A stretch of DNA of 63,741 bases, the filler included. It is 8 parts of 8 records of this genome, joined end to end, with 100 filler letters (N's around TTAATTAATTAA, not from the genome) between each part and the next. Parts side by side here need not be neighbours in the genome. Positions count along the whole stretch, not along the records: positions 24,810 to 34,798 come from DRR723986_14129; 7 more parts are not named here. One strand, given 5' to 3'. The translations under genes were made by a program, and so were the position numbers. Below the pieces are notes generated by a model that made no database searches, was not told the DNA's origin, and worked only from the letters and a program-made list of their open reading frames with translations. Numbering within the stretch: position 1 is the first letter of the stretch; the number at the start of each line of letters is the position of its first letter. Below are positions 1 through 63,741 of this stretch, in pieces.

Positions 1-16
1 ACAGCGCTTCGCGCTT

Positions 17-216
17 CCTCAGGATGAGGGGGGTGGGGGCAGTTTGGGTAAAGCAGCTTTCCGGGTTGGTCAGTCCGATAGCGTGATCTGTCTGGCGTGG
101 TGATCTGCATACTTGGCAGGCAGACAGTCTGTTTTCCAGCCGACCAAGGACATTTCAATCCACAGCCCTACAGCCTCATCCTGAGGAGGGCCAACCGGCC
201 CGTCTCGAAGGATGGG
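17..216. repeat. Rhizobiales-type REP-like palindromic intergenic repeats
   Basis: CCTCAGGATGAGG (17-29) and its exact reverse complement CCTCATCCTGAGG (174-186). The second copy begins a CCTCATCCTGAGGAG...CGTCTCGAAGGATGGG unit typical of alphaproteobacterial intergenic repeats. Confidence 0.55.
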
Positions 217-302
217 CACCTTGTTCCGGAATTACCAGTTTTCCGGCCCCGCCTTGCTTTGCATATGGACGGGACCCGACGGGGAGGTAGTGCCCGCAAG
301 TG

Positions 303-1091
303 TCACCCTTCGACCGACCCAAGTAGCTCCTTTGCCTGCCGGGCTGCACCGCGGATGGCCGCGGCATAGAGGGTGACGTCGATCGAGGTGGCGACGAAGG
401 TCGCGCCAAGCTCCAGACAGGTGCGGGCGAAGTCCAGATTGGTGGTCAGGATACCCGGTGCCTTGCCGGCATTCTTGATGCGTTTCATGGCGTCGAGGAT
501 CGCGGCAACGACTTCAGGATGCATCGGGTCACCGAGGTGGCCCATATCGGCGGCCAGATCCGAGGGCCCGATGAAGACACCATCAACGCCGTCGACCGAC
601 AGAATGCCGTCGAGGTCTGCCAGGCCAGCGCGGTTTTCCACCTGAACCAGCAGGCAGATCTCACCGTCGGCAGTCGTCAGATAGTCGGGAATGGCGGAAA
701 AGCCGGACGCGCGGGCAAGCGCGGATCCAACGCCGCGCACACCTACCGGCGGATAACGTACGGCACTGACGAGCTCTTCTGCCTGCGCCTTGCTTTCCAC
801 CATCGGGACCAGCAGCGATTGCGCACCGGCATCCAGGAACTGCTTGATCATCCAGGTCTCGCCGATGGGTACCCGCACGACCGGCTTGCTGGTGGAGGCC
901 TCGACCACTTTCAGCTGCGCCATCATGGATCTGAGGTCGTTGGGCGCGTGTTCGCAATCGATCAACAGCCAGTCGAAGCCGGCACTCGCGGTAATCTCCG
1001 CCGTGTAGGCATCGGCAAGCCCTACCCAGCAGCCCATCTGCGGCTGACCGGAGTTCAAGGCGGCTTTGAAGGCGTTTTGAGGCGCTGGCAT
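303..1091 (-). CDS. hpaI: 4-hydroxy-2-oxoheptanedioate aldolase (HpcH/HpaI family)
   Basis: Start trimmed to MPAPQNAFK. Motifs GFDWLLIDCEH, LDAGAQ.L.VPMV, YPP.G.RG, VQVE, DGVFIGPSDL. hpa cluster context. Confidence 0.9.
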   Translation of the reverse strand: MPAPQNAFKAALNSGQPQMGCWVGLADAYTAEITASAGFDWLLIDCEHAPNDLRSMMAQLKVVEASTSKPVVRVPIGETWMIKQFLDAGAQSLLVPMVESKAQAEELVSAVRYPPVGVRGVGSALARASGFSAIPDYLTTADGEICLLVQVENRAGLADLDGILSVDGVDGVFIGPSDLAADMGHLGDPMHPEVVAAILDAMKRIKNAGKAPGILTTNLDFARTCLELGATFVATSIDVTLYAAAIRGAARQAKELLGSVEG

Positions 1092-1102
1092 GGTTTTCCC
1101 TA

Positions 1103-1909
1103 TTAGGCGAAGGAGCAGGATACAGACCCGAACGGGCCGAAGTCGGCGTGGACCTTCGAACCGGACGGGCATTCGACCGGCCGGATGAAGGATCCGGACA
1201 GAATAATCTGTCCGGCTTCGATTGTCTGTCCGTAATCGGCCATGCGCCGTGCCAGCCAAACGACGCTCTCGACCGGATCGTTGAGGACGCCCGCACCAAG
1301 ACCGGTCTCCTCTACTTCACCGTTCCTGGTGACGATGGCGCCGGCCCAACGCAGGTCGAATGCCCCGGGATCATGCTTTTCGTTGCCCAGAACCAGGCCG
1401 GCATTGGCGGCGTTATCGGCAATGGTGTCGAAGATCTTGCGAGCCTGTCCCGTCTCCGGATCGACGCGCTGGATGCGCGTATCGAGAATCTCCAGGCTCG
1501 GGCACACGTGATCCGTTGCCGCAAGTACATCCTGGCGCGTGACGTTGGCGCCACCGAGAGAGGCCTTCATGACAAAGGCAATTTCCGCTTCGATGCGCGG
1601 CTGGATGAACCGGCCCCTGGGGACAGTGGCTCCGGTTTCAAACAGCATGTTGTCGAAAAGGACGCCGCTGTCCGGAATGTCGATCTTGAGCGCGTCCTGC
1701 ATGGCTTTCGACGTCAGACCGATCTTCCAGCCGATGATCTTGCGGCCTTCGGCAAGCTTCGCCCTGGCAAGTTCTTTCTGGATTGCATAGGCCCCGTCCA
1801 TGTCGAGGCTCGGATGGCGCAGGGTGAGAAGACCGATCTGCTCGAGCGTCTTTTCCGCGTTTAGGAGATCGTTTGCGGCTTTGGAGATGTCTGCTTCGCT
1901 CAGGCTCAT
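1103..1909 (-). CDS. hpaH: 2-oxo-hept-4-ene-1,7-dioate hydratase
   Basis: GWKIGLTSKAMQ, PRIEAEIAF, DTIADNAANAG, ETGLGAGVLNDP, ILSGSF. Confidence 0.92.
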   Translation of the reverse strand: MSLSEADISKAANDLLNAEKTLEQIGLLTLRHPSLDMDGAYAIQKELARAKLAEGRKIIGWKIGLTSKAMQDALKIDIPDSGVLFDNMLFETGATVPRGRFIQPRIEAEIAFVMKASLGGANVTRQDVLAATDHVCPSLEILDTRIQRVDPETGQARKIFDTIADNAANAGLVLGNEKHDPGAFDLRWAGAIVTRNGEVEETGLGAGVLNDPVESVVWLARRMADYGQTIEAGQIILSGSFIRPVECPSGSKVHADFGPFGSVSCSFA

Positions 1910-2760
1910 TTTTCGTCCTCCACCCCGTTCCGCAAGATGCCGATGCCATCGACCTCGATTTCGACCACGTCACCGGGTTTCAGATAGCGGGGAGGGTCGA
2001 ACCGGGCGCCGGCACCTGTTGGCGTGCCGGTGACGATGATGTCGCCGGGCTGAAGCGTCATGAAAGTCGAGATGTAGGCGATTTCCTCACGGATCGGGAA
2101 TGTCATGCGCTTCAGGTAATCATCCTGGCGCAGCTCTCCGTTGACGCGGGTCTGAATGCGGGCCTCATCCAGTTGCTCTGCCTTTTCGAAAGGCACGAGC
2201 CAGGGACCGATTGAACCGGAGCGGTCCCAGTTCTTGCCCTGGGTGACGTTGAATTTCGCGTGCCGGACCCAGTCGCGGATGGTGCCTTCGTTGCACAGGG
2301 TCAGGGCGCAGATATGGTCGTAGGCATCTTCCGCCTTGATGCGTCGGCCGGTCTTGCCGATGACGATGGCCACTTCGCCCTCGTAATCGAGTGTGTGGTT
2401 TTCGGGCGGCCGGATCAGCGGCCGGTCGTGGCCGGTGAACCCGCTGGCAAACCGCGGGAACAAGGACATGTATTTCGGTTGGGTGCTGCCGTCCTTGTAC
2501 TCCGCATTGCGGTCGGGAAAGTTGACGCCAACACACAGGATCCGCGGCGCGTTCGGCAGCACCATTTCATAAGTGAACTCGGAATGCGTAACCGGCTTGT
2601 CCTTTGCGGCAGTGACAAGATCCAGCAGACCGCCGGCGCGAATGGCGTCGTAAAGCGTCGGCCACTGCGGAAAATCCGGTGACAGGGCGATCATGCCGGT
2701 ATCAGTGACGGCACCGTAAAATTCCTGTCCGTCGGCGCTGTAGGTTGCGAGCCGGGTCAT
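1906..2760 (-). CDS. Fumarylacetoacetate hydrolase family protein (HpaG-like decarboxylase/isomerase)
   Basis: ILCVGVN, LDYEGE, NEGTIRDW, GKNWD...GPW, GDIIVTGTP. Overlaps neighbouring hpa genes. Confidence 0.85.
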   Translation of the reverse strand: MTRLATYSADGQEFYGAVTDTGMIALSPDFPQWPTLYDAIRAGGLLDLVTAAKDKPVTHSEFTYEMVLPNAPRILCVGVNFPDRNAEYKDGSTQPKYMSLFPRFASGFTGHDRPLIRPPENHTLDYEGEVAIVIGKTGRRIKAEDAYDHICALTLCNEGTIRDWVRHAKFNVTQGKNWDRSGSIGPWLVPFEKAEQLDEARIQTRVNGELRQDDYLKRMTFPIREEIAYISTFMTLQPGDIIVTGTPTGAGARFDPPRYLKPGDVVEIEVDGIGILRNGVEDEK

Positions 2761-4175
2761 GCGGTCTCCATGTTTCTGGCAATTTCGGTAATGACATCGA
2801 AGGCAAAGGCGACGTCTTCCTGTGTGCAGTCGAACTGCCCGACCTGGAAACGGACGACCTTGGCACCGTCCAGCAGGGTCTGGGTCAGGTAGATCCGGCC
2901 ATCGTCGTTGATGGTATCGACGAGGCGCTGGTTGAGCGTGTCGAGGTCCCTTGCACTTTCAGGGGCAAAGCGAAAACTGAACAGGGAAAGGACGGGCTCG
3001 GAGGTGATTTCAAAATCCGGTTCTGCGCGCAATCGCTCGGCCAGAGCAGCCGACCAGTCGACATGGTTGCGCAGACGCCCTCGCAGGCCTTCCAAACCGT
3101 AGGAGCGCATCAGGAACCAGAGCTTCAAGGCCCGGAAACGGCGGCCGAGCGGAACGGACCATTCGGAATAGTTGACGATCCCGTCGTGGCCGTGGGTTTT
3201 CAGATATTCCGGCCGGATCGCCAAAGTGCGCACAAGGTCTTCCGGATCGCGGACGAAATGGGCGGAACAATCGAACTGGGCACCAAGCCATTTGTGCGGA
3301 TTGAAGACCATGGAATCGACGCCGTCGACGCCTTCCCAGAGCTCGCGGTACTCGGGGACGATCATCGCCGCGCCTGCCCAGGCCGCATCAAGATGCACAT
3401 AGAGGCCGAAGTCTTTCGCGACCGTGACGACCGCGCCAACATCATCCGACGCGCCAACGCCGGTGCCACCGGTGCAGGCGATGATGCCGGCTGGCCGGAA
3501 ACCTGCCGCAAGATCGGCTTCGATGGCCGCACGCAGCGCGTCCGGATCCATGGAGCGATGTGGGCCCAGAACGGGGATACGCACCAGATTGTCCTGGCCG
3601 ATGCCGGAGATCCAGATGGCCCTGTCGATGGAGGTGTGGACCTCGTTGGAGGAATAGACCCGAAGGCGCGGTTGTCCGCTGAGGCCGGCCTTGTTGCCAT
3701 CCCAGGAAAGGGCGCGCTCGCGCATGGTCAGGACGGCAGCGAGAGTTGCGGTGGAGGCGCTGTCCTGGATCACTCCGGTAAAGGACCCGGGCAGACCGAC
3801 GGCCTGGCGCAGCCAGTCCATCATCCTGGTTTCCATCTCGGTTGCCGCCGGAGAGGTCTGCCAAAGCATGCACTGCGCCGCCATGGCGGTAACGAGATAT
3901 TCCGCCAGCATTGACGGTGGAGACGCATTGGCGGGGAAATAGGCGAAGAAGCGAGGGTGTTGCCAATGGGTCATGCCCGGCAGCACGATCTTCTCGAAGT
4001 CCGCGAAGATCTTCTCCATCTCCTCGGCAAGTTCGGGAGGTGCCTCGGGCAGGGCGTTGAGGATTTCACCCGGCTTCACCTGGGCACGGACAGGCCGCTG
4101 CCGCAGTGTCTGGTGATAATCTGCGGCCCAGTCGGCCACCCTCCGGCCCCAGCCGGCAAAGTCAGTCCAGTTCAT
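2757..4175 (-). CDS. PLP-dependent aromatic-L-amino-acid (DOPA/tyrosine) decarboxylase family
   Basis: Start trimmed to MNWTDF. PGMTHWQHPRFFAYFP, SPAATEME, HLDAAWAG, FNPHKWL (PLP lysine), PLGRRFRALKLW. Confidence 0.9.
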   Translation of the reverse strand: MNWTDFAGWGRRVADWAADYHQTLRQRPVRAQVKPGEILNALPEAPPELAEEMEKIFADFEKIVLPGMTHWQHPRFFAYFPANASPPSMLAEYLVTAMAAQCMLWQTSPAATEMETRMMDWLRQAVGLPGSFTGVIQDSASTATLAAVLTMRERALSWDGNKAGLSGQPRLRVYSSNEVHTSIDRAIWISGIGQDNLVRIPVLGPHRSMDPDALRAAIEADLAAGFRPAGIIACTGGTGVGASDDVGAVVTVAKDFGLYVHLDAAWAGAAMIVPEYRELWEGVDGVDSMVFNPHKWLGAQFDCSAHFVRDPEDLVRTLAIRPEYLKTHGHDGIVNYSEWSVPLGRRFRALKLWFLMRSYGLEGLRGRLRNHVDWSAALAERLRAEPDFEITSEPVLSLFSFRFAPESARDLDTLNQRLVDTINDDGRIYLTQTLLDGAKVVRFQVGQFDCTQEDVAFAFDVITEIARNMETA

Positions 4176-4204
4176 CGCATTCTTCCAACCATTGTCTGTT
4201 TCAC

Positions 4205-5185
4205 CTATGGCGCAACAATCGGTTGTGCGGCAAGGCTGGGGGCTTGAACTTCGGTTCCTTCGAACAGGGATCCTTCCTCGAACCAGCTCTTGGGAGCCGG
4301 TGCGCCCCAAAGGGTCTGCCGCTGCGGATCCTTCAGGTCCCACCTGATCGGTTCCAGATCCGGATCGACCGTCTGGTAATCCGAACAGTAGATCTCGATC
4401 CGGTGGCCGTCCGGGTCTCGAATGTAGAGGAAGAAGGCGTTGGAAATGCCGTGTCGGCCCGGGCCGCGCTCGATATTGGATACCCAGCCAGTGGTTGCCA
4501 TCAGGTCGAGCAGGTCGATGATATTGAGCGGGGTCGGCACCCAGAACGCCGTGTGGTGGAGGCGCGGGCCCTTGCCGTTGGTGAAGGCAATGTCGTGGAC
4601 GCCGCCCTTGCGGTGGGTCCAGGCGGCCCACAGACGGCCGGTTGCCTCGTCTTCCGTGTATTCGGTCACCCTGAAGCCAAGCTCGTTGTAGAAGGCAACG
4701 GAAGCATCGACGTCCGGCGAGAAGCAGTTGAAGTGGTCGATGCGGAGCGGCTTTACGCCCTTGTAGAGCGCGTATTTCTGATGGATCGGCGGCAGGCGGT
4801 CCATCTTGGCATAGAACTCCAGCGGAATGCCGTGCGGATCGCGGGTCCGGAATGTGCGTGACTGATAGGGCCGCTCGACCCAGTCGACCGGCAACCCCTT
4901 GCCCTTGAAGAAGTGCGCGGCCTTGTCGAGGTTTTCCTCGTCGAACACCTTGAAGCCGAGATCACGGGCAGCGGCGTCCGCCGATTTGCGCAGGACAAGG
5001 CAATGGTGGCCGCGTTCTTCCATGGCGCGCAGATAGATCGCCTCATCGGATTCGTCCGTGACCTGAAGGCCGAGCGTGTCGACATAGAAGGCCCGGCTCT
5101 TGGCCAGATCCTTGACGCCCAGTTCCACATGGCTGAGCCGGATGATGTTGAAGGGCGGATAGAGATTGGGGGCCGGAATGGGCAT
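4205..5185 (-). CDS. hpaD: 3,4-dihydroxyphenylacetate 2,3-dioxygenase, VOC/glyoxalase (type I extradiol) family
   Basis: Start MPIPAPNLY. RLSHVEL, RIDHFN, HDIAFT, RLHH, ERGPGRHGISNAFFLYIRDPDGHRIE. Confidence 0.9.
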   Translation of the reverse strand: MPIPAPNLYPPFNIIRLSHVELGVKDLAKSRAFYVDTLGLQVTDESDEAIYLRAMEERGHHCLVLRKSADAAARDLGFKVFDEENLDKAAHFFKGKGLPVDWVERPYQSRTFRTRDPHGIPLEFYAKMDRLPPIHQKYALYKGVKPLRIDHFNCFSPDVDASVAFYNELGFRVTEYTEDEATGRLWAAWTHRKGGVHDIAFTNGKGPRLHHTAFWVPTPLNIIDLLDLMATTGWVSNIERGPGRHGISNAFFLYIRDPDGHRIEIYCSDYQTVDPDLEPIRWDLKDPQRQTLWGAPAPKSWFEEGSLFEGTEVQAPSLAAQPIVAP

Positions 5186-5205
5186 GGAAGGCTCCTGCGA
5201 TAAAC

Positions 5206-6060
5206 CTATTGGACCGGGAAAATGACGTTGGTCTGTCCGGTACCGGAACTGGGGAAATAGTCGGTCACGACCTCGCATTCGGCGGTGTAGCTGTCCCAGC
5301 CGAGCGCGCCGTAGAGCATGGCGGTGTCGTGCATGGAGCCTTCGCCGCAGCAATGGTCGGCATATTCCGGCAGCATCTTCAGGAAGGTGGCATGATCGCC
5401 CCTCCGCCACATGTCGAGGACATGCAGATCGACCTGCCGGTTGAACTCGGACGAGATGGTGAAAGTGCCGTTGTTGGCGGCGTAGTCCTTGTTGGCCCAG
5501 ATCTTGTGAGACAGGGAGCCTGAGGCAAGCAGCAGCACCTTCTCGTCACTGGCTTCGACTGCCGCCCGGATCGCTTCGCCGACGATGCGGCTCTCGTCAT
5601 GGCCGTGCACCGTGCACCAGGCGGCGACCGACACGACCTTCATGTCGTGTTCCCGGCTCATGAACCGCATCGGCACCAGCGTGCCGTATTCAAGTTCCAG
5701 GCTGTCGAGATGATGGGCGAGCGTGAAAGCGCCGCGCTCGGTTGCCTCTCTTGCGATGGCGTCGCCCATCTCCGGGTTGCCCTCGTAGGCGTAAGGCAGG
5801 TTCTGGATGAAATGCGGAAATTCGTTCGAGGTGAACAGGCCTTCGAACCGCTTGTTGGCATTGATGTGAAAGCCTGCGTTGATCACCCAATGCGTGTCGC
5901 AGACGATCGCCGTCGTCGCGCCGAGCGCTTTTGCCCGGCGCGCGATTTCGTAATGACCGTTGATGGCCGGCTGACGCTTGCCCTCCACAGGTCCGGGCTG
6001 TTCCGACATCAGCATGGTCGGCACATGCGTGACCTTGGCCGCGAGAACGATTTCTCCCAT
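5206..6060 (-). CDS. hpaD: 3,4-dihydroxyphenylacetate 2,3-dioxygenase, E. coli HpcB-type (LigB-like)
   Basis: LAAKVTHVP, DTHW, TSNEFPHFI, LEYGTLVPMR, LASGSLSH, EGSMHDTAML, SSGTGQ, all resembling E. coli HpcB. Confidence 0.88.
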   Translation of the reverse strand: MGEIVLAAKVTHVPTMLMSEQPGPVEGKRQPAINGHYEIARRAKALGATTAIVCDTHWVINAGFHINANKRFEGLFTSNEFPHFIQNLPYAYEGNPEMGDAIAREATERGAFTLAHHLDSLELEYGTLVPMRFMSREHDMKVVSVAAWCTVHGHDESRIVGEAIRAAVEASDEKVLLLASGSLSHKIWANKDYAANNGTFTISSEFNRQVDLHVLDMWRRGDHATFLKMLPEYADHCCGEGSMHDTAMLYGALGWDSYTAECEVVTDYFPSSGTGQTNVIFPVQ

Positions 6061-6101
6061 AGTCTCCTCCCGTTACTGCGATCTTATGTCGTTCACATTC
6101 C

Positions 6102-7122
6102 TCACGCACCAAGGCGCGGGATGGCGTGCTGGCCGGTCGCAAAGCCGATGTGTTTCTGCTCCATGTAGAATTCGAACGACCAGTCGCCGCCGTCGCGGCC
6201 GATGCCACTGGCCTTGACGCCGCCGAAGGGGGTGGGCAGGTGGCGGACGTTTTCCGAGTTCACCCAGATCATGCCCGCTTCCAGAGCGTTGGTGAACCTC
6301 AGCGCCCGCGTCAGGTCGTTGGTCCAGACGTAGCCGGTCAGGCCGTAGGGAATGTCATTGGCGATCTGAAGTGCTTCTTCTTCCGAACTGAAGCGGATGG
6401 AGGTCAGGACCGGGCCGAAGATTTCTTCCTGGGCGATCTTCATGGAGTTGTTCGCGCCGGTGAAGAGGGTCGGGCGTACGAAACAGCCTTCCGTCCCGAC
6501 GCGGCTGCCGCCAGCGGCAATCGTTGCACCGTCCTGGCGGGCGGTTTCGAAGTAGCCGGTCACCTTGTCGAAATGGGTCTTGTGGATCAGCGGGCCGATT
6601 TCGGTCTTTGGGTCGAGGGGATGACCGACCCTGATGTTGTTCACCCGCTCGATGAGCCTTGCCTCGAATTCATCGGCAATCGTGTCCTGCACCAGAAGGC
6701 GCGAGGACGAGGTGCAGCGCTCTCCGTTGAGCGAATAGATCATGAAGATTGCCGCATCCAGCGCCCGGCCGAGATCGGCATCGTCGAAAACGATCACGGG
6801 GTTCTTGCCGCCGAGCTCGAAATGCACCCGCTTCAGGGTTTCCGCCCCCTGTCGCATGATCATGGACCCGGTGCGGCTCTCGCCGACGAAGGCGATGGCC
6901 TTGATGTCAGGATGTTCTGTCAGGGCCTTGCCGGCTTCTTCGCCGAGGCCGTTGACAAGGTTCCAGACACCTTTCGGCAGGCCGGCTTCTTCTGCAATTT
7001 CCATCAGGATGCGTGCAGTGACTGGAGAAAATTCCGCCGGCTTGTGGACCACGGTGCAGCCTGCTGCGAGCGCCGGCGCGATCTTCCAGGTCGACAGCAT
7101 GAAAGGCGTGTTCCAGGGCGTG
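6102..7122 (-). CDS. hpaE: 5-carboxymethyl-2-hydroxymuconate semialdehyde dehydrogenase (5' truncated by contig end)
   Basis: ALDH motifs FVGESRTG, ELGGKNP, NGERCT, EEIFGP, NVRHLPTPFGG. hpa context. Confidence 0.88.
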
Positions 7123-7222
7123 NNNNNNNNNNNNNNNNNNNNNNNNNNNNNNNNNNNNNNNNNNNNTTAATTAATTAANNNNNNNNNNNNNNNNNNNNNN
7201 NNNNNNNNNNNNNNNNNNNNNN
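7123..7222. other. Artificial contig linker
   Basis: N44-TTAATTAATTAA-N44, with stop codons in all frames. Confidence 0.98.
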
Positions 7223-7877
7223 CGACTGCATCGACTGCATGGCCTGCGTCAATGTCTGCCCGGTGGGCATCGACATCCGGGACGGTCAACAGCTGGAATG
7301 CATCACCTGTGCGCTCTGCATCGACGCCTGCGATGACATCATGGCCAAGATCGGCAAGCCGCGCGGGCTGATTGATTACATGGCCTTGACCGACGAGGCG
7401 AATGAACGGGCCGGGAATGAGAAGAAACCGGTCTGGCAGCATATCTTCCGTCTGCGTACGATCATCTACACCGCCTTGTGGTCCGCTATCGGTATAGGAC
7501 TGACAGTAATGCTGTTCATCCGGTCCGACATCGACATCACCGTGTCGCCGGTGCGCAACCCGACCTATGTGACTCTGTCTGACGGCACCATCCGCAACAC
7601 CTATGACGTGCGGATCAGGAACATGCAGCATGATGCAACCGACTTCCATATCTCGCTGACCTCGGAAGAGATCCTGCGGGTCGAACTGGAAGGCACCGAT
7701 CTGCTGACCGTCACCGTGCCGGCCGACAGCACCCAGTTGCAGCGCGTCTACGTTCTGGCCCGCCCGGATGATCCAGCGGCCAGCGAGGATCGCACCGATT
7801 TCCGCATCTGGGTGGAAGATCAGGCCAGCGGCACCCGCACTTATCAGGATACCGTGTTCAACGGACGGGAGAATTGA
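7223..7877 (+). CDS. ccoG: cbb3 oxidase accessory ferredoxin-like protein CcoG/FixG (5' truncated)
   Basis: DCIDCMACVNVCPVGIDIR..Q.ECITCALCIDAC and a FixG C-terminal domain. Confidence 0.92.
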
Positions 7878-7878
7878 C

Positions 7879-8364
7879 ATGACCGACGCAGAGCAGCAGA
7901 CGCAGGGCCGCGAACTGACGGGCCGCAAGGTTCTGATGATCTTCATCGCGGGCTTTGGCGTCATCATCGGCGTGAACCTGTTCATGGCGTTCAACGCCAT
8001 CAGCACCTTTCCGGGGCTGGAAGTGTCGTCTTCCTACGCCGACAGCCAGGATTTCAATCTGCGCCGCGATGCGCAGCAGGCGCTTGGCTGGACCGCTTCG
8101 GTCGAGGTTGATGCCGAGGCTGGCATCCTGACCCTGCATCTGGTCGATGACAGTGGCCAGCCCGTCGCCCCTGCTGAGTTCGAGGCGCTGCTGACCCGCC
8201 CCACCAACCGCGAGGAAGATCAACTGCTGAACCTGACACGAAACGCAGGCGCTTTCACCGCTCCGGTCTCTGTGTCTCAGGGCCGTTGGCGGCTGCGCCT
8301 GACCGGCACCGCCCGCGACGGCACCGACTACCGTCACAACATCACCTTCACTGTGCGGGGATAA
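7879..8364 (+). CDS. ccoH: FixH/CcoH family protein
   Basis: LTGRKVL..F..FGVIIGVNLFM...A.STFPGL..SY. Lies between ccoG and ccoI. Confidence 0.88.
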   Translation: MTDAEQQTQGRELTGRKVLMIFIAGFGVIIGVNLFMAFNAISTFPGLEVSSSYADSQDFNLRRDAQQALGWTASVEVDAEAGILTLHLVDDSGQPVAPAEFEALLTRPTNREEDQLLNLTRNAGAFTAPVSVSQGRWRLRLTGTARDGTDYRHNITFTVRG

Positions 8365-8371
8365 ACCTGCC

Positions 8372-10558
8372 ATGAGCGCCACGTTCGAGCACCCAAGCCC
8401 CGCCGTCTGCCCGGCCTGTTCCGTTACCCCGGCGGCAGAGGCATTGGCCGCAGTGCCACAGGATGCGCGGTTGATGCTGTCGCTGCCGGGCATTCACTGC
8501 GCGGCGTGCATCTCGACTGTGGAAAAGGCGCTGGCAAGGACGCCCGGTGTCCATTCTGCTCGGGTCAACCTGACGCTCAAACGCGCGATGGTTGAGGCGG
8601 ATGCGGACGTGACGGCCGACGATCTGGTGCAGGTTCTGGACCGTGTAGGATACGAGGCGCACGAGCTTGACCCCGGCATTCTCGCCACGACCGAGGCCGA
8701 CCGCGCCAGCAAAGACCTATTGATGCGGCTCGCCGTAGCGGGCTTTGCGATGATGAACGTGATGCTTCTGTCGGTCGCCGTTTGGTCCGGGGCCGAAGGC
8801 GTGACGCGAGACATGATGCACTGGATCTCGGCGCTGATCGTGCTGCCCGCGATCGTCTTTACCGGCAAACCCTTTTACGTGAACGCATGGGCGGCGCTAA
8901 AGCACGGGCGGCTGAACATGGATGTGCCGATCACGCTGGCAATCCTGCTGGCCGTTGGCACCTCGCTTTATGAAACCATTCATTCGGGCGAACATGCCTA
9001 TTTTGATGCGGCGATCTCGCTGACCTTCTTCCTTCTGGCGGGGCGCTATCTGGACTATCGGACCCGCGCCTCCGCCCGGTCCGCCGCACAGGAACTGGCA
9101 GCGATGGAAGTGCCGCGCGCGATCCTTCGTCACCCGGATGGGACAACCGAAAAAGTGAATGTGGCTGAACTGGCGGCGGCAGACCACGTGCTCGTCAAAC
9201 CCGGTGGACGGATTCCGGTGGACGGTTATGTGTTAGAAGGCACGTCCGAGATTGACCGCGCCCTGATGACCGGCGAAAGCCTGCCCGCCTTCGCAGGGCC
9301 GGGAACCGCCGTGTCTGCGGGCGAGGTCAACCTGACCGGCCCCCTGACCATCGAGGTGACCGCCGCAGGCGAAGACACCGCGCTGCATCGCATCGCAGAC
9401 CTCGTGGCCATCGCGGAATCCGGGCGCAACAACTACACGTCTCTGGCCGATCAGGCGGCAAAGCTTTATGCGCCCGGTGTGCATATCCTGTCGGCTTTGG
9501 CGGCGATCGGCTGGTATCTCTACACTTTTGACATGCGGGTGTCGCTGAACATTGCCGCCGCCGTTCTAATCATCACCTGCCCCTGTGCGCTTGGCCTTGC
9601 CGTGCCTGCGGTGACCACCGCTGCCTCCGGTCGTCTGTTCCGCAAGGGGATGCTGATCAAGGACGGCACTGCGATGGAACGGCTGGCCGAGGTCGATACG
9701 GTTGTCTTCGACAAGACCGGCACCCTGACCATGGGTGCGCCGCATCCGGTGGGACTGTCCGAAATGCCGGAGGAGGCGCAGGGCGTGGCGCTATCGCTGG
9801 CCGCTGTGTCCAGCCATCCGCTGGCCGAGGCACTGGCAAAGGGCCTGCGTGATATGGGCCGCCTGCCGGTGCCGCTGACGGATGTGCGCGAGGTGCCGGG
9901 CTATGGCGTCGAAGGCCGGTGGAACGGCAAACCGGTCCGCCTTGGCCGGGCCAACTGGGTCGGCGCGGACGCGCTCGACATGACCGCGACCTTCCTTCAG
10001 ATCGCGGATGACACACCCCACGCAATTACCTTCACCGATTCCATGCGCCCCGGCGCGAAAGTGGCTGTTGAGGGTCTGAAGGCGAATGGTCTTCGCGTGA
10101 TCCTCGTGTCTGGCGACACCAGGGGCGCGGTCAACCGCTTTGCCGTCGAAATCGGGATTGAGGACGTCATGGCCGAGGCGTTGCCAGACCAGAAGGCCGC
10201 ACGCGTGGCCCAGTTGGCTGGTGAAGGTGCCAAGGTTCTGATGGTGGGCGACGGGCTGAACGATACGGCGGCGCTGACGGCGGCCTATGTGTCGATCTCC
10301 CCGGCCTCTGCGCTGGATGCGGCCCGCGTGGCGTCTGACATGGTGCTGCTTGGCAAAGACCTCGCGCCCATTGCCGATGCGTTCGAGACCTCGGTCAAAG
10401 CCCGCGCGCGCATCCGCGAAAACTTCTCGATCGCGACGGTCTACAACATCGTCGCGGTGCCCTTTGCGATTGCCGGTTTCGCGACACCTCTGATGGCGGC
10501 CTTGGCGATGTCGGCCAGCTCGATTACCGTCTCACTGAACGCGCTGCGTTTGCGCTGA
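8372..10558 (+). CDS. ccoI: Heavy-metal (Cu) P1B-type ATPase FixI/CcoI
   Basis: HCAAC metal-binding domain, TGES, CPC, DKTGT, GDGLND. Confidence 0.93.
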   Translation: MSATFEHPSPAVCPACSVTPAAEALAAVPQDARLMLSLPGIHCAACISTVEKALARTPGVHSARVNLTLKRAMVEADADVTADDLVQVLDRVGYEAHELDPGILATTEADRASKDLLMRLAVAGFAMMNVMLLSVAVWSGAEGVTRDMMHWISALIVLPAIVFTGKPFYVNAWAALKHGRLNMDVPITLAILLAVGTSLYETIHSGEHAYFDAAISLTFFLLAGRYLDYRTRASARSAAQELAAMEVPRAILRHPDGTTEKVNVAELAAADHVLVKPGGRIPVDGYVLEGTSEIDRALMTGESLPAFAGPGTAVSAGEVNLTGPLTIEVTAAGEDTALHRIADLVAIAESGRNNYTSLADQAAKLYAPGVHILSALAAIGWYLYTFDMRVSLNIAAAVLIITCPCALGLAVPAVTTAASGRLFRKGMLIKDGTAMERLAEVDTVVFDKTGTLTMGAPHPVGLSEMPEEAQGVALSLAAVSSHPLAEALAKGLRDMGRLPVPLTDVREVPGYGVEGRWNGKPVRLGRANWVGADALDMTATFLQIADDTPHAITFTDSMRPGAKVAVEGLKANGLRVILVSGDTRGAVNRFAVEIGIEDVMAEALPDQKAARVAQLAGEGAKVLMVGDGLNDTAALTAAYVSISPASALDAARVASDMVLLGKDLAPIADAFETSVKARARIRENFSIATVYNIVAVPFAIAGFATPLMAALAMSASSITVSLNALRLR

Positions 10559-10575
10559 CCGGAAAGTAAGCCCCG

Positions 10576-10734
10576 ATGGATGTTCTCGTCATACTGATCC
10601 CGGTGTCCCTGTTTCTGGGGGCAGTCGGTCTTGCCGGGTTCTTCTGGCTGCTAAAGCGCGGGCAGTTTGATGACCCTGAAGGCGACGCCAATCGCATTCT
10701 CAGCGGTGACTACGACGACAAACCGAAAAGCTGA
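10576..10734 (+). CDS. ccoS: cbb3 oxidase assembly protein CcoS/FixS (52 aa, absent from the ORF track)
   Basis: Hand translation MDVLVILIPVSLFLGAVGLAGFFWLLKRGQFDDPEGDANRIL... Confidence 0.9.
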   Translation: MDVLVILIPVSLFLGAVGLAGFFWLLKRGQFDDPEGDANRILSGDYDDKPKS

Positions 10735-10738
10735 CCGG

Positions 10739-11956
10739 TCAGCTCTGCTCGGCCAGTGCAAGCGGCCCCGGCACTTCCTTGATCGGCATGTGAATCAGCG
10801 CCGCCAGCAGTCCAAGAGCCACCGCTGCCCACCACATAGGCGTGTAGTCCTGCGTCAAGTCATAGATGCGCCCACCAAGCCAGGCGCCGATAAAGCTGCC
10901 GGTCTGATGGCTGAGAAAGATAATCCCCGCCAGCGTCGAGAAGAACCGCATCCCTTGCGTCTGTGCCACCAGCCCCATTGTCAGCGGAACGGTGGACAGC
11001 CACAACAACCCCATGAGGGCGGAAAAGACCAGCACGCTTGTTTCCGATAGCGGGATCAGGATGAAGCAGGTGATCACCACCGCACGGGTGAAGTAGATGC
11101 CGGTTAGAACCTTCTTCTTGGAATAGACCTGCCCCGACCAGCCCGACAGGAACGATCCCGCGATGTTGAACAGCCCGATGAAGGCCAGCGACCAGCCCCC
11201 GACCCAAAGCGCCAGGCCTGAATCCACGACATAGGCGGGCATATGAGTCTGTATGAAGGCCACATGGAACCCGCAGACGAAGAAACCGAAGAACAGGCAC
11301 AGGTAGCTGCGGTCTCGGAAGGCCGTTCCAAGCGCGTGCCCGAAATCGCTTGCGCTGGACCCTGACGCCGTCGGCTTCGAGACGCGCGCGATAAAGACGA
11401 GGAAGGGCAGGATCAGGGCGAAACTGCCCCCGATCACGATCAGCGCGGTTTGCCAGCCGATCCCGCCGATCATGGTGGTTGCGGCGGGCGCGGCGACGAA
11501 CATGCCAAGCGAAGCCGCCGCTGTGCCAAGCCCTAGGATGAAGCTGCGCCGCTCTGGCGTCACGATCTTGCCAAGTGCCCCGATAACGATGGGAAAAGAG
11601 GCCGCCCCGGTCCCGATCCCGACCAGAACCCCGGTCAGGACGAACAGCACCGGGTCGGTCACCATGCCCCGCAGGGCGAAGCCCACACCGGCAAAGATCG
11701 CTCCGAACGCCAGAACCCGCGCGGTTCCATAACGGTCGGCCACCGCGCCCGCCACCGGTTGCGAAAAGCCCCAGGCCAATGCCTGAATGGCAACTGACAG
11801 CGAGAAGACCTCACGTCCCCAGCCCAGATCGGCAGACATCGGAGCGAGGAACACACCGAAGGTCGCAGCGAAGCCGAACCCGAGAAACGCGACCATGCAG
11901 CCCGCGAAGATTGCCACGCTTAGCTGTGCGGGCTTGATAGTCGTTGTGCCGGTCAT
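10739..11956 (-). CDS. MFS transporter
   Basis: About 12 hydrophobic segments. Motif A-like GAVADRYG. GFFVCGFH, HQTGSFIG. Confidence 0.88.
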   Translation of the reverse strand: MTGTTTIKPAQLSVAIFAGCMVAFLGFGFAATFGVFLAPMSADLGWGREVFSLSVAIQALAWGFSQPVAGAVADRYGTARVLAFGAIFAGVGFALRGMVTDPVLFVLTGVLVGIGTGAASFPIVIGALGKIVTPERRSFILGLGTAAASLGMFVAAPAATTMIGGIGWQTALIVIGGSFALILPFLVFIARVSKPTASGSSASDFGHALGTAFRDRSYLCLFFGFFVCGFHVAFIQTHMPAYVVDSGLALWVGGWSLAFIGLFNIAGSFLSGWSGQVYSKKKVLTGIYFTRAVVITCFILIPLSETSVLVFSALMGLLWLSTVPLTMGLVAQTQGMRFFSTLAGIIFLSHQTGSFIGAWLGGRIYDLTQDYTPMWWAAVALGLLAALIHMPIKEVPGPLALAEQS

Positions 11957-12080
11957 CTCAAGCCCCAATCATGCAAGTGGAATTCCGGCTTGCAGCCCAC
12001 GCCAGGCAAAAGTCCCAAAGACCATCCTTCGAAGGATACGCAACTCTCTGATGACAGTCTATGTCGGCGTTCGAGTGCGC

Positions 12081-13604
12081 TCAGGGCCCGTAGATGGTGC
12101 AGGTGATGTTGCGTGACATCAGCCGCGCGCAGGCCCGCTCGGCCTGATCCTGCCCCATACCCGCGAACTGAGCCTCGAACCCACCTGTGCGTTGCACGAC
12201 ATTGCGCAGAGCCTCGTCAAAGGTGCCAAGCTCGGCCAATGCCGTGCGCAGCAGTAACTGTTCGGCGGCAAAGCGGGACGGGTAGCGCCCAAGAGACACG
12301 CCGTATAGTCGGCTTCCGGTCGAAGAGGCGCGTGTCACGATTTCCTGCGCCGGGGGTTCCGGGTCCGGGTTGATAACAGCCAGTTCGATCTCGGTGGAAT
12401 CATAGGCCACGATTTCCGGGCGGGGGACCGGTGTGATGCTGGCCAGCGACTCGCCGTCGCCCTGGTCTTCCGCAACCGTCTCGACCGGCTCGGCGCTGGC
12501 GATCTCCTCGGTTTCGGTGTCGGTGTCGAGAGGTCGGGGATCCGGGGCTACGACGTCGCTCATGTCTAGTTCCGGGGGATCTGTCAGCGCATGTTCCACA
12601 GCTTCTTCCACGGCGGCAATCAGGTCGGGCGAGGCTTCGGGAATTTCTTCGGGTGCCGTCGCTGGCAAGGGCCGGGGCAGGGGGCGCAGGCTGCTTGTCA
12701 CAAGGCCGTTTGGCCGGATGGTCCGTCCCGCCCGGCCATCGTCCTCGCCATAGGAGGGCAAATCGGGTTGTCGCACCGTTGCGTTCGCCGGGGCGCGGGC
12801 AAAGCCCATGTCCAGCAATTCCATGATCCGTTCATTCCGGCTGGCGGAGGATCGACCTCCGAACACTGTCGCGATGATCCGGACATTGCCGCGTTCGGCA
12901 GAAGCCACAAGGTTGTAGCCCGCCGCCCGAGTATATCCTGTCTTGATTCCGTCTGCCCCACGATAGGCATCCAGAAACCTGCGGTTGGTATTGCGCACAG
13001 TGGCAATGCCCGCATCTGCCGTGCGTCGCGAGAACAGGTTGTAGTATTGCGGGTAATCGTAGAACAGCCGCCGTCCCATCGTGGTCATGTCGCGGGCGGT
13101 GGACAGGTGGCCCTCTTCGGTCAGGCCGTTGGCATTGCGGAAGGTGGTGCGCGACATGCCCAGCGCTTCCGCCGTGCGGTTCATGCGCCTTGCAAAGGCG
13201 GCCTCGGATCCCGATATCGCCTCGCCGATCGCCGTTGCCGCGTCATTGGCGGACCGGACGGCCGCAGCGCGGATCAGATAGCGCAGCCGGATCGTGCTGC
13301 CTGCCTGAAGGCCGAGGCGAGAGGGCGGCTCCGCCGCGGCATTGCGCGAAATGCGCACCTGCGTATCCAGGGTTATCTCCCCCAGCCGGATCGCCTCGAA
13401 CGCGATGTAAAGCGTCATCATCTTGGTCAGGGAGGCCGGGTGCAGCCGGGTGTCGGCATTCCGGGAATGCAGAACCTCGCCGGTGCGGGCATCGACGACC
13501 ATGGCCGCATAGGGTGCGGCCTGAGCCGGGGAAACCACGGTCAGGATCGTGCCAAACAGCACAACAAGACCCGTCAGGGTCGAAAGGAGCGTTCTTCGGA
13601 TCAC
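12081..13604 (-). CDS. D-alanyl-D-alanine carboxypeptidase (peptidase S11) with C-terminal SPOR-like region
   Basis: Signal peptide, PASLTK (SxxK), SAN (SxN), IKTG, acidic Pro-rich linker. Confidence 0.88.
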   Translation of the reverse strand: MIRRTLLSTLTGLVVLFGTILTVVSPAQAAPYAAMVVDARTGEVLHSRNADTRLHPASLTKMMTLYIAFEAIRLGEITLDTQVRISRNAAAEPPSRLGLQAGSTIRLRYLIRAAAVRSANDAATAIGEAISGSEAAFARRMNRTAEALGMSRTTFRNANGLTEEGHLSTARDMTTMGRRLFYDYPQYYNLFSRRTADAGIATVRNTNRRFLDAYRGADGIKTGYTRAAGYNLVASAERGNVRIIATVFGGRSSASRNERIMELLDMGFARAPANATVRQPDLPSYGEDDGRAGRTIRPNGLVTSSLRPLPRPLPATAPEEIPEASPDLIAAVEEAVEHALTDPPELDMSDVVAPDPRPLDTDTETEEIASAEPVETVAEDQGDGESLASITPVPRPEIVAYDSTEIELAVINPDPEPPAQEIVTRASSTGSRLYGVSLGRYPSRFAAEQLLLRTALAELGTFDEALRNVVQRTGGFEAQFAGMGQDQAERACARLMSRNITCTIYGP

Positions 13605-13850
13605 GAAACTGCTCTGTCTGCCTCTGGTGCCGTCTGTCGCGGCATGTGTTGCCGTCTGATGCGGCGTTTCAGGCAGGTTAGGTGATTTTTCTATGAGAAT
13701 CCATCACTAACCGCGTTCTACCAGGCGACGTTTTCGCCCAGAACGATATGTCGCGGCGCGCGACCATCTGGCCGCAACATCTGCCTGTCGGCCTCTGGAC
13801 CTATGCCTCTCAATTGGGCACAGTCCCGCCGACCCGCGAAGGAGACCCAG

Positions 13851-14549
13851 ATGACCGACCCGTTTGATGCCAGAAAAAGCCGTGCTGCCGGCTGGTTTCG
13901 AGAGCTGCGCGACCAGATCGTTGCCGCGTTCGAGGCCATCGAAGACACCCAGACCGAGGGCCCTTTCGCGAACCTGCCCGCCGGTCGGTTCGAGGTGACG
14001 GAAACAAGGCGTGCCTCGGAAGACGGATCGGACGCGGGCGGCGGGCTGATGAGCGTCATGCGCAACGGGCGCGTGTTCGAGAAGGTCGGCGTCAACGTCT
14101 CGACCGTCTATGGCCAGTTGGGTGATGCGGCGCAAAAGGCGATGGCGGCGCGCGGCGTGCCGGGGATGGCCGATGACCCGCGCTTCTGGGCGTCGGGAAT
14201 TTCGCTGGTGGCGCATATGCAGAACCCGCACAGCCCCGCAGTCCACATGAACACACGGATGTTCTGGACCCCGAACGCCTGGTGGTTCGGCGGCGGATCG
14301 GATCTGAACCCCTGCATCGAGTATGACGAAGACACCGCCCATTTCCACGCCGTGCAGAAGGCGCATCTCGATCCGCATGGTGACACGCTCTATCCCGAGC
14401 TAAAGGCCTGGGCGGACGAGTATTTCTACATTCCGCACCGGTGTCGGGCGCGCGGTGTCGGGGGCGTCTTCATGGATGATCGCAACAGCGGTGACTGGGA
14501 GGCTGATTTCGCTCTGACACAGGACATCGGCCGCGCCTTCCTGCCCGCC
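13851..14549 (+). CDS. hemF: Oxygen-dependent coproporphyrinogen III oxidase (3' truncated)
   Basis: FEKVGVN, ASGISLVAH..NP..P.VHMN.R, WWFGGGSDL.P, DEYFYIPHR...RGVGG.F.D. Confidence 0.93.
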
Positions 14550-14649
14550 NNNNNNNNNNNNNNNNNNNNNNNNNNNNNNNNNNNNNNNNNNNNTTAATTA
14601 ATTAANNNNNNNNNNNNNNNNNNNNNNNNNNNNNNNNNNNNNNNNNNNN
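14550..14649. other. Artificial contig linker
   Basis: N44-TTAATTAATTAA-N44. Confidence 0.98.
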
Positions 14650-14755
14650 AAATAGGCGGGCCCTTCGGGCAGTAGTTCCTGGAAATAGGATTGCGACATC
14701 GCGTCGATGACGCCGCGGTTCCTCTCTGGTACAGGCGCGATGCTGATACGTTTTG

Positions 14756-16357
14756 TCATGCGTGGGCCTGCTCGATCTCGGGAAGCACCGGCGCGGCGGC
14801 GATGAGTGATTGGGTATAGGGATGAGCCGGGCGTTCAAATACGTCTTCGGTTTGGCCCTGTTCGACAATTTCGCCGGATTTCATCACCAACACCCGATCC
14901 GTCACGGTGCGGACCACCGACAGATCGTGGGAAATAAACAGATAGGTCAGATCATAAGCGCCGCAGAGGTCAGCCAGCAGATCAAGGATTTGCGCCCGCA
15001 CGGAGACATCCAGGGCGCTGACCGCCTCGTCAAACAAGATCAGTTCGGGCCGGATGATCAGGGCGCGAGCGATAGCGATGCGCTGACGCTGACCGCCGGA
15101 AAACTCATGGATGTATTTGCTGGCGTCTTTGGGGGTCAGTCCCACGGCGGTCAGCGCCTCATCAATTGCACGGGTGCGATCCGCGCCCTGCGGCGGGTCA
15201 GGCAGCAGATGAAAGGGTTCGGTGATCAAACGATCCACGCGGTGCCGTGGATTGAAACTGCCGAATGGATCTTGAAACACCACCTGCATCTGGCGGCGGA
15301 CATCCAGATTGGGTCGCGTGCCGCTGAACACCGGCGCACCGTTCAACGTGATGCTGCCACCCTGTACCTGCTCCAGCCCGAGCAGGGCGCGGGTCAAAGT
15401 GGATTTGCCACACCCCGATTCCCCGACAAGGCCCAGCCGTTCACCACGCTGAATGGTAAAGGACACATCATTCACGGCCCGAAAATGCCCCGGATGCCCA
15501 AACAGGCGGGTACGCGGCAGACGGTAGTCGCGGATCACATTGCGCACCTCAAGCAGCGGCTTTGGCGCCGGCGGTTCGGGCAGCGACACGCGGTGGCCGG
15601 AGGCCTCGAACAACATCTTGGTGTAAGGGTGGCGCATGTTCTGAAGCAATGACTGCGTCTCGCCTTGCTCCACCACTTCGCCATGGCGCATGACGATGAT
15701 CCGGTCAGCCATATCCGCCACCACGGCCAGATCATGGGTGATCATCAGCAGGCCCATGCCGTCTTCTTGGGCCAGCTTTTTCAGCAGCGCCAATATTTGC
15801 GCCTGCGTGGTCACATCCAATGCCGTTGTCGGTTCATCCGCGATCAACAAACGCGGACGCAGGGCGATGGCCATGGCGATCACAACCCGCTGGCGCTGAC
15901 CGCCGCTCAGCTCATGTGGATAGCGTGACAGCGGAAAGCGGTCCTGAGGCAGTCCAACACGGGTCAGGGTTTCAGCGGCGCGGGCCTCTGCCTCTTGTCG
16001 GGACACATCGCGGTGATGAACGCGAATGGTTTCGGCCACCTGTGCGCCGATGGTCTGCACGGGGTTGAGCGCGGTCATCGGTTCCTGAAACACCATGCCG
16101 ATATCGTTGCCGCGAATCTCGCACAATTGTGCCTCGGTCAGTTCTGTCAGGTCTTGATCGCCTAACATGATATGGCCGCTCAGCTCGGTGCCCTTCGGCA
16201 ACAGCTGCATCGTGGCCAGCGCGGTCAGGGATTTGCCAGAACCGCTTTCCCCCGTCACAGCGACAATTTCACCCGGCGCGACGGAGAGGGTCACGTCACG
16301 CAGGATCTTGAGCGCGTGAATGGACAGCGACAGGTTGGTGATTTCAAGCAGGTTCAT
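14756..16357 (-). CDS. Peptide/nickel ABC transporter ATP-binding protein (fused double NBD)
   Basis: Two Walker A motifs ([16 protein letters not shown]), [24 protein letters not shown]. Confidence 0.93.
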
Positions 16358-17169
16358 ACCCGCGCCACCCGCAATCTGGGATCAAGGTAATCGCGCAAAC
16401 CGTCGCCCATCAGATTCAAGCCCAGCACTGTAAGGATGATCGCGAACCCCGGCACCAGCGCCATATGCGGTGCAATGCTGACCAAGGTTTGCGCATCGGC
16501 CAGCATCCGCCCCCAGGATGGCGTTGGCGGTTGCGCGCCAAGGCCAACATAGCTGAGGCCCGCTTCGGCCAGAATGCCCAAGGAGAACTGGATTGTCCCC
16601 TGTACAATAAGCAGATTGGTCACATTCGGGAGGATATGTTCCACAGAGATCCGAGCGGCGGATTTTCCTGCAACCCGCGCCGCCAGAATAAACTCCCGCT
16701 GCCAGAGCGACAGCGCCGCACCGCGGGTGATCCGGGCAAAGACGGGGATGTTAAAGATACCAATCGCAATGATCGCGTTGATCGCGCCTGCGCCAAAGAT
16801 CGCGGTGATCAGAATGGCAATCACAAGGCTGGGAAAAGCAAACACCAGATCATTGCCGCGCATGATCAATTCATCCAGCCAGGTCCCCTGTCGCGCAGCA
16901 GCCCAGAGACCCAGAGGCACACCAAGGCCCATCCCGATGCCAACAGCCACCAGCGCCACCGCAATGGAGGTGCGTGCGCCAACCATGATCATGCTGAGTA
17001 TATCGCGGCCAAAATGATCGGTGCCCAACAGGTGCAGTGCATTGGGCGTCTTCAGCTTGTTGGCGATGTCCAGGGCGGCGTGGTCATAAGGCGTCCAGAC
17101 AAAGCTGATCAATGCGGCGCAGACAAACACCGCAGACAGCACGCCGCCGATGATCAAATTGCGGATCAT
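16354..17169 (-). CDS. Peptide ABC transporter permease (DppC-like)
   Basis: HLLGTDHFGRD, EFILAAR..G, HILPN, PPTPSWG. Confidence 0.92.
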   Translation of the reverse strand: MIRNLIIGGVLSAVFVCAALISFVWTPYDHAALDIANKLKTPNALHLLGTDHFGRDILSMIMVGARTSIAVALVAVGIGMGLGVPLGLWAAARQGTWLDELIMRGNDLVFAFPSLVIAILITAIFGAGAINAIIAIGIFNIPVFARITRGAALSLWQREFILAARVAGKSAARISVEHILPNVTNLLIVQGTIQFSLGILAEAGLSYVGLGAQPPTPSWGRMLADAQTLVSIAPHMALVPGFAIILTVLGLNLMGDGLRDYLDPRLRVARV

Positions 17170-18113
17170 GTGCGCGACCTCAGCCGGGGATCAACGGCGG
17201 CATAGGCCAGATCCACAAGGAAATTGACGGTGATGACAGAGAAGACCAAGAGCATCACCACCGATTCCACCACGATCAGATCGCGGGCAGAAATGGATTG
17301 AAAGACCAATCGGCCAAGGCCCGGAAGGTAAAACACTTGTTCAATGATAATAGATCCGGCCAGCAGGAAGGAAAACTGCAACCCAATGATGGTCAGCACC
17401 GGGATCAACGCATTTCGCAGCCCGTGCCGCCACAAAGCTTGCCGCGCGGTCAGACCCTTCGCCCGCGCGGTGCGCATAAAATCTTCGCCCAGCACATCCA
17501 GAAGGGAGGACCGCATGACGCGGGCCAGAATGGCGGCCTGCGGCAATGCCAGCGCGATGGCGGGCAGGGTCAATGCATGCAAGCCGGCCCAAAGCCCTGA
17601 GTCCCAGCCAATAAAACCACCCGCCGCAAACCAGCGCAGGTTGATCGCAAAGATCAGCACCAGCATCATCGCAAACCAAAAGTTCGGTACCGCCACGCCC
17701 AGTTGTGTCGCGCCCATCACGCCGATGTCGCCCGCTTGTCCCCGGCGGGAGGCGGCGTAAATTCCGGCAGGGAAGGCCAAAGCGGTGCTGAGAACCAAAG
17801 CGTAAAGGGCCAGTGGCAAAGACACCCACAACCGGTCAGAAATCATATCCATCACAGGGGTGCGGTAGGTATAGGAGGTGCCGAAATCACCGCTGAGCAT
17901 GCCGCTCACCCAAGTAAGATAGCGCTGCACCTTGGGAACATCGAGGCCAAGCTCGGCGCGCAAGGCGGCCAGCGTTTCAGGTTGCGCGTTCATTCCCAGC
18001 ATAAAGGAAGCCGGATCACCCGGCGCGATCTCGATCACTGCAAAAATCACAATCGACGCCACAGCAAGGCTGATAAACAGCGAAATCAGGCGTTTGATCG
18101 TATAGCGTAGCAT
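17166..18113 (-). CDS. Peptide ABC transporter permease (DppB-like)
   Basis: PGDPA, GDFGTSY, RTARAKGL, H.LRNALIP, DLAYAAVDPR. Confidence 0.92.
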   Translation of the reverse strand: MLRYTIKRLISLFISLAVASIVIFAVIEIAPGDPASFMLGMNAQPETLAALRAELGLDVPKVQRYLTWVSGMLSGDFGTSYTYRTPVMDMISDRLWVSLPLALYALVLSTALAFPAGIYAASRRGQAGDIGVMGATQLGVAVPNFWFAMMLVLIFAINLRWFAAGGFIGWDSGLWAGLHALTLPAIALALPQAAILARVMRSSLLDVLGEDFMRTARAKGLTARQALWRHGLRNALIPVLTIIGLQFSFLLAGSIIIEQVFYLPGLGRLVFQSISARDLIVVESVVMLLVFSVITVNFLVDLAYAAVDPRLRSRT

Positions 18114-18371
18114 TGCAGGAAGGTTAGGCGCAGGAGCGGGGCGGGTCCAGAGGGGTTTGGCCGCTATGCCGCGACGAAAACGCGGTGAATTGACGCTTTG
18201 TCAGTAGGGTTTGACCGGTCATTCACACAGATGCCATTTTCGTGAAGTGCAAAATAATCGTCTGATAATAATGAGTTGGCGGGACAGGCAATGACCGAAC
18301 CGTTTTCTTTCGGAACCAAAGACCGTGTGTCTGGTTGGTTTGGTGAAGTTAATGAGTTTTGGAGAGTAACA

Positions 18372-18794
18372 ATGAAAACGACTGTAAAAACCCTTGCCAT
18401 TGCCGCCCTTATGGGCACCGTTTCTGCCCCTGCATTTGCAGACGGCCACATGAGCACATCCATGACATGTGCCGAGTGGAAAGATCTGGGCGCTGAGGAC
18501 CGTATGAAAGTGGCACAGATGGCCCTGGCCGAGATCGCAACAGGCGATGACGGCGAAAGCATGGAAGACAGCGCCACTGCAACCGACGACGGTGATGGCG
18601 TGACAGCCGCAGAAGCCACCGACAGCGACAACGGCAATGCGATCGGCGCCGAGGCGACAGCGAACGAATCTTCGCTGACCGCTGATGAAGATACCATTAG
18701 CGATGACGATATGGCGTTGCTTGAGCGGACTTGCGACACCAATCTGGACGCCATGATCTCAGAAGCGGCCATCGGGTCCGCCGGCACACGATAA
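18372..18794 (+). CDS. Secreted acidic protein, HdeA/HdeB-like (MTC.EW motif)
   Basis: RBS GGAG, signal peptide ending AFA, MTCAEW plus a distal Cys, Asp/Glu/Ala-rich middle. Confidence 0.55.
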   Translation: MKTTVKTLAIAALMGTVSAPAFADGHMSTSMTCAEWKDLGAEDRMKVAQMALAEIATGDDGESMEDSATATDDGDGVTAAEATDSDNGNAIGAEATANESSLTADEDTISDDDMALLERTCDTNLDAMISEAAIGSAGTR

Positions 18795-18888
18795 ACCAGT
18801 GGACAGTTGAACGAACTGGGGCATCCGTTTGGGTGCCCCTTTTGCATGCGATGATGGCAAGACCCGGCGCTTGGGTTAAGTAGGACGC

Positions 18889-20004
18889 ATGACCAGCCCC
18901 CATTTCATCGGACATGAAATTTATCGCGGCTCCAGCTATGGTCGGTGGCATCCTTTGCGTGTGCCACGGGTCTCCACGGTGATGGACCTGTCGCGGGCCC
19001 TTGGTTGGTTGCCGAAACGCCAATTTGTCACCTCTCCTCGGGCCAAGCCTGAGGCGTTGGTGAATTGGCACACAGCAGAGTACATCGGCGCGTTGCAGCG
19101 GGTCGAAGCAGATCAGATTGCAACCGCCCAGGATCTTTCCCGTCACGATATTGGCAGCGTGACAAATCCGGTGTTCCCCGAGATTTTTCGCCGCCCGGCC
19201 ACAGCGGCAGGCGGGTCCATTCTGGCAGGTGAACTGCTGCGCGATGGCGGTGTTGTTTATAACCCTGCTGGCGGCACCCATCACGGAATGCCGAACCGCG
19301 CCAACGGGTTTTGCTATCTCAACGATCCGGTGCTTGCGATGCTGAGCCTGCGCCGGTTTGGTGTGCGGCGGATCGCGTTTGTCGATATTGATGCCCACCA
19401 CCCTGACGGGGTCGAAGTTGGCTTTGGCGGTGATCCCGATTGCCTGATGATCTCGGTGCATGAGGCACGGCTTTGGCCGCGCAGCGGGCCGGTGGAAAAC
19501 GATGGCGGCGGCAATGCGCTAAACGTTGCGGTGCCGCGTGGGTTCAATGACAGTGAAATGGCCTTTGTGCGCGATGCGCTGATCCTCCCGCGCGTGCAAG
19601 CCTTTATGCCCGACGCGATTGTGCTGCTGTGCGGGGCAGATGCGGTCGAAGAAGATCCGCTCTCACATCTCCAGCTGAGCAATAACGCTCATTGGGATGT
19701 TCTGCGCCGCCTCATGAACATGGCGCCAAGGCTGCTGGTGCTGGGCGGCGGCGGTTATAACCCGTGGTCCGTTGGGCGTCTGTGGACAGGTGTTTGGGGT
19801 ATTTTAAACGGGCATCATCTGCCCGCAACTATGCCAGAAGAAGCCGAAGCGGTTCTGCGGGCCTTGCGGTTTGACGGCAACCGCCGCGGCAAGAACCCGC
19901 CAGAGCATTGGTTCACCACGTTGCAAGATGCCCCCCGCCAAGGCGCGGTGCGCGACGAGGTCAAAGAGGTCGTGCGTCAGTTGTTGAAGCGACCAGCGCT
20001 TTGA
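18889..20004 (+). CDS. acuC: Acetoin utilization protein AcuC / histone deacetylase family
   Basis: GGTHHG, GFCYLND, DIDAHHPDG, SVHE, GADA...DPL, GGGGY. Confidence 0.88.
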   Translation: MTSPHFIGHEIYRGSSYGRWHPLRVPRVSTVMDLSRALGWLPKRQFVTSPRAKPEALVNWHTAEYIGALQRVEADQIATAQDLSRHDIGSVTNPVFPEIFRRPATAAGGSILAGELLRDGGVVYNPAGGTHHGMPNRANGFCYLNDPVLAMLSLRRFGVRRIAFVDIDAHHPDGVEVGFGGDPDCLMISVHEARLWPRSGPVENDGGGNALNVAVPRGFNDSEMAFVRDALILPRVQAFMPDAIVLLCGADAVEEDPLSHLQLSNNAHWDVLRRLMNMAPRLLVLGGGGYNPWSVGRLWTGVWGILNGHHLPATMPEEAEAVLRALRFDGNRRGKNPPEHWFTTLQDAPRQGAVRDEVKEVVRQLLKRPAL

Positions 20005-20014
20005 TCTGGGGGCA

Positions 20015-21076
20015 TCAGCCCGCCAGTTTGCGCATCAAGGCCTCAATCGGGCCGCGCTTGAACAGCTTCGACCATAGATAGGCGTAAATCGTTGCGCCAA
20101 GGCTGAACAACAATGCGGCGCTAACCGCCTGCGCCGTGGTCTGGCCGCCCAACATCCCCAATGCTTCAAGGGTTCCCATGCCCACCAGAATATGCGCGAT
20201 ATAGAGCGTCAGCGTTTGCCGTCCCGCAGGCACGATCAACGGCAAGATCCGCCATCTGCCCAAAGGCCCGGCCAGCAAAAGGCAAAGACCAATCACCAAA
20301 GACGAAACACCAAACCCTGCCAAAGAATAAAGCGGCATTGGCGGAATAGGTTCGGTTGTGACCAGCAACCCAAACTCAGGGTCAAGCGGCACCAGCACAT
20401 TTGTCAGGCCGATGCTGGTGCCCTCGGCAAACGCAAGTGCGCCGGTGCCAAGGCCGACCAGAGCCATTTGAACCCTGCGTTCTGACAGGGCAAGGCGGCT
20501 GAGAATGATCCCGAACAACAGAAACCCAAGCCAGGGAATAACCGGATGCCAGCCGTTGAAAAACAGGTTCCGAACAAAGCCCGCAGGCGTCCAGAAATCG
20601 GCATATGTAAAGGTCTCCCAGTTCCAGCCAGTGTCATATTCGAATGCAAACACCATCGCGACAAACCCAAGGTTGAGCGCCAGAACGACCCAGACCAATG
20701 CACGCGAGGACAGAGGCAAAAGCATAACGCCGAACAGAAAGTAGAAGGCATAATAATGCAGAATGTCGGCATCAAAGATCAGCATGTTCAACAGGCCGAT
20801 CGCCAATAGAAACACCGCCCGGCGCAGCGACACTGATATGGTCTGATCCAAGGCTTTGCTCCCGGCAAGGCCAAGCCCGATCCCGGCAAGCACAACAAAA
20901 GTCGCCGCCGCCCGCCCCTCCAGGGCGCCGCTCAGCAGGCCAAGCACTCCGCCATCATCATCTGCGCCCATCGCGATCTTGAAATTCACGATGACCATCC
21001 CGACAAAAGCGAGGTATCTGGCAAGGTCCAGTCCAGCCAGTCGGCTTTGCGGGGCGGGGTTTGGGGCGTTTGTCAT
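20015..21076 (-). CDS. DUF418-like membrane protein (acyltransferase-like)
   Basis: RLAGLDLAR.LA..GM, ADILHYY, G..TLTLYIAH, RGPIE..MR. Confidence 0.75.
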   Translation of the reverse strand: MTNAPNPAPQSRLAGLDLARYLAFVGMVIVNFKIAMGADDDGGVLGLLSGALEGRAAATFVVLAGIGLGLAGSKALDQTISVSLRRAVFLLAIGLLNMLIFDADILHYYAFYFLFGVMLLPLSSRALVWVVLALNLGFVAMVFAFEYDTGWNWETFTYADFWTPAGFVRNLFFNGWHPVIPWLGFLLFGIILSRLALSERRVQMALVGLGTGALAFAEGTSIGLTNVLVPLDPEFGLLVTTEPIPPMPLYSLAGFGVSSLVIGLCLLLAGPLGRWRILPLIVPAGRQTLTLYIAHILVGMGTLEALGMLGGQTTAQAVSAALLFSLGATIYAYLWSKLFKRGPIEALMRKLAG

Positions 21077-21238
21077 GGGCATGATGTTTGGTCTTTGGGA
21101 TCCCAGAACAAGAGGCGAAATAGCGCCGCTGCGGAGCTGTGGCAAAAACGCCGCGCCGCTGTGCGGTTGTCGTGCATTGACGGGGAGGTATTGCCACAAT
21201 ATGCCCGCAAAAGTTGAAACATGTTCAAGAGTGACAAA

Positions 21239-21649
21239 ATGAAAAAGATCATAATGAGCGCGGCCATGATGGCGGCGCTGGCAGCCTGCGGTGGATCAAA
21301 TGCGCCAACAGCAAGCGCACCGGGCCTCAATTCGAAGTCAAAAATTTCTGTACTGTTTGACGAATTTCCGGCTGGGACTGTGTGTTTTGTGGCCTTGCCT
21401 TCTGGCAGATTGCAAACACCGGCGATGCCCGGCAAGATTGAATACCCGGCTGGCAATGCAAAAGCTCCCGTGCGCTGCAAATCGCCTGATGGCGCCACCT
21501 ATGCAGTGGATGTGCAGAGCGTCCTGCCGGCGGGCGAATTTCGTGTTGCAGGGCTGACGGCTTATGGCACCGGTCTTATTGTATCGACAGTTTCGGCCGG
21601 CGATCTGCTTCGGTTTCAGAATGAAAATGGCGTGACGCGCCGCAAGTGA
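21239..21649 (+). CDS. Hypothetical lipoprotein
   Basis: Lipobox LAAC after a basic/hydrophobic N-terminus. Confidence 0.7.
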   Translation: MKKIIMSAAMMAALAACGGSNAPTASAPGLNSKSKISVLFDEFPAGTVCFVALPSGRLQTPAMPGKIEYPAGNAKAPVRCKSPDGATYAVDVQSVLPAGEFRVAGLTAYGTGLIVSTVSAGDLLRFQNENGVTRRK

Positions 21650-21656
21650 CCAAACA

Positions 21657-21688
21657 GAAAAGGCCCCGACAACCGCGGGGCCTTTTCG
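21657..21688. terminator. Bidirectional intrinsic terminator
   Basis: GAAAAGGCCCCG-loop-CGGGGCCTTTTC between convergent genes. Confidence 0.75.
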
Positions 21689-21706
21689 TATTTTCTGGGT
21701 CAAAGA

Positions 21707-23185
21707 TTACTCGGCCCAGCTGACCGCTGTAAGGTCGTTGGCCTGTGTCGGCGCATTGGCCCAAAGACCCTGAATGCCAGCTTTGGCCACCGACAGCGCC
21801 GCCAGTTGGAACAGGTAACCGTTCACATAATCGCTGGAGATAATGGTCTGCGCCTCGCCCAGCATTGCGGTGCGAATGTCGGGGTCTGTTGTGCTGTTGA
21901 GTTTGGTCATCAGCTCTTGGAACGCAGGATTGTCATACTGGAAGTAGTAGTCCGGATTGGCATAGATCCCGATATCCATCGGCTCTGTATGGCTGACGAT
22001 GGTCAGGCCAAAGTTTTTGCCTTTGAACACGGTTTCCAGCCACTGCGCCCATTCCACATTGCTGATCTCGGCCTTGATCCCGACAGCGGCAAGTTGCGCT
22101 GCGATGATCTCACCGCCGCGACGGGCGTAGGAAGGGGGCGGCAGGTGCAGCGTGGTCTCAAACCCGTCGGGAAAGCCTGCCTCGGCCAGCAGCGCCTTGG
22201 CGCGTTCGGGGTCATAGTTGCTCATCCCGGTGTGATCGACATAGGCGGGATTGTGCGGTGCAAAATGGGTGCCGATGGGCGTGCCATAGCCGAACATTGC
22301 GCCGTCAATAATTGCCTGACGGTCAATCGCATGGGCCACGGCGGCCCGTACCTTGACGTTGTCAAAGGGGGGCATCTTGTTGTTGGTCGACAGGATGGTT
22401 TCACCCTCCGTGGACCCGATCAGAACCTGAAAACGCGGGTCTGCCTCGAACTGTGGCAGGTTCTCGGGTGCTGGGAAGCCGCTGAAAACGTCCACATCTT
22501 CGGCCATCATCGCAGCAAAAGCCGCCGTTGGGTCCGAGATGAACTTGAACGTGGCTTTGGACAGCACTGCCGGGGTGCCCCAATAATCCGGGTTGCGGCT
22601 GATCTCGATTTTGTCGCCTTGGGACCAGCTGTCAAATTTGAACGCGCCGGTGCCGATGGGCTGTTGCTTGATGTTCTCAATGCTTTCCGGCGCAACGATC
22701 ACAGCATCGCCCCAAGCAAGGTTGAACAACATGTTGCCGTTGGGTTCGGACAGTTTCACCTCGACCGTTGTAGGGTCGATGACTGTCACAGACGAGATCG
22801 CGGAATACAGCGCCTTTTGCGCATTTGCGCTGTCTTCGGCGTTGATCCGGTCAAGGCTGAACTTCACATCTTCCGCGTCCATGGTCGTGCCGTCATGGAA
22901 TGTCACGCCGGAGCGGAGCTTGAACGTATAAGTCAGGCCATCATCGGAAATTTCCCAAGATTCGGCCAGCCCCGGAACAACGGAGCCATCGCCCATAAAC
23001 CGGGTCAGCCCTTCGAACACATTGGAATAAAGCACAGAATCGATTGCCCCAGCCGCAGCAGAGGTCGGATCAAGGTGCGGCGGTTCAAGCTGCATCGCCA
23101 AGGTAAGGTCGTCTTTGGCCATGGCTGTGCCTGCCATCAGGGCGGCGGTACTTGCGCCCAGCAGAATGGTGCGAAGGTGGAACAT
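21707..23185 (-). CDS. Peptide ABC transporter substrate-binding protein (family 5)
   Basis: Start MFHLRT, signal peptide, LAESWEIS.DG.TYTF.LR.GV.FHDG, PIGTG.F. Confidence 0.92.
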   Translation of the reverse strand: MFHLRTILLGASTAALMAGTAMAKDDLTLAMQLEPPHLDPTSAAAGAIDSVLYSNVFEGLTRFMGDGSVVPGLAESWEISDDGLTYTFKLRSGVTFHDGTTMDAEDVKFSLDRINAEDSANAQKALYSAISSVTVIDPTTVEVKLSEPNGNMLFNLAWGDAVIVAPESIENIKQQPIGTGAFKFDSWSQGDKIEISRNPDYWGTPAVLSKATFKFISDPTAAFAAMMAEDVDVFSGFPAPENLPQFEADPRFQVLIGSTEGETILSTNNKMPPFDNVKVRAAVAHAIDRQAIIDGAMFGYGTPIGTHFAPHNPAYVDHTGMSNYDPERAKALLAEAGFPDGFETTLHLPPPSYARRGGEIIAAQLAAVGIKAEISNVEWAQWLETVFKGKNFGLTIVSHTEPMDIGIYANPDYYFQYDNPAFQELMTKLNSTTDPDIRTAMLGEAQTIISSDYVNGYLFQLAALSVAKAGIQGLWANAPTQANDLTAVSWAE

Positions 23186-23316
23186 GGTGGTCTCCCGATT
23201 GGTTATACCCGACGTTAACAAAAGAATCGGGCTTAAGGCCAGCTTTCCTTGGCTCTGTTTGCCTTTGGTCAGCAGGGGAGGTATGCACCGGCCTTTTGAT
23301 GGGGCGGGGGCCTGTG

Positions 23317-24579
23317 ATGTCATCCACGTTGGGCATTGATTTTGGCACATCCAATTCGGCGGCGGGCTATGTTCGCGGCGGTGCGCCGGTTTTGATTGAT
23401 CTTGAGGCGGGGGCGCAAACCCTTCCGACGGCGGTGTTTTTTGACTTTGACGCCAAGAAGATGAGAGTCGGAGAGCGGGCCGCGCAGGCGCTTTTGTCCG
23501 GCGAGGAAGGCCGCTATATGCGGGGTCTCAAAAGTCTGCTTGGCACCCGTTTGATGCGTGAAAGCCGGATGCTTCTGGGGGAACGGCTGGACTTCATCGA
23601 TATTGTTGGCCGGTTTCTGGCCGAGGTGAAACGTCGCGCCGAGGCGGCAACGGGTGAAACCTTTGATCGGGCGCTGTCCGGGCGGCCTGTCCAGTTTCAC
23701 ACCGCAAATCAGGCTCGCAATGACCAAGCTTTGCTGGATCTGACCGAAGCCTACGCCCGCGCCGGGTTTTCCGATGTGCGTTTCCTGAATGAGCCCGAGG
23801 CGGCTGCGATTGCCAATCGGGCGGTGCTGGAAGACGGCGATCTGGGTTTGGTCGTCGATATTGGTGGCGGTACGTCGGATTTTACCTTGTTCCGGCAGGG
23901 GCAGGGCGGCGACATTGATATTCTGGCCAGCCACGGTGTGCGCATTGGCGGAACCGATTTTGACCGGCGGTTGAGCATCGCCAAGGTTATGCCGCAGCTG
24001 GGCATGGGTAGTGACATCCGGCATGCCTTTGGCAATGACACCCATGTTGCGCCCAACGCGATTTTTAATGATCTGGCGACCTGGCAGAAGATCCCGTTTC
24101 TTTATGGCCCTGACACCCGCCGTGCAGCGCGGGAATTGGCCAAATTCGCCGTGCATCCCAAACGTTTGGCACGGCTTGAGAAAGTGCTGGAGGATGAATT
24201 GGGTCATGATCTGGCCTTTGCGGTTGAGGCGGGCAAGATCATGGCCAATGACCCTGCGCAAACAGATCCGGTGATCCATGTGGGCATGTTGAAGCGCGGC
24301 GCAACTCTGCCGTTGCCCGCCGCGTTTATGCACAGAAAGCTCACGCCGCTCGCAGATCAGATTGGCGAGGCGGCGGAGGCCACCTTGTCGATGGGGCATG
24401 TGTCCGCGGCAGAGGTGAACAAGCTGATTTTTGTGGGTGGTTCCGGCCTGATGCAGGTGGTCGAAGACGCCCTGCGCCAAAGATTTCCCGCAGCGCAAAT
24501 GCATCGCGGCGCGGCAATGACCGCCATTGTCAGCGGTCTGGCGATCCGGTCTGCGACGGCCTTTGACGATCAACCCTGA
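23317..24579 (+). CDS. Hsp70-family ATPase, YegD-like
   Basis: GIDFGTSNS, GRPV.F, EP.AAA, DIGGGTSDF, GGTDFD. No substrate-binding domain. Confidence 0.85.
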   Translation: MSSTLGIDFGTSNSAAGYVRGGAPVLIDLEAGAQTLPTAVFFDFDAKKMRVGERAAQALLSGEEGRYMRGLKSLLGTRLMRESRMLLGERLDFIDIVGRFLAEVKRRAEAATGETFDRALSGRPVQFHTANQARNDQALLDLTEAYARAGFSDVRFLNEPEAAAIANRAVLEDGDLGLVVDIGGGTSDFTLFRQGQGGDIDILASHGVRIGGTDFDRRLSIAKVMPQLGMGSDIRHAFGNDTHVAPNAIFNDLATWQKIPFLYGPDTRRAARELAKFAVHPKRLARLEKVLEDELGHDLAFAVEAGKIMANDPAQTDPVIHVGMLKRGATLPLPAAFMHRKLTPLADQIGEAAEATLSMGHVSAAEVNKLIFVGGSGLMQVVEDALRQRFPAAQMHRGAAMTAIVSGLAIRSATAFDDQP

Positions 24580-24707
24580 GGCAGCAGGAGCGTTTCCAGC
24601 GCCGCGCCCATGACCTTGGCACTGTCGATCATATCGTCGATACCAATCCATTCATCGGGCTTATGCGCCAGTTCCAGAACCCCCGGCCCATAGGCGATAC
24701 AGTTCTT
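24570..24707 (-). CDS. C-terminus of M20 (ArgE/DapE-like) deacylase, truncated
   Basis: Hand translation KNCIAYGPGVLELAHKPDEWIGIDDM... Confidence 0.75.
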   Translation of the reverse strand, partial: KNCIAYGPGVLELAHKPDEWIGIDDMIDSAKVMGAALETLLLPQG

Positions 24708-24709
24708 CA

Positions 24710-24809
24710 NNNNNNNNNNNNNNNNNNNNNNNNNNNNNNNNNNNNNNNNNNNNTTAATTAATTAANNNNNNNNNNNNNNNNNNNNNNNNNNNNNNNNNNN
24801 NNNNNNNNN
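24710..24809. other. Artificial contig linker
   Basis: N44-TTAATTAATTAA-N44. Confidence 0.98.
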
Positions 24810-24811
24810 AA

Positions 24812-24976
24812 GCGTCTACAAATCTAGGGGCACCTCAGTCTGATGGTAAAGTGAATATCTACTGGCTTGCAGAGAACGCTGGCACGAGCGTTGAGCAGCT
24901 TGAACGCTTCTATTTGAAGAACTTGGCACCAAGCTCTGCGAAGGTCAGGAATATTCAGTCTTTTGGTGATGACTGA
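24812..24976 (+). CDS. C-terminal fragment of a tyrosine recombinase/integrase
   Basis: Hand translation ...DGKVNIYWLAENAGTSVEQLERFYLKNL...NIQSFGDD*. LAxxxGTSxxxxxxxY is box II with the catalytic Tyr. Confidence 0.65.
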   Translation, partial: ASTNLGAPQSDGKVNIYWLAENAGTSVEQLERFYLKNLAPSSAKVRNIQSFGDD

Positions 24977-24984
24977 TTGAGCCT

Positions 24985-25548
24985 TTAGATTTTGGATAGG
25001 TTTCTCGCAAAGCGAAACGCAACTATCAAAGCGTAGAATACGATCATGAGACCGATCACATCGCCAATCATATAGCCCATCACATAAGACAGGATGTCTT
25101 CAGGTTTGCGTAGGAAAGCCAGCGTGCCAGCGTTTACCAGAGAAGACATGGTCCCGGTGATCAGAAAGAACTTCCACTTGCTTTTGGTGAAGCTCGGAGT
25201 GCGCTCACCAATAAGCAGCGTTCCCAACTTGTAACCGATGTAACAAGAGATAATTCCAGCTACGGCAAAGTGCCACCGGAACGGAACTCCTGTCACAGTG
25301 GCTAGAAATGTCATGATTAAGACTCCGGGCAGAAGATACACTAAGCCCTTCCAGCCGAAGAAATAAAACGTGATTATTCGCACGCCGTGTGGAAGATACA
25401 GAAGCCAGATCGTGGCTGGGAAGCTTGGCAGCAGGACTTTCTGAAGGGGGACTGCAAACCCCAAGTTAAGAGAAAACGCTGTGATGTAAGCGGCGGTGAC
25501 GATCAATAGGTGGTTGATGCTCAGTTTGAAGGTTTCTGGCGCCAGCAT
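24985..25548 (-). CDS. Integral membrane protein, MASE1-like
   Basis: 5-6 TM segments, LLYLPHGVRI...FG motif, C-terminal IGDVIG. Confidence 0.55.
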   Translation of the reverse strand: MLAPETFKLSINHLLIVTAAYITAFSLNLGFAVPLQKVLLPSFPATIWLLYLPHGVRIITFYFFGWKGLVYLLPGVLIMTFLATVTGVPFRWHFAVAGIISCYIGYKLGTLLIGERTPSFTKSKWKFFLITGTMSSLVNAGTLAFLRKPEDILSYVMGYMIGDVIGLMIVFYALIVAFRFARNLSKI

Positions 25549-25563
25549 CAGTTAAGCTTCCTT

Positions 25564-25848
25564 TTAGGCAATAGCCACGTAGCGCCCACGTCTACCTGCA
25601 AGCTTCTCAATTTTGCCCGCATCTTCTAGTTGCTTTAATGCACGGAAGAGGGATGGGCGTGAAATATCTTGTGTAAGCTGGTGGCTTTGAATGTCGCTGA
25701 GCTGAGCAACGCTGGAGCTCGAAGCGCAGTCTGCAATCGCCAACAAGACTTGCTTTTCAAAGTGGCTGAGGTCTTCAAGACCTAGCTCTTGCTCCATATC
25801 GGCGAGCAGCATGCTGAGTTGAGCAAGTGGTTGAAGTTTGGCGGTCAT
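25564..25848 (-). CDS. Small winged-helix transcription regulator
   Basis: ISRPSLFRALKQLEDAGKI.K HTH-wing pattern. Confidence 0.7.
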   Translation of the reverse strand: MTAKLQPLAQLSMLLADMEQELGLEDLSHFEKQVLLAIADCASSSSVAQLSDIQSHQLTQDISRPSLFRALKQLEDAGKIEKLAGRRGRYVAIA

Positions 25849-26021
25849 GTAAACGTGTTTCTTTCAAATAGGTTTTGGCTACCGTAGTTGCACGGTATAC
25901 TTCACACTTGGCGCAAAGGCAAAATTTAAATGCCTATATCTTTCAAAGAATTGAATGATAGGCTGAAAGTGTCACGTAGGACCGCGTATTCTTGATCGCT
26001 GTTGTAGAGAAAAAAGGTAAG

Positions 26022-26044
26022 AAAAAGAGCAGCCGAAGCTGCTC
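26022..26044 (-). terminator. Intrinsic terminator of hns
   Basis: Minus strand reads GAGCAGC-TTCG-GCTGCTC-TTTTT just after the stop codon. Confidence 0.75.
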
Positions 26045-26048
26045 CTTT

Positions 26049-26360
26049 TTAGATTGCGAGGTCTTCTAGCGTTTTGCCTGATGCCAGCAGTGCTTCGACC
26101 CACTTTGGTTTGCGACCACGACCGGTCCATGTCTGGCTGGGGTCAGCAGGGTTCGCATACTTTGGTGCAGCTTTGGTTTTGGCTTTTGAAAGCTTTTCGT
26201 CGCCAAGCAGTTCTTTGAGCGAATAACCTGCTGCACGAGCGGCTTCTTCAACAGCTGCCAGAGCTTTAGCTTTTTTGCGTTTTTCATAATTGAAAATCGC
26301 AACAGCCACATCGTCTTGCAGCTTTTTGAGTTCTGCGAGTGTAAGATCGTTTAAGTTCAT
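26049..26360 (-). CDS. hns: H-NS family nucleoid protein (HvrA-like)
   Basis: N-terminal coiled coil and C-terminal PKYANP.DP.QTWTGRGRKPKW DNA-binding motif. Confidence 0.92.
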   Translation of the reverse strand: MNLNDLTLAELKKLQDDVAVAIFNYEKRKKAKALAAVEEAARAAGYSLKELLGDEKLSKAKTKAAPKYANPADPSQTWTGRGRKPKWVEALLASGKTLEDLAI

Positions 26361-26924
26361 TTGTTCACCAACAATTGATATGAGAAAGCACTTAGCGGCA
26401 TCGACAGAACTATGTCAATAAATCAGAGGTTTGAGGGCTTTGTTTCAAACTAGATTTTTGAATGGTTTAAACAGATTTTTCGAGTTTGGGTCAGTGTGCT
26501 GTGTCATGGTTTAATCATGAATTCTGATATGATTGAGTTTCAAAGTGATCCAATTAAGTTGATGAAAGTGATCTCATACTGGTTACTGCTTCGCAGTAAC
26601 TCAACACTTCGTGTTGACGCATTAGATGGTAATGATTCATTGATGGATAAGACTTAAATGTATTTCTTAAACCATAAAGAGATTATACCAATGATTTGAT
26701 ATAATGTCAAGCAAAATCAATAGCTTAATATAAATTTATCCAGTAATAATAATGCCTTAATGATGTTGTGGAAGTGTTTTGAAGACATACTTGCCCAGAT
26801 AGGACAAAGTATGTCTTCGGCTTGTGTCTAGCGCCTCTTAACATAGTCGATCCGCAAACCACGAGATGTGGGAGATAGGGCAACACGATTTTACCTTTAC
26901 AGCGACTTGCTTAAAAAATTACGG

Positions 26925-27131
26925 GGGCATTCGGGCGCTGATCGACTAACGACCCCAAATGCGTGAGACTTGGTTATCTCATCCTTGCGAGTTATTTTTC
27001 TGCCCCCACTCAACTCGGGTGCTTTACACGATGCTGAAGTATCTCATCGTTCCCCCGCCACCAATCGCAGAGAATATTCACATTGGGTCGTCAAACCTTA
27101 TGAGAGCAAAACAAGTATGATCGGGATGCTC
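26925..27131 (+). ncRNA. Candidate structured non-coding element (multibranch fold)
   Basis: Nested long-range pairings enclosing three hairpins, found by eye (see findings). No recognised family. Confidence 0.35.
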
Positions 27132-27273
27132 AGCCCTTATTGGTGTTTGTGCGATGTCTGTCGCTTTCAATGTTATTTATACAAAAGAAGATCTCCGGGT
27201 CGGCTGAAATTGTCAAAAAATCAAGAAATATAAATAATTTACATGAAATCTAACAAACAAAGGAGATCAGTTG

Positions 27274-27486
27274 ATGAACACAGAAGTCGTTCTTGTAAAT
27301 TACCGCATACCAGTTCCATTGAAGAATGAATTTGAGGCTGCTTGCAGGCGACTGCACATGCCGATGACCTCACAGATTAATATCTTGATCCGTGAATTTT
27401 TGGAAAAACAACGCAGCTCGCAACTGCACTGTGAAGATGAATACGAACCGATCAGCTTCTATTCAGCCAGGGGTGACACGCTATGA
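27274..27486 (+). CDS. Ribbon-helix-helix (CopG/ParG-like) DNA-binding protein
   Basis: RBS AAGGAG. VLVNYRIP strand followed by LKNEFEAAC and MTSQINILIREFL helices. Confidence 0.7.
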   Translation: MNTEVVLVNYRIPVPLKNEFEAACRRLHMPMTSQINILIREFLEKQRSSQLHCEDEYEPISFYSARGDTL

Positions 27487-27668
27487 TGCTGGATAATCTA
27501 TACCCTCGCACAAAGCCTGATCTTGTTCGTGCAATCCAGAAGATGCGTATCAACAAGATTGAAGTCATTGATGGATATGTGCCTGCTGACGAGCGTGAGT
27601 TACTCAAAGCAGCTAAAGACATGTCAGCCGGCAATCATGATCTGACCGTCATTTTGGTGAGGTCATGA
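27483..27668 (+). CDS. Hypothetical protein (61 aa)
   Basis: ATGA overlaps with both neighbours, indicating translational coupling. Confidence 0.6.
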   Translation: MMLDNLYPRTKPDLVRAIQKMRINKIEVIDGYVPADERELLKAAKDMSAGNHDLTVILVRS

Positions 27669-27979
27669 AATCGTTTGAAGAGTTTCTGATAGAACATGAG
27701 CAACTTGAAGAAGGCATCATTCGCACTGGAGCGATTGCGTCCTATGGTGCGCAGTCACGAAGAGCAGGTGATGACGCTGCCAGAGCGTTTCAGAGGGGGC
27801 GTCAAGAGCTGCGTAAGTTTATGAGGGACGACAGCGTTGAAGTCAGATTGGAACGAATAGAAACAGCTCTGGAGGCACTCCTCGCCGGTCTTATCAAGCA
27901 GCGACAGCAGATTGGGGCTGGAGTTGCGGTGGATGTTGCTGGGCATACGCTGACTGCGAAGGCGCAAAAGAAGCGCTGA
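27665..27979 (+). CDS. Hypothetical helical protein with N-terminal T4-like capsid-targeting-sequence pattern
   Basis: RBS GAGG, starts MKSFEEFLIE, coupled to the upstream ORF, followed by a terminator. Confidence 0.65.
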   Translation: MKSFEEFLIEHEQLEEGIIRTGAIASYGAQSRRAGDDAARAFQRGRQELRKFMRDDSVEVRLERIETALEALLAGLIKQRQQIGAGVAVDVAGHTLTAKAQKKR

Positions 27980-27989
27980 CTTGATACAA

Positions 27990-28018
27990 AAAAGCACTGT
28001 GTCAATCACAGTGCTTTT
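27990..28018. terminator. Bidirectional intrinsic terminator
   Basis: AAAAGCACTGTG-TCAAT-CACAGTGCTTTT between convergent ORFs. Confidence 0.75.
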
Positions 28019-28025
28019 ACTTCAT

Positions 28026-28370
28026 TTACTGCGGCAAAAATGTTGAGCCTATAGAGTAGCAAAGAAAGCTAAAGTCAACTTCTGCCTCTTTAAAACGTTG
28101 CCGCTCAGTTTCACACGTTTCAGCTGCTTCAATCAGTTCCTGAATCTGATTTGGAGTGGCTCCTGCACGGGTCAATATTTCTGACATTTGCAATGAATCC
28201 CAACCAAAATTGTCTGCTGCTTCATATAAGCAACTTTTGAGACCAGATGCTTTCTCTTTCTTGATTGCCATAGCCCAGCTATCAATAAGATCGTTCATCA
28301 TTTTTTGAAATTGAAATTTATCCGACATTATGTGTCCTTTCGTATGTTTTGGTTTCAAATTTGTCCGCAT
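28026..28370 (-). CDS. Hypothetical protein
   Basis: Open frame ending at the shared terminator. The true start may be the internal MSDKF. Confidence 0.5.
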   Translation of the reverse strand: MRTNLKPKHTKGHIMSDKFQFQKMMNDLIDSWAMAIKKEKASGLKSCLYEAADNFGWDSLQMSEILTRAGATPNQIQELIEAAETCETERQRFKEAEVDFSFLCYSIGSTFLPQ

Positions 28371-28462
28371 CTGAAACGCTCATTCGTTTCGCTCACTGAC
28401 AAGATACTTTTAGCATATGGAAATAACTTGGTAAAAAGCTACAAGGTCGTGTACGATGAGCC

Positions 28463-29071
28463 ATGAGCAACAAAATCTATTTTGAAAATAAAGTCGCTTA
28501 TGACTGGATCCGCTATAAAGACGGCTATTGGATCCCACATAGAAAGCGAGTTTATCTTTATTGGTTCAAATACCTGCAAGAAGCAGAACAGTGCCCTGAA
28601 TTTGCAATTGATTGGTCAAAATATGATGGCTGGGGCGGTGCGAACGAAGTTCTGGGGTCAAAGTTCGATGACTGGTGGAGTAATCACTGGATAGATTTGT
28701 TTGGAACCAAAGATCGTTCGTCTAGCGCTCGCTACCCAATTTCAACAAAGCAACCCAAGACAGAAGCCCTTCGACTGTCTCTGCTGTGTTGGCAAAGACG
28801 TAATGCGCCTGTTTGGGGTAAGCGCGGCAATGCATTATCGATCGCAAAGCAAGTCTATGAATACGAACTCGGCATAAGCGGCGAGAAGAAGGCACGCTTT
28901 GGAGATGATGAGTTCACAGCTGGCAGCATGAACCCCGATACCTTCAAGGTGTATGACAAAGACGACAAAGGTTCTTATGCTGACCCGCAGCGCCTACAAT
29001 CCATCGTCGGTCGCTATCTGCGAAATGCTCGACGGTATCTGAACCATGTTTGCGACGGTAGTTTTCCCTGA
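28463..29071 (+). CDS. Hypothetical Trp/Tyr-rich protein upstream of the recombinase
   Basis: 202-aa ORF with YLYWFKYL...WSKYDGWG...FDDWW and a helix-rich C-terminus. Confidence 0.75.
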   Translation: MSNKIYFENKVAYDWIRYKDGYWIPHRKRVYLYWFKYLQEAEQCPEFAIDWSKYDGWGGANEVLGSKFDDWWSNHWIDLFGTKDRSSSARYPISTKQPKTEALRLSLLCWQRRNAPVWGKRGNALSIAKQVYEYELGISGEKKARFGDDEFTAGSMNPDTFKVYDKDDKGSYADPQRLQSIVGRYLRNARRYLNHVCDGSFP

Positions 29072-29082
29072 CGATGCCAGAA

Positions 29083-29103
29083 GTCATTTCTTGTAAGAAA
29101 TGA
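29083..29103. repeat. Palindromic site A (GTCATTTCTTGTAAGAAATGA)
   Basis: Inverted repeat TCATTTCTT/AAGAAATGA. 20/21 identical to the site at 30322-30342. Confidence 0.75.
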
Positions 29104-29291
29104 GATCCAACAATGTCGCCATGATGATTTTCATTTCTGAAAATTCGAATCGCACTCGTGAGAAAATATGTGTTTCTTCATGAGTCACCGTAACTCATTG
29201 AAAGGTCTCGGTCCTTCGGAAATGGTTGCCATCTCCAGGTTTCCAGTCATGATTTTTCTAGAGAAATCATAGGAAATATAATGGGTTAAGC

Positions 29292-29891
29292 ATGGCTCTC
29301 GGCAAGCAAGCAAAGATTCTCAACAAGAAGCAAATTGATCAGCTTCTTTGGTATGTCGGCACACTTCGGCACTCTGTACGTAATGAAGTCATCGTTCTGT
29401 TGTCGGTGAAGGCTGGTCTTCGTGCAAAAGAGATCGCAGAGCTGACATGGGCTATGGTTACAGATGCCGATGGAGAAGTTGGCTTTCAAATTCATCTGAC
29501 GGACACAGCGTCGAAGGGACGAAGTGGTCGTGTGATCCCAATCAATATGCAGCTCAGGCAAAAACTGATCGAACTGCTGGAGCAGGAATGCCAACATCAC
29601 CTTTTTGATTTGGGGACATCGCATGTGATCCGGACTGAGCGTTCAGAGAAAACTTCACCACAAGCAATCGTGAACATGTTCGCAGCATGGTTTGAAGATA
29701 TGGGGCTAAATGGATGTTCATCACACAGTGGTCGTAGGACGTTCATCACAAATGCGGCTAAGAAGATCAGTTCGGTAGGTGGCTCACTGCGTGATGTTCA
29801 AATGCTTGCTGGGCACTCGTCGCTTGCAGTCACACAGAGGTATATCGAGGGCGATGGCGAAGCGAGGATGAAAGTCATAGAGTTAGTCTAG
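29292..29891 (+). CDS. Tyrosine recombinase (catalytic domain only, 199 aa)
   Basis: GLRAKEI (R), SKG (K), SHSGRR (HxxR), AGH (H), TQRY (Y). Confidence 0.92.
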   Translation: MALGKQAKILNKKQIDQLLWYVGTLRHSVRNEVIVLLSVKAGLRAKEIAELTWAMVTDADGEVGFQIHLTDTASKGRSGRVIPINMQLRQKLIELLEQECQHHLFDLGTSHVIRTERSEKTSPQAIVNMFAAWFEDMGLNGCSSHSGRRTFITNAAKKISSVGGSLRDVQMLAGHSSLAVTQRYIEGDGEARMKVIELV

Positions 29892-29935
29892 GTTAACAGC
29901 CGATGTTGCATCAGATACCTCACAAAGGCGATTTC

Positions 29936-30154
29936 ATGACTGAAGAGGAAAAGCAGGCGATCAGAGCGTCCTTTGCCGGCAAGCGCGTGTCGCAAATGAC
30001 AGAAATCGAACGAAAAGTTTTCGATGAAGACTTTCAATACGGTGTAAGAGCAAAACCAAGTCAGCAACATTCCACGGCTGAGCCAGACCCTAGAAAAGTT
30101 TCGCTGATGTCAGTCTCGCGGATATTCAAGTGCATGGGACTGACTCGAAAATAG
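29936..30154 (+). CDS. Hypothetical protein
   Basis: Short ORF downstream of the recombinase, start MTEEEK. Confidence 0.45.
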   Translation: MTEEEKQAIRASFAGKRVSQMTEIERKVFDEDFQYGVRAKPSQQHSTAEPDPRKVSLMSVSRIFKCMGLTRK

Positions 30155-30321
30155 GCAGATCATTCAGTGCAGACTCGGGTTTTAACCCGTGGCAGGCAAT
30201 CCGAAGATTTGCTGATTGATCAGGACAGGGCAATCGAACGTGCGGTTGATCCATGACTGATACGCATTGTGAGTGTCATTTTGAAATTTTATCGGGGTTT
30301 TCCCTTGACCTGCGAGCATCG

Positions 30322-30342
30322 GTCATTTCTCGTAAGAAATGA
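30322..30342. repeat. Palindromic site B (GTCATTTCTCGTAAGAAATGA)
   Basis: Near-identical copy of site A, just upstream of the RBS of the three-gene operon. Confidence 0.75.
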
Positions 30343-30359
30343 CATGTGTGGAGTGCTTG

Positions 30360-31184
30360 ATGGACACTGAACCTTATCAACTGCCTGGAGACAATGCAGT
30401 CACGATCTCTGATGAGCTAGTCAAAGAAATTCAGCGCCATTTTAAGCGTGATCGAGAAAATCGTTTCAAGCTTTTCCTGTTGAGCCAGGGCATTCGAGAA
30501 AAGTATCTAGACCCTGTAAAAAACGAATACAGCAAAGAGTTTCGTGAGTGGTATGAGCGGTCTGGGGTAGAGCAGCTATTTGGCAAGTTACCTAACTTTA
30601 CACGTTATGCAGCAGCTGGTGAGGTTATCGCCTATGTGTCGACAAAAACGTCAAATCCAAAGAAGTATCTGGCGCAACTTCCGACATCTATGAACGCTCT
30701 GTATGAGATTTCACAGATTGTAAAAGCAGATGCTGAGGCATTCAAAGTTTGTTTGCATTTTACGCCGACACGAAGGGCGCTGTCCGACCCAAAGCATGAA
30801 TGGAAGACAAAAGGGACAGAACCACTTATCCAGCCAGGTGTGACCGCCAAGGAACTCGTAGGTTGGCGGAAGCGCTGGGAAGCCCCCACTCGACAGAAAG
30901 ACGATGACAAGTTTCGGCGAAATGTGAAGTTGCTCACCGTGTCCGTTAGCGAAGACATCTTTGCCTTTGATGCACGTGGCAAGACTGGTGTTGTCGATTT
31001 GGAGCAAGTTCAAGACTTGCTAGCACAGATCCAAGCCCTTTTTTCAAAGTCGAACGAAAAGCAATTCAAACTTGAGACGCAGATTGAGCGCATCACTGAA
31101 AAGTATGAAGCAGAAAAGGAAAAGGCTGACCCTGCCAGTGCCTTAAAGTCACCGAAAAAGAGTAGAGCGGACGACTACAAATGA
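30360..31184 (+). CDS. Hypothetical protein, DUF3102-like
   Basis: Start reassigned to ATG 30360 (GGAG 6 nt upstream). FREWY...FTRYAAAG...LPTSMNALYEISQI...IQPGVTAKEL resembles phage DUF3102 proteins. Confidence 0.6.
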   Translation: MDTEPYQLPGDNAVTISDELVKEIQRHFKRDRENRFKLFLLSQGIREKYLDPVKNEYSKEFREWYERSGVEQLFGKLPNFTRYAAAGEVIAYVSTKTSNPKKYLAQLPTSMNALYEISQIVKADAEAFKVCLHFTPTRRALSDPKHEWKTKGTEPLIQPGVTAKELVGWRKRWEAPTRQKDDDKFRRNVKLLTVSVSEDIFAFDARGKTGVVDLEQVQDLLAQIQALFSKSNEKQFKLETQIERITEKYEAEKEKADPASALKSPKKSRADDYK

Positions 31185-32542
31185 CGCTGGATACACCCAC
31201 CGGGCAAGTTGCTGAAAGCGCCGCATACGACAATCTCGTTGCGGATGTAGAGAACTACCAGAAAGGCTTTCAGCCTCCAAAGCCTGAGAAAGCACCTGAC
31301 TTCCCATTTGAACTCAAGGTTCACATCTGGCGAGCAGGTGAAGCGCAGTTATTTGCCCGAACCATCGGCAAGAAACTCAGCAGCTCCAAAAAGAAATTCG
31401 TCTATCGAGACAGCACCAAAACCAAACCTGAGAATGCGGTCTTTGTCGAAAAGCGTGCCAACCCGATCGTCAAAAAAACCACTCATCTAACCCGTGAAGA
31501 AGCAAAGCACTGGAAAAACACGATTGAGTTTTCTCAAACGGCTTTCGTCCCATACATTACGTTCACATTGATTTTTCAGAACATCGACCAACTTGCTAAG
31601 TTTGCTCGCCGCGTGAAGCAGAAAATCACCCTGAACACTTCATCGATAAGTTTTCCCAAGAAGCGCGAGCGTGTTTGGAAATACAAATGGGTCTCTGAGT
31701 GGGATGACTGCAATCCCAAGTATCCCGTCTACATCGTATCTAAAGGGCGTGCTGACTCTCGTCTCACTGCGAACACATTTGAACGCTGTAATATCCCCTA
31801 TTTTGTCGCCATAGAACCGCAGGATTACGATGATTACGCCTGCGTCATCGATGAAAAGAAGTTACTTGTTCTGCCTTTTTCTAACCATGGCGATGGTCCC
31901 GGACGTGCAAGAAATTGGTGCTGGGATCACTCAATGAGTTTGGGTTTCAAGCGCCATTGGGTCTGCGATGATAACATCGACGGCTTCATGCGCCTCCACA
32001 ATGGCAGGAGACACCCCGTTGGGGATGGTGGACTATTTCGCGTCATCGAAGAGTTCGTCGACCGCTACAAGAATGTGCCGATAGCGGGACCACAGTATCG
32101 TTTCCATGCTCTTGAAACCGAAAGCTACCCGCCGTTCGTGCTGAACACGCGTATCTACTCGTGCTTGCTGATTGAAAACTCATGCAAGCATCGCTGGCGC
32201 GGTCGATACAACGAAGACACCATTTTGAGCCTTGATGTCTTGAAAGATGGCGACTGCACCATGCTGTTCAACTGCTTGCTTCAAAACAAAATTGTCACTC
32301 AAGCACTGAAGGGTGGCAACACCGACGAGTTCTACGACGCAGAAGGCACTTACAACAAATCGAGAATGCTAGAGGTAGTTCATCCCGATGTGTCGAGAGT
32401 AGTCTGGAAGTTCAATCGTTGGCACCACGAAGTGAACTACAAGCCATTTAAGGCGAATGCCCCTCAGTTTGTTGATGGATACGATCCAACAAAATGCAGA
32501 ACCGAAACAGACCGATATAGTGTGGTGCGAGTGAAAACCTGA
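31181..32542 (+). CDS. GREB1-like / TET-associated (TAGT) glycosyltransferase with N-terminal duplicated accessory domain
   Basis: PKYPVYIVSKGR, ARNWCWDHS, HWVCDDNI, NTRIYSCLLI, WRGRYNEDTILSLDVLKDG, KGGNT, RWHHEV. Confidence 0.8.
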   Translation: MTLDTPTGQVAESAAYDNLVADVENYQKGFQPPKPEKAPDFPFELKVHIWRAGEAQLFARTIGKKLSSSKKKFVYRDSTKTKPENAVFVEKRANPIVKKTTHLTREEAKHWKNTIEFSQTAFVPYITFTLIFQNIDQLAKFARRVKQKITLNTSSISFPKKRERVWKYKWVSEWDDCNPKYPVYIVSKGRADSRLTANTFERCNIPYFVAIEPQDYDDYACVIDEKKLLVLPFSNHGDGPGRARNWCWDHSMSLGFKRHWVCDDNIDGFMRLHNGRRHPVGDGGLFRVIEEFVDRYKNVPIAGPQYRFHALETESYPPFVLNTRIYSCLLIENSCKHRWRGRYNEDTILSLDVLKDGDCTMLFNCLLQNKIVTQALKGGNTDEFYDAEGTYNKSRMLEVVHPDVSRVVWKFNRWHHEVNYKPFKANAPQFVDGYDPTKCRTETDRYSVVRVKT

Positions 32543-32569
32543 GCCATCTGATGCGGAGAGTGATGCCCT

Positions 32570-33097
32570 ATGAAAAAGACCCGCGATTTTAAAGTTTCCA
32601 AGGACAAACCCAAAGTAAGGTACGCTGGGGAGAAGGGTAGTGCGCAGAATGCACTTCGTTATGAACTTTATAGTTATGCTCATGACCGCCTAGAAGAAGC
32701 CTGCGAGCAGGGCATGCTATTCGAGGTCATTGCCATCTGTGACATGCTCATCACAGATCGAATGGAAGCCTATTGTCAGTTTCTGCTCCACGATGATGAT
32801 TTGCAGTTTGAGACCATGAGCATTGCACAAGCATTGGCGGCGCTTGGGACTGCAATTGCGGACAAAATACCGCCAGAGAATAAGCCCTCAGAGTGGAAAT
32901 CACTCCAAAGGCGTCTGGAGAAGTTTGCAGAAGCCAGGAATTTCGCCTTGCATTCGTTTGTTTTGATAAAAAACGCAGCGCCTTCCAGCAGCCTCGAAGA
33001 GCGTATAGCCTTCGTGGAGGATGCAGCAGAAGATGGCGTTAGATTAGTCAGCGAAATCAGCGCGTTTGTGAGCAAGCATATGAAGTTTGACGATTAA
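32570..33097 (+). CDS. Putative HEPN-domain protein
   Basis: All-helical. E..AICDMLITDR N-terminal helix and an RNFALH (Rx4H) motif at about 32936-32953. Confidence 0.6.
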   Translation: MKKTRDFKVSKDKPKVRYAGEKGSAQNALRYELYSYAHDRLEEACEQGMLFEVIAICDMLITDRMEAYCQFLLHDDDLQFETMSIAQALAALGTAIADKIPPENKPSEWKSLQRRLEKFAEARNFALHSFVLIKNAAPSSSLEERIAFVEDAAEDGVRLVSEISAFVSKHMKFDD

Positions 33098-33334
33098 TGA
33101 TCGCCCGTTGAAACGCGCTGAGCCCCTTTTTGTTGCAAGGTGTTCAGGACTGTCGTGGCTTTGGGTTGCTCCAAAGAGACTTGGTCACCCTAAAGCAATC
33201 CCATGCCTCTTATGGGCTTTTGAAAAAGCTACGGATACTGTTTATCTTTTTGAGACTGCTTTGCGCTTGGTGCAAACGCGCTGCAAATTTTAATGCGCCG
33301 ATAGACGTCAACACTGTTTCAATTGGAGAAGATC

Positions 33335-34798
33335 ATGGCGACGGTAAACGTGAATGGATCGTATGCTGCGGTTGAAGGTGACGATACTTTAGTTATCACA
33401 AATAGCCAGTGGGTCCATTTGGACTACGGGGTCAATGTTGGAGCCCAGGGTGTTATTGCTAACCTGACTAACACTTCGCTATATGACGGTGTTACGCCAT
33501 TGACACCCCTTAATGAGGTTGATGCTACTAATGCGTCTATTTTGGCTTCTCCATGGACGATAATAGACCAATTTGGCACCATTGACACGCTTCAAGGCTT
33601 TGTAGCTGGTGGCATTTGGGGCACCCCTTATGATGACATTGTTGTGGCTGATGCTATTTTCGATTTCAACCCAAATGGCGGTAACGATCAGCTCTACATA
33701 GCAGGCGATGCTTATGCATCGCTTTCAGCGCCCTACGGTGCCCGTATGGTGATTTTCAATATATCTGAAAATAATTATACTTATTTTTACCCAGACGGTT
33801 CTCAAGGCTCGGTTTCAGTATCCGGACCAGGCACACTTACTGCTTTGGTCGGTGCTGCGCCAAATGGCAACGGTCAAGTAATTAACTCCCTGACAGGCTC
33901 CACAGGTAATGACCGCTTCGCATCATTAGGTGCCACCGATTTAATCTGGACTGCGGGAGGCGCAGATGAGATTGCAATTTGGGAACCCGGTGGTGAGGTT
34001 TCTATACAAGATGAATTTTCAAGCGATGATTTCTTCTCATTTATAGTCGATGGAAGGTTTGGCTTTGATACAAATGATTGGCTTTCCAATTTTGAGGTTA
34101 CATATAATGGTTTCGATAGAACGGTAATTAGGACAACTTCGGCAAATGTTCCTGTCACTGACCTAGTCGTCCTTGGAGAGTATTCTTTGGACTCCCTGTT
34201 TATAGACGAAAGCATTCCAGGACAAGTTCGCCTTTACCTGAACCCGGACGTGCCTCAAATTACACTCGATGCTTATAGCTCGCCCAAGTATGATGAATAC
34301 AGCTTCAAATACTTCCAGACAGATTTTAACAATGCTGGTCTGAATTTTGATACAACCAACATGCTGGTAACTTCATCTACTGGATTTCAGTATGATTTAT
34401 CTGATTATCTAACGAACGGTCGCTTTCTCGCGCTTGGGCTTACCACCGGAGACGACATTATTACTAAAGATCAATCTGTTTATCTTGATGTCTTCTACTT
34501 TGGAGGTCACGATGTAATCAATAGCTCTGTGCATTCAATAGATACAAGCGTATCGGTGGACGGAAACGGTATTGCACGCTGGGCTGGCTATCAAAACGGT
34601 GAAAGCTTATATTTCTCGGGTGGACCAGGCTATACAGGAAACGCGACTGTAAACATTGATGCAAATAACAATCTCAACATCAATATTTTTGACGACACTG
34701 GCACAACCGGCACTATTACCGGCAAGAACATTGAACGGATCAACATCAGCGGAATTGGTGACCATACTGTTGTTGGCAACGACTTTGAACACATGTTC
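33335..34798 (+). CDS. Large acidic secreted/surface protein with degenerate RTX-like repeats (3' truncated)
   Basis: GTPYDDIV, GGNDQL, GSTGNDRF, GGADEI, GGHDVI, NIERINI..GD..V.GND. Rich in G/D/N/T/S. Confidence 0.65.
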
Positions 34799-34898
34799 NN
34801 NNNNNNNNNNNNNNNNNNNNNNNNNNNNNNNNNNNNNNNNNNTTAATTAATTAANNNNNNNNNNNNNNNNNNNNNNNNNNNNNNNNNNNNNNNNNNNN
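34799..34898. other. Artificial contig linker
   Basis: N44-TTAATTAATTAA-N44. Confidence 0.98.
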
Positions 34899-35051
34899 GA
34901 CATCATCCACAAGACCATCGCGATCGAATCCGGCGCCCATTTCGAAGGCTCGGTGCAGCGTCAGGACGATCCGCTGAACGGCGGCCGCGCCAAGCCCGGC
35001 CAGCAGCCCCAAGCCGCCGCCGCGCCCGCAGCCGCGTCGCAGCAGGGCTGA
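34899..35051 (+). CDS. Bactofilin (CcmA family) C-terminus, 5' truncated
   Basis: Hand translation DIIHKTIAIESGAHFEGSVQRQDDPL... Confidence 0.8.
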   Translation, partial: DIIHKTIAIESGAHFEGSVQRQDDPLNGGRAKPGQQPQAAAAPAAASQQG

Positions 35052-35081
35052 TCCGCGACACCATCGCATTTTGTGACCACG

Positions 35082-35106
35082 GGCCTCGCCATCGGCGGGG
35101 CCTTTT
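35082..35106 (+). terminator. Intrinsic terminator
   Basis: GGCCTCGCC-ATC-GGCGGGGCC-TTTT. Confidence 0.6.
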
Positions 35107-35142
35107 GCTTTTCTGGGACCGGACCCGCCAGAAAGGACCGAA

Positions 35143-36525
35143 ATGCGCCCCTTCGCCGCCGCCCTCGCCGCCATCCTCTTCACCGCCTCTCCGGCAATGG
35201 CCGCGACCGTGGCGCTGGCCGACGATCCCGAGCATGGCTGCATCGTCACGCTCTCCGGTCCCATCGCCGACGGGGACACGGAGGCGCTTCTCTCGGCCAT
35301 CGAGGCGGCCTCCACCGGGTCGCGCTACGCCGAGACCATCTGGTATACGGATCACGGCGACGGCGGCCCGCCCGACATCGACGTCAAGACGCCGCTGACC
35401 CTCTGCCTCGACAGCCCCGGCGGCTCTCTGGCCGAGGCGGTCAGGCTGACCGAAGCCGTGCACGGGCGGCTCGGGACGATGATACGCCCCGGCGCCCGCT
35501 GCGAAAGCGCCTGCGCTTTGGTCTTCATGGCCGGCGGCTACGATACCGGGTCGGATGCGGGCATCATGACCAGCCGGCATCTGCATGTGGACGGGCGACT
35601 CGGCTTCCACGCGCCCAGCCTGTCCGTTCCCGAGGGGCAATACGACGCGACGACGGTGGCGCGGGCCTATCAGGTCTCCGTCGCCGCGACGGAAACGATC
35701 TTTCGCAACCTCGTGCGCTACCGCTTCCCCCCCTCGCTGGCCGCACGCATGCATGCCACGCCGCCCAGCGAGATGTTCCATGTCTCCACCGTGCGCGAGG
35801 CCGCGCGCTGGGGCATTTCGGTGATCGGTGTCGACGCTCCGACGACGTGGTCCGACGCGGCGATCCGGACCGCCTGTCACAACCTCTACCGCGCGACGCA
35901 GGATCTCGTGACCTCGGACCCCGAGCAATGGTCGCAGGGCTCGGCCAGCGGAGCGCCCGTGCGCCGCGACGCCAGCAGCTTCGCTTACGAAGGGTTCGGG
36001 ATGGAGGCGGCGGGCACCTGCGAAGGCTACGTCTTTCAAGCCGAAGAGGAATATTCCCCCGCCCGTCAGTTCTGGGGGCCGGCGCGGGCGATTCTCGCGT
36101 CGATCCATGCGGTCGGCTCCTTCCCCGATGCGCAACCGCCCCTCTTCTTCTCCTTCCTGCAAAGCTTCATGGCCTATCCCGGGGACATGCCCCTCAGCAG
36201 CCTGCCGCGCGGCGGAGTGGCGGCGCCCGTCATCGACCGCGGCACCTGCCATGTCTTCTCCGCCGAAGGCGCGCTGAGCGACCGCGATCCCTGCACCCGC
36301 ACGCGGCAGATCGAGCGCGACGCCACACTGGTGACGCTCTTCGAATGGCCCTCGGGGGCGCGCACGGTGCTGGAAACGGCAGGCATGACCCGCCGCATCA
36401 ACGGGCAGCCCGCAAGAAGCTGGTACTGGCCCGAAGCCCGGCCCGAAAACGCCGAGGATGCCGACTGCTCCCGCAACGAGGCGTCGGGGAATGCCTTCTG
36501 CTTCCATCCCTCCGAAGGATCGTGA
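35143..36525 (+). CDS. Secreted protein with N-terminal ClpP/crotonase-like (COG3904-type) domain
   Basis: Signal peptide, LDSPGGS, CESACALVFMAG, RLGFHAP, Cys-containing C-terminal extension. Confidence 0.7.
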   Translation: MRPFAAALAAILFTASPAMAATVALADDPEHGCIVTLSGPIADGDTEALLSAIEAASTGSRYAETIWYTDHGDGGPPDIDVKTPLTLCLDSPGGSLAEAVRLTEAVHGRLGTMIRPGARCESACALVFMAGGYDTGSDAGIMTSRHLHVDGRLGFHAPSLSVPEGQYDATTVARAYQVSVAATETIFRNLVRYRFPPSLAARMHATPPSEMFHVSTVREAARWGISVIGVDAPTTWSDAAIRTACHNLYRATQDLVTSDPEQWSQGSASGAPVRRDASSFAYEGFGMEAAGTCEGYVFQAEEEYSPARQFWGPARAILASIHAVGSFPDAQPPLFFSFLQSFMAYPGDMPLSSLPRGGVAAPVIDRGTCHVFSAEGALSDRDPCTRTRQIERDATLVTLFEWPSGARTVLETAGMTRRINGQPARSWYWPEARPENAEDADCSRNEASGNAFCFHPSEGS

Positions 36526-36543
36526 CAGGCGAAGGCCTCGGCC

Positions 36544-37128
36544 TCACGCCTCCAGTTCGGCATCCCAATAGAGGAAGTCCATCCAGCTTTCGTGCAGGTG
36601 GTTCGGCGGGAAGCGCCGGCCCATGTTCAAAAGCTCCCCCGCACTGGGCTGGCGCGGCGTCTTGAACAGCGCCATCTTCGCCTGCCGAAGGCTTTTGGAG
36701 CCCTTGCGCAGGTTGCAGGGAGCGCAGGCGGCGACGACGTTCTCCCAGCTGGTGATCCCGCCCGAAGCGCGCGGCACCACGTGGTCGAAGGTCAGTTCCG
36801 ACTTCGTCCCGCAGTACTGACACCGGAATTCGTCCCTCAGAAAAAGATTGAAGCGCGTGAAGGCCACGCGCTTCTGAGGTTTCACGAAATCCTTCAGGAC
36901 CACCACGCTGGGGATCCTGATCGACATACTCGGGCTTCGGACGACCTCGTCGTATTCGGCCACGATATCGACCCGGTCGAGGAAGGCCGCCTTGACCGCG
37001 TCCTGCCAAGGCCAGAGGGACAGCGGATAGTAGGACAGCGGCCGGTAGTCCGCATTCAGCACCAGCGCCGGGTGCTGTTTCAACGCGCCCGGTTCACGCA
37101 CGAAACTCGTTCTGAACTCTGCGTCCAT
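36544..37128 (-). CDS. HNH endonuclease (McrA-like, conserved alphaproteobacterial family)
   Basis: Start MDAEF. LVLNADY.PL, CQYCG, LTFDHVVP...GG...WEN...C..CN..K. Confidence 0.9.
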   Translation of the reverse strand: MDAEFRTSFVREPGALKQHPALVLNADYRPLSYYPLSLWPWQDAVKAAFLDRVDIVAEYDEVVRSPSMSIRIPSVVVLKDFVKPQKRVAFTRFNLFLRDEFRCQYCGTKSELTFDHVVPRASGGITSWENVVAACAPCNLRKGSKSLRQAKMALFKTPRQPSAGELLNMGRRFPPNHLHESWMDFLYWDAELEA

Positions 37129-37514
37129 GGGGGGACTCGTCCTCCGCTCCGTCTGCTCGTTCTCAAGCCGGAGCGGGCCGCCCCGCCCCTCGTGAAGATC
37201 ACTATATATCGCGTCGGACTTCTGGCAAGCCCCGCAAGATACTGTGTCGTGGCAGAGAGCTACCCTGCCTTTGTGATGTGCATGTGACAGACTGGGCGGC
37301 AGCGCGCTGCCAGAGCGCCCCCGCAGCAGGTCGGGCCGGACGTGCAGGCGCCTTCGCGCGGGTGTTGCGGGGAAACAGCCGGATCGGCGGGTGCGTCGGC
37401 TCGTCCCTGCCGCGCAGGGAGCGTCGACGGCGGGAACGGGCCCGGCGACCGGACACCGCGACGGAGCGCCATGGGCCGCAGGCCTGGCCCCGGACCAGTC
37501 CAGAGCCCGATCCC

Positions 37515-37747
37515 CGTCAGACGGAGTTGGTATCCGACATCTACCCCGCCCAAGTCGGAGGCCAATCCGCGTCAAGGGTGCCAAGGACCGAAGGCCTGCC
37601 CCCTCCCGAGGGCGGATCGTGGTCCGCGTCAGACGGGGCTGGCATCCGACACTTGCCCCGCGCAAGTCGGGGGCGGCCCCCCGTCAACGGAGCCAAAACC
37701 CAGCGGCCTGCCCCGCTCCCGAGGCGGATCGCGATCCGCCTCAGACG
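37515..37747. repeat. 112-bp imperfect tandem repeat with internal hairpins
   Basis: Units begin at 37515, 37627 and 37739 (CGTCAGACG / CGTCAGACG / CCTCAGACG). Confidence 0.75.
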
Positions 37748-37814
37748 TGGACAGGGCCTTTGGCCATTGCGCGCCACAGTGCTTCCCGCCGCGATGCGCC
37801 GCGGAGCAGTGCCC

Positions 37815-38495
37815 TCACTCTTCGCCCGCGAGGGCCTCCGCCGGGGCAGCATCCGGCAGGGTCTCCTGCCCGTCCGGGTCCACGAAGGCCACGGACCCAA
37901 GGGTCGAGTTCAGCCCCCAGTCGCGAACCTTCAGCACGCCATCGGCGATGTAGAGCTTGCGGATCGGGTAGACCGTCTCGCCATTCGGTCCGGCCAGCAC
38001 CATCACGGGCCCCGCGTTGGTGTTGCGCGTCCAGACCAGCGGATCGGTGAGCGTGATGCTGTCGATGATCGCCCGCACCGCCTCGGGGTCCGTCACCCGC
38101 TCGACCTTGAAGTAGCAAGCGCCCTCGTAGCCCCCGGCCGCCGCGAAGGTCACCGCGCCCACCGCCAGCGTCACCGGCGCCGTGGCGATGGCGGTCACCG
38201 TGGCCGCCACGCCCCCGGCTCCGCTCGCCGCGCCCGAAACTCCCCCGGCGGCGCCTGAGATCAGCGAGACGCTCTGCCCGGGATGCATGAGCATCCACTT
38301 GCCCGCCGCCCGGGCGCCCTCCTGCGCCACGGGCGCCAGAACCTTGCCCGCCGCCCCGGCCTTTTCGACCGCTGCGCCGGCGAGGATCGAGGGCTTGTAG
38401 TCGCACAGCCCCGTCTCCTGCGCCACGGCCGGTGCGGCCAGAAGCGCCAGCGCAAGGGCGCGGCCGCAGGACCGCATCGCCAAGAAACCTGTCAT
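37815..38495 (-). CDS. Hypothetical secreted protein
   Basis: Signal peptide ending AVA, CDYKPS, GYEGACYF, LYIADG.L.VRDWG.N. Confidence 0.7.
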   Translation of the reverse strand: MTGFLAMRSCGRALALALLAAPAVAQETGLCDYKPSILAGAAVEKAGAAGKVLAPVAQEGARAAGKWMLMHPGQSVSLISGAAGGVSGAASGAGGVAATVTAIATAPVTLAVGAVTFAAAGGYEGACYFKVERVTDPEAVRAIIDSITLTDPLVWTRNTNAGPVMVLAGPNGETVYPIRKLYIADGVLKVRDWGLNSTLGSVAFVDPDGQETLPDAAPAEALAGEE

Positions 38496-38669
38496 CCGAA
38501 CTCTCCGTTTCGCTGCCCGGCCGGCAGGGTAGCAAAACGCCCCGCCCGGGCAAGCATCCGCCACCGCACATCTGCGCGATAGGCGCTTCGCTGCCACGGG
38601 CGCCAAAGCCGCTTCGAAGCGGCTTTCAAGCGCCTTCCAAGGCGCTTTCACCGCCCGGAACAGCCCGGA

Positions 38670-39335
38670 TCAGAACCCGCACTTGTCCCGCAGGAAGGCC
38701 AGCGCCACGCCCAGCCCGTCCGGTGCGATGCCATGGGCGGTGCCCTTCATGATATGGGCGTAGACCTCTTTCCAGCCCGCCGCCTGCAGGGCCTCGGCGG
38801 CCTGCGGCAGCGAGTCCACCGGCACCACGTCGTCCTGATCGCCATGCACCAGCAGCACCGGCGGCCGTGTCACCACCTCGTCCGCCAGCCCCTCGGGCTG
38901 CAACAGCCGCCCCGAGAAACCCACGATCCCGGCGAGGGCATCCTCGCGACGCGGCCCGACGTGCAGGCTCATCATCGTCCCCTGCGAGAAGCCCACAAGC
39001 GCCACCTGCTCGGGCATCAGGTCCTCGTCGACCATCAGGGCGTCGAGAAAGGCGTTCAGGTCGTCGACCGCCCGGGCCATGCCCGCCATGGCCTCTTCCT
39101 CGGAGGACCCGTCGATCCACGGGATCGGGAACCACTGGAAGCCCATGGGCGCACCGGCGCAGGCCTCGGGCGCGTCCGGGGCCACGAAAAGCGTGTCCGG
39201 CAGGTGCTCGCTCAGCGGATCGGCGAGCCCCAGAAGGTCGGCCCCATTGGCGCCGTAGCCATGCAGGAAGACCACGCAAGAGCGCATCTCGCCCGAGGCT
39301 GGCGCCCGGCGTCCGGTGTTCAAAACGCGTGTCAT
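38670..39335 (-). CDS. Phospholipase/carboxylesterase (alpha/beta hydrolase)
   Basis: FLHGYG, GFSQG nucleophile, HGDQDDVVP, HGI. Confidence 0.9.
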   Translation of the reverse strand: MTRVLNTGRRAPASGEMRSCVVFLHGYGANGADLLGLADPLSEHLPDTLFVAPDAPEACAGAPMGFQWFPIPWIDGSSEEEAMAGMARAVDDLNAFLDALMVDEDLMPEQVALVGFSQGTMMSLHVGPRREDALAGIVGFSGRLLQPEGLADEVVTRPPVLLVHGDQDDVVPVDSLPQAAEALQAAGWKEVYAHIMKGTAHGIAPDGLGVALAFLRDKCGF

Positions 39336-39400
39336 CGTCGGCTGGTCTCCCGCTGGTCAGCGTGTCTGTGTGTCGGTTTGTCTAGTCTGGCGAAATCGGG

Positions 39401-39802
39401 TCAGCCGGCCGGCCGGCAGGTCATCAGCGACGTCCCCGGAGAGCCGTCCCCCCAGATCTCGGTGTAGAGGTAGCTTTGTCCGCCGCGCGGCGCGAGGCTG
39501 AAGTCGAAATGACCGCCGTCGCCATCGTCGGTGGTGTAGGTGAAGCGGCAGCCCGCGCCAAGGTAGTCGGCACATTGCCCGCGATCGTCGGTCGGCTCGA
39601 CATCGCCGCTTTCGCTGGTGGCCTGCAGACGGTAGCGCGGCCCCTCGAACTCGAACCGCAGGGCATAGGTCTCGTAGCTGCCATCGTCGTTGTAAAACCG
39701 CATGGACCCTTCGCACAGCGTCAGCGCGTCGAAGGCCGCCGCCGACGCCGCCGTGCCGCAAAGCGCAGCGGCCCCCGCAAGGATCAAGGTCCGGATCGTC
39801 AT
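39401..39802 (-). CDS. Hypothetical secreted protein
   Basis: Signal peptide, four Cys, coupled to the alkA stop. Confidence 0.6.
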   Translation of the reverse strand: MTIRTLILAGAAALCGTAASAAAFDALTLCEGSMRFYNDDGSYETYALRFEFEGPRYRLQATSESGDVEPTDDRGQCADYLGAGCRFTYTTDDGDGGHFDFSLAPRGGQSYLYTEIWGDGSPGTSLMTCRPAG

Positions 39803-40440
39803 GCGATGCCCTCCCGCTGTTTCACCACATGGTAATAGGCCCAGAGAAGACGCGCGGCAACCGATCGCCACGGCGACCACTCCTCGGCCATCGCCCGCAG
39901 GGCCTTTTCCGAGGGGCGTCCGGGCAGGGCGAAGAGGATCCGCGCGCCCTCCTGCAAGGCGAGATCGCCGGGCGCGAAGACATCCGCCCGCCCCAGAGAG
40001 AACATCGCGTAGATCTCCGCCGTCCAGACGCCGATGCCCTTGACCGCGACGAGCCGCCGCGTGACCTCGGGCGTGGGCAGGGCGCGCAGGGCCTCGTAGT
40101 CGACCCCCGCTTCGGCCAGCGCCACCGCGTAGCGCGCCTTCTGCCGCGACAGGCCGAGGCCGCGCAAGGCCTCCTCGCCGCTGGCAAGGATCGCCTCCGG
40201 CGTGACCTGCCCCGCGCCCTCGAGCCGCGCCCAGATCGCCCGGGCCGAGGCGACGGAGACCTGCTGGCTGGTGATCGCGCCCAGAAGCTGGGCAAAGCCG
40301 TCGGGTCGCAGGCGCAGCGGCAGCGGCCCCGTCTGCGCGAGCGCGGCGGCAAGGCGCGGATCGCGCTCCGCAAGCCAGGCCGCGCCCTCGGCGACACAGG
40401 CATCGCCCCGGATGATGCGCTCTGACGGACCCGTTTCCAT
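39799..40440 (-). CDS. alkA: DNA-3-methyladenine glycosylase II (HhH-GPD)
   Basis: QQVSVASA, GLSRQK, KGIGVWTA (HhH), D.F.PGDLAL, W.PWRS.A. Confidence 0.85.
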   Translation of the reverse strand: METGPSERIIRGDACVAEGAAWLAERDPRLAAALAQTGPLPLRLRPDGFAQLLGAITSQQVSVASARAIWARLEGAGQVTPEAILASGEEALRGLGLSRQKARYAVALAEAGVDYEALRALPTPEVTRRLVAVKGIGVWTAEIYAMFSLGRADVFAPGDLALQEGARILFALPGRPSEKALRAMAEEWSPWRSVAARLLWAYYHVVKQREGIA

Positions 40441-40941
40441 AGGTCCTGCTTGCCGCCCGCCGCCCGTGCCGTCAAGCGCAAGCCGCTGCGGGGTGACGGT
40501 CCGGACGTCCCCCTGCTCGTCCGACCGCGCACTGTCGCCCCGAAGCCCCCGAGGCGGCGGCGGCGCCCGGCGCCGTGCCGGCTCCCGCCGCGCGGGGCAT
40601 TGGGGCCCCGCGTCTCCCACCCGAGCGCCCGGAGCAACGCTCTGTCCACAAGGCGCACATCCCTGCCCGGCCCTGCGCCCTTGTTCGCGCGAACCGGCTC
40701 TCCCGCCTGCCCGACCCCGTGCCCCGTGCGCTCCTGCCGCCTCACCAGCCCGGCCCTGCCCGGCCCTCCGCACCGGCCCCGCCCTCCGCTTCGGGCGGTG
40801 TGCCGCGACCGGCCCGGGTCGGAGGCGCCGCCCCCTGGGGTGCGCGCCCCTCTTCGCCCTTGCGGGTCCCGGCGCGCGGGCCTACGCAGTCTTCATGAGC
40901 GATACGACACACCCCGCCCCCGACGACAGGCGCGCCCGCCG

Positions 40942-41041
40942 NNNNNNNNNNNNNNNNNNNNNNNNNNNNNNNNNNNNNNNNNNNNTTAATTAATTAANNN
41001 NNNNNNNNNNNNNNNNNNNNNNNNNNNNNNNNNNNNNNNNN
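40942..41041. other. Artificial contig linker
   Basis: N44-TTAATTAATTAA-N44. Confidence 0.98.
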
Positions 41042-41042
41042 C

Positions 41043-41096
41043 GGCTTCCACAACCTGACCCGGCCGAAGTCGTTCCACTTCCGTCTGGAGCATTGA
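41043..41096 (+). CDS. C-terminal end of an aldehyde dehydrogenase (truncated)
   Basis: GFHNLTRPKSFHFRLEH*, upstream of the Fe-ADH. Confidence 0.55.
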   Translation, partial: GFHNLTRPKSFHFRLEH

Positions 41097-41167
41097 GGCC
41101 GGTCTGACAAACGACCGAGCGAGCCCAGTTTCCTGGTCCCAAATCGGGCAGGGTGATTGAGCTTGCT

Positions 41168-41316
41168 CCCCTCTCCCCCCTTGAGGGGGAGATGTCTCCG
41201 CAAGGAGGCAGAGGGGGGTGCCAGCCCCTCGGCAAACTAGGCACCGGAATATACGCAGAGCCCAGTCCCCCCTCTGTCAGCTTCGCTGACATCTCCCTCG
41301 CAAGGGGGGAGAGGGG
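41168..41316. repeat. RIME-like palindromic intergenic element
   Basis: 16-bp terminal inverted repeat CCCCTCTCCCCCCTTG / CAAGGGGGGAGAGGGG, with inner GGAGATGTC/GACATCTCC and CAGAGGGGGG/CCCCCCTCTG arms. Confidence 0.75.
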
Positions 41317-41404
41317 TGCAAGAGGCAATGCCGAGACTTGTAACTGCCTCCCTTGTCGGTGTGGCAGCGACCAGAACCCCGAGTTTCAAGACAACGAGAC
41401 CCCC

Positions 41405-42568
41405 ATGAGCTCACTTCCTTCCGTCAACTGGTCTTATCCGACCTCCGTTCGCTTCGGTGCCGGCCGCATCAAGGAACTTCCCGATGCGGTCAAGGCCACC
41501 GGCATGGCCAATCCGCTGCTGGTCACCGATCCGGGCCTTGCCGGCCTGCCGATGGTCGCGGAGGCGATTGCAAGCCTGGAAGCTGCCGGCCTTAAGGCTG
41601 CGGTCTTTTCCGACGTCAAGCCGAACCCGGTCGACAGCAACATTGCTGCCGGTGTCGCCGCCTACAAGGCCGGTGGCCATGATGGTGTCATCGCTTTTGG
41701 TGGCGGTTCGGGCCTTGATGCAGGCAAGCTGATCGCCTTCATGTCCGGCCAGACCCGGCCAATTTGGGACTTTGAAGATATCGGCGACTGGTGGACCCGT
41801 GCAGATCCGGCCGGTATTGCGCCGATCGTCGCGGTGCCGACCACTGCCGGAACCGGCTCGGAAGTTGGCCGCGCGGGTGTTGTCACCAACGAAGCGACGC
41901 ACACCAAGAAGGTTATCTTCCATCCGAAAATGCTGCCGGCCATTGTGATCTGCGATCCGGAACTGACCGTCGGCATGCCGCGCTTCATCACCGTCGGCAC
42001 CGGTATGGACGCTCTGGCACATTGCCTGGAAGCCTATTCCGCACCGATGTATCACCCGATGTCCGAAGGCATCGCGCTTGAAGGCATGCGGCTGGTGTTT
42101 GAAAACCTGCCGAAAGTTGCTGCGGATGCGTCCGATCTTGAAGCACGTGGTCACCTGATGAGTGCCGCCGCCATGGGTGCTGTTGCCTTCCAGAAGGGCC
42201 TCGGAGCGATCCACTCGCTGTCTCATCCGGTCGGCGCGCTTTATGACACTCACCACGGCATGACCAATGCGGTCTTCATGCCTTACGTGCTGCAGTTCAA
42301 CAAACCCGCCATCGAACAGAAATTCGAGCGGCTTGCCGGTTTCCTTGGCATTGCCGGCGGTTATCAGGGTGTGCTCGATGCGATCCTGAAACTGCGTGAA
42401 GACCTCGGCGTACCGCACACGCTGGCCGGTCTCAATGTCGATGACAGCAAGCGCGACCTGATTGCCGAAATGGCGATTGTCGACCCGACCGCAGGCGGTA
42501 ACCCGGTTCCGCTGACCAAGGAAGGCGCATTGGATATCTTCGACAAGGCTCAGAAGGGTACCGTCTGA
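41405..42568 (+). CDS. Iron-containing alcohol dehydrogenase
   Basis: GGGSGLD.GK, VPTTAGTGSE, GMDALAH.LEAY, HSLSH, HHG. Confidence 0.92.
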   Translation: MSSLPSVNWSYPTSVRFGAGRIKELPDAVKATGMANPLLVTDPGLAGLPMVAEAIASLEAAGLKAAVFSDVKPNPVDSNIAAGVAAYKAGGHDGVIAFGGGSGLDAGKLIAFMSGQTRPIWDFEDIGDWWTRADPAGIAPIVAVPTTAGTGSEVGRAGVVTNEATHTKKVIFHPKMLPAIVICDPELTVGMPRFITVGTGMDALAHCLEAYSAPMYHPMSEGIALEGMRLVFENLPKVAADASDLEARGHLMSAAAMGAVAFQKGLGAIHSLSHPVGALYDTHHGMTNAVFMPYVLQFNKPAIEQKFERLAGFLGIAGGYQGVLDAILKLREDLGVPHTLAGLNVDDSKRDLIAEMAIVDPTAGGNPVPLTKEGALDIFDKAQKGTV

Positions 42569-42588
42569 AGCAAGACCCCTTGACCTCG

Positions 42589-42620
42589 AAGGCGCACCGG
42601 ATACCGGTGCGCCTTTTTTT
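42589..42620 (+). terminator. Intrinsic terminator
   Basis: AAGGCGCACCGG-ATA-CCGGTGCGCCTT followed by a T-run. Confidence 0.85.
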
Positions 42621-42843
42621 GTTTTTCAGGCCATCTTTCGCAATCACGGCCAAGCGTAGCCAAGCCGGGCCGGTGTGCCGCGGGGCCAGCAGATGGACCA
42701 GAATTGTTCGCGGACAGCTTTGACGCTCTCCGATCCCGGGTCTTCTCTTCGCTGCGTCGCGGATGACGTACTCAGAGCCTTTGCACTTCAGGTCGCTCTG
42801 ATCGTTCCCAGGATGAGGTTGGTGGTACATGCATTGCTGGCGC

Positions 42844-43887
42844 TCAGCGCGCCTTTAGGTTCTTCTGTTCGAGATCGCTGCTCTCCGCCTTCCGCCACTG
42901 ATCCGGTGTCATGCCGGTCACCCGCAGGAATTCGCGGTTGAAATTCGACTTGGTCGAAAAACCTGCGCGATACATGGCCTCGGTCACCGTGATGCCGTCC
43001 TGGCGCAGCAGCGTGCAGACATCCTTGATCCTGAAATCGTTCACATAGCGTGAGACATTCATGTCGCGCACCCGGTTGATCGCCTGCGAGAGCTGACGGG
43101 CGGGCAGACCGGCACGGCGAGCCAGCCTTGAGAGGTTGAGCGTGTCGTCGCGATGAAGGTGCTGTGCCGTCATCAGGGCGTCGACCCGCGCGACGATTTC
43201 CGCGTCTTCGGAGGTGGCGGTCTGGGCCGCGGGTTCCGGCTCGGTGTTTGTTTCCGTCTGGGCATGGCCTGCCGTGCGGGCGGCAAGACCGATCAGCAGC
43301 AGGCTGACTATATTTGCGTTACTGACCAGAATGGCTGCATGGCTGCCGCCCGAGCGTTCGAAATCGAAAAGGATCACCAGATCGAACAGGGCGGACAGGC
43401 ACAGGCAGAAGGCGGCCAGCCACAGGGCCCGGTGGGCAGCGGCAGCTTCGTCCAGACGGGCAAGTCCGAGGCCGTCCGGTCCGCGCCAGGCGATCCGTGC
43501 CAGGGCCACGGCATAGGCCAGGAACAGCAGCACCAGGGCACTATCCAGCAAGATAGGCGCCGCAAGCATCAGACCCAGAATGACGAGTGCGGCCAGTGGC
43601 GCCGCTGCCAGGCGAAACCGTCCGGGCGCGGCCTGATCGACGAGACCGCGAAAGCTCTCATAGGCAAGAGGGGGCAGCAGAGCAGCCAGCAGTGGCTGCA
43701 CGAAGCGCAAAGCGTCGACGTTATATCCCCAGCGCAGGCCCAGGACGATGGATTGCAGGCAGCACAGGGCAATCAGCATCAGGAAGGCGCGTGTGGCTGT
43801 TGCTCCGTTGCTTTTCTTCAGGAACACAAAGACAAGCGCCAGAAGCAACGCGTTGACGAAGGGCAGGGGAACAAACAGCACGGGCAA
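42844..43887 (-). CDS. Membrane-anchored AraC-family regulator
   Basis: N-terminal TM segments and a C-terminal AraC HTH (LSQAIN...YVNDFRI...GFSTKSNFNREF...GMTP). Confidence 0.88.
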   Translation of the reverse strand: MPVLFVPLPFVNALLLALVFVFLKKSNGATATRAFLMLIALCCLQSIVLGLRWGYNVDALRFVQPLLAALLPPLAYESFRGLVDQAAPGRFRLAAAPLAALVILGLMLAAPILLDSALVLLFLAYAVALARIAWRGPDGLGLARLDEAAAAHRALWLAAFCLCLSALFDLVILFDFERSGGSHAAILVSNANIVSLLLIGLAARTAGHAQTETNTEPEPAAQTATSEDAEIVARVDALMTAQHLHRDDTLNLSRLARRAGLPARQLSQAINRVRDMNVSRYVNDFRIKDVCTLLRQDGITVTEAMYRAGFSTKSNFNREFLRVTGMTPDQWRKAESSDLEQKNLKAR

Positions 43888-44015
43888 GGCACCTCGATGG
43901 GGCGATGGCGGAGACCTTTATCGCGATCCGGCATGACTGAATCGTGAAAGAGGACGCTTTCCATCACGGCCTTAGCAAGAATTCGGTCATTGCTCCACTG
44001 ACTGAAAGACCCCTC

Positions 44016-45089
44016 ATGAAAATACAATCTCTTTTCTTGCCGCTGGTTCTCACGCTGGCCGTCACCACACCAGCCAAGGCCCAGGAACCGGTGGGTGTTC
44101 GCGAGATCTCGGTAAGTTCGAAAGCCAGAGGCGAGGATCTCACTGTTCTGGTCTGGTACCCGGCCAAGCCGGGCGGGGAGGCGGTGCTGATCGGCGATGA
44201 CAGGATCTTCGAAGGCACGCCAGCATTGACCGATGCCGCAAGGGCGGAAGGGATGTTTCCGCTGATCGTGCTCTCGCACGGGTCGGGAGCGTCAGTCGAA
44301 AAGATGGCCTGGATCGCGAGCGAACTTGCCGGCGAAGGCTTTATTGTCGCCGGTGCAAATCACCCTGGCACCACCAGCGGCGATTCCACGCCGGAAGATA
44401 CGCCGAAGCTCTGGCAAAGAACGGACGATCTCGCCATAGTGATCGATGAGTTGCTTGCCGATCCGGACTGGTTGGCGTCAATCGATCGAGGAAATATCGG
44501 GGCGCTCGGTTTTTCCCTTGGCGGCGCTGCCGTTCTGGAAAGCGTGGGTGCAACGGCAAGCCTGGAGGCTTATGTCGACTATTGCGACACCAATCCGCAG
44601 ATGCCGGACTGCCAATGGTTCATGGGCGGCAGAGCCTTCGTCGACAGGGAGGAAATCAAGGTCGAGCCGCTTGATCTGCGGACGGTCGACAAGGCTCTTT
44701 TCGAACAAAAGAGCCATGATGCCCGGATCAAGTCTGTTATTGCTGTCGATCCGGCGCTGGCGGCTGCTTTTCAGGAGCAAAGCTTCGCTGGCGTCGGTGT
44801 GCCGCTGCATTTCCTCAATCTTGGCGTGGCAGGGCAGATCGATGTCGGTGTGCGTTCTGCGCATCTGGCCGCTGCTGCGCCAGACGCCGATCTGGATCAC
44901 ATCGAGGATGCCGTTCATTTCAGCTTCCTGCCCGTGTGCAAGGAAGACGCGATTGCCTTCATGAAATCCATCGGCGAGACGGACAGCCTGTGCACCGATG
45001 GTGGCGGCAGGTCTCGTGCCGAGCTGCACGATCAGATGGCCAAGATGATTGTCGAGGCTTTCCGGGAAGATTTGAAGGCGGCAAACTGA
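44016..45089 (+). CDS. Secreted alpha/beta hydrolase (dienelactone hydrolase/PAF-AH-like)
   Basis: Signal peptide, VWYP, LSHG.G, HPG, GFSLGG, HFSFL..C. Confidence 0.85.
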   Translation: MKIQSLFLPLVLTLAVTTPAKAQEPVGVREISVSSKARGEDLTVLVWYPAKPGGEAVLIGDDRIFEGTPALTDAARAEGMFPLIVLSHGSGASVEKMAWIASELAGEGFIVAGANHPGTTSGDSTPEDTPKLWQRTDDLAIVIDELLADPDWLASIDRGNIGALGFSLGGAAVLESVGATASLEAYVDYCDTNPQMPDCQWFMGGRAFVDREEIKVEPLDLRTVDKALFEQKSHDARIKSVIAVDPALAAAFQEQSFAGVGVPLHFLNLGVAGQIDVGVRSAHLAAAAPDADLDHIEDAVHFSFLPVCKEDAIAFMKSIGETDSLCTDGGGRSRAELHDQMAKMIVEAFREDLKAAN

Positions 45090-45183
45090 CGGCCTGGCCG
45101 GGGACTCGATCGAGCTTTTTGCTCATGTGGACTGCAGCCTCCCGTGCTTTCGAGGGTGGGAGGCTGCCGGTCGTCTCAAGGTG

Positions 45184-45702
45184 TCAGGATGAAGCGCCCT
45201 GGCTGCGTTCGATCAGCTTCAGCACTGCCACAAGCACGATGCCGTAGAGAACATGGCCAACGAGGGCGACCCAGACGATGCCACTGAAGTTCAGGAAGAA
45301 GGGCAGGCCGGCGACCGATGTGATGCCGCCGATGGCGAAGACCCAGAGACCGAAACCGTAAATTGCCGACGGCAGGAGCCAGTGGGTGTTGCCGACCACG
45401 CGCTGCCACAACGGCGCGAAGATGAACATCCAGCCGACAGGGTAGCCGATCAGTCCGACGGCATAGAAATGGACGAAATATCCGCCGAAGTCGCCGTTCG
45501 GAAGACCCAGGCTGCCAAGCAGGCTTTTGGCGAGGCCGTGCGGTGAAAGGGTCGCGAAACCCAAAGCCGGACTGATGATCTGGCCCCAGAGGTCGAACGC
45601 GTTGGTCGCAAAGAAGCCCGAGATGAACATCAGACCGAGCGTATGAAAACTCAGGGCGGGCAGGGTGCCGGCAGTCTGGGCCTGGCTGGAAGTCGTATTC
45701 AT
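45184..45702 (-). CDS. Hypothetical membrane protein
   Basis: Four hydrophobic segments, conserved-looking His (VHF, GHVLYG). Confidence 0.7.
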   Translation of the reverse strand: MNTTSSQAQTAGTLPALSFHTLGLMFISGFFATNAFDLWGQIISPALGFATLSPHGLAKSLLGSLGLPNGDFGGYFVHFYAVGLIGYPVGWMFIFAPLWQRVVGNTHWLLPSAIYGFGLWVFAIGGITSVAGLPFFLNFSGIVWVALVGHVLYGIVLVAVLKLIERSQGASS

Positions 45703-45934
45703 GACGGGATCACTTTCCTGAGATTGTCTCTTCTGCAGGCAGATACTTGGCTCTGAATGCGATCACATGGAAATAAAATGGCGAGGGTCCTGCGTGACGA
45801 ATTCGTGATGAAAAATTGACGCCTCGCAGCGGCTGTTTCCAATCTTTGGATAACGCGACGGCGCTGTTGCTACACCTCCTCTTGCATGATCGGATGCGCC
45901 CTCTTTGCAACGCCGACAATGTGAGAATGCCGAA

Positions 45935-46813
45935 ATGGATAAGTTGCCCGTCCGCCTCTATGCCGCTTTTGCTGCCGATGAGCGAGGCGGCAACATCGGC
46001 GGCGTTGTTTTTGAGGATACGCCGCTGTGGCCGGACGCGCGTCAGCGGATCGCTGCGGATATCGGTGCCCCGACAACGGGTTTTGTCCGCCAGAAGTCTG
46101 ACAAGAGGATCGAGGTCCGCTTTCACTCGACCCGGGCGGAAATGGATATGTGCGGCCATGTTACCGTTGCGATTTTTGCGGCGTTGCTGGCCGACGGGCG
46201 GATTGGGCCTGGAAGCTATATTCAGGAAACACCCGCGGGGGAAATCGGTGTTGATGTCGCCTCGGACGGTGCCATCACCATGCACCAGCCTTTGCCGAAG
46301 TTCGGATTGAACGAGGCAACCGCGGACGAGATAGCTCCGCTGCTCGGCATGGAACCGGCTGGTATTCTCAGCGTTGCGGCGTCCTCGACAGCCCTTCGGC
46401 ATGTTTTCATCGAAGTGGCAGATGCCGATGCTCTGGCAACCCTTCGTCCGGATGATGACGGGCTGCGCCGTTTCAGCCAGGCACGGTCGATCGACACGAT
46501 GGGCATCTGGTGCCGGACAGGGCGTGGTCTGGGCAAGGCTAAGGTTCGCCTGCGGGATCTCTGCCACGGTGTCGGCGATCCGGAAGAGGCGGCGAGCGGT
46601 ACCACCAACGGTGCGTTGGCCTGCCAATTGTTCCGGGCGCAAAAACTTCTGCCTGGCAATGGCGGACAGGCGGTCCTGGTCGCAGAGCAGGGCTTCGAGA
46701 TGGGCCGTCCAAGCATCGTCAGAACCGTGCTGAACACGGCTGGCGGCGAAGTCACCGGTGTTTCTGTCGGTGGGTATGCGGCCTTGAGGTTGACGGGCGA
46801 GTTTCACCTGTGA
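45935..46813 (+). CDS. PhzF family isomerase/epimerase
   Basis: AF.....GGN, EMDMCGH.T, EEAASG...GAL, EQG.EMGRPS. Confidence 0.88.
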   Translation: MDKLPVRLYAAFAADERGGNIGGVVFEDTPLWPDARQRIAADIGAPTTGFVRQKSDKRIEVRFHSTRAEMDMCGHVTVAIFAALLADGRIGPGSYIQETPAGEIGVDVASDGAITMHQPLPKFGLNEATADEIAPLLGMEPAGILSVAASSTALRHVFIEVADADALATLRPDDDGLRRFSQARSIDTMGIWCRTGRGLGKAKVRLRDLCHGVGDPEEAASGTTNGALACQLFRAQKLLPGNGGQAVLVAEQGFEMGRPSIVRTVLNTAGGEVTGVSVGGYAALRLTGEFHL

Positions 46814-46835
46814 AACCCGCCGCGCCGGTGTGACG

Positions 46836-48413
46836 TCAGACCCGTTCGAACAGCGCTGGTCCCGTCTCGCTGAAGAGTTCGATCTCGAGCGACTTGGCCG
46901 GACCGGATGATACATCGCCAAAGACGAGCGTCGAACGGGATCCGTCGGGCGCGTTCTCGGTGACGAAATCGAACACCATTACCGGCCCGTTCCAGGGCTT
47001 CAGCGGGAAGGGGATCTGTTTCGGTCCTGCCATCAGCACCAGCTTGTCGCCGTCTGCCTTGATCTCGACCTTGCCGAAATACGGGTTGGAATAGGTGCCG
47101 GTGAGAAGGTCTTGCGGAGGCGTCGGGCCGGCATCTGCCGGGCGGTCCTGACCGACAGTGCTGCCACGTTTGGTGTAGAAACCTTCGAACCTGCTCGAAT
47201 ATCCGCCGTACCAGTCCCGGGTGATGTGGCCGAGCTGTGCCAGGTCGGTGAAAGAGGCCGTGATGGCTTCGGCTGCCCCGACAGGGGCTGCATTGGTGAG
47301 GACGACTATGCCCAGGTCGAGCGAGGGGATCATCGCAAAGCAGGTGCCCGCGCCCAGCAGGAATGCGCCGGAATGGCCGATCCGGACACGGCCGGACGGA
47401 TCAGTGCCGACATTGAAACCGTAACCGTAAAAGCCGGACCTGGCATCGGGGCTGTGGGGGCGATCCGAAAAGCTTTGCGGGCTGATGGCCGGCAGAAGCG
47501 CCTCGGGTGCGATAAGCGGAGTTCCCGCGTGGGCGCCGTCTGCAAGCAGCATCTTCAGCCAGATGGCCAGATCGTTGGCGGTCGAACTGACGCCACCTGC
47601 CGGCGACTGCGCATCGGGCTTGCGCTGGTAAAGCGGAGCAAAGCCGTCGCCGTCTCGGCTGTGTGGTATGGCGCGGTTGCTTGCTGCCATGTAGTCGGCA
47701 AAGCGTGAGCTGGTCGACGTCATGCCGAGTGGCCTGTAGAGCGCTTCTTCCGAAAGGCTGCTCCAGTCGGTGCCGGCAGCCTCGGCAACGGCCTCCGCGG
47801 CGGCAGTCAGGCCGAAGTTGGTATAGGCATAGGAAATCCGGAAAGGTGCCAGCGGCAGAAGCTTCAATCTCTGCAGGATTTCCTTGCGGTCGTAACCCAG
47901 GTCTTCCAGATCGTCGCCGGCGTGGTCCGGCAGACCGGAGCGATGGCTGTAGAGGTCACCTATGGTCAGCTTTTCGGTGCGGTCGGGATCGGACAATTCG
48001 AACCAGGGCAACAGTTCACGCATCCGGCTGTCCCAGCCGACGACGCCCTTGCTGACCTGGCTCGCAACGACGGTCGCTCCCACCGGTTTGGAGAGGGATG
48101 CAAGCTGAAACACGGTGTCCGGTGTGATGGTTTCCGGTCCGTCAAGGCGGCGCACGCCGAAGCCCTTGGAATAGACGGTTTCGCCCCGATGAACGGCGGC
48201 AACGGCGAGCCCCGGGATTTTGCTGCGCGTCATCACGTCGGCCACGATTGCGTCAAGCTCCGCGACTGCCTTTGCAATCTGCTCGGGCGAGGCTTCAACG
48301 CCTGGTGTCTGGGCAGGAGAAAGCTCCTGCGCAAACCCACGCAGTGGCAGTGCAGTCAGTGCAGCGGTCGCAGTGCCGAGAAACAGACGGCGGGAGAGTG
48401 TGTGCCGGGGCAT
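46836..48413 (-). CDS. Tat-exported serine hydrolase (beta-lactamase class C-like) with C-terminal extension
   Basis: SRRLFL Tat motif, ASLSK (SxxK), YTN, GHSG. Confidence 0.88.
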   Translation of the reverse strand: MPRHTLSRRLFLGTATAALTALPLRGFAQELSPAQTPGVEASPEQIAKAVAELDAIVADVMTRSKIPGLAVAAVHRGETVYSKGFGVRRLDGPETITPDTVFQLASLSKPVGATVVASQVSKGVVGWDSRMRELLPWFELSDPDRTEKLTIGDLYSHRSGLPDHAGDDLEDLGYDRKEILQRLKLLPLAPFRISYAYTNFGLTAAAEAVAEAAGTDWSSLSEEALYRPLGMTSTSSRFADYMAASNRAIPHSRDGDGFAPLYQRKPDAQSPAGGVSSTANDLAIWLKMLLADGAHAGTPLIAPEALLPAISPQSFSDRPHSPDARSGFYGYGFNVGTDPSGRVRIGHSGAFLLGAGTCFAMIPSLDLGIVVLTNAAPVGAAEAITASFTDLAQLGHITRDWYGGYSSRFEGFYTKRGSTVGQDRPADAGPTPPQDLLTGTYSNPYFGKVEIKADGDKLVLMAGPKQIPFPLKPWNGPVMVFDFVTENAPDGSRSTLVFGDVSSGPAKSLEIELFSETGPALFERV

Positions 48414-48599
48414 ATGCAAATTCCTTGGGGAGATACTGAAATCAAAACAAGCATATGCATGATGCGCGAAACGCACCTGAGAGATCAACTTAACGACGTG
48501 TAATGCGGGTTTGTTGAAACTTTTTGGTTAAGCAACCGTGTCTTGAGCAGACAAGCAAGTGGCCGGCTCCAGAACGGCATCCGGCCGGCAGGTCGGGTG

Positions 48600-48923
48600 C
48601 TATTCGATGTCACCGTGGACGGCGACCATATCCAGTTTCGCTTCCGGCGCGGCAATGGTTCTGAAGGCTTCCCGCACACCGTCTTCGGTCAGGTCGCGCT
48701 GAACGGCGATCAACGTGTTTTCCGGATGTTCCTCGCAAAGCTCTGCCATATAGGCCAGCTCCTGACGGGCAACACCAAGCGCCGCCTCCACGGAAGGTGC
48801 GCCGTAAATGTCGACAAAATGCTGAGCAAGCCGCTCGGCGAGGGTGGCAAGCTCGGCCTCTTCGATCGGGGTGACGGCAACGAAGGTTGCTCTGCCGAAG
48901 GTTTCCAGCCCCAGCCAGCCGTT
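48600..48923 (-). CDS. Conserved hypothetical protein (DUF6505-like), 5' truncated
   Basis: Hand translation NGWLGLETFGRATFVAV...HFVDIYGAPS...VREAFRTI. Confidence 0.55.
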   Translation of the reverse strand, partial: NGWLGLETFGRATFVAVTPIEEAELATLAERLAQHFVDIYGAPSVEAALGVARQELAYMAELCEEHPENTLIAVQRDLTEDGVREAFRTIAAPEAKLDMVAVHGDIE

Positions 48924-49023
48924 NNNNNNNNNNNNNNNNNNNNNNNNNNNNNNNNNNNNNNNNNNNNTTAATTAATTAANNNNNNNNNNNNNNNNNNNNN
49001 NNNNNNNNNNNNNNNNNNNNNNN
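48924..49023. other. Artificial contig linker
   Basis: N44-TTAATTAATTAA-N44. Confidence 0.98.
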
Positions 49024-49027
49024 TTAC

Positions 49028-49050
49028 GGCACACGGAGTGTGCCTACTAC
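49028..49050 (-). repeat. GTAG-type REP-like hairpin
   Basis: GGCACAC-GGA-GTGTGCC hairpin. The minus strand reads GTAGTAGGCACAC..., and the hairpin sits at a contig end. Confidence 0.55.
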
Positions 49051-49270
49051 TTTGAAGCATATGAATTTATGCAACTCTGAAGCCCACGCTTCCAATGACT
49101 TACGAAGTCCACCGGTGGCGTTCACCTAGATCTGTCCCATTTTCCTAGTTTCGGCCTTCCGCCACGCGAAAGCAGCGACCCTTTACAGTGCATGCCCACC
49201 ATCAGCAATTCACTCGTCGCGCAATTCGAATTATTCGAATAACCCAACTTTCTAGGGATTCCGCCGCTTT

Positions 49271-49285
49271 TGGCACACCGCTTGC
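49271..49285 (+). promoter_or_regulatory. Putative sigma-54 (-24/-12) promoter of dnaK
   Basis: TGGCAC-N5-TTGC, an exact consensus match about 160 nt upstream of the start. Confidence 0.55.
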
Positions 49286-49444
49286 ATTCTACCAGAATCG
49301 TCCGCTCGGCAGCAAAAACGGCACTAGCTGTTTCTTGTCAGAGGGGGCTCGAGACACAGATAAATCGGTTCAATGGGCCGATGCTTGAATATTTTGAGGC
49401 GACGCCACGTGTGGTTCGCCTTTTGAACACCGGAAGGAGAAGCC

Positions 49445-51376
49445 ATGTCGCAAGGCGAAAAAATTATCGGAATCGACCTTGGAACAACGAATTCCGTGGT
49501 CGCGGTTATGGAAGGTAGCGAGGTCAAGGTTATTCCCAATGCGGAAGGTAACCGACTGACTCCTAGTGTTGTTGCATACACCGACAAGGACGACGTAATC
49601 GTTGGTGAGCCCGCTCGACGACAAGCGGTCACCAATCCAAAGCGAACCGTCTACTCAGCGAAGCGGTTTATGGGCCGTCGTCACGGCGAAGTTGCCAGTG
49701 AAGAGAAGATGGTTCCCTACGAAGTGCTTGGTGGGGACGCGGACTACGTCAAAATTGGCGTGGGCGACAAGGAACTGACACCTCAAGAAGTTTCGGCAAC
49801 CGTACTTCGCAAGCTGAAGGAAGCGGCCGAATCGTATCTTGGTCACCGAGTTAGCAAGGCGGTCATCACCGTTCCCGCTTACTTCAACGATGCTCAGCGT
49901 CAGGCAACCAAAGATGCCGGACAGGTTGCTGGACTTGAAGTTGCTCGAATCATCAACGAGCCAACCGCGGCCGCTCTAGCGTACGGACTTGATAAAGAGC
50001 GCGACCACAAGATCGCAGTATTCGACCTTGGTGGTGGTACGTTCGACGTCTCTGTCCTGGAAGTTGCTTCGACCGGTGAGGGCGAGAATCAAAGTAAGGT
50101 CTTCGAAGTTATCTCGACCAGTGGTGACACGCACCTTGGCGGTGACGACTTCGATGAAGCTCTAGTGAACTTCGTTGCCGATGAGTTCAAGAAAGAGAAC
50201 GGAATTGACCTTCGCAGTGATGCCATGAGTCTGCAGCGATTGCAGGAAGCTTGCGAGAAAGCGAAGAAAGAACTCAGTAGCGTTCCCGAGACAGATCTGA
50301 ACCTACCGTTCATTACCGCTGATGCCAGTGGCCCCAAGCACTTGCAGATGAAGATCACTCGGTCCAAGTTCGAAGAACTAATTGACCCATTGATCCAGCG
50401 TTGTAAGAAGCCAGTTCTGCAGGCCCTCGAAGACGCTGACTTCAAGCCGAGCGACGTTGATGAAGTCGTCTTGGTCGGTGGTTCGACACGCGTTCCCAAG
50501 GTTCGCGAAATCGTCAAAGAGATCTTTGGCAAAGAGCCGCACCAGGGAGTTAACCCAGACGAAGTTGTCGCTGTTGGTGCTGCGATTCAAGGTAGTGTTC
50601 TTAGCGGTGACCGCAAGGACGTGCTACTGCTGGACGTTACGCCGCTCACCCTCGGTATCGAAACCGAAGGCGGTGTGATGACCTCCTTGATCGAGCGTAA
50701 CACCACGATTCCTGCCGAGCGAAAGAATACGTTCTCGACTGCGGCGGACAATCAAACGGCCGTAACGGTCCGAGTATTCCAGGGCGAGCGCAAAATGGCG
50801 AGCCACAATAGGTTGCTCGGCGAGTTCAACTTGGAAGGCATACCGCCGGCTCCACGTGGCGTTCCGCAGATTGAGGTCAAGTTTGACATTGACCAGAACG
50901 GTATCCTCAACGTTTCCGCTCGCGATCTTGGCAGCGGAAAAGAAGCTTCGGTTCGAATCGAGCAGTCCTCTGGCTTGAGCCAAGACGAGATTGAGAACAT
51001 GAAGAAGGACGCCGAGGAGAACGCAGAAGAAGATCGTCGCCAGTTCGAAATTGCTGAAGCTCGTAACAAGGGGCAGAACCTGGTTTACCAGCTTGAAAAG
51101 CAAATGACGGACAACGCTGACAAACTTTCTGACTCCGACCGAGAGCCACTTAATGCGGCGATCGAGAAGGTTAAGAAGGCCGTTGAAGGCACCGACGTCG
51201 AAGAGATCAAGTCTGCTACTGGCGAACTTGAGCAGGCTGCTCAAGCGTTCAGCAAGACACTCTACGAGAAGGCCGGTGATGCAGGAGCCGAAGGATCAGC
51301 ACCCGAAGGAGCAAGTGCTGATGCTGGCGACGACGATGCCATCGACGCCGAGTTCGAAGTCAAAGACGACAAATAA
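49445..51376 (+). CDS. dnaK: Chaperone DnaK
   Basis: [40 protein letters not shown] tail. RBS AAGGAG. Confidence 0.97.
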
Positions 51377-51405
51377 TCTCCTTAATCCGATCTAGCCAGA
51401 TTACA

Positions 51406-51442
51406 AAAACCGCTGCAGAGGTAACTCCGCAGCGGTTTTTTT
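51406..51442. terminator. Bidirectional intrinsic terminator
   Basis: AAAACCGCTGC...GCAGCGGTTTT followed by a T-run. Confidence 0.8.
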
Positions 51443-51458
51443 GTGCGCCCTCGCTCAC

Positions 51459-52520
51459 CTATCGCCTTGACTCTTTGAACAGCTCTACCATTGCTTCACC
51501 CATCGCTTCACCGACGTTCATGTATGTCTCAGCGTCGCCGTTATAGTGACTGCCTGAACTGCCTCCCTGCGAAAGTGGGTGGGTGTAGACCGAACTCACA
51601 TTTCCGCTGAATTCGGGATAGCTCCCGCTGCGACCATCAACATTGAGCATCGCGTCAAGAATTTTTCCACCGCCGTCGGTGTCGCCTTTCTTGGATTGCC
51701 CAAGAGACGCACAAACAAATTTTGCGTTCGGTGAATCAAAGTCTTGACGCAACCGTTTGATCAAGTTGACCAGATTCAGTTCGTACCGGCTGGAGAGAGC
51801 TTCGCTTCGGCTGTCGCGATCTCCCTGCCACCAGAAGAATCCTGCGATTTCATATCGATCTCGGCCTGGATAATACGTTTCGAACTTCGCCAGTACATCT
51901 TTGGCACGGCGGATGTCGCCATCGTACTGCATCCCGGCGTACCATTTGATTGGCTTCACTTGAGTCCCCTTTTCCCACCGTTCTGGCGAACCCTTGTAAC
52001 CAGGGTGCATCCATGTCACTCCCTTGGAGTCGGTGAACTCAAATCCTTGACTTCCAGGCGGCAGTAAGTCCCAGCCAAGCGCTCGATTACCGATGCAGCT
52101 CTTCAAGAGCAAGACCGGTGCATCAAGTGCATCGCCAAGTTTGTGTCCAATTCCGATTTCGGGGCCAATGGTTCGCCCCTTTATGGTTAAGAACTCGTTG
52201 TTCAGAACCCGCGCGCCGCCCGTGCCACTTCCCATTACCCGAACGTTGCGAACGTCTTCGCGAGTCGTCCATTTACCCTCGGCATCGACCAGGTATCGAT
52301 AAAGTCCCTTTTCTTCGACAGCAGCCCGCAATGATCCGACAGGCTTGTTGTTCGCCGGTTCAACCTTTCCAAACCCAAGCATGTTGGATTGTCCGAGCAG
52401 GATGAATACCTGGACGGGGCCGCCAGAAGCATCTGTCGGTGTTTGGGGCATCAATTCCTGCGCGACTGCGGTCGATGACGCAAGGAAAGCTAATACGGTT
52501 GGCAGTAATCGCGATTTCAT
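51459..52520 (-). CDS. Sialate O-acetylesterase-like SGNH hydrolase (secreted)
   Basis: Signal peptide, VFILLGQSNM, GPE.G, WWQG, SHY. Confidence 0.8.
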   Translation of the reverse strand: MKSRLLPTVLAFLASSTAVAQELMPQTPTDASGGPVQVFILLGQSNMLGFGKVEPANNKPVGSLRAAVEEKGLYRYLVDAEGKWTTREDVRNVRVMGSGTGGARVLNNEFLTIKGRTIGPEIGIGHKLGDALDAPVLLLKSCIGNRALGWDLLPPGSQGFEFTDSKGVTWMHPGYKGSPERWEKGTQVKPIKWYAGMQYDGDIRRAKDVLAKFETYYPGRDRYEIAGFFWWQGDRDSRSEALSSRYELNLVNLIKRLRQDFDSPNAKFVCASLGQSKKGDTDGGGKILDAMLNVDGRSGSYPEFSGNVSSVYTHPLSQGGSSGSHYNGDAETYMNVGEAMGEAMVELFKESRR

Positions 52521-52558
52521 TTGTTTGACTGCAATTTGGTTAGGCAACGCCCGGGCCG

Positions 52559-54100
52559 TTACTCTGCGGGCATGAATTTCACTTGACGGTCGTTCGAAAG
52601 GTCCGGTCCGGGCGTGGATCTTCCCCGTTCAACGTGATCGGCGAGAAGCTTCAGTAAGTGCTTGACCTTCTCCGGTTCGGCGTCAAGTAAGTTCGATTCC
52701 TCACCGGGATCATTGGCCAGGTTATACAACTGCATCGAAGGCAGTCCCTGTTTCTTTGCAGTGTTTTCCTTTGGAGCACTCCATCCTCCACTGCCATGAC
52801 AAATGCAAAGTTTCCAATCACCCTCGCGAATGGCAAAGGAACCGCCGATCGAGTGGCTGATCAGGGACGCGCGATCTGTGGCAGAGTCGCCTTCGAAGAC
52901 GGGCAGCAAGCTAAATCCGTCTTCGCCTCCGGAAGGTGTTTTTTCCTGCTGAGTGATTTCGCGCAGCGTGGTGTAAACGTCGGTCAAGCATGCAACTGCA
53001 TCTGTGCTTCGCCCACCTTCGATTTGGCTTGGCCAACGCGCAAGCAGCGGCACACGGTGCCCTCCCTCATAGATGTCAGCCTTGTGACCGCGGTATATGG
53101 CGCTTGGGTCGTGATTGTATTCTGCCAACTTCTCAAAGTTCGCTTGCGGGGAACAGCCGTTATCGCTCGTGAAAAGTACGAGAGTGTTTTCGTCGATTCC
53201 CGCTTCTTTGACTGCGTCAAGCAACTGTCCCATGTGATGGTCAACTTGCATGACAAAATCCGCGTAAGGGTTCATTCCGCTGGCATCTTTGAAAGGCGGT
53301 ACGGGCACGATTGGCGTGTGTGGCGCGGGTAAGGCTAGATAAAGAAAGAATGGCTTGGCGTCGTCCGCGCTGGTTCGCTCGCGAATATGCTCAATCGACT
53401 TATCAAATAGATGCGGTAAAACTTCGTCGATTTTAAAGTCGGGGCTTATGTCGCCTTTTCTATACCAGCCGTATGGATCTTCGCCACGCGTGACACCTTC
53501 CTTGCGATCTGGAATGGCCGTAGCTTTTCCTGTATCGACCCAAACGTAGGGCGGCATGTCCAGCGAGCCGCAATGGGCGTAGTAGCGATCAAATCCGTTG
53601 ATATCAGGGCCATTTAGGATTGGTTTTGAGTAGTCAATCTGCTTACCGTTCTTGTTCCAGTCCCACCCCAAATGCCATTTGCCAATCATAGCCGTGTGGT
53701 ACCCTGCCCCGCGCATAAGATGCCCAAGTGTGGGGCGATCGGCCGGGATCAAGTGGCTGCTGGTTCCACTCAATACTCCCTTGGCCAGACGCGATCTCCA
53801 GTTGTAACGTCCTGTCAAGAGACCGTAACGCGTTGGAGTGCAAACGGAGCTTGGTGTGTGAGCGTCAAGGAACGTTAGGCCTTCGTCGGCCATTGTTTGC
53901 AGATTCGGTGTTTTGATTTTGCATTCTGGATTGGTCGGAGAGATATCACCAATTCCTAGATCGTCAGCCATCACCACGATGACATTTGGCGGTGAGTCTG
54001 CTCTCAACACAAGCGGAAGAACTAGAGCGAAGATGACGGCCGACGCATATAGCCCGGCGGCACGGAGTGAATGCATTTGTATTTTCTTAAACCAAGCCAT
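52559..54100 (-). CDS. Arylsulfatase (formylglycine-dependent)
   Basis: PNVIVVMADDLG, CTPTR (CxPxR), GKWHLG, PH.P, TSDNG, YEGGHRVP. Confidence 0.93.
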   Translation of the reverse strand: MAWFKKIQMHSLRAAGLYASAVIFALVLPLVLRADSPPNVIVVMADDLGIGDISPTNPECKIKTPNLQTMADEGLTFLDAHTPSSVCTPTRYGLLTGRYNWRSRLAKGVLSGTSSHLIPADRPTLGHLMRGAGYHTAMIGKWHLGWDWNKNGKQIDYSKPILNGPDINGFDRYYAHCGSLDMPPYVWVDTGKATAIPDRKEGVTRGEDPYGWYRKGDISPDFKIDEVLPHLFDKSIEHIRERTSADDAKPFFLYLALPAPHTPIVPVPPFKDASGMNPYADFVMQVDHHMGQLLDAVKEAGIDENTLVLFTSDNGCSPQANFEKLAEYNHDPSAIYRGHKADIYEGGHRVPLLARWPSQIEGGRSTDAVACLTDVYTTLREITQQEKTPSGGEDGFSLLPVFEGDSATDRASLISHSIGGSFAIREGDWKLCICHGSGGWSAPKENTAKKQGLPSMQLYNLANDPGEESNLLDAEPEKVKHLLKLLADHVERGRSTPGPDLSNDRQVKFMPAE

Positions 54101-54360
54101 GTTTTTTTGAAACTCTAAGAAGTATGATCTGCTGCCACATCACGCTTTGCCGCGTCCAGAATGGCACGCACGCGGGAAACGCACAATTTACCTTATCCGA
54201 GAGTGGACTGCTTCGCAGACAGACGCCGCATGTCGTTTTCGCAACCAGAGTCCTCCAGGATTGGTGTTTTGCGGCGGTTTGGCATCAGATTTTCTTTAAC
54301 AAGGAGTAGAAAACTACGACGAACGCCAATTTGGCAGTCTGATATTCGGAGGGAAATGCC

Positions 54361-57018
54361 ATGACTTTTCGACCTGACAAACTGACAGTAAAGAGCCAGG
54401 AAGCGCTGACTGTTGCACAATCGCGTGCGGCGGAATTGGGGACTCCCGATCTCGACACACTGCACCTACTTGCCGCGCTCCTGAACGATGCTGGTGGGAT
54501 CGTTGTTGGCGTCCTTCGAAAGATGGGAGTGGATTTGGACCAGTTGAACTCAATGACCGAAGGCGAAGTTCAACGGTTACCGAAGGTTTCGGGTGGATCA
54601 CAACCTGGCTTGAACCCCGCAACGTCGGCTGCTCTCGACGCAGCCGGTAAAGCCACTAGCGAATTGGGCGACGAATTTATCAGTACCGAACACATCCTGC
54701 TCGGGCTGGCTCGAACGACTTGTCGTGCCCAAGATGTTCTGAAGCTCAACGGCATCAAAGACAAGGATATCCTGGCAACAGTGAAAGAAATTCGCGGAAG
54801 TAGCAAAGTGACCGATCAACATCCAGAAGGCAAATTCAACGCGCTTGAAAAGTACGGAATCAACCTGATCGATCAAGCACGAAACAACAAGATTGATCCT
54901 GTGATTGGTCGCGACGAAGAGATTCGTCGAGTCATCCAAGTGCTTTCTCGGCGTACGAAGAATAACCCAGTGTTGATTGGCGAACCCGGCGTTGGCAAGA
55001 CCGCGATCGTCGAAGGGCTTGCGCTGCGCATCGTTCAAGGCGACGTGCCGCAAAGTCTTAAGGACAAGACGGTCATTGCGTTGGACCTCGGTGCCTTGGT
55101 AGCAGGTGCGAAATTTCGCGGCGAATTTGAAGAGCGACTGAAGGCTGTTATCCGGGAAGTCAAGGATGCTGATGGAAGTGTGATCCTGTTCATCGACGAA
55201 TTGCACACCGTAATCGGTGCCGGGGCAGCCGAAGGTGGTGGGGACGCAGCAAATCTACTCAAGCCCGAACTAGCTCGTGGTGGATTGCGTTGTATCGGTG
55301 CTACCACCCTGGATGAATACCGCAAGCACATCGAGAAGGATGCTGCTCTTGAGCGACGCTTCCAGCCTGTGTACGTAGGAGAGCCGAGCGTAGAGAGTAC
55401 GATCACTATCCTTCGAGGCCTGAAGCCTCGCTATGAAGCACACCATGGTATCAAGATTCGAGATGCCGCTTTGGTGGCTGCGGCAAAGTTGTCGGATCGC
55501 TACATCACGGACCGCTTCTTGCCAGACAAGGCGATCGACTTGGTCGACGAGGCCGCCAGCCGACTAGCAATGGAGCGCGAGAGCGTGCCGACAGAAATCG
55601 ATGCCGTTCAACGACGTCTTCGTCAGCTCGAAGTGGCGCAGCGCCAATTGGCCGAGGAAAACGAGGACAGTGCTGACGATCAGCTTGCCGCTATCGAAGC
55701 GGAAACTGCGAGCTTGCAGCAGGAGCTGGCCAGTTTGCGCGAGCAATGGGAAGCCGAAAAGCTCGGACTCAACGACGTGCAAAGTGTTCGCCAGCAACTT
55801 GACGAGGCTAACGCTGAGTACCAGCAGTTGGAAGCCCGCATTCGTGATACGCAGTCTCAAGGCCAGCAGGTCCCGGAGAACGATTATCAGCGGCTGTTCG
55901 AGCTGGACAAGCAGCGACAGTCGTTGCAGAAGACGATCGAGCAGGATGAGCAGCAGGAGAAGCCCGCCGAGGACAAGCCGAAGCTACTTCGAACTGAAGT
56001 CACCGCAGATGAAATCGCCAGCGTCGTGAGCAACTGGACGGGAGTGCCAGTGAATCGCATGCTTGAAACTGAGCGAGCCAAGTTGCTGGTGATGGAAGAG
56101 CGTTTGCACACTCGCGTTGTCGGGCAAGACGATGCCGTGGTTGCTGTCGCCAATGCAGTGCGGCGGAGCAGAAGTGGTTTGCAAGACCCTAATCGTCCCA
56201 TCGGCTCCTTCCTGTTCCTCGGTCCGACCGGCGTCGGCAAAACGGAGCTATGCAAAGCGCTCGCGGAGATCATGTTTGACGATGCCAATGCGATGGTTCG
56301 CATCGACATGAGCGAGTTCATGGAGCGGCATTCCGTGGCCAGAATGATCGGTGCACCTCCTGGTTACGTCGGCTACGAAGAAGGTGGTAAGCTAACCGAG
56401 GCGGTACGTCGTCGGCCGTACAGCGTGATTTTGCTAGACGAAATGGAGAAAGCCCATCCGGACGTTTTCAATATCTTGCTACAAGTGTTGGATGATGGAC
56501 GGTTGACTGATGGTCAAGGACGCACAATCGACTTCACCAATACCGTTGTGGTAATGACTAGCAACGTCGGAAGTCAGATTATTCAGAAGCTAACCGGAGA
56601 GGGGGCGTCGCAGGAGGAGATAAACGAGAGTGTCGACGACGCATTACGAGCAAAGTTCTTGCCTGAGTTTCTCAATCGGATTGACGACACGATCGTGTTC
56701 CACCCGCTTGATCAAGAACACATTGCACGTATCGTTCGCCTGCAGCTCAAACATTTGGAGAAGCAGCTTGCGGAGATGCAGATCGAATTGCAAATCACCG
56801 ACGCAGCCGTTGCTCACATTGCGGAGATTGGCTATGACCCTTCGTTCGGTGCACGTCCACTGAAACGAGTCATCCAACGCGAGGTGCAAAATCAGCTCGC
56901 GACTGAACTCCTGAAGAGCAACATCGCCGAGGGCAGCAAGGTCGTCATCGACTTCGACGCTGGTGCGTTAACGTTTGCAATCAACGGATCGCAACACCTT
57001 CAAGGTGCCGATTCCTAG
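54361..57018 (+). CDS. clpB: ATP-dependent disaggregase ClpB
   Basis: Clp N-domain, two AAA+ modules ([16 protein letters not shown]), coiled-coil middle domain, GARPL.R. Confidence 0.96.
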
Positions 57019-57082
57019 AAGCCCGGTGGCAGGGCGTAGCCGTGTTCTGCAATGGAGGTTTGAAACGCAGAGGCGCGGAGAA

Positions 57083-57182
57083 NNNNNNNNNNNNNNNNNN
57101 NNNNNNNNNNNNNNNNNNNNNNNNNNTTAATTAATTAANNNNNNNNNNNNNNNNNNNNNNNNNNNNNNNNNNNNNNNNNNNN
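57083..57182. other. Artificial contig linker
   Basis: N44-TTAATTAATTAA-N44. Confidence 0.98.
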
Positions 57183-57183
57183 C

Positions 57184-57474
57184 ATGGGCGATACCGGGTC
57201 GCTGGCCCTTGGTGGCGCTCTGGGCGCAATTGCGGTTGCGACAAAGCACGAACTGGTTCTGGCCATCGTTGGCGGCCTCTTTGTGGTCGAGGCCCTGTCG
57301 GTCATCATCCAAGTGCTCTATTTCAAACGCACCGGCAAACGCGTGTTCCTGATGGCGCCAATCCACCACCATTACGAGAAAAAAGGCTGGGCTGAACCCA
57401 CCATCGTCATCCGGTTCTGGATCATTTCGTTGATCTTGGCCGTGATTGGCCTTGCGACTTTGAAAGTCCGCTAA
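57184..57474 (+). CDS. mraY: Phospho-N-acetylmuramoyl-pentapeptide transferase (5' truncated)
   Basis: [30 protein letters not shown]. Confidence 0.95.
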
Positions 57475-57520
57475 GGGCTTTTACCACTGACACAGACAAC
57501 ATTAGCCCAAAGGTGACAGA

Positions 57521-58921
57521 ATGATTCCGGTCAAAGGATTTGCAGGCCAGAACGTGGCCGTTTTGGGATTGGGTCGATCCGGGCTTGCGACCGCGCACAG
57601 CCTGCGGGACGGCGGCGCACACGCGATCTGTTGGGATGACAACCCAGCCGCACGCGAAACCGCCGAGGACGAAGGCTTCATTTGCAAAGACCTGCGCAAG
57701 CAGGGGGCATTTGAAGATATCGCCACGCTGATCGTGTCGCCGGGCATTCCGCATCTCTATCCAACGCCCAACCCCGTGGTTGTGGCCGCATTGGATGCCG
57801 GCGTGCCTGTGGACAACGATATCGGCTTGTTCTTTCGCTCGTTCGCGGACAGCAGCTGGGACAACTTTGATACCCTGCCGCGCGTCATCGCCGTGACCGG
57901 GTCCAACGGCAAATCCACCACCGCCGCTCTGATCCATCACATTCTGACCGAGGTCGACCGCGCCTCACAACTGGCGGGAAACATTGGGCGCGGCGTGCTC
58001 GACATCGATCCCCCCGAAGACGGCTCTGTGGTGGTGCTGGAACTCAGCAGCTACCAGACCGAACTGGCCCGTTCGATGACACCCGACATTGCGTTGTTCA
58101 CCAACCTCTCACCCGATCACTTGGACCGCCACGCGGGCATGGGCGGCTATTTCGCCGCCAAACGCCGCCTCTTTGCCGAAGGCGGCCCAGATCGCGCCAT
58201 CGTTGGCGTCGATGAACCCGAGGGGATGTTCCTCGCCGGGCAGATGTCCGAGGGGCCAACCGATGACCGGGTGATCCGCATTTCCGTGGACCGCAAACTC
58301 ACCGGCCCCGGCTGGCAGGTGTTTGCCCGCAAAGGGTTCCTAAGCGAATATCGCAAGGGCCGTCAGACAGGATCCATTGACCTGCGCGCGATCAAAGGCT
58401 TGCCGGGCGCACACAACCACCAAAACGCCTGCGCGGCTTATGCCGCCTGTCGGTCGCTTGGTCTTGCCCCGCGCGTGATTGAATCCGCTTTGCACACATA
58501 CCCGGGCCTGCCACACCGCAGCCAGATCGTCGCCGAAGCGGGTGGCGTGACCTACGTCAACGATTCCAAAGCCACAAACGTGGATTCCGCGGTCAAAGCC
58601 CTCAGCGCCTTCAAACGCATCCGGTGGATCTGTGGTGGCCTGGAAAAAGAGGGCGGGCTTAGCGCGCTGAACGCTGCCGCAGACACCGTGACCAAGGCCT
58701 ATGTCATTGGCCGCGAGGCCGCCGCCTTTGCGCTCCAACTCGACATGGAAACCGAAGTTTGCACAACCATGGCACAGGCGGTTGAGCGCGCCATGGCCGA
58801 CGCACAAGAGGGCGAGATTGTTCTGTTGGCCCCCGCCGCCGCCAGCTTTGACCAATACGACAACTTCGAACAACGCGGCGAGGATTTCATGCACGAGGTG
58901 CACGCGCGTTTGCCCGGTTAA
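57521..58921 (+). CDS. murD: UDP-MurNAc-L-Ala--D-Glu ligase
   Basis: [47 protein letters not shown]. Confidence 0.95.
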
Positions 58922-58933
58922 ACGGGCAGGCGA

Positions 58934-59716
58934 TCAGATCTTGCCTAGGAATTCCGCCAAAGCGTCGTCTTCCATCTGGGTGATCTGTCCCGCTTCGGGA
59001 AAGGCGCCGCTGGTCACATCCGCGATGTACTCGCGATAGGCGGCGATGCGGTCGTCCTGCATCCGGTCCCGTTCGGCGGCAAAGTTGCGATACACTTTGG
59101 CATGGCGCGGGATATGCCCCCGATTTTCCCCCAGAAGATCAGCCGAAAACAGGTATTGCACGTCGCAATCGCCACCTGATCCCAGCGAAACGGTCAGCAT
59201 AGATGTGCGCTTGGTGATCTCACCTGCCAGATTGGCCGGGACCACCTCCATCTCAACGGCAAAGGCTCCGGCAGCCTCGAAATCGCGCACCTGCTGCCAG
59301 ATCATCTGCGCCTGATCCAAGGTTTTGCCCACAGCGCGATAGCCGCCTGTCCAAGTGGCTTTGGGCGGCACAAGCCCCACATGACAAATCACCGGAATCC
59401 CTTCGCGGGCCAGACCTTCGACAATGGTCGGGCTCATGCCGCAATAGACCGACTGCGCCCCTGCCTGCATCGCAGCCATTGCATCGCGCAGCGCTTCGGT
59501 GGCATTGGCGTGCTTGCCCCAAGGCAAGCCAAATTGAAAATGCGCGCCCGCAGCAGCTTTGGCAAAATGGGCGCGTTCGGGGATAAACGCGGTGCCGATC
59601 ATATCCATCCCGGCCTCGGCGGCAGCTATCGCCTCTTCTTCGCGGGCGACCTGCACATAGGCCAATTGGCGCTTGCCTTTGGCCTCACGCAAGTCTTTGA
59701 CGGTCAGTGCTGGCAT
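58934..59716 (-). CDS. PanB-like (ketopantoate hydroxymethyltransferase fold) protein with degenerate metal site
   Basis: C-terminal half clearly PanB-like (HVGLVP, GGYRAVGK, AGAFAVEMEVVP, DLLG, F.PE). N-terminal GDS, DMPF and KxEG motifs are missing. Confidence 0.75.
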   Translation of the reverse strand: MPALTVKDLREAKGKRQLAYVQVAREEEAIAAAEAGMDMIGTAFIPERAHFAKAAAGAHFQFGLPWGKHANATEALRDAMAAMQAGAQSVYCGMSPTIVEGLAREGIPVICHVGLVPPKATWTGGYRAVGKTLDQAQMIWQQVRDFEAAGAFAVEMEVVPANLAGEITKRTSMLTVSLGSGGDCDVQYLFSADLLGENRGHIPRHAKVYRNFAAERDRMQDDRIAAYREYIADVTSGAFPEAGQITQMEDDALAEFLGKI

Positions 59717-59819
59717 GCGAGCTCTTTCTCTTTGTTTTGGGATGCACGCGTAGGTGTGACAGACCACGCGACATATCAAAAACAGAATTAAAGAGAGAGT
59801 TTCCTCTGATTTTCAGAGG

Positions 59820-60998
59820 TTACCGCGCCGCGATTGCTGTTCCCGCCGCATGGCCCGACGCCCAGGCCCACTGGAAATTAAACCCGCCAAGCCAGCCGGT
59901 GACATCCACCGCTTCACCAATCACATATAGGCCGGGCACAGTCTTGGCTTCCATCGTTTTGGACGACAGCGCGTTGGTGTCGATCCCGCCCAATGTGACC
60001 TCGGCCGTGCGATACCCTTCGGTGCCTGATGGGATCAGCGCCCAATTGCTCATCTGGTCGCACAGGGCCTGCAATTTGACGTCAGATTGATCCGCCAGCT
60101 TGCCCTTGATGTCGAATTCCACCCGTAAGTGGTCGACCAATCGACCGGGCATGTGCTGGGCCAAGACCGTCACAAGATCCTTGCGTCCACTGATCTGGCG
60201 CTGCTCGCGCAGCTTTTCGAACAATCCCATCTCTGGGATCAGATTGACCGAAACCGTCTCTCCCTCGTGCCAATAAGACGAAATCTGCAAGACGGACGGG
60301 CCCGACAGGCCGCGATGGGTGAACAGCAACGCCTCATCAAAGGAGGTGCGCGCATTGGACAGGCGGGCAGGCAGGGCAACGCCCGCCAATGGTTTGAACC
60401 GATCCTCGGAAAAGGTGAACGGCACCAATCCCGGACGGGTGTCGATCACCGGCAAATCAAACTGACGCGCGATGTCATAGGCAATGCCCGTCGCACCCAT
60501 TTTGGGAATGGACTTGCCCCCCGAGGCAAGCACCAGATTGCGGCAGGTCACTGAAATCCGCTTGCCCTCGCGATCAATTTCCATGGCAAATCCATCTTCG
60601 GTTTTGCGCAGGTCCTTCATCGAACTCAGCAACCACAGCTCAGCCCCGGCTTTATCCATTTCGGACAACAGCATTGAAACGATCTGTTTTGCGGATCCAT
60701 CGCAGAACAACTGGCCCAGCGTCTTTTCGTGCCAGTCAATGCCATAGCGATCAACCAGCTCAACAAAGTCCCACTGCGTGTAGCGCGCCATGGCCGATTT
60801 ACAGAAATGCGGGTTTTGGGACAGGAAATTACTCGCGCCTGCATACATATTGGTGAAATTGCACCGCCCACCACCGGAAATACGGATCTTTTCGCCCGGC
60901 GCCTTGGCATGGTCCAACACCAAAACCCGTCCCGAACAGCGGCTCGCGCACATCATGCCTGCGGCACCTGCACCTAATATGATCGTGTCAAATTGCAT
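59820..60998 (-). CDS. NAD(P)/FAD-dependent oxidoreductase, HI0933/YhiN family
   Basis: GAGAAG, KIRISGGGRCNFTN, GG.S.P..G, LFTH.GLSGP, AEVTLGG, GEAVDVTGWLGG.NFQWA. Confidence 0.92.
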   Translation of the reverse strand: MQFDTIILGAGAAGMMCASRCSGRVLVLDHAKAPGEKIRISGGGRCNFTNMYAGASNFLSQNPHFCKSAMARYTQWDFVELVDRYGIDWHEKTLGQLFCDGSAKQIVSMLLSEMDKAGAELWLLSSMKDLRKTEDGFAMEIDREGKRISVTCRNLVLASGGKSIPKMGATGIAYDIARQFDLPVIDTRPGLVPFTFSEDRFKPLAGVALPARLSNARTSFDEALLFTHRGLSGPSVLQISSYWHEGETVSVNLIPEMGLFEKLREQRQISGRKDLVTVLAQHMPGRLVDHLRVEFDIKGKLADQSDVKLQALCDQMSNWALIPSGTEGYRTAEVTLGGIDTNALSSKTMEAKTVPGLYVIGEAVDVTGWLGGFNFQWAWASGHAAGTAIAAR

Positions 60999-61129
60999 GC
61001 CCCTCCCGTGGCGCGGATTGCCGCCAATGGCAAGAGGAAGAGGGTGGCCTGATTCCTTTTTTGTCTGTAGAGTCGCAATCAGATCCCGATAACGGGGCGT
61101 TTTACGAGGCAGATAGTGGCGGTATTCCC

Positions 61130-62293
61130 ATGACTGAGATGGTCTATGGCGTGGTCCCTGACAGGGGCGGCGAACCTGTTCTTCCAAAATGGTGGCGGAC
61201 TCTGGACAAGTTGACGATGTCCTGCGTGTTGATCCTGTTTGGCATTGGGTTGCTCTTGGGGCTTGCGGCGTCGCCCCCCTTGGCGTCCCGCAACAACTTT
61301 GACCCGTTTCACTATGTAGAACGTCAGGCGTTCTTTGGCGGCGTTGCTTTGTTGGCCATGCTGTTTACCTCTATGATGTCGCCCGTTCTGGTGCGCCGTC
61401 TGGCCGTGCTGGGCTTTTTGGTCTCGTTTATTGCGCTGGCGCTGCTGCCCGTCTTGGGGACTGATTTCGGCAAAGGGGCTGTGCGGTGGTATTCGCTTGG
61501 CTTTGCCTCGTTGCAACCTTCTGAATTTTTGAAACCCGGCTTTGTGGTTGTCGCGGCTTGGCTGTTTGCCTCGAGCCAGGAAATCAACGGCCCACCGGGT
61601 AAATTGTGGTCTTTTGCGCTGTGCATGGCGATTGTGGCGATGCTGGTGATGCAGCCTGATTTCGGTCAGGCCAGCCTTGTTCTGTTTGGCTGGGGCGTGA
61701 TGTACTTTGTCGCCGGAGCCCCGATGCTGTTGCTTGTTGCCATGGCGGGTGTGGTGGTGCTGGGCGGCATGGTTGCCTATTCCAGCTCCGAACACTTTGC
61801 GCGCCGGATTGATGGGTTCCTGAACCCCGATGTCGATCCCACGACGCAGCTTGGCTATGCAACCAACGCGATCCGCGAAGGTGGTCTGTTCGGCGTTGGC
61901 GTTGGCGAGGGGCAGGTGAAATGGTCGCTTCCGGATGCGCACACCGATTTCATCGTGGCCGTCGCCGCCGAAGAATACGGCCTCGTTCTGGTGCTGATCA
62001 TCATCCTGCTTTACGCTCTCGTCGTTGTGCGCTCGCTGTTGCGGCTGATGCGCGAGCGCGATCTGTTCATTCGGTTGGCCGGAACGGGTCTGGCCTGCAT
62101 GTTCGGGGTTCAGGCGATGATCAATATGGGCGTCGCTGTGCGGTTGCTGCCCGCCAAAGGCATGACCTTGCCCTTTGTCAGCTATGGCGGCTCGTCGCTG
62201 ATTGCAGGCGGAATTGGACTTGGAATGCTGTTGGCGTTTACGCGAACACGACCCCAGGGCGAATTGGGCGATTTCCTCCGCGGACGCGGATAA
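61130..62293 (+). CDS. ftsW: Lipid II polymerase FtsW (SEDS)
   Basis: GA.RW, QPSEF.K, QPDFG, LPDAHTDF, LPFVSYGGSS. Confidence 0.95.
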   Translation: MTEMVYGVVPDRGGEPVLPKWWRTLDKLTMSCVLILFGIGLLLGLAASPPLASRNNFDPFHYVERQAFFGGVALLAMLFTSMMSPVLVRRLAVLGFLVSFIALALLPVLGTDFGKGAVRWYSLGFASLQPSEFLKPGFVVVAAWLFASSQEINGPPGKLWSFALCMAIVAMLVMQPDFGQASLVLFGWGVMYFVAGAPMLLLVAMAGVVVLGGMVAYSSSEHFARRIDGFLNPDVDPTTQLGYATNAIREGGLFGVGVGEGQVKWSLPDAHTDFIVAVAAEEYGLVLVLIIILLYALVVVRSLLRLMRERDLFIRLAGTGLACMFGVQAMINMGVAVRLLPAKGMTLPFVSYGGSSLIAGGIGLGMLLAFTRTRPQGELGDFLRGRG

Positions 62294-62307
62294 TCTAGGC
62301 AGGAACG

Positions 62308-63405
62308 ATGAAGCAGAAATATCTGTTGATTGCGGCAGGCGGCACCGGCGGACACATGTTCCCGGCGCAGGCGCTGGCCGAAGCAATGTTGAAAAAAGGC
62401 TGGCGGGTGCGCTTGTCTACCGACGCGCGTGGTGCGCGCTACACCGGCGGGTTTCCCCACACGACCGAAATCGTCCAAGTCTCCAGCGCGACCTTCGCGC
62501 GCGGTGGGATCTTGGCCAAAGCCATGGTTGCTCCGCGTATTCTGGCGGGTGTCGTTGGTATGGCATGGCAGTTCTTTCGCGATAAACCCGATGTGGTTGT
62601 CGGTTTTGGCGGATACCCATCGATCCCTGCACTGGGCGCGGCTACGCTGATGAAACTGCCCCGTATGATCCACGAACAAAACGGTGTGCTGGGCAAGGTG
62701 AATAAACTTTTTGCCAAACGCGTCGCGGGTGTGGCCTGTGGCACATGGCCCACAGATGTTCCTGATGGGGTCGAGGCAGGATATGTCGGCAATCCAGTGC
62801 GCGCCGCAGTGTTGGAACGCGCAGGTGCCGGGTATATCACCCCCGGTGACTACCCCATGTCCATCCTCGTGATGGGCGGCAGCCAAGGCGCGCGCATCCT
62901 CAGCGATGTTGTGCCCGAAGCGGTTGCAAACCTCCCTGCAGGTCTGCGCCAATATGTGCGCGTGGCTCACCAAGCCCGTGAAGAAGACCACGAACGCGTC
63001 ACTGCCTTCTACGCCGATCACGGCATCAGCGCAGATGTGAAACCCTTCTTTCAGGACGTGCCGCGCCGCATGTCCGAGGCTCAGCTGGTAATCAGCCGGG
63101 CAGGGGCCTCTAGCGTTGCGGACATTTCCATCATTGGCCGCCCGTCGATCCTGATCCCCTACGCCGCAGCCACGGGCGATCACCAAACGGCCAACGCGCG
63201 CGGCTTGGTCGAAGCCAACGCCGCAATCATGATCCCCGAACGCGCCCTTGACTCTAAAACGCTCGCAGAGCAAATCACCGCAGTTCTAACCAACCCAAAC
63301 GCTGCTTTGCAGATGTCCAACGCTGCCCTAAGCGTGGGCGTCCCGGATGCGACGGCGCGTCTGGTCTCACTCGTCCAAGATCTGGCCCAAGAGGAAACCG
63401 TATGA
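62308..63405 (+). CDS. murG: MurG glycosyltransferase
   Basis: GGTGGH, GFGGY, HEQN, GNPVR, GGSQGA, RAGAS, HQ..NA. Confidence 0.96.
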
Positions 63406-63741
63406 CCCCTGCAACCAAACTGCCCACCGATGTTGGCGCGATCCATTTTGTCGGCATTGGCGGCATTGGAATGTCGGGCATCGCCGAAGTGTTGCTGAAC
63501 CTCGGCTATCAAGTGCAGGGTTCGGACCTCAAAGCATCAAAAATCACTGACCGTCTGGCCGAACACGGCGCACGGATCTTTGTTGGTCAATCGGCTGAAA
63601 ATCTGGACGGGGCGGCTGTTGTTGTGGTTTCAACCGCAATCAAACCGGGCAACCCCGAATTGGACGGGGCCCGCACACAGGGCCTTCCGGTGGTACGCCG
63701 GGCCGACATGCTGGCCGAACTGATGCGCCTGAAATCCAACA
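63402..63741 (+). CDS. murC: UDP-MurNAc--L-Ala ligase (3' truncated)
   Basis: Hand translation [31 protein letters not shown]...GSD. Confidence 0.93.

Follow-up and report, generated by a model that had tools for sequence, protein, structure and literature searches.

A capsid-targeting-like start on a small ribbon-helix-helix-linked protein encoded by marine bacterial integrative elements

As far as the available text of PMC3012670 goes, the internal proteins of phage T4 are diverse, and only their capsid targeting sequence (CTS) is conserved. The first 10 residues of the internal protein IPIII suffice, and foreign proteins fused to the leader are packaged and delivered; targeting proceeds mainly via residues 4 and 7, and processing via residues 8 and 10 (PMC9026906, in the portion of its text that was accessible). 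In the T4 record AF158101, IPII and IPIII start with MKTYQEFIAE and IPI starts with MKTFKEFTST, so the quotation of these starts in the earlier note on this DNA (MKTYQEFIAE, and MKTFKEF for IPI) holds. No paper linking a capsid targeting sequence to a non-phage element was found in our literature search.

The window, i.e., the whole stretch of 63,741 nucleotides that was analyzed, is a pseudomolecule of 8 pieces joined by 7 linkers of the form N44-TTAATTAATTAA-N44. One of these pieces, a separate 9,989-bp contig (24810-34798), bears a 104-aa ORF, T104, as the last gene of a three-gene operon. The features of this operon are as follows.

27210..27238, plus strand: promoter-like site TTGTCA-17-AATAAT (10/12), a consensus match only, upstream of the three-gene operon
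27271..27486, plus strand: RHH71, a 71-aa ribbon-helix-helix (RHH) protein with weak RelB/DinJ and weak Arc-like matches; its stop overlaps the s61 start (ATGA)
27483..27668, plus strand: s61, a 61-aa protein of no family, present in 61/83 loci; its stop overlaps the T104 start (ATGA)
27665..27979, plus strand: T104, a 104-aa ORF with an ATG start that begins MKSFEEFLIEHEQLEEG; predicted two-helix hairpin of no described family
27665..27694, plus strand: T104 codons 1-10, MKSFEEFLIE, a T4-CTS-like leader by sequence match to the T4 record
27704..27712, plus strand: T104 codons 14-16, L-E-E, followed by G17; in keeping with the [LI]-x-E pattern of T4-type prohead protease sites
27990..28018, plus strand: terminator-like hairpin, a 12-bp stem followed by a T run, 11 nt 3' of the T104 stop, at the operon end

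The ORF at 27665..27979, which had been described as starting with MKSFEEFLIE and running on to LEEG, is real: it encodes 104 aa from an ATG start, and its beginning is MKSFEEFLIEHEQLEEG. RHH71, s61, and T104 are translationally coupled through ATGA overlaps at 27483-27486 and 27665-27668. The T104 start did not vary among 85 locus-encoded homologues, in which the frame is open for 0-26 codons upstream of it, and the possibility that homologues start elsewhere, raised in the earlier note, did not materialize. Its conservation and its coupling to s61 led us to reject a mis-called start. The RelB/DinJ match of RHH71 (E 6.7e-5, 23.1 bits) was under the 45.65-bit cut-off, and the Arc-like match was weak (phrog_582, E 0.0036). 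The RHH core of RHH71 is typical, and the C-terminal tail of the protein, EPISFYSGMDDAL, is invariant. The s61 protein, the most conserved of the three operon proteins (mean column identity 82%), matched no known toxin family in Pfam, NCBIfam, PADLOC, or PHROG. Small, adjacent, overlapping genes that include an RHH DNA-binding protein, as is the case here, are a feature of type II toxin-antitoxin modules with an RHH antitoxin.

The leader of T104 matches each position of M-K-[ST]-[FY]-x-E-F-[IL]-x-E, and a second LxE, L14-E15-E16, follows it, both as the earlier note had read them. T104 therefore has two candidate [LI]-x-E sites, L8-I9-E10 and L14-E15-E16. From the local amino-acid composition, the chance of the regex was 0.6-5e-8 per protein, and that of an ungapped BLOSUM62 score of at least 33 against MKTYQEFIAE was 1-3e-6. 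The estimate of the chance frequency that had been called for in alphaproteobacterial proteomes showed the strict pattern to be very rare, as its 30-nt back-translated form (position 4 F only) was found in 0/401 Rhodobacteraceae genomes. The 7-residue core MK[ST..]F.EF occurred at 14 places in 9/401 genomes, of which about 2 were true ORF starts; this corresponds to ~2e-6 per protein. The proteins at these two true starts were, judging from their motifs, presumably C5-methyltransferase-like and ClpS-like. The scan in which T104 was picked up comprised ~250,000 windows, with an estimated ~1.5e7 proteins; at this estimated size, 0.1-0.7 regex matches would be expected by chance. A single regex match is not by itself proof of function.

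The 9,989-bp contig has a GC content of 0.44-0.49, compared to 0.52-0.70 elsewhere in the window, and is truncated on both sides, in an integrase gene on the left and in a large ORF on the right. Its ends and the genes around the operon are listed below.

24710..24809, no strand: artificial linker between contigs (N44-TTAATTAATTAA-N44), bordering the 9,989-bp contig on its left
24851..24976, plus strand: last 41 codons (3' end) of a tyrosine integrase gene (~402 aa), sharing 82-97% identity with the C-termini of full-length integrases from 13 related loci
24985..25548, minus strand: 187-aa predicted membrane protein of no family, next to the integrase in 6 related loci
25564..25848, minus strand: 94-aa winged-helix-like regulator, weak TrmB/MarR-type matches below cut-off
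26049..26360, minus strand: 103-aa H-NS-like protein (Histone_HNS C-terminal domain, E 5.7e-19)
28026..28370, minus strand: 114-aa ORF of no family, common only to the closest locus, L010
28463..29071, plus strand: 202-aa ORF of no family, in 5 related loci
29292..29891, plus strand: rec199, a short tyrosine recombinase consisting of the catalytic domain alone (Phage_integrase, E 9e-21); 31 related loci also have it downstream of T104
30339..32542, plus strand: cargo pair, shared with 3 related loci, of a 281-aa ORF and a 453-aa TET-associated glycosyltransferase-like protein (PF20691, E 1.6e-35; phrog_842, E 4.5e-46)
34799..34898, no strand: artificial linker, right contig end, which cuts a large ORF starting at 33323

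Because the linkers join separate contigs, neither island status nor linkage to flanking DNA is shown by the window itself. Related loci were informative in this respect. In HTCC2083 (Rhodobacteraceae), a T104 homologue is located in a low-GC patch of a 3.95-Mb scaffold, with an integrase and a tRNA-like stretch next to it, and in two metagenome contigs the element follows rplM-rpsI, with the integrase as its first gene. T104 relatives reside in chromosomal integrative elements. The description of T104 as island-encoded is thus supported by its relatives, but not by the window, which consists of joined contigs. None of the 13 contig ORFs matched a phage structural family in the PHROGs scan, in agreement with the earlier statement that the contig holds no capsid genes, which is weak evidence for a 10-kb piece.

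We found 260 T104 homologues of ~104 aa, all from aquatic metagenomes, and homologues in the Rhodobacteraceae genomes HTCC2083, Planktotalea, and Ascidiaceihabitans. Partial matches to the T104 locus occurred in sequencing runs from seawater, algae, and aquatic metagenomes (10 studies), with no RNA data sets among the runs listed. When 87 related loci (L001-L007, L010-L089) were compared, T104 was encoded in 83. These 83 loci also carried RHH71 (62 loci), s61 (61 loci, hence missing from 22), rec199 just downstream (31 loci), and the integrase (13 loci). Some related loci had a serine resolvase in place of the downstream tyrosine recombinase, and one carried BREX BrxL and PglZ as cargo. Distant members of the family were found in only 2/401 sampled Pseudomonadota genomes. 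Their gene context, known from one genome (G887), consists of a distant T104 relative that is ATGA-coupled to a 66-aa RHH-like ORF in reversed order, with a DNA invertase and a DNA methyltransferase nearby.

No T104 homologue was detected in 50,697 phage records, 72,556 plasmids, or IMG/VR, and five T4-like viral records gave no T104-family match. The distant members P0227 and P0213 had no match in the phage and viral collections searched. When the first 24 T104 residues were searched against phages (tblastn, E up to 10), no match was obtained, the search space being too large for a 10-residue signal. Phages with a gp21/gp22/gp23-type head module thus yielded no family member in the collections searched; the relatives are chromosomal. 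As far as tested, the T104-bearing element is non-phage.

Next, we compared the leader among relatives. The strict motif was present in 3/86 locus-encoded homologues, the one from the window counted, and in 28/120 nearest database matches. The commonest close form was MKSLVEHM[VA]E, and another clade had MKSFQS[FL]Q. Position 7 was H in 51/76 unique close homologues and F in only 59% of 187 close members. In these 187 members, the frequency of the top residue was 0.64 for positions 2-10 and 0.77 for the rest, while L14, E16, R20, and G22 were 99% conserved. The leader-like start was not found on any other ORF of the related loci (0/2192).

A profile search of 1.84 billion representatives extended the family to a superfamily of 161 members. 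Among the 99 members with a recognizable core, K2 was found in 64, T or S at position 3 in 57, F4 in 73, K5 in 31, E6 in 53, and F7 in 44, and MK[ST][FY] in 40. F4 was conserved at 90% or more in alignments A3 and A7, and about half of the representatives had the consensus MKTFKEF, the same as in phage leaders. In 45 divergent members with a mean column identity of 31%, conservation reached 90% in just five columns: M1, K2, F4, E23 of L-x-E, and one glutamine of the core, Q89. A further 105 members had MK[ST][FY] in 84 cases and the acidic-6/hydrophobic-7 core in only 10, with MKSFQSLQ and MKTFKSYH as typical forms; the universally kept part therefore comprises four residues only. Together with the close forms MKSLVEHMxE, the large clades with MKSFQS or MKTFKSY indicate that residues 6-8 drift. 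In some relatives the motif is displaced by 1-8 residues from the start, and the best fits to the phage consensus, such as MKTFKEFREQ and MKTFKEFISD, are scattered among divergent members.

The earlier note had asked whether the N-terminal pattern is kept more strongly than the rest of the protein. This is not so in the close family (0.64 versus 0.77), but in the divergent superfamily M1, K2, F4, and L-x-E are the best kept positions. Its concern that homologues might lack the motif was likewise justified in part, as most of them lack the strict motif (3/86 and 28/120), whereas the shorter MK[ST][FY] is present in 84/105 further members.

The segment between the leader and L-x-E is an acidic linker of variable length (0-24 residues), with Pro or Gly in 23/77 representatives. 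At the L-x-E site, which was located by a regex requiring [LIVM]-x-E, the P3 residue was L or I in 73/77, and the residue that follows was G, S, or A in 57/77. The part after L-x-E had a pI of >9 in 77/77 representatives.

The same leader starts ORFs in at least 123 IMG/VR loci, as determined by a back-translated pattern scan, on low-GC contigs. Among the matches listed, nearly all were at the true ORF start, and they belonged to unrelated, often very basic proteins, including several tandem pairs. A T4-type prohead protease (Peptidase_S77) was encoded on 4/5 largest leader-bearing contigs. In a tblastn search with T4 gp21 against phages, homologues were found in 2551 phage records. The phage leader consensus, built from 74 distinct leaders, was MK[TS]F[KQ]EF[ILM]xE, and the residue after E10 was A or S in 48/74. 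E5 and H11 of T104 were unseen among these 74 leaders. One phage cargo family with 328 relatives had the leader MKT[FYL]K[EQKD]F[LMIVC]x[EDQ], with F7 in 60/60. The alignment of the superfamily with a phage cargo family by hhalign covered columns 1-10 only (probability 66.8%, E 5.3e-5), and for the close T104 family the probability was 18.5%. Remote homology between the T104 core and a phage cargo family was rejected because hhalign aligns columns 1-10 only. The T4 internal proteins are related to each other in the same manner, by their CTS and otherwise not (PMC3012670).

T104 had no match in Pfam, PHROGs, PADLOC, or NCBIfam, and 34 distant members had none in Pfam or PHROGs. The AlphaFold2 model of T104, calculated with 46 homologues, is a two-helix hairpin (H4-50 and H58-103, pLDDT 87.8), in which the leader is the start of helix 1. 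Foldseek searches against PDB and BFVD returned generic helical hairpins only (best E 0.27 and 0.12, respectively), and ESM Atlas matches were below 0.9 and gave no family. Profile matches among PDB sequences were designed helical bundles only and were dismissed as a low-complexity helix bias. In the antiparallel hairpin of the model, the acidic leader residues would face the basic C-terminal KAQKKR. N-terminal columns conserved at 90% or more (M1, K2, and F4) are unusual for a plain structural helix end, an observation that speaks against convergence. P0227, a distant member, was modelled with the leader as a separate helix (residues 4-14), followed by a low-confidence linker and by a hairpin that begins at the I-E-E site. 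These properties define the T104 superfamily as an undescribed and widespread marine group of RHH-linked, basic hairpin proteins, whose MK[ST]F start is conserved and whose genes lie by island recombinases.

What the leader of T104 does was weighed against this evidence. The reading we favor, which we place a little short of an even chance, is that T104 belongs to an RHH-linked module acting in the cytoplasm, that its N-terminal peptide serves a different purpose, and that the likeness of this peptide to a CTS is convergent. In favor of this reading are the translational coupling of the three genes between a promoter-like site and a terminator hairpin, the conserved linkage to an RHH gene and to recombinases, the defense-type cargo of the islands, the lack of matches in the phage collections searched, the drift of the leader, its position within helix 1 of the T104 model, and its restriction to one island ORF. 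The small basic two-helix hairpin would work in the cell together with the RHH protein, and RHH71 and T104 would form the core regulatory or addiction (toxin-antitoxin-like) module of islands in marine Rhodobacteraceae and other marine bacteria. RHH71 may repress the operon and may bind T104 via its conserved C-terminal tail, EPISFYSGMDDAL, while the acidic N-terminal segment (MK[ST]F...) would mask the basic hairpin or dock a partner. Since T104 matches no known toxin, regulator, or defense family, the activity of such a module is guessed, and the lack of s61 in 22/83 loci also speaks against this reading. The CTS likeness would then reflect convergence on a short N-terminal helix that is amphipathic and acidic, noticed owing to the very large size of the scan. 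A leader that is widespread in phages, a start that is the best kept part of the superfamily, and a propeptide-like layout nevertheless moved our reading away from plain chance. These same properties suggest capsid targeting in trans, which is possible but which we consider rather unlikely. The T4-type leader would bind the prohead scaffolding core of an infecting T4-like phage, the prohead protease would cut T104 after E10 and/or E16, and the 88-94-aa basic hairpin (pI 10-10.8) would stay in the head with the DNA. There, it might spoil the progeny or the next infection, as a defense, or ride with the DNA to the next cell. The T104 leader fits all constrained positions and is the same as that in at least 123 IMG/VR loci, with Peptidase_S77 on 4/5 largest contigs, and the T4 leader suffices and carries foreign proteins (PMC9026906, as far as the available text shows). 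Moreover, MK[ST]F (84/105), the leader columns, and L-x-E are kept superfamily-wide, and the layout is that of a propeptide, with a variable linker, G/S/A after L-x-E, and a basic mature part in 77/77; in T4 IPI and IPII, too, the leader is followed by another x-x-E site, at residue 19. The separate leader helix predicted for P0227 and the anti-phage cargo on islands are also consistent with targeting. Against it, residue 7 matters in T4, yet F7 is kept in 59% of 187 close members and 44/99 superfamily members, compared to 60/60 in the phage cargo family. Big clades start with MKSFQSLQ or MKTFKSYH, the E5 and H11 of T104 are absent from 74 phage leaders, the motif is shifted by 1-8 residues in some relatives, and the islands have a single protein with the leader, whereas phages have many. 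In addition, no T4-like phage of the carrier genera was identified in this analysis, and no helper phage is known. The suggestion that a non-phage element may smuggle a protein into T4-like heads is therefore only partly sustained: leader likeness and superfamily constraint speak for it, and the drift of residues 6-8 and the single leader-bearing island ORF speak against it. It is possible, though rather unlikely, that islands encode a 'Trojan' head cargo, with a T4-type leader and a protease site, that sabotages progeny or the next infection or protects co-travelling DNA.

The leader could also have been inherited from a captured T4-like phage cargo gene and, unused for packaging, be decaying in most lineages. 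The scatter of the best phage-consensus fits among divergent members, the many clades that drifted at residues 6-8, the small mature part, basic like phage internal proteins, and the phage-type DNA glycosyltransferase of the island would all suit such a relic. However, the collections searched yielded no homologue of the mature domain in phages, the phage and superfamily profiles share the first 10 columns only, and the strong constraint on MK[ST]F and L-x-E fits an unused relic poorly, so that we regard this origin as improbable. We attach equally little credence to the idea that the peptide is an address or interaction tag recognized by something other than a T4-type head, for instance a protease adaptor, a transfer apparatus, or a different particle. 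The strong conservation of MK[ST]F despite a variable linker would agree with a tag, as would the tolerance of S6 and of L, Y, or H at position 7, unlike in the sampled phage leaders, but no candidate partner is encoded nearby in the 87 loci. We know of no other tag with an MK[ST]F-type leader sequence.

If targeting is true, T104 would be the first case of the CTS route being used outside phages, with the superfamily, including its MK[ST]F leader, as the signature of this use. If the leader works, cells or islands would place a protein of their own inside the head of a lytic phage, which would constitute an unreported layer of phage-host conflict or hitch-hiking, and any CTS-like start in a bacterial genome would be a lead to such factors. 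If the leader fails, T104 still shows how frequent 10-residue matches are in a scan of this size.

Several described systems resemble this locus in part. Type II toxin-antitoxin and omega-epsilon-zeta-like modules are also made of small overlapping genes with an RHH protein on mobile elements, and the RHH71 tail is conserved; however, T104 is in no known toxin family, RHH71 is below the family cut-offs, and the third gene, s61, is often present. Phage satellites are known to redirect capsid assembly but are not known to carry a CTS-tagged protein. Satellites and hitchers, such as PLE of Vibrio cholerae, are small integrative elements with defense genes and possible helper-phage dependence, as far as the sources available on them extend, whereas no replication, capsid-remodelling, or packaging genes were recognized at the T104 element. 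In phage P1, an N-terminal peptide of <30 residues directs DarB into the phage head (PMC9024508, in its accessible part). The DarB signal is on a phage-encoded protein, and its likeness to T104 is one of concept, with no sequence likeness reported in that part of the source. The cargo of uncultured marine and aquatic T4-like phages has the same consensus as the superfamily leader, but these phages tag many unrelated genes, often in tandem, whereas the island tags one gene, and the phage leaders keep F7 and prefer K5 or Q5 and A11 or S11. From the CTS of T4 itself, T104 differs in being encoded on a bacterial integrative element without gp21/gp22/gp23-type genes nearby, in having a mature domain without a phage homologue, and in the poor conservation of residues 6-8 in most of its relatives; its likeness to the CTS is one of sequence. 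With the CTS of T4 IPI, IPII, and IPIII, which is removed by gp21, T104 shares the pattern M-K-[ST]-[FY]-x-E-F-[IL]-x-E. Like IPI and IPII, T104 has a further [LI]-x-E site a few residues on, and, like the T4 internal proteins, it combines an acidic leader with a small basic mature part.

ORFs that start with the T4-type leader MK[ST]F.EF[ILM].E were found in at least 123 IMG/VR loci (L090-L212). Among the IMG/VR matches listed, the cargo families behind this leader recur (e.g., ...ESSLSRIKSKSDKGG, ...ECYSIQETSLTRVMS, and ...EAYDKEVMGSSQIRR), leader-bearing ORFs occur as tandem pairs (L141/L153, L149, L151/L152, and L210), and a T4-type prohead protease is encoded on four of the five big leader-bearing contigs. 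The ...ESSLSRIKSKSDKGG cargo family has 328 relatives. An identical stretch encoding MKSFSEFRVGL is present in six copies (L303 and L307-L311) at contig ends of a single Rhodobacteraceae genome, G156. This stretch is probably the terminus of a repeated mobile element, rather than a gene with a leader.

The window is a string of eight contigs, as shown by its seven linkers. The GC content of these contigs ranges from 0.44 to 0.70, and because of this spread they may originate from more than one organism. The linkers, the features of the low-GC contig that carries T104 (the 104-aa ORF with the leader), and the cargo of one related element are as follows.

Window 7167, 14594, 24754, 34843, 40986, 48968, and 57127: linkers, each N44-TTAATTAATTAA-N44
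Window 26049-26360: H-NS-like protein with a C-terminal H-NS domain
Window 29292-29891: tyrosine recombinase of 199 aa, directly after T104, present in 31 related loci
Window 30339-32542: TET-associated glycosyltransferase-like gene (PF20691; phrog_842) and a 281-aa ORF without family
Window 33323-34798: large ORF of at least 492 aa, truncated by the contig end
L080:14994-19615: BREX genes (BrxL Lon-like protease and PglZ), cargo of a related element

The C-terminus of RHH71, the ribbon-helix-helix protein of the T104 operon (window 27271-27486), consists of a variable linker followed by the invariant tail EP[IV]SFY..[MI]DD.L (alignment A6), which is likely a partner-binding peptide. The tyrosine recombinase comprises the catalytic domain alone, without the N-terminal DNA-binding domain, and is replaced in other loci by a serine resolvase (L065:10186-10734 and L089:3492-4028). 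The element may carry the H-NS-like protein as a silencer. The large ORF has a repeat-like sequence with many G, D, N, and T residues and no match in Pfam or PHROG.

The related element with the BREX cargo is inserted after rplM. In Rhodobacteraceae HTCC2083, three family copies lie within ~27 kb (L001 and L293-L295; G006 contig 5, at about 119.6, 128.6, and 145.4 kb), and integrase 3' ends are repeated at this locus (L001:8505-8702). These copies look like elements that accreted in tandem at one site. The pair of the glycosyltransferase-like gene and the 281-aa ORF was found again on three islands (L064, L066, and L080). Phrog_842 is annotated as beta-glucosyl-HMC alpha-glucosyltransferase, and the product of the island gene is a predicted DNA-sugar enzyme of phage type, located outside a phage.

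Follow-up and report, generated by a model that had tools for sequence, protein, structure and literature searches.

A putative phage-derived glycosyltransferase cassette in a variable slot of an integrative island, beside a HEPN-fold backbone gene

Three co-oriented genes in the window, the whole stretch of 63,741 nt that was analysed (eight contigs, the joins made of paired 44-N runs), are best explained as a two-gene, phage-derived, DNA-glycosylating cassette in a defence hotspot of an integrative island, standing beside an independent backbone gene for a HEPN-fold protein; we give this account as a whole about even chances. The gene layout agreed with a preliminary description in all respects: the three ORFs share one orientation, the stop of gene 1 and the start of gene 2 share an ATGA (31181-31184), 27 nt (32543-32569) separate gene 2 from gene 3, and a tyrosine recombinase gene lies upstream. 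The features are, by position in the window:

24810-24980, plus strand: 3' end of the large tyrosine integrase gene of the island, truncated by the contig end (similarity to locus L001)
26049-26360, minus strand: island-borne H-NS-like nucleoid protein (PF00816 Histone_HNS, 5.7e-19)
27271-27979, plus strand: three backbone genes, small and conserved, for proteins of 71, 61 and 104 aa (tblastn)
29083-29104, no strand assigned: palindromic 22-mer, copy 1 (differs from copy 2 at 2 positions), located 5' of the small recombinase
29292-29891, plus strand: small tyrosine recombinase, 199 aa, backbone (PF00589, 9e-21, residues 9-186)
30322-30343, no strand assigned: palindromic 22-mer, copy 2 of the pair, directly upstream of gene 1
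30360-31184, plus strand: gene 1, 274 aa (ORF start at 30339 or 30360; homologues begin at Met 30360)
31181-32542, plus strand: gene 2, 453 aa, predicted TAGT-family (GT-A fold) glycosyltransferase
32570-33097, plus strand: gene 3, 175 aa, predicted HEPN-fold protein

The source contig of the three genes covers positions 24810-34798 (9,989 nt) and is truncated at both ends. Its GC content per kb was 0.40-0.49 versus 0.51-0.73 in the rest of the window; the "AT-richer island" first proposed is a whole separate contig. Contigs in four of four public metagenome runs, from four studies, spanned the junction of genes 2 and 3, and in two of these runs also that of recombinase and gene 1, hence the arrangement is no assembly chimera. 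Terminator-like sites were absent on the plus strand from gene 1 to gene 3, and promoter-like sites across the three genes did not rise above shuffled sequences. In agreement with the preliminary description, TET/JBP, DNA methylase and hydroxymethylase models had no match among the scanned ORFs of the approximately 10-kb contig, which is cut at both ends. Nor was there a Pfam match to a base-hydroxymethylating gene among the scanned neighbours in the related loci L001, L013, L014 and L018, whose contigs are short or cut. The suspicion that the set was unnamed was borne out by PADLOC-DB 2.0: none of the genes matched a system model, gene 1 reaching only 0.013 (PDC-M33A) and genes 2 and 3 nothing. 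Profile searches against PDB sequences were uninformative for all three.

Gene 2 is firmly assigned by its sequence as a predicted TAGT-family glycosyltransferase, as first proposed. PF20691 matched residues 181-373 with 123.3 bits (cut-off 27.5, E 1.6e-35) over positions 1-200 of the 205 of the profile, and phrog_842 was matched at 4.5e-46. The seven motifs originally quoted, SKGR, ARNW, DDN, RIYSC, RGRYNED, GGNT and RWHH, were all present in the translation and occupied invariant columns of a 24-sequence alignment with a mean column identity of 79 %. The DDN corresponds to D263-D264-N265 and may be the equivalent of the catalytic DxD. Phage homologues were 45-50 % identical to gene 2 over 62-72 % of its length; for the catalytic half, identities were 35-50 % to homologues in 25 phage records and 50-64 % to TAGTs of viral contigs. 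Residues ~110-180 are also common to the phage homologues, residues 1-108 solely to the cassette group and a few viral relatives. A protein-atlas search with residues 1-175 reached a best score of 0.78, under the lead level. In a quick tree, the proteins of the window, L001, L002 and L018, together with 21 database proteins chosen by N-terminal similarity, were placed on one side of a branch with an SH-aLRT of 99, beside 82 viral rows.

Known phage TAGTs of PF20691, such as the T6 beta-glucosyl-HMC-alpha-glucosyltransferase and homologues in T4-like Aeromonas phages, share Pfam family and PHROG with gene 2, the catalytic part of which has 45-50 % identity to homologues of isolated phages and as much as 64 % to those of viral contigs. 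Gene 2 differs in its location on an integrative island of bacteria and in its dedicated partner, gene 1, which lies upstream and was missing at all 80 viral loci examined. It also carries about 108 additional N-terminal residues seen in few viral relatives, has no adjoining alpha- or beta-GT, TET/JBP or hydroxymethylase, and forms a clade of its own in the quick tree. In the best explanation gene 2 is taken to be captured from phages. The accessible part of one study reports that the T6 member of the family puts glucose on glucosyl-hmC in DNA and that solitary TAGTs, without alpha- or beta-GT, occur in 288 of 753 phage genomes (PMC13216743). Gene 2 itself would transfer a sugar to hmC or hmU in DNA.

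Gene 1 represents an unnamed family with 52 homologues, none with a Pfam domain; the family profile was matched by 164 representative clusters, and the mean column identity over 29 sequences was 46 %. The former label "DUF3102-like" was not supported: none of the 29 family members matched PF11300 at E<=1, and the sole lead was one protein-atlas cluster (rank 22, score 0.93) with PF11300 in 13 % of its members. The AF2 model (pLDDT 84) presents a helical N-terminal domain and a coiled C-terminal part. Its only structural matches with Z>=5 were Raf1 N-domain chains (Z 5.0-7.4, the highest being top-ranked) and two KorB chains. The DNA-binding domain of KorB, 1r71_A, aligned over 114 of 114 residues with Z 5.6 and an rmsd of 3.9, a middling Z of the kind that helical folds reach by chance; the second KorB chain, 8qa8_A, had Z 5.4 and SopB, also ParB-type, 3.9. 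A Foldseek search of the PDB had nothing at E<=0.001, all E-values exceeding 1. The modelled N-terminal domain is at most weakly similar in fold to the KorB DNA-binding domain and has no sequence match to KorB. Gene 1 is probably a DNA-binding or targeting subunit. The 322-aa protein in the recombinase-gene 3 interval of L013 was tried as a relative of gene 1 and rejected (hhalign probability 0.3).

Genes 1 and 2 belong together as a cassette of two genes that is self-contained and coupled in translation. Gene 1 was located directly 5' of gene 2 in all four loci with the pair, overlapping by 4 nt in the window and in L001 and by 8 nt in L018, with a 21-nt gap in L002. In the 572-aa protein P0104, a TAGT domain (2.2e-8) is fused to a gene-1 homologue. 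As an indirect sign, six gene-1 and gene-2 database clusters had a longest contig of equal size. By tblastn and profile search gene 1 was found in none of 80 viral TAGT loci and none of nine other genomic TAGT loci; single-sequence and profile scans of viral contigs as well as the phage and plasmid collections had no match for it either. A complex prediction for the two proteins scored 0.26, against a mark of 0.34, which gives no answer either way.

This cassette sits in a variable cargo slot between the small recombinase and gene 3, which in sister islands is empty or occupied by DNA-modification-based defence genes. The recombinase possesses the Phage_integrase catalytic domain, lacks the N-terminal SAM-like domain, and is 74-86 % identical in L001, L012, L013, L015 and L018. 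Gene 3 follows it directly in L012, L015 and L018, about 55-60 nt apart. The same interval holds a SAM methyltransferase, the 322-aa protein and a PP-loop/C5-DNA-methylase fusion in L013, and in L001 genes 1 and 2 plus a type II R-M pair, a C5 methylase (1.9e-71) with a convergent 345-aa gene. An McrB-like AAA protein, McrC and an N6/N4 methylase precede gene 3 in L014. In L018, genes 1 and 2 lie inverted beyond the recombinase, and BREX (BrxL 3.2e-129) follows gene 3. In L002 gene 2 is followed by an ORF that we read from its translation as an IS256-like transposase, and gene 3 is absent. Metagenome contigs part from the window just left of the recombinase (~29173) as well as at the 3' end of this gene (29856). 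A palindrome related to the 22-mer pair, with 5 mismatches, is located upstream of gene 1 in L001 (4448-4469); the 22-mers may serve as sites of recombination or as operators. Defence hotspots of integrative elements hold variable cargo between conserved backbone genes, and here too the backbone flanks slots with R-M, McrBC, BREX or modification modules, depending on the copy. A defence hotspot of an integrative island is the best reading of these five or six loci, which are mostly short metagenome contigs.

The backbone is best explained as that of a low-GC integrative island of marine bacteria. Positions 24837-24980 are 88 % identical on the DNA level to L001 1198-1341, the end of a 402-aa integrase-like ORF (129-1337), and the 476-aa counterpart in L018 matched PF00589 at 1.4e-10; both related loci have integrases, the one in L001 putative. 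The three small backbone genes had no Pfam match and are conserved in order in L001, L013 and L018 with 47-82 % identity by tblastn. Segments of 41-50 % GC adjoin flanks of 52-65 % in L018 and L014. tRNA genes were found neither in the window nor in five related loci, exact terminal overlaps neither in the contig of the window nor in L001. Megablast with the whole contig returned no plasmid match, and the island family with its recombinase/HEPN pair had no match in the plasmid or phage collections.

Gene 3 belongs, judged from its distribution, to this backbone and not to the cassette. On its 5' side it borders gene 2, the recombinase or other cargo, depending on the locus. The proposed HEPN-like nature is supported by a predicted HEPN fold together with an invariant Rx4H: with 27 homologues aligned (28 sequences), R123-x4-H128 is invariant, as is N124. 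The AF2 model (pLDDT 83, pTM 0.82) was compared to 48,161 chains, and the top matches listed were mostly HEPN domains with Z 8-9.8, values below about 13 being common among helical bundles. Rows titled as HEPN were, among the matches listed, 2hsb_A (9.7), 1wol_A (8.3), 3o10_A (8.0), 4nqf_B (7.3), 8xdj_A (6.9) and 9bj5_A (6.2). Others listed were Csm6 (three rows), HepS, AbiA, Roquin and SO_3166, structures that we take to contain HEPN domains. HepT of MntA-HepT, AbiV, HepS and the AbiA C-terminal domain align to the gene 3 model with Z 6.2-8.5 and have the Rx4-6H motif in common with it. Unlike these, gene 3 has no Pfam HEPN match and no MNT partner, carries a conserved, basic N-terminal extension of 24 residues, and has the small tyrosine recombinase as constant neighbour; no scanned neighbour had a nucleotidyltransferase match. 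As to curated HEPN families, no Pfam family matched at E<=0.1, and PADLOC and PHROG gave no match; Foldseek against the PDB had no match at E<=0.001, and the sole match to PDB sequences was unrelated (0.0099). A single-sequence scan of viral contigs and the phage and plasmid collections had nothing for gene 3.

In the mechanism we propose, gene 2, aided by gene 1, would transfer the sugar of a nucleotide-sugar to 5-hydroxymethyl-pyrimidines in DNA. The likely substrate would be the hmC or hmU DNA of an infecting phage, since among the island genes scanned there is none for making such bases. Mis-glycosylation could stop the further modification of the DNA by the phage itself, its replication or its transcription, or the mis-glycosylated DNA could become a target of modification-dependent nucleases. 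Independently of the cassette, gene 3 would most likely serve as an abortive-infection RNase triggered by phage. Glycosyltransferases acting on hydroxymethylated bases normally protect phage DNA, therefore a harm to the phage caused by gene 2 is not self-evident. We hold only tentatively, at clearly less than even odds, that genes 1 and 2 are an anti-phage defence in which a captured phage hypermodification enzyme, with gene 1 as DNA-targeting subunit, glycosylates the 5-hydroxymethyl-pyrimidines in phage DNA that is entering or replicating and so blocks modification, replication or transcription, or marks the DNA for McrBC-type or BrxU-type nucleases sharing the island. Limited literature searching found no host TAGT defence module in print. 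Closest in concept is Brig3-BapA, for which the accessible part of the source describes a DNA glycosylase and a glucose-removing hydrolase acting on glc-5hmC of phages, i.e., a host enzyme editing a phage base modification in defence (10.64898/2026.02.25.707755). The likeness is one of concept alone: as described there, BapA takes the sugar off and has a glycosylase as its effector partner, whereas gene 2 would add a sugar and no effector was identified.

The cassette might instead serve the island as counter-defence or self-modification, e.g., by glycosylating island DNA replicated from the hm-dNTP pool of an infecting or helper phage, a satellite-like mimicry evading modification-dependent restriction in the next host. 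We regard this as unlikely. In its favour, the nearest relatives of gene 2 are phage enzymes known to protect DNA, the element has integrases and the small recombinase, and L001 encodes a second, short TAGT gene (1.6e-9). In L020, a relative of the element, an exact 51-nt repeat recurs at a distance of 9,953 nt, and the sequence is a circular permutation relative to L021 and L022, as would suit an excised circle. However, capsid, terminase, primase and other satellite hallmarks had no match among the genes scanned in the loci read, a helper phage with hydroxymethylated bases would normally bring its own transferase, the other cargos of the slot are host-type defence, and gene 1 occurred in none of the phage or viral loci examined.

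Quite unlikely, in our estimate, is a protein or another non-DNA acceptor of gene 2, with gene 1 as substrate or adaptor, e.g., for modifying a phage or host protein. GREB1, likewise of the TAGT family, O-GlcNAcylates the ERalpha protein by its TAGT-type domain, as stated in the accessible part of the report (PMC7968844). No gene scanned nearby encodes a source of hydroxymethylated DNA, and the tight coupling of gene 1 to TAGT enzymes, with one fusion, would suit a substrate or adaptor. Against it stand the 50-64 % identity of the catalytic half to viral TAGTs, a level at which enzymes usually retain their class of substrate, the presence of DNA-binding domains (KorB) among the few structures that gene 1 matches with Z>=5, and the neighbouring cargos, which all act on DNA.

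A single system of all three genes, in which glycosylation or sensing by genes 1 and 2 controls the HEPN RNase in abortive infection or as toxin-antitoxin, had been the original proposal. Adjacency and shared orientation in the window, the bridged gene 2-gene 3 junction in all four metagenome runs and the lack of terminator-like sites agree with it, as does one pair of a gene-2 and a gene-3 database cluster with a longest contig of equal size. Gene 3 also shares this island family with genes 1 and 2, within 3 kb of them in three of the four loci with the pair, and a loose functional tie may exist. The triplet, however, is not conserved in other loci, an outcome that the original proposal had itself named as refuting. 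Gene 3 adjoins genes 1 and 2 in the same orientation only in the window: the R-M pair splits gene 2 from gene 3 in L001, genes 1 and 2 lie past the recombinase and on the other strand in L018, and L002 lacks gene 3. Among the nine gene-3 loci whose upstream sequence reaches 800 nt or more, just one has gene 2 directly 5' of gene 3, and L012, L013, L014, L015, L021 and L022 have gene 3 without genes 1 and 2. Since gene 3 occurs without gene 2, the suggested role of the transferase as HEPN antitoxin is excluded as an obligate relation. The genomic context largely refutes the three-gene system, which we consider very unlikely. Most improbable of all is a decaying, functionless remnant of a prophage hypermodification cluster: the phage ancestry of gene 2 and the missing cognate hydroxymethylase would fit, but both genes are intact, conserved (79 % and 46 % column identity in the 24 gene-2 and 29 gene-1 sequences, all catalytic-type motifs of gene 2 being invariant), coupled in four different contexts, and surrounded by no other phage genes.

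TAGT-type DNA glycosyltransferases are known as phage counter-defence enzymes. One TAGT clade captured by a bacterial island, tied to a partner missing from phages and placed in a slot that otherwise holds R-M, McrBC and BREX, would be the mirror image of this role. Should the cassette act on phage DNA, it would represent a new immune strategy beside BapA, modifying the modified bases of the invader, and would supply a new enzyme for hmC/hmU tagging. The loci also illustrate that a tidy three-gene "operon" can turn out to be cargo plus backbone, and they define a small hotspot, flanked by recombinase and HEPN gene, that could be mined for more systems.

The cassette lies on a contig of 9,989 nt at 24810-34798, with a GC content of 0.40-0.49 per kb versus 0.51-0.73 on the other contigs of the window. 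As the window is made of eight separate contigs, there is no physical linkage across the joins. The features are:

7123-7222, 14550-14649, 24710-24809, 34799-34898, 40942-41041, 48924-49023 and 57083-57182: joins between the eight contigs, pairs of 44-N runs
29083-29104 and 30322-30343: two copies of a 22-nt palindrome flanking the recombinase, 2 mismatches between copies
29292-29891, + strand: tyrosine recombinase of 199 aa (PF00589, 9e-21)
30339-31184, + strand: gene 1, ORF of the partner protein; homologues start at the methionine at 30360
31181-32542, + strand: gene 2, ORF of the TAGT glycosyltransferase, ATGA overlap with gene 1
32570-33097, + strand: gene 3, ORF of the HEPN-like protein, 27-nt gap after gene 2, adjacent to genes 1-2 and co-oriented

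The three ORFs, the overlap, the gap and the upstream recombinase were all present as the preliminary description had them. Contigs from four metagenome runs, each of another study, spanned the junction of genes 2 and 3, those from two of these runs also the stretch from the recombinase to gene 1, and no terminator-like site was found on the + strand between genes 1-3; thus the arrangement of the three genes is real. The ORF after gene 3 (33323-34798; more than 490 aa, rich in G/D/T/N repeats) runs off the contig and had no Pfam or PADLOC match.

Gene 2 was confirmed as a glycosyltransferase of the TAGT family: residues 181-373 matched PF20691 with 123 bits (cut-off 27.5), and phrog_842 was matched at 4.5e-46. 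The seven motifs reported for gene 2, as well as the Rx4H motif of gene 3, are present and fall on invariant alignment columns. For this family, PMC13216743 reports a GT-A fold, solitary members in 288 of 753 phage genomes and, as one member, the T6 enzyme, which puts a second glucose on glucosyl-hmC. Proteins from 25 phage records (Aeromonas, Vibrio, Tenacibaculum and others) were 35-50 % identical to gene 2. Over the catalytic half, the identity to proteins of IMG/VR viral contigs reached 64 %; relatives occurred in at least 568 viral stretches, 80 of which were retained. The N-terminal 108 residues or so were found only in TAGT proteins of 445-454 aa (24 clusters); in a few viral relatives, too, the alignment with gene 2 begins at residue 4. 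A quick maximum-likelihood tree, built on the catalytic half, placed the window protein, its counterparts in the related loci L001, L002 and L018 and 21 database proteins, picked by N-terminal similarity and not by adjacency to gene 1, on one side of a branch (SH-aLRT 99), with the bulk of the viral sequences beside them. The Vibrio phage Kuja (Ackermannviridae; L027, 5899-8587) has two tandem TAGT-like genes of 452 and 446 aa; for the first, the alignment with gene 2 starts at residue 66.

Scanning prokaryote genomes, one per species, for gene 2 yielded 11 loci, and an alignment of gene 3 against metagenomes 14 loci, including L025, which was dropped for a match of 34 % over 44 residues only that the profile search missed. 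Gene positions across all loci were taken from tblastn and profile searches. Gene 1 was directly upstream of gene 2 in all four loci with either gene, the window, L001, L002 and L018. The position of gene 3 varied. In L001 it lies 2.5 kb downstream of genes 1-2, separated from them by a C5 DNA methylase (1.9e-71) and by a 345-aa gene of convergent orientation, which we read as a PD-(D/E)xK nuclease; in L018 the recombinase stands between gene 3 and genes 1-2, which are encoded on the opposite strand; in L002 a putative transposase follows gene 2 and gene 3 was not found. Nine gene-3 loci extend 800 nt or more upstream of the gene. In three of these (L012, L015, L018) the recombinase immediately preceded gene 3, about 55-60 nt away, and gene 2 did so in the window alone. 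As indirect evidence, the longest contig was equally long in six gene-1/gene-2 database cluster pairs, versus one gene-2/gene-3 pair. In the database protein P0104 (572 aa), a short TAGT domain (2.2e-8) and a complete gene-1 homologue are joined in frame. A free copy of this TAGT type is found in L001 (2782-3630, - strand), a second, short TAGT gene of 282 aa (PF20691, 1.6e-9) in the slot left of the recombinase. Gene 1 was not found in the further TAGT loci examined (0/80 viral, 0/9 other genomic, 0/2 phage) or in the phage and plasmid collections. Together with the tree, these results support genes 1-2 as a functional unit.

Gene 1 belongs to an unnamed family with 52 close homologues, none with a Pfam domain, and 164 representative clusters by profile search. 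The label 'DUF3102-like' did not hold: 0 of 29 family members matched DUF3102 at E<=1, and the sole hint is one protein-atlas cluster in which 13 % of the members carry this domain. The model (pLDDT 84) has a helical N-terminal domain. Structural matches with Z>=5 were confined to Raf1 N-domain chains (Z 5.0-7.4) and two KorB chains (1r71_A, Z 5.6, 114/114 residues aligned; 8qa8_A, Z 5.4); SopB reached Z 3.9. The predicted fold hints weakly at a role in DNA binding. A family branch of 414-468 aa (P0140, P0163, P0170-P0172, P0184-P0186, P0194) bears a different conserved C-terminal domain without a Pfam match, so that the N-terminal domain is a reusable module.

Gene 3 had no Pfam, PHROG or PADLOC match. 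Its residues R123-N124-x-x-L127-H128 are invariant in an alignment of 28 sequences. The best structural matches of the AlphaFold model (pLDDT 83, pTM 0.82) among 48,161 chains were mostly HEPN domains, at Z values in a range common for helical bundles: AF_0298 (Z 9.7), ST0689 (8.3) and sacsin HEPN (8.0), along with Roquin, AbiA, Csm6, an AMPylated HEPN toxin, HepS and AbiV. Foldseek alone gave no match at E<=0.001. Since predicted fold and motif agree, the earlier assignment as a HEPN protein with an Rx4H motif is reasonable.

The window contig, L001, L013 and L018 share three small genes (window 27271-27979), the recombinase and gene 3. A large integrase is present in L001 and L018, its 3' end also at the start of the window contig, and the window copy bears in addition an H-NS-like gene (5.7e-19). 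In L018 a segment of 41-48 % GC abuts a flank of 52-56 % GC. These loci represent a family of integrative islands of low GC, in which a variable slot lies to the left and another to the right of the small recombinase, at least two in all. The picture of a cargo hotspot is drawn from five or six loci, and most related loci are short metagenome contigs. Metagenome variants part from the window at about 29173, to the immediate left of the recombinase block, and at the recombinase 3' end (29856), in agreement with slots on either side. Cargo and palindromes of the related loci are:

L013, 1932-5657: slot from recombinase to gene 3, occupied by a 255-aa SAM methyltransferase, a protein of 322 aa and a fusion protein (669 aa) that joins a PP-loop ATPase (Asn_synthase, 3.5e-8) to a C5 DNA methylase (1.4e-40)
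L014, upstream of gene 3: McrB-like AAA protein, McrC and an N6/N4 methylase
L018, 11265-20504: type 1 BREX after gene 3 and convergent with it (BrxL, 3.2e-129)
L001, 4448-4469: related palindrome upstream of gene 1
L013, 1889-1910: related palindrome after the recombinase, 6 mismatches
L002, 2088-2109: related palindrome between genes 1 and 2, 6 mismatches

The L013 cargo looks like a putative module for cytosine-C5 hypermodification. In L014, gene 3 is the last low-GC gene before host genes of 56-65 % GC. The PglZ- and PglX-sized ORFs of L018 were assigned from size and order alone. At the level of 6 mismatches 1-2 chance hits are expected; for the 22-nt palindrome, a role as recombination site or as operator is conceivable. 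More distant gene 3 copies (51 % identity) occur in L021 and L022, with other small genes upstream, and in L020, which has its own integrase and small recombinase. L020 carries an exact 51-nt direct repeat (1-51 and 9954-10004, 9,953 nt apart), and its gene order is circularly permuted versus L021 and L022; the repeat may point to a circular form of the element of about 9.95 kb, or else to an overlap in the assembly graph. In each of the distant relatives L020 (691-3778), L021 and L024, two large genes of 563 and about 470 aa, without Pfam or PADLOC matches, come after gene 3.

A phage-derived TAGT enzyme with intact family motifs is coupled to a non-phage partner, and genes 1-2 are carried as mobile cargo in a slot that defence systems based on DNA modification also occupy. 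Gene 2 would move a sugar onto hydroxymethyl-pyrimidines in DNA. No base-hydroxymethylating family matched among the scanned genes of the loci examined, for which reason the hmC/hmU DNA of an infecting phage would be the substrate. The phage's own hypermodification, replication or transcription might be blocked; glucosyl-hmU is reported to cause a moderate replication block in one system (PMC4111573). Alternatively, the sugar might mark DNA for modification-dependent nucleases. That hosts employ base-editing accessory enzymes in defence is shown by BapA/Brig3 (10.64898/2026.02.25.707755). Gene 3 would act apart from genes 1-2, as a HEPN nuclease that belongs to the island backbone.

Among the competing explanations, the cassette may serve the island itself, by counter-defence or satellite-like mimicry; its place on an integrative element fits, whereas the slot's other cargo, of the host defence type, speaks against this. 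Gene 2 might by analogy act on a protein, as GREB1 is reported to do (PMC7968844). The coupled three-gene system of the preliminary description agrees with the window arrangement, but conservation of the triplet fails, with gene 2 directly upstream of gene 3 in 1/9 loci and the pair of genes 1-2 in 4/4. A decaying prophage remnant would account for the phage-like gene 2, set against its intact motifs and the coupling of genes 1-2 in all four loci.

The cassette proteins had no match among the PADLOC models, in line with the earlier expectation for the defence catalogues, and no host-encoded TAGT module was found in the literature searched. With gene 2, a known enzyme family gains a new clade, placed in a new setting and joined to a new partner; the cassette may embody a new defence principle.
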